5,026 bases of DNA from Promethearchaeota archaeon. GTDB lineage: Archaea > Asgardarchaeota > Thorarchaeia > Thorarchaeales > Thorarchaeaceae. Made by a program: the position numbers and the translations under genes. A model generated the notes under the pieces. That model was not told the DNA's origin and did no database searches. It saw nothing but the letters and a program-made list of their open reading frames with translations. Shown one piece after another: positions 1-5,026 of this stretch; the stretch's first letter is position 1; the number at the start of each line of letters is the position of its first letter. Location of the stretch: contig JALVPN010000090.1 in assembly GCA_027031765.1 (NCBI GenBank), forward strand, positions 1 through 5,026, given 5' to 3'.

Positions 1-150
1 CTCTTCCTACTGAACGATATCCGTGTCCGGATATTCTTCCCGGAGTACTTCCTCCAGACACTCGTGGAAGGCCTGGACGCCAGCGACCCCGCTGCGATGG
101 AAATGGCCCACCAACACCTCCGTCTGCTCAGAGACAACTTCCCGCGCTGA
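1..150 (+). CDS. C-terminal end of an unidentified protein (5' truncated by window edge)
   Basis: Frame 1 is open from base 1 to TGA at 148-150: LFLLNDIRVRIFFPEYFLQTLVEGLDASDPAAMEMAHQHLRLLRDNFPR*. G/C is at the third position in 38 of 49 codons (hand count) and the composition is protein-like. No family recognised. Confidence 0.55.
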   Translation, partial: LFLLNDIRVRIFFPEYFLQTLVEGLDASDPAAMEMAHQHLRLLRDNFPR

Positions 151-398
151 GCGTTCCACCCCACCAGCCCCACGTCAGGACGTATGCGTGTCACGGCCTG
201 CTGACAGGAGCAGTTGTATCTGCCGTCACACTCGTGAAGTCAACCCCCAGTTCCGGATGTGGTGTTGGAGTACTGGCCGTGTGTGCGGCAGCAGCTCCAG
301 TGCATCCCGGCTCGAAGTCGGGCTCCATTGTCGTCCATACGGTATGTGCACCATCTCCCTAAATCCTCCTCTGTAGCGTGCCGAGAGTAGGGTGTGAG

Positions 399-771
399 AA
401 TACTCTTGCCTGTGGACACATCACCATACTTGGACGCGAATGCAGTCCTCTACTCCTGTGCTACACCCTTGTCCAATGTTTCTCTGAGGTCAAACTTGTT
501 GCTGACTACGCGGATATTACAGTCGGGGGATGCTTGGGGATGTCCAATCCACTCTTCAGGCCTGTTGGGCGTTGACTTCTTGATGCGTCGCATACAGCAA
601 GTGTAATCTTTGTCCCACTAGAGTAGTCAGAGACAACGTCAATGGATGTGCGGGTCCCGTGCCATTGCTGTGAGCCCTGTCCCATCGTACGTGGTACCCT
701 TGTCTGTTTTCCATCCACGCGCCACTTACGTGACTGGTCAACGAGCGCCCGCCCCAACACGGTCTGTAGTC
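399..771 (-). pseudogene. Decayed Rab/Ras-like small GTPase (several frameshifts, one in-frame stop, local deletions)
   Basis: Collinear motifs on the - strand across shifting frames: DYRP (760-771, switch-I-like); VDGK (707-718); WDRA (673-684, G3 WDTAGQ-like); YSSGTKITLAVCD (587-625, same length as Rab YYRGAHGIILVYD); DASRSQRPTGLK-fs-W (D-to-W spacing 13, as in DITNRESFNNLKQW); CNIRVVSNKFDL (G4 NKxD at 489-500); VAQE*RTAFASKYG (TAG at 450-452, matches VSTEEGQAFAEKxG residue for residue); DVSTGKSI (to 399, truncated G5-like). Confidence 0.68.
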
Positions 772-1010
772 AGTGTAGTGTGTGTGTCAGTACGGTGCCA
801 CATAGACACCGTGTTGCACCCACCACACGGTACCTTGCGGACAAGAAGATTCATATCTGGTTCTGACCAGTATAGTACGGGTCACTGTAGCGATACGGTG
901 GTCTGCTTGCTCACAGAGTGTGTGGCCAGCCCCGTCACAGGAACTCGCACTTGGACTCTGCACGCAGGTGTCCAACTCCGGAGTCCCCGGATGAGTTCTT
1001 GCGGTACTGG
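772..1010 (-). pseudogene. Possible upstream part (P-loop) of the decayed GTPase, or remnant of a second tandem copy
   Basis: EDQYRKNSSGDSGVGH on the - strand. GDSGVG (971-988) matches the Rab G1 GDSGVGKS up to the lost Lys and is in the same frame as VDGK and YSSG...VCD. It is about 75 codons and four TGA stops upstream of the switch-I-like segment, versus about 26 codons expected. Confidence 0.3.
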
Positions 1011-1136
1011 TCCTCTTGGACCGAACAGGTCCCCTTGCATTGAACTCTCGAGGCATCACGCCCGAGAGGATGAGTCCCCCCACTAGCTTGTTCTCATTGG
1101 CCGCACACTCGAGGAGGAGAGCAAGGAGGAAGCGGG

Positions 1137-1158
1137 GGTTCGCCGCCACCGGCGAACC
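1137..1158. other. Perfect 9-bp GC-rich hairpin with 4-nt loop
   Basis: GGTTCGCCG-CCAC-CGGCGAACC is seen directly. It adjoins a purine-rich tract at 1111-1136, which is a pyrimidine tract downstream of the hairpin on the - strand. Function unknown. Confidence 0.3.
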
Positions 1159-1429
1159 ACTTGCTTCCAGTCCCACAACTGTTTTCAGTCTTCCAACCGA
1201 CTGTCAAGTATTGCGCCCTGTGTCCCGTGTCCGTTCTCAGCACCACTGCGGGCTGGTCATTTCCCACCAGTAGACACTGTACCCATAGACCTCGGTGGAG
1301 TGCGTCGGACAGCACTTGTTGTCTACGAGCACCATGTCTGCGGAAGAGGGACTGCTGGTGGGCCCGACAGCCGTCCTGGGAGTAGCACGGCATTCCCGTC
1401 ACACGGCGCTTGAATGCGGCTCGTGGGAA

Positions 1430-1585
1430 AGGCCCTCTGACTGAGGCGACTCGTGCCAGGGTCCAGACTGTGAGCCACCGCGTCCTTCACGGGCCTGTCT
1501 GCAGCGACTATGCTTCCTCCCGACCTGGGGCCCACATGCATGCATACATCTTCTGGGACGCTGTGGCCGCTGTGCGTCAGGCCTG
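1430..1585 (-). ncRNA. Candidate structured RNA with SRP helix-8-like motif
   Basis: - strand CAGGUCGGGAGGAAGCA (1527-1511) differs from the SRP helix-8 core CAGGUCCGGAAGGAAGCA (E. coli 4.5S, from memory) by one deletion and one substitution. It is nested in stems UGUGGGCC/GGCCCGUG, GCCACAGCGUCC/GGACGCGGUGGC (1567-1556 with 1485-1474, 11 of 12 paired) and AGGCCUGAC/GUCAG-AG-GCCU, and lies just downstream of a TATA-like element on the same strand. The pairing directly flanking the motif is non-canonical. Confidence 0.25.
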
Positions 1586-1618
1586 CCAGGTGCGGTCACA
1601 CATACCCTAATGGATACA

Positions 1619-1644
1619 CATTACTTTTTTTAATAACATTTCAA
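1619..1644. promoter_or_regulatory. AT-rich archaeal promoter island, likely bidirectional (TATA-like boxes on both strands)
   Basis: The most AT-rich stretch I found in this GC-rich window: CATTACTTTTTTTAATAACATTTCAA. The + strand has TTTAATAA (1629-1636). The - strand reads GAAATG-TTATTAAA (BRE-like then TATA-like). It sits directly upstream of the + strand cluster. The T7 run (1625-1631) could also act as an archaeal oligo-T terminator. Confidence 0.6.
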
Positions 1645-1778
1645 GAGAGCGCATGTTGTTCCGGGTGACGGGGCCGTCCGTGTCGTCCGGTATTTCGTGT
1701 ATCGAGTCCCGGAAGTGTGTATCCGCATCGGGGGCCGGGGCTGCCCGTGCCGCCTGGCGTTTCTTGGAGCGACAGTCG

Positions 1779-3524
1779 ATGATTCACAACACATTCCTCC
1801 TCAGACTACCCGGCGGGGAGGTGCTGGCCTCCTCCCGGTACTGGCCAATAGAGGTGCCAGAAGAGAGCATCCGCGAGTTCCTGGCCACGCGTAGTGAGAT
1901 ACAGAGTGCTTCCAGTGATAGCATTGCAGAGCTGCCACTGATGATTGGTGACATGCGGATGCAGGCACAGCCGTGTGGCAAGGACGACGAGCTCCTGCTC
2001 GTCTTTACAACCGACCCTGGGGAGGACGAACGGCTCGTCAGTGAGAAGCTGAGGGAAGGGGCAAAGGCCATCAGTGCAGCAGTCGAGGAACACGGCCTGG
2101 AGTATGCAGTTGAGAACTACGAGTCCCTGATTGAGCCTGCTGTGACGACCCGCCTCAAGATAGCACTGGTCGGTGAGGGCGGCACTGGCAAGACGACTAC
2201 ACTCCACCTGCTGCTGGGCGACACTCCGCCGCTACAGTACGTGCCGACCATCGCCCTGAACCTTGAAACCGTAGAGAACATCCGTTTTGGGAGCTACTCG
2301 CTCGTGATATGGGACTTCGCAGGACAGGAGCGTTTCCGCCGTCTATGGAAGTTCTATTTTCACGGTGCGGACGTGATATTTCTCGTGTGTGACTCGACGC
2401 TGCGCAACGTCATTGTGAGCAAGGACATCCTGAAACTGATAAAGCGCGACGCCCCCAAGGTGCCGGTCTTCGCCATTGCCAACAAGCAGGACAAGCCCGG
2501 TGCAATGAAGCCTGACGTCATCCAGAAAATCCTCGGGGTGCCCACGTATCCGATGGTGGCCATTGATAAGAGCCGCCGTGAGGAGATGCTACGTATCCTG
2601 ATGAATGCTGCTGCACAGTACGTCGGTGTTGCACTGCCAGACCTCCCTGTTTCGGAGATCCTCCGCTTTGTGGACACGGATGCCGGACATCTTGGAGCGC
2701 CGTCAGTGTCGGTGCCGGTGTCATCCCAGGCCCCGACAGGGACCGGCGGGGCCCAGACCACAGGTACGACGGTGACGGCTGCGGTGGCTGAGGACACCAA
2801 AGAATCCGCCGAGGCGGTCGCAGGAGCGCCAGGAGATGAGGGGTTGGTGGAGGTCGTGGAGGAGGTGCTTGTCGATGAGGATGGCCGCGTAGTTGAAGGG
2901 GACGAGGAGTACGAGGTCATCGAGGAGATTGTGGAGGTAATAGAAGAGAGTGTTGAGACGGTCGACGGTGCTGGCCCCAAGACCACGGCGGGGGCTGGGC
3001 CGGTCTCTCAGGGGGCTGGAGGGCTCTCTATTGAGCCCGCCCCACAGACGCCGGGGGCCCCCGAGTCTGGTGTGACGGCAGAGTCGGATCAGGCGTCTAC
3101 AGTACCCGCCGGCCCAACGGCGCTGGTGCGCGAGATTGTTGTGGATGTCCCTGATGCAGACGAGATGGTCGAGGCAGAGCCTGAACAGGTACTCAACAAT
3201 GACATAGACGCCGCCCTAGAGGTCCTGCACCACGACGAGGTCGCAGCGGACGGTGACGACTCTTCTACGGAGGCCGACGAGCATGCTGTGGAGGAAATCC
3301 TTGACAGCCTTGATACGCCACACCGTCCTACAGGCCCGGCCAGAGATGAGGAGTCCCAATCGAGGTTCGACCTGCTCTTGGACGATATTGACGAGATGCT
3401 GAGCCGGATACATGATGCCCAGTGGGGGCCCGACGCAGAGGGTGGGGGTGCCGGTGCGGGTGACGAGGAGACTGACGATGCCGGGTCGGAGGGGCACGAG
3501 GAATCGCCGGACTCGGAAGACTGA
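1779..3524 (+). CDS. Longin-domain / Arf-like small GTPase fusion with long acidic low-complexity C-terminal tail (~581 aa; ORF is open from ATG 1653)
   Basis: G1 GEGGTGKT (2172-2195), G2 YVPTI (Thr 2247-2249), G3 WDFAGQ (2310-2327), G4 ANKQD (NKQD 2481-2492), G5-like MVAI (2553-2564). The N-terminal ~124 aa (MIHNTFLLRLPGGEVLASSRYW...ELLLVFTTDPGEDERLVSEKLREGAKAI) have the longin beta-beta-alpha-beta-beta-beta-alpha-alpha pattern. ATG 1779 is preferred because the longin-like sequence begins there and GGAG lies at 1766-1769. The tail from ~2630 is D/E-rich. Confidence 0.9.
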   Translation: MIHNTFLLRLPGGEVLASSRYWPIEVPEESIREFLATRSEIQSASSDSIAELPLMIGDMRMQAQPCGKDDELLLVFTTDPGEDERLVSEKLREGAKAISAAVEEHGLEYAVENYESLIEPAVTTRLKIALVGEGGTGKTTTLHLLLGDTPPLQYVPTIALNLETVENIRFGSYSLVIWDFAGQERFRRLWKFYFHGADVIFLVCDSTLRNVIVSKDILKLIKRDAPKVPVFAIANKQDKPGAMKPDVIQKILGVPTYPMVAIDKSRREEMLRILMNAAAQYVGVALPDLPVSEILRFVDTDAGHLGAPSVSVPVSSQAPTGTGGAQTTGTTVTAAVAEDTKESAEAVAGAPGDEGLVEVVEEVLVDEDGRVVEGDEEYEVIEEIVEVIEESVETVDGAGPKTTAGAGPVSQGAGGLSIEPAPQTPGAPESGVTAESDQASTVPAGPTALVREIVVDVPDADEMVEAEPEQVLNNDIDAALEVLHHDEVAADGDDSSTEADEHAVEEILDSLDTPHRPTGPARDEESQSRFDLLLDDIDEMLSRIHDAQWGPDAEGGGAGAGDEETDDAGSEGHEESPDSED

Positions 3525-3550
3525 TTTGTACGTGGCACCGAGTCAGTCCA

Positions 3551-3904
3551 GTGAGTCACTTGAAAATCAGGGATCTTGAGCCGGGGAAGCCGGTGTCTGA
3601 GCTTGTGGTGCGTGTGGTCTCCAAGGCCGCACCAAGGATAATCACTACACGTACGGGTCGGAAGACACAGCTCACCGAAGTGCTTGTGGCCGACGAGACC
3701 GGGACAGCAGTCCTGACCGTATGGGGTTTTGGTGAGAGTTCAGGCCTGAGTGTTGGTGCAGTAATCCGGTTGGTGGACGGTTGGGCCAAGGAGTGGCAGG
3801 GCCGGATACAGATTACCCTCGGCCGGTCAGGACGCTATGAGGTCGTACCGGACGATGGCACCATCCCGTCCATTGCTGACCTCGGGTCAAGGTCTGAGCA
3901 GTGA
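3551..3904 (+). CDS. ssb: Single-OB-fold single-stranded DNA-binding protein (Sulfolobus SSB / hSSB1 type)
   Basis: LKIRDLEPG...VRVVSK...TTRTGRK...VLVADETG...LTVWG...VIRLVDGWAKEWQGRIQITLGRSG follows the crenarchaeal SSB and hSSB1 (NABP) pattern, including ADETG and three aromatic ssDNA-stacking positions. GTG start, 26 nt after the GTPase stop. Confidence 0.88.
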   Translation: MSHLKIRDLEPGKPVSELVVRVVSKAAPRIITTRTGRKTQLTEVLVADETGTAVLTVWGFGESSGLSVGAVIRLVDGWAKEWQGRIQITLGRSGRYEVVPDDGTIPSIADLGSRSEQ

Positions 3905-3940
3905 TGAGAAGACTGATAGTCCTCCACGGTCGTGCCCACA

Positions 3941-4444
3941 ATGACACTCGTCTATCTCTCTGGCCCCATCATCCATGGTGCTCTCCGTCGCGACGACTTC
4001 TATCACACGGTCATCAGGACACTACAGGGTGCTGGCGTAGAGGTCTTCGCGCCGCAGTTCATTGGTGCCGACAGCCCCCGGGCTGTCTTTGAGCGCGACA
4101 CCAGCCACGTAAGGGCATGCGATGTGGTCGTGGCCGAGGTGTCGGGCCCATCGCACGGTGTGGGGATGGAAATAATGCTGTCGGTGGAGCTCCGGAAGCC
4201 CGTACTCCTCTTCAGGCACACAGACGCGCAGCCCCTGTCGTTCATGGTACGTGGTGCTCCTAGCACTGCACTGTTCGAATACGCGTCGCTCACCGATGTC
4301 GAGTCTGTGCTCGGGGTGCTCCCGGTCGACCGGCTCGTCGTGCACCAGTGTGGGAGGTGTACGTGTGGTGTTGCAGTGCCAGAGGGGGACGGTCTCAGGT
4401 GTATAGAGTGCGGTGGGGTGATGGGACGGGCACATGTCCGTTGA
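3941..4444 (+). CDS. Nucleoside 2-deoxyribosyltransferase-family protein, DNPH1/Rcl-like deoxynucleoside 5'-monophosphate N-hydrolase, with C-terminal Cys4 zinc ribbon (alternative GTG start 3932)
   Basis: VYLSGP, FERD, CDVVVAEVSGPSHGVGME and LSFMVRGA match the DNPH1 motifs (LYFCG, HEQD, ADVVVAEVTQPSLGVGYE, LSAMIRGA) with the Tyr, Asp, Glu and Ser active-site positions kept. Extra CGRC-x13-CIEC at 4349-4411. Confidence 0.85.
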   Translation: MTLVYLSGPIIHGALRRDDFYHTVIRTLQGAGVEVFAPQFIGADSPRAVFERDTSHVRACDVVVAEVSGPSHGVGMEIMLSVELRKPVLLFRHTDAQPLSFMVRGAPSTALFEYASLTDVESVLGVLPVDRLVVHQCGRCTCGVAVPEGDGLRCIECGGVMGRAHVR

Positions 4445-5026
4445 GACCGGTGTACCCACAGTCCGTCGGAGGGATGTCTCACTCCTCCTCTCGCTAGCAA
4501 TACTAATGGTGTCCAGTGCCAGCATCCTCATCCGGCTCAGTATATCGCACCCCCTTGCAATTGTCTTCTGGAGGACGTTCTATGGCGCGGTCATCATGGC
4601 TGGTGTGGGGCGTGTCCGTGGTGACTGGCACTGGTACCGGAGTGAGGAGCTCCGTCAGCGCTGGCACTGGCTTGTCCTGATTGGTGCCGTCCTCTCCCTG
4701 CACTTCACCACGTGGTTCACAAGCCTGTTCATGACAACGGTTGCGGCCAGCGTCGTACTCGTTGACATGTCGCCCATATTCACTGCAATTGTCTCGGTCG
4801 GTGTCCTGGGCCACAGTCTGAGCCGTCGGACTTCGGCCGGCATCCTCATTGCAACCATGGGTGCTGTGATGCTGGCCTTGGTGGACCTCGGCACTCCTGG
4901 TAACGATGCCTTTCTCGGAGACCTCCTGGCCCTCCTCAGCTCGGTCTTCCTTGCCCTCTACTTCATCGGCGGACAGGAGCACGCACGTGGTATCCCAAAC
5001 TCTGTCTACACTTCGCTGGTGTACCT
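4434..5026 (+). CDS. EamA/DMT-superfamily transporter (3' truncated by window edge; missing from supplied ORF track)
   Basis: ATG 4434 overlaps the previous gene by 11 nt and the frame is open to the window end: MSVETGVPTVRRRDVSLLLSLAILMVSSASILIRLSISHPLAIVFWRTFYG...LHFTTWFTSLFMTTVAASVVLVDMSPIFTAIVS...GDLLALLSSVFLALYFIGG. Multiple hydrophobic helices, typical EamA motifs, and the start of a second EamA repeat. Confidence 0.9.
   Translation, partial: MSVETGVPTVRRRDVSLLLSLAILMVSSASILIRLSISHPLAIVFWRTFYGAVIMAGVGRVRGDWHWYRSEELRQRWHWLVLIGAVLSLHFTTWFTSLFMTTVAASVVLVDMSPIFTAIVSVGVLGHSLSRRTSAGILIATMGAVMLALVDLGTPGNDAFLGDLLALLSSVFLALYFIGGQEHARGIPNSVYTSLVY

Follow-up and report, generated by a model that had tools for sequence, protein, structure and literature searches.

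A longin/Arf-like GTPase fusion protein with an acidic tail encoded in a Thorarchaeaceae genome

Published longin–GTPase fusions and the Thorarchaeaceae locus

Proteins that carry a longin domain and an Arf-like GTPase in one chain have been described from Asgard archaea. According to PMC4917890, Klinger et al. (2016) reported that 5 of the 41 Lokiarchaeum longins are fused to Arf-like GTPases. A longin/Arf-like GTPase fusion in Asgard archaea was also presented in a preprint by Liu et al. (2020; 10.1101/2020.10.19.343400), and Tran et al. (2024; PMC10933270) described MK-D1 proteins with L-G and L-G-R architectures.

The protein described here resembles the Rag/Gtr and MglA–MglB systems, all of which couple a small GTPase functionally to a longin/roadblock-superfamily domain. 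The Rag accessory domain is a dimerizing roadblock that follows the G domain in the same chain, and MglB is a separate roadblock protein, whereas our protein opens with its accessory domain, which has longin topology. In contrast to the longin studied here, those of the AP sigma and mu proteins carry no GTPase and are separate subunits that assemble with large trunk subunits into a heterotetramer.

The window, which is the whole stretch of DNA analyzed (5,026 nucleotides), corresponds to positions 1–5,026 of the forward strand of contig JALVPN010000090.1 from Promethearchaeota archaeon (Thorarchaeaceae; GCA_027031765.1). The gene and its downstream neighbors are as follows.

1779–3524, + strand: whole gene of the 581-residue longin/Arf-like GTPase/acidic-tail protein (ORF and translation; stop codon at 3522–3524)
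3551–3904, + strand: downstream neighbor on the same strand, OB-fold SSB-like protein of 117 residues (Pfam Ssb-like_OB, E 4e-5)
3932–4444, + strand: nucleoside 2-deoxyribosyltransferase-like protein of 170 residues (Pfam Nuc_deoxyrib_tr, E 1.7e-11)
4434–5024, + strand: EamA-family transporter, cut by the end of the window (Pfam EamA, E 1.1e-13)

The enclosing ORF spans 1653–3524 (+ strand) and contains the sequence MIHNTFLL...GEVLASSRYW from 1779. All aligned homologues open with MIH, VIH, or LIH at the position of 1779, and more than 160 homologues start at the same MIH residues. The start, placed by more than 40 homologues beginning with MIH, is assigned to 1779 and not to the upstream ATG at 1653 because the aligned homologues all begin there. 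The initial annotation ended at 2625 and thereby cut the gene short; the gene continues to 3524 and includes an acidic tail of 284 residues. The product of the adjacent gene (3551–3904) also matches the NCBIfam model for single-stranded DNA-binding protein (E 1.4e-18), at a score under the curated cut-off of that model. The order of the orthologue followed by the OB-fold, deoxyribosyltransferase-like, and EamA genes is kept in all six genomes checked. On the other side, the 1.6 kb upstream is free of ORFs, and relatives carry a divergent GNAT-like gene there. A search of this region for a remnant of the GNAT-like gene gave only non-collinear matches (E > 2), and a six-frame search of it for the Ras family gave nothing.

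The gene product is very likely an Asgard-specific longin–GTPase fusion composed of an N-terminal longin, an intact Arf-like GTPase, and a lineage-specific acidic tail with four islands. As in the Asgard L-G class, a single ORF in an Asgard genome encodes a protein with a longin at its N-terminus and an Arf-like/Rag-like G domain C-terminal to it. The domain order and the phylum are the same as in the published fusions, and the distant members of the family share their layout of ~300 residues. The window copy differs from them in two respects: its Thorarchaeota subfamily has a longin too diverged for the Pfam longin models, and it adds the 284-residue tail with four islands and the gene order with the OB-fold, NDT-like, and EamA genes. 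The diverged longin, the islanded tail, and the fixed gene order were not found in PMC10933270, in 10.1101/2020.10.19.343400, or in PMC4917890. The initial annotation had put the gene forward as a Rosetta-stone candidate, but it is not a new one, because the Asgard fusion has been in print since 2016, with further reports in 2020/2021 and 2024. Our additions are modest, namely a Thorarchaeota subfamily with four tail islands and a conserved order with the OB-fold, deoxyribosyltransferase-like, and EamA genes.

The N-terminal domain and its relatives

1779–2144, + strand: N-terminal longin domain, residues 1–122 (AF2 model, family profile, and Pfam matches of distant members)

The longin and GTPase domains were modeled by AF2 with a 43-row alignment, leaving out the tail. 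The mean pLDDT of the model is 80.7, with values of ~90 over residues 1–122; a single-sequence AF2 prediction of residues 1–300 had a pLDDT of 39.9 and was unusable. In the model, the N-domain is formed by strands 2–9 and 14–20, helix 28–44, strands 54–56/59–66 and 72–78, and helices 84–105 and 107–122. The order is strand-strand-helix-strand-strand-strand-helix-helix, with two C-terminal helices and no N-terminal helix. Longin topology has been defined as a five-stranded sheet without an N-terminal helix and with two C-terminal helices (PMC10933270), and the N-domain of the AF2 model has this topology. The observation of a longin-patterned N-terminal sequence is confirmed: the sequence is present at 1779 and falls in the confidently modeled part.

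When the two-domain model was used as the query, the matches from Foldseek (PDB), VIA-align wide, and the fold search of the ESM Atlas were all GTPases or members of the own family, so that residues 1–120 were barely probed. Because matches of the GTPase domain filled the lists, these searches gave no structural alignment between the N-domain and a solved longin. An ESM Atlas feature search with residues 1–123 reached a best score of 0.75 for a bacterial cluster, which is at noise level.

At the sequence level, residues 1–123 or 1–125 matched no Pfam or NCBIfam family at E-values up to 1 or 10, and no recurrent Pfam family was found for 39 Thorarchaeota N-domains. PF01217 (Clat_adaptor_s) had no match in the window protein, and nothing was found at E-values up to 10 when all six frames of the entire genome were searched with this family. 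Since the window protein has no longin profile match, its longin identity rests on the predicted topology and on homology via distant family members. These members were gathered with the N-domain profile at E-values of 1e-7 to 1e-13. Distant members pass Fuz_longin_1 (27.8 and 27.2 bits; cut-off 26.1) and Clat_adaptor_s (23.8 bits; cut-off 22.5). The best Pfam E-values in the family are 6e-7 for Fuz_longin_1, 4e-6 for Longin (SNARE), and 1.3e-5 for Clat_adaptor_s. No other Pfam family is matched by as many members as Clat_adaptor_s (9 of 31), and further members match the Fuz/Mon1, SNARE, and Intu/Ccz1 longins and Sybindin.

A broadened family profile was compared with 177,635 sequences of solved structures. 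AP-3 sigma-1 (E 0.0012) and AP-3 mu-1 (E 0.0013), both represented by PDB ID 9c5c, ranked as the top two, both collinear from residue 1 over ~105 residues at E-values of only ~1e-3, followed at lower ranks by AP-2 mu (0.035), the VAMP7 longin (0.23), and MglB (0.58). AP sigma and mu chains account for 10 of the 11 best PDB sequences. The N-terminal strand with M-I-(H/K/R) and an aromatic residue ending strand 2 are common to these longins and the family. The AP-3 mu N-terminus quoted in the initial annotation proved accurate and reads MIHSLFLINC..SGDIFLEKHW in the search output.

The ranking of the AP chains and the prevalence of Clat_adaptor_s, together with the Arf proteins that are the best matches of the G domain, speak for a reading in which the N-domain corresponds specifically, as their prokaryotic counterpart, to the sigma, mu, zeta, and delta longins of AP/COPI. 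The fusion would then preserve an ancestral partnership between Arf and adaptor longins, with the longin as the effector of its own GTPase. We regard this as unlikely. The E-values are marginal, and the profile made from Thorarchaeota N-domains only gave just 0.14; the window protein itself has no PF01217 match, and sister members match the Fuz/Mon1 and SNARE longins as well as or better than the adaptin family. When 1.84 billion representatives were searched with the Thorarchaeota N-domain profile, 43 proteins were found, and those inspected were of the same family or repetitive proteins, with their taxa not checked; this result therefore provides no usable bridge to eukaryotic longins. In addition, the conserved neighborhood contains no adaptin trunk-like gene, the protein lacks both an amphipathic helix and a lipid anchor by which it could be recruited to membranes, and eukaryotic Arf falls in the ArfR clade, from which the Asgard-only ArfL group is distinct (10.1101/2024.02.28.582541). 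Of the adaptin affinity proposed initially, the first rank of AP-3 sigma and mu with the family profile stands, but an exclusive relationship does not, as Fuz/Mon1 and SNARE longins match sister members equally well. The sequence resemblance of the N-domain to adaptin longins rises above chance only at the family level, where it is weak.

The GTPase domain, its possible contact with the longin, and the acidic tail

2148–2633, + strand: Arf-like small GTPase domain, residues 124–285
2172–2195, + strand: G1/P-loop GEGGTGKT, residues 132–139 (G132, G135, G137, K138, and T139 invariant in 43 sequences)
2244–2261, + strand: switch I PTIALN, residues 156–161, with the conserved Thr157 (P156, T157, A159, and L160 invariant; aligns with PTIGFN of Arf)
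2313–2327, + strand: G3/switch II DFAGQ, residues 179–183, with Gln183, followed by the Arf-like RRLWKFYF (invariant columns; aligned to Arf2)
2481–2492, + strand: G4 NKQD, residues 235–238 (N235, K236, Q237, and D238 invariant)
2637–2669, + strand: post-GTPase motif PDLPxxE(I/L)LRF, residues 287–297 (family-alignment consensus PDLPxxELLRF)

The GTPase joined to the longin is intact, as initially described: the G motifs of residues 124–285 are preserved, and the domain scores 74.8 bits with Pfam Arf (PF00025; cut-off 22.3). In the switch II region, D179, F180, G182, Q183, E184, R185, F186, L189, W190, and Y193 are invariant in the 43 sequences. The PDLPxxELLRF motif is common to short and long paralogues. 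The 60 best PDB matches of the G domain consist entirely of Arf/Arl proteins and two Asgard entries for GTP-binding proteins, 8oun and 8oum (E 9.7e-18 for Arf2 and ~1e-15 for 8oum and 8oun). The PTIxxN switch I, the R.LW..YF segment of switch II, and NKQD are shared with eukaryotic Arf and Asgard ArfR (8oum and 8oun), but the window protein lacks the amphipathic helix and Gly2, its G3 sequence DFAGQERF is Rab-like, and its G5 region diverges. The G domain is probably a member of the Asgard-only ArfL group rather than of ArfR/Arf.

An N-terminal amphipathic helix is a defining feature of the Arf family (10.1101/2024.02.28.582541); it often carries a myristoyl group at Gly2 and is coupled to the interswitch toggle. 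This helix, the myristoylation glycine, and a C-terminal lipidation motif are all absent from the protein; in the AF2 model, the MIHN start forms strand 1 of the longin, and longin helix 3 precedes the G domain. A role as a membrane-inserting coat recruiter of the eukaryotic Arf-like kind is unlikely because of these absences, and the membrane recruitment in the style of Arf coats that had been considered finds no basis in the sequence.

The initial annotation had also named the SRX longin of the SRP receptor as a possible relative. On this account, an SRX-type longin would bind an SR-beta-like GTPase in its GTP-bound state, and the protein would be a precursor of the SRP receptor in one chain, a proposal that we consider highly improbable. 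Neither profile found an SRX chain at E-values up to 10 in the sequence searches of the PDB, a result that speaks to sequence kinship and not to kinship at the fold level. Pfam SRPRB (PF09439) reaches only 18.5 bits, under its cut-off of 25 and far below Arf, and many Rab, Ras, and Arf chains are better structural matches than SR-beta. The protein has no N-terminal membrane anchor, since a longin and not a transmembrane helix precedes the G domain. No SRP or translocon genes were found nearby with Pfam and NCBIfam, and no SRP RNA was found within the window with Rfam.

Longin helix 3 runs directly into strand 1 of the GTPase, so there is almost no linker between the domains, and packing of the longin against the G domain is therefore probable. 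The prediction of the intramolecular complex between the two domains gave a score of 0.48, and the best control gave 0.01. The mark applied to such predictions is reached by 58 of 80 solved complexes and 2 of 110 mismatched pairs, and scores of 0.60 or below include only 7 of the 80 solved complexes plus both passing mismatches. At least 95% of the contacts agree between runs, and the pLDDT of the partner is at least 87. The models thus give weak support to some contact between the longin and the G domain.

Here, we propose a mechanism for the longin–GTPase fusion. The G domain would act as a GTP/GDP switch, and the longin packed on it would probably be a built-in platform for dimerization or the docking of regulators. 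Separate longin and roadblock proteins serve the Rag, MglA, Rab, and SR-beta GTPases as such platforms. The islands of the tail are likely sites of partner binding or autoregulation.

2670–3521, + strand: acidic tail, residues 298–581 (75 D/E, 8 K/R, and 125 G/A/P/T/S)
2847–2948, + strand: tail island 1 of the type EEVLVDEDG..EYEVIEE, residues 357–390 (conserved columns in 12 long-tailed orthologues)
3123–3242, + strand: tail island 2 of the type ..LDADD-II.AE.D....D.ALEAL..DE, residues 449–488 (conserved columns in 12 orthologues)
3291–3314, + strand: tail island 3 of the type E.ILG.LD, residues 505–512 (kept in 12 orthologues)
3366–3410, + strand: tail island 4, a short helix-like motif near the C-terminus, residues 530–544 (pattern A(I/L).E.L, weakly conserved in orthologues)

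With this composition, the 284-residue tail is probably disordered.

Distribution, paralogues, and significance

The survey of the architecture across Asgard genomes that had been suggested found the N-domain in 245 of the 400 Asgard genomes searched, and the fusion recurs across lineages. In the family to which the window belongs, 83 of 85 genomes have the N-domain, with two to four copies each. Distant members in five other Asgard families consist of a longin and a GTPase in ~300 residues, and the N-domain is joined to a GTPase in all but one of the distant members checked. The source names of the homologues include Thorarchaeota, Lokiarchaeota, Hodarchaeota, and Hermodarchaeota. The short paralogue of the window gene lies on contig C57. 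A 658-residue protein on another contig (C61), considered as a third paralogue, was rejected because of its different architecture, in which a Ras-like G domain is C-terminal after a long disordered region.

The two to four paralogues per Thorarchaeota genome would suit a Rag-like dimeric signaling GTPase with a permuted domain order, in which the longin replaces the C-terminal roadblock of Rag as the dimerization platform and homo- or heterodimers of the paralogues signal the metabolic state. Such Asgard fusions are filed under Rag-like GTPases in the literature, and several distant members exceed the Gtr1_RagA cut-off (e.g., L033 with 28.8 bits against 22). However, the window protein itself has only 14.6 bits with Gtr1_RagA (PF04670; cut-off 22), compared with 74.8 for Arf, its domain order is the reverse of that in Rag, and the topology of its accessory domain in the AF2 model is that of a longin and not a roadblock. 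This reading is possible, but we hold it only tentatively.

A bolder combination can also be imagined, although we think it quite improbable. Among prokaryotic sequences, the longin of this family would be the closest relative of the longins of the AP/COPI small and medium subunits, and its obligate fusion with an Arf-like GTPase in all Asgard lineages that have it would preserve the ancestral pairing behind Arf-dependent coat recruitment. The tail islands of the long form and the operon with the OB-fold SSB-like and deoxyribosyltransferase-like genes would then tie the switch to nucleic-acid/nucleotide metabolism and not to membranes. AP-3 sigma and mu rank first weakly but consistently, and this result, if it held, would narrow where adaptor longins originated.

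As an Asgard longin–GTPase fusion, the window copy does not represent a new architecture but marks a Thorarchaeota subfamily that is well conserved and suited to biochemical work: each genome has two to four paralogues, the catalytic motifs are intact, the junction between longin and G domain looks rigid, the tail carries four conserved motifs, and the gene neighborhood is fixed. Longin–GTPase fusions are among the few direct hints of how Asgard small GTPases connect to regulators, and they bear on the origin of the eukaryotic trafficking and nutrient-signaling switches.

Gene structure and the GTPase domain

The window comprises the first 5,026 bases of contig C90; the genome measures 2.95 Mb, and its completeness is estimated at 95%. 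The sole long open reading frame across the putative longin–GTPase region (1779 to 2625) spans 1653 to 3524 on the plus strand. Its product from the ATG at 1779, P0001 (581 amino acids), opens with MIHNTFLLRLPGGEVLASSRYW. Because aligned full-length homologues start with M/V/L-I-H at the same position, 1779 was taken as the correct start, which excludes 42 upstream codons from the protein. The databases contain >160 homologues, whose source names are mostly Thorarchaeota and in some cases Lokiarchaeota, Hodarchaeota, or Hermodarchaeota. The open reading frame, translation, homologues, and structural model confirm the observation in the initial annotation that a longin-patterned N-terminus and a GTPase lie in one polypeptide. 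The regions of P0001 are as follows.

Residues 1–122: longin domain
Residues 124–285: Arf-like GTPase domain
Residues 298–581: acidic tail
Residues 357–390, 449–488, 505–512, and 530–544: conserved islands in the tail

Residues 124–285 matched Pfam Arf at 7.8e-21 (74.8 bits; cut-off, 22.3). The Roc and Ras scores were lower than that of Arf, and SRPRB (18.5 bits; cut-off, 25) and Gtr1_RagA (14.6 bits; cut-off, 22) fell under their Pfam cut-offs. In a search of the whole PDB sequence set, the best 60 sequences for the G domain were Arf/Arl proteins, with Arf2 at the top (9.7e-18), except for 8oun and 8oum, two Asgard entries named merely GTP-binding proteins. The motifs combine Arf-like elements (PTIxxN, R.LW..YF, and NKQD) with a Rab-like one (AGQERF). 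GEGGTGKT, PTIALN (Thr157), DFAGQ (Gln183), and NKQD are invariant across 43 aligned family members; therefore, the switch looks catalytically competent, and the GTPase is intact as initially described. Unlike Arf proper, P0001 has no N-terminal amphipathic helix, as the chain opens with a β-strand and a folded domain precedes the G domain, and its C-terminus (...ESPDSED) lacks a lipidation motif. The PDLPxxELLRF motif immediately after the G domain is common to the long form and the short paralogues. The tail, which lies beyond the region initially annotated, contains 75 Asp/Glu and 8 Lys/Arg residues, and its four islands were found in an alignment of P0001 with 11 long-tailed orthologues.

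Identity of the N-terminal domain and its contact with the GTPase

The isolated N-terminal domain of P0001 had no Pfam or NCBIfam match, and no recurrent family was common to 39 Thorarchaeota copies. An AlphaFold2 model from a 43-row alignment (pLDDT about 90) consists of strands 2–9 and 14–20, helix 28–44, strands 54–66 and 72–78, and helices 84–105 and 107–122. Tran et al. 2024 (PMC10933270) distinguish the longin from the roadblock arrangement by the absence of an N-terminal helix and the presence of two C-terminal helices. The modeled domain has both features, and its predicted secondary-structure order is the longin arrangement by these criteria. In the model, strand 1 of the GTPase follows helix 3 at residue 124, with practically no linker between them. 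GTPase matches took up the hit lists of all fold searches run with the two-domain model.

With the Thorarchaeota profile, the N-terminus of AP-3 mu-1 ranked first of 177,635 PDB sequences, but only at E 0.14, and this alignment bears out the AP-3 mu sequence given in the initial annotation. The matches became stronger when distant copies from other Asgard families were added to the profile. No SRX chain was found among the PDB matches of this broadened profile.

Matches of the broadened N-terminal domain profile to PDB sequences (E value)
AP-3 sigma-1: 0.0012
AP-3 mu-1: 0.0013
AP-2 mu: 0.035
Another AP sigma: 0.058
AP-1 mu: 0.14
VAMP7 longin: 0.23–0.38
MglB: 0.6

When 31 family members were scanned singly against Pfam, nine matched Clat_adaptor_s (best, 1.3e-5), seven Fuz_longin_1 (6e-7), three Longin (4e-6), three Intu_longin_1, and two Sybindin; individual proteins passed the curated cut-offs of Fuz_longin_1 and Clat_adaptor_s. 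Because of these PDB profile and Pfam longin matches, we regard the domain as a genuine longin by transitive homology, with a leaning to adaptin sigma/mu that, at the sequence level, appears real, weak, and non-exclusive. Of the proposed "adaptin/SRX-type longin", the longin part holds, the adaptin part is weakly supported, and the SRX part was not borne out. When the Thorarchaeota profile was run against a library, without names, of 1.84 billion representative proteins, only 43 were retrieved; those inspected were longin–GTPase family members or repetitive proteins.

The two-domain AlphaFold2 model had a pTM of 0.68. Folded as separate chains, the longin and the GTPase scored 0.48 (best control, 0.01), in a range (0.60 or under) where the contact mark was reached by 7 of 80 solved complexes and by both of the mismatched pairs that passed. 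Over all scores, 58 of the 80 complexes passed, as did 2 of 110 mismatched pairs. At least 95% of the contacts agreed among the separate-chain runs, with partner pLDDT ≥87. These models point weakly to a contact between the longin and the G domain in P0001.

Gene neighborhood and upstream region

The gene order around the longin–GTPase gene, all on one strand, was kept in all six related genomes examined, from five genera.

1–150: 3′ end of the conserved upstream gene
1779–3524, plus strand: longin–GTPase gene
3551–5024, plus strand: three genes, for an OB-fold SSB-like protein, a nucleoside 2-deoxyribosyltransferase-like protein, and an EamA transporter, with gaps <30 nt or overlaps

Because of this conservation, the longin–GTPase gene and the three downstream genes probably form an operon. 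The deoxyribosyltransferase-like protein has a four-cysteine CxxC...CxxC motif at its C-terminus.

The upstream gap (190–1778, ~1.6 kb) contains no ORF >154 amino acids on either strand, Rfam family, or tRNA; it is unique within the genome and unconserved among 30 relatives. Some relatives have a divergent GNAT-like gene (~310–345 amino acids) in the same gap, e.g., at 1945–2976 on the minus strand of locus L045, and the gap of others measures just 0.5 to 0.7 kb. No collinear remnant of the GNAT-like gene was found in the gap of the window. A whole-genome six-frame search with Pfam Ras, read through stops, gave 28 GTPase matches, none of which lay within 1–1778 (E ≤0.01). A 36-nt segment (1109–1144) matches another genus (G317:C2:135612–135648, locus L043; 89% identity, E 6.3e-5) ~180 nt upstream of a homologous longin–GTPase gene; this similarity may reflect a regulatory element common to both or may be coincidental. 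At 1619–1650, ~130 to 150 nt upstream of the start codon, an AT-rich segment (T7AATAA) within otherwise 60% GC DNA may be a TATA-type promoter element of the archaeal kind; in that case, the transcript would either carry a 5′ leader of roughly 100 nt or be divergent.

Distribution, paralogues, and relation to known fusions

A six-frame profile search detected the N-terminal domain in 245 of 400 Asgard genomes, including 83 of 85 in the family of the window (two to four copies each), and more distant copies occur in other Asgard families. Eight of nine distant copies, from five other families, are ~300-residue proteins in which an Arf-like G domain comes after the longin; the ninth is a stand-alone longin. 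Locus L041 (1501–2046, genome G117) encodes a 182-residue member in which a charged helical C-terminal extension replaces the GTPase, so the longin domain also exists unfused.

The genome of the window has two paralogues, the long P0001 and a 303-residue short form on contig C57, whose N-terminal domains are 36% identical. A third type, P0134 (~650 residues), was found in other Thorarchaeota genomes and not in this one. It comprises a longin, an Arf-like GTPase, a disordered linker, a second longin/roadblock-like region recognized by sequence pattern, and an additional C-terminal domain, a layout that corresponds to the longin–GTPase–roadblock design of MK-D1 (PMC10933270). The genome of the window also encodes a GTPase of a different unusual layout, a 658-residue protein (L044 241–2217, contig C61) with a short N-terminal domain, ~400 Ala/Thr/Pro/Ser-rich, probably disordered residues, and a C-terminal Ras-like GTPase.

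Such fusions are known. In Lokiarchaeum, 5 of 41 longin-like domains are fused to Arf-like small GTPases (Klinger et al. 2016, as summarized in PMC4917890), and Liu et al. (10.1101/2020.10.19.343400) list multiple GTPases of the Rag family that carry a fused longin. Tran et al. 2024 (PMC10933270) catalogued GTPases of MK-D1 that are joined to a longin or a roadblock domain or lie between the two, and already concluded that such fusions indicate functional interactions. The Rosetta-stone idea is thus sound in its general form, and its novelty is lost to these publications. Vargova et al. (10.1101/2024.02.28.582541) described an Asgard-only ArfL group separate from the ArfR clade, which contains eukaryotic Arf and SR-beta; P0001 is probably an ArfL member. 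Overall, the initial interpretation is partly supported: the longin/Arf-like fusion is real, the adaptin leaning and the interdomain contact are weak, and the SRX affinity is without support. What P0001 adds to the known fusions is modest: a diverged Thorarchaeota subfamily, conserved tail motifs, and conserved synteny.
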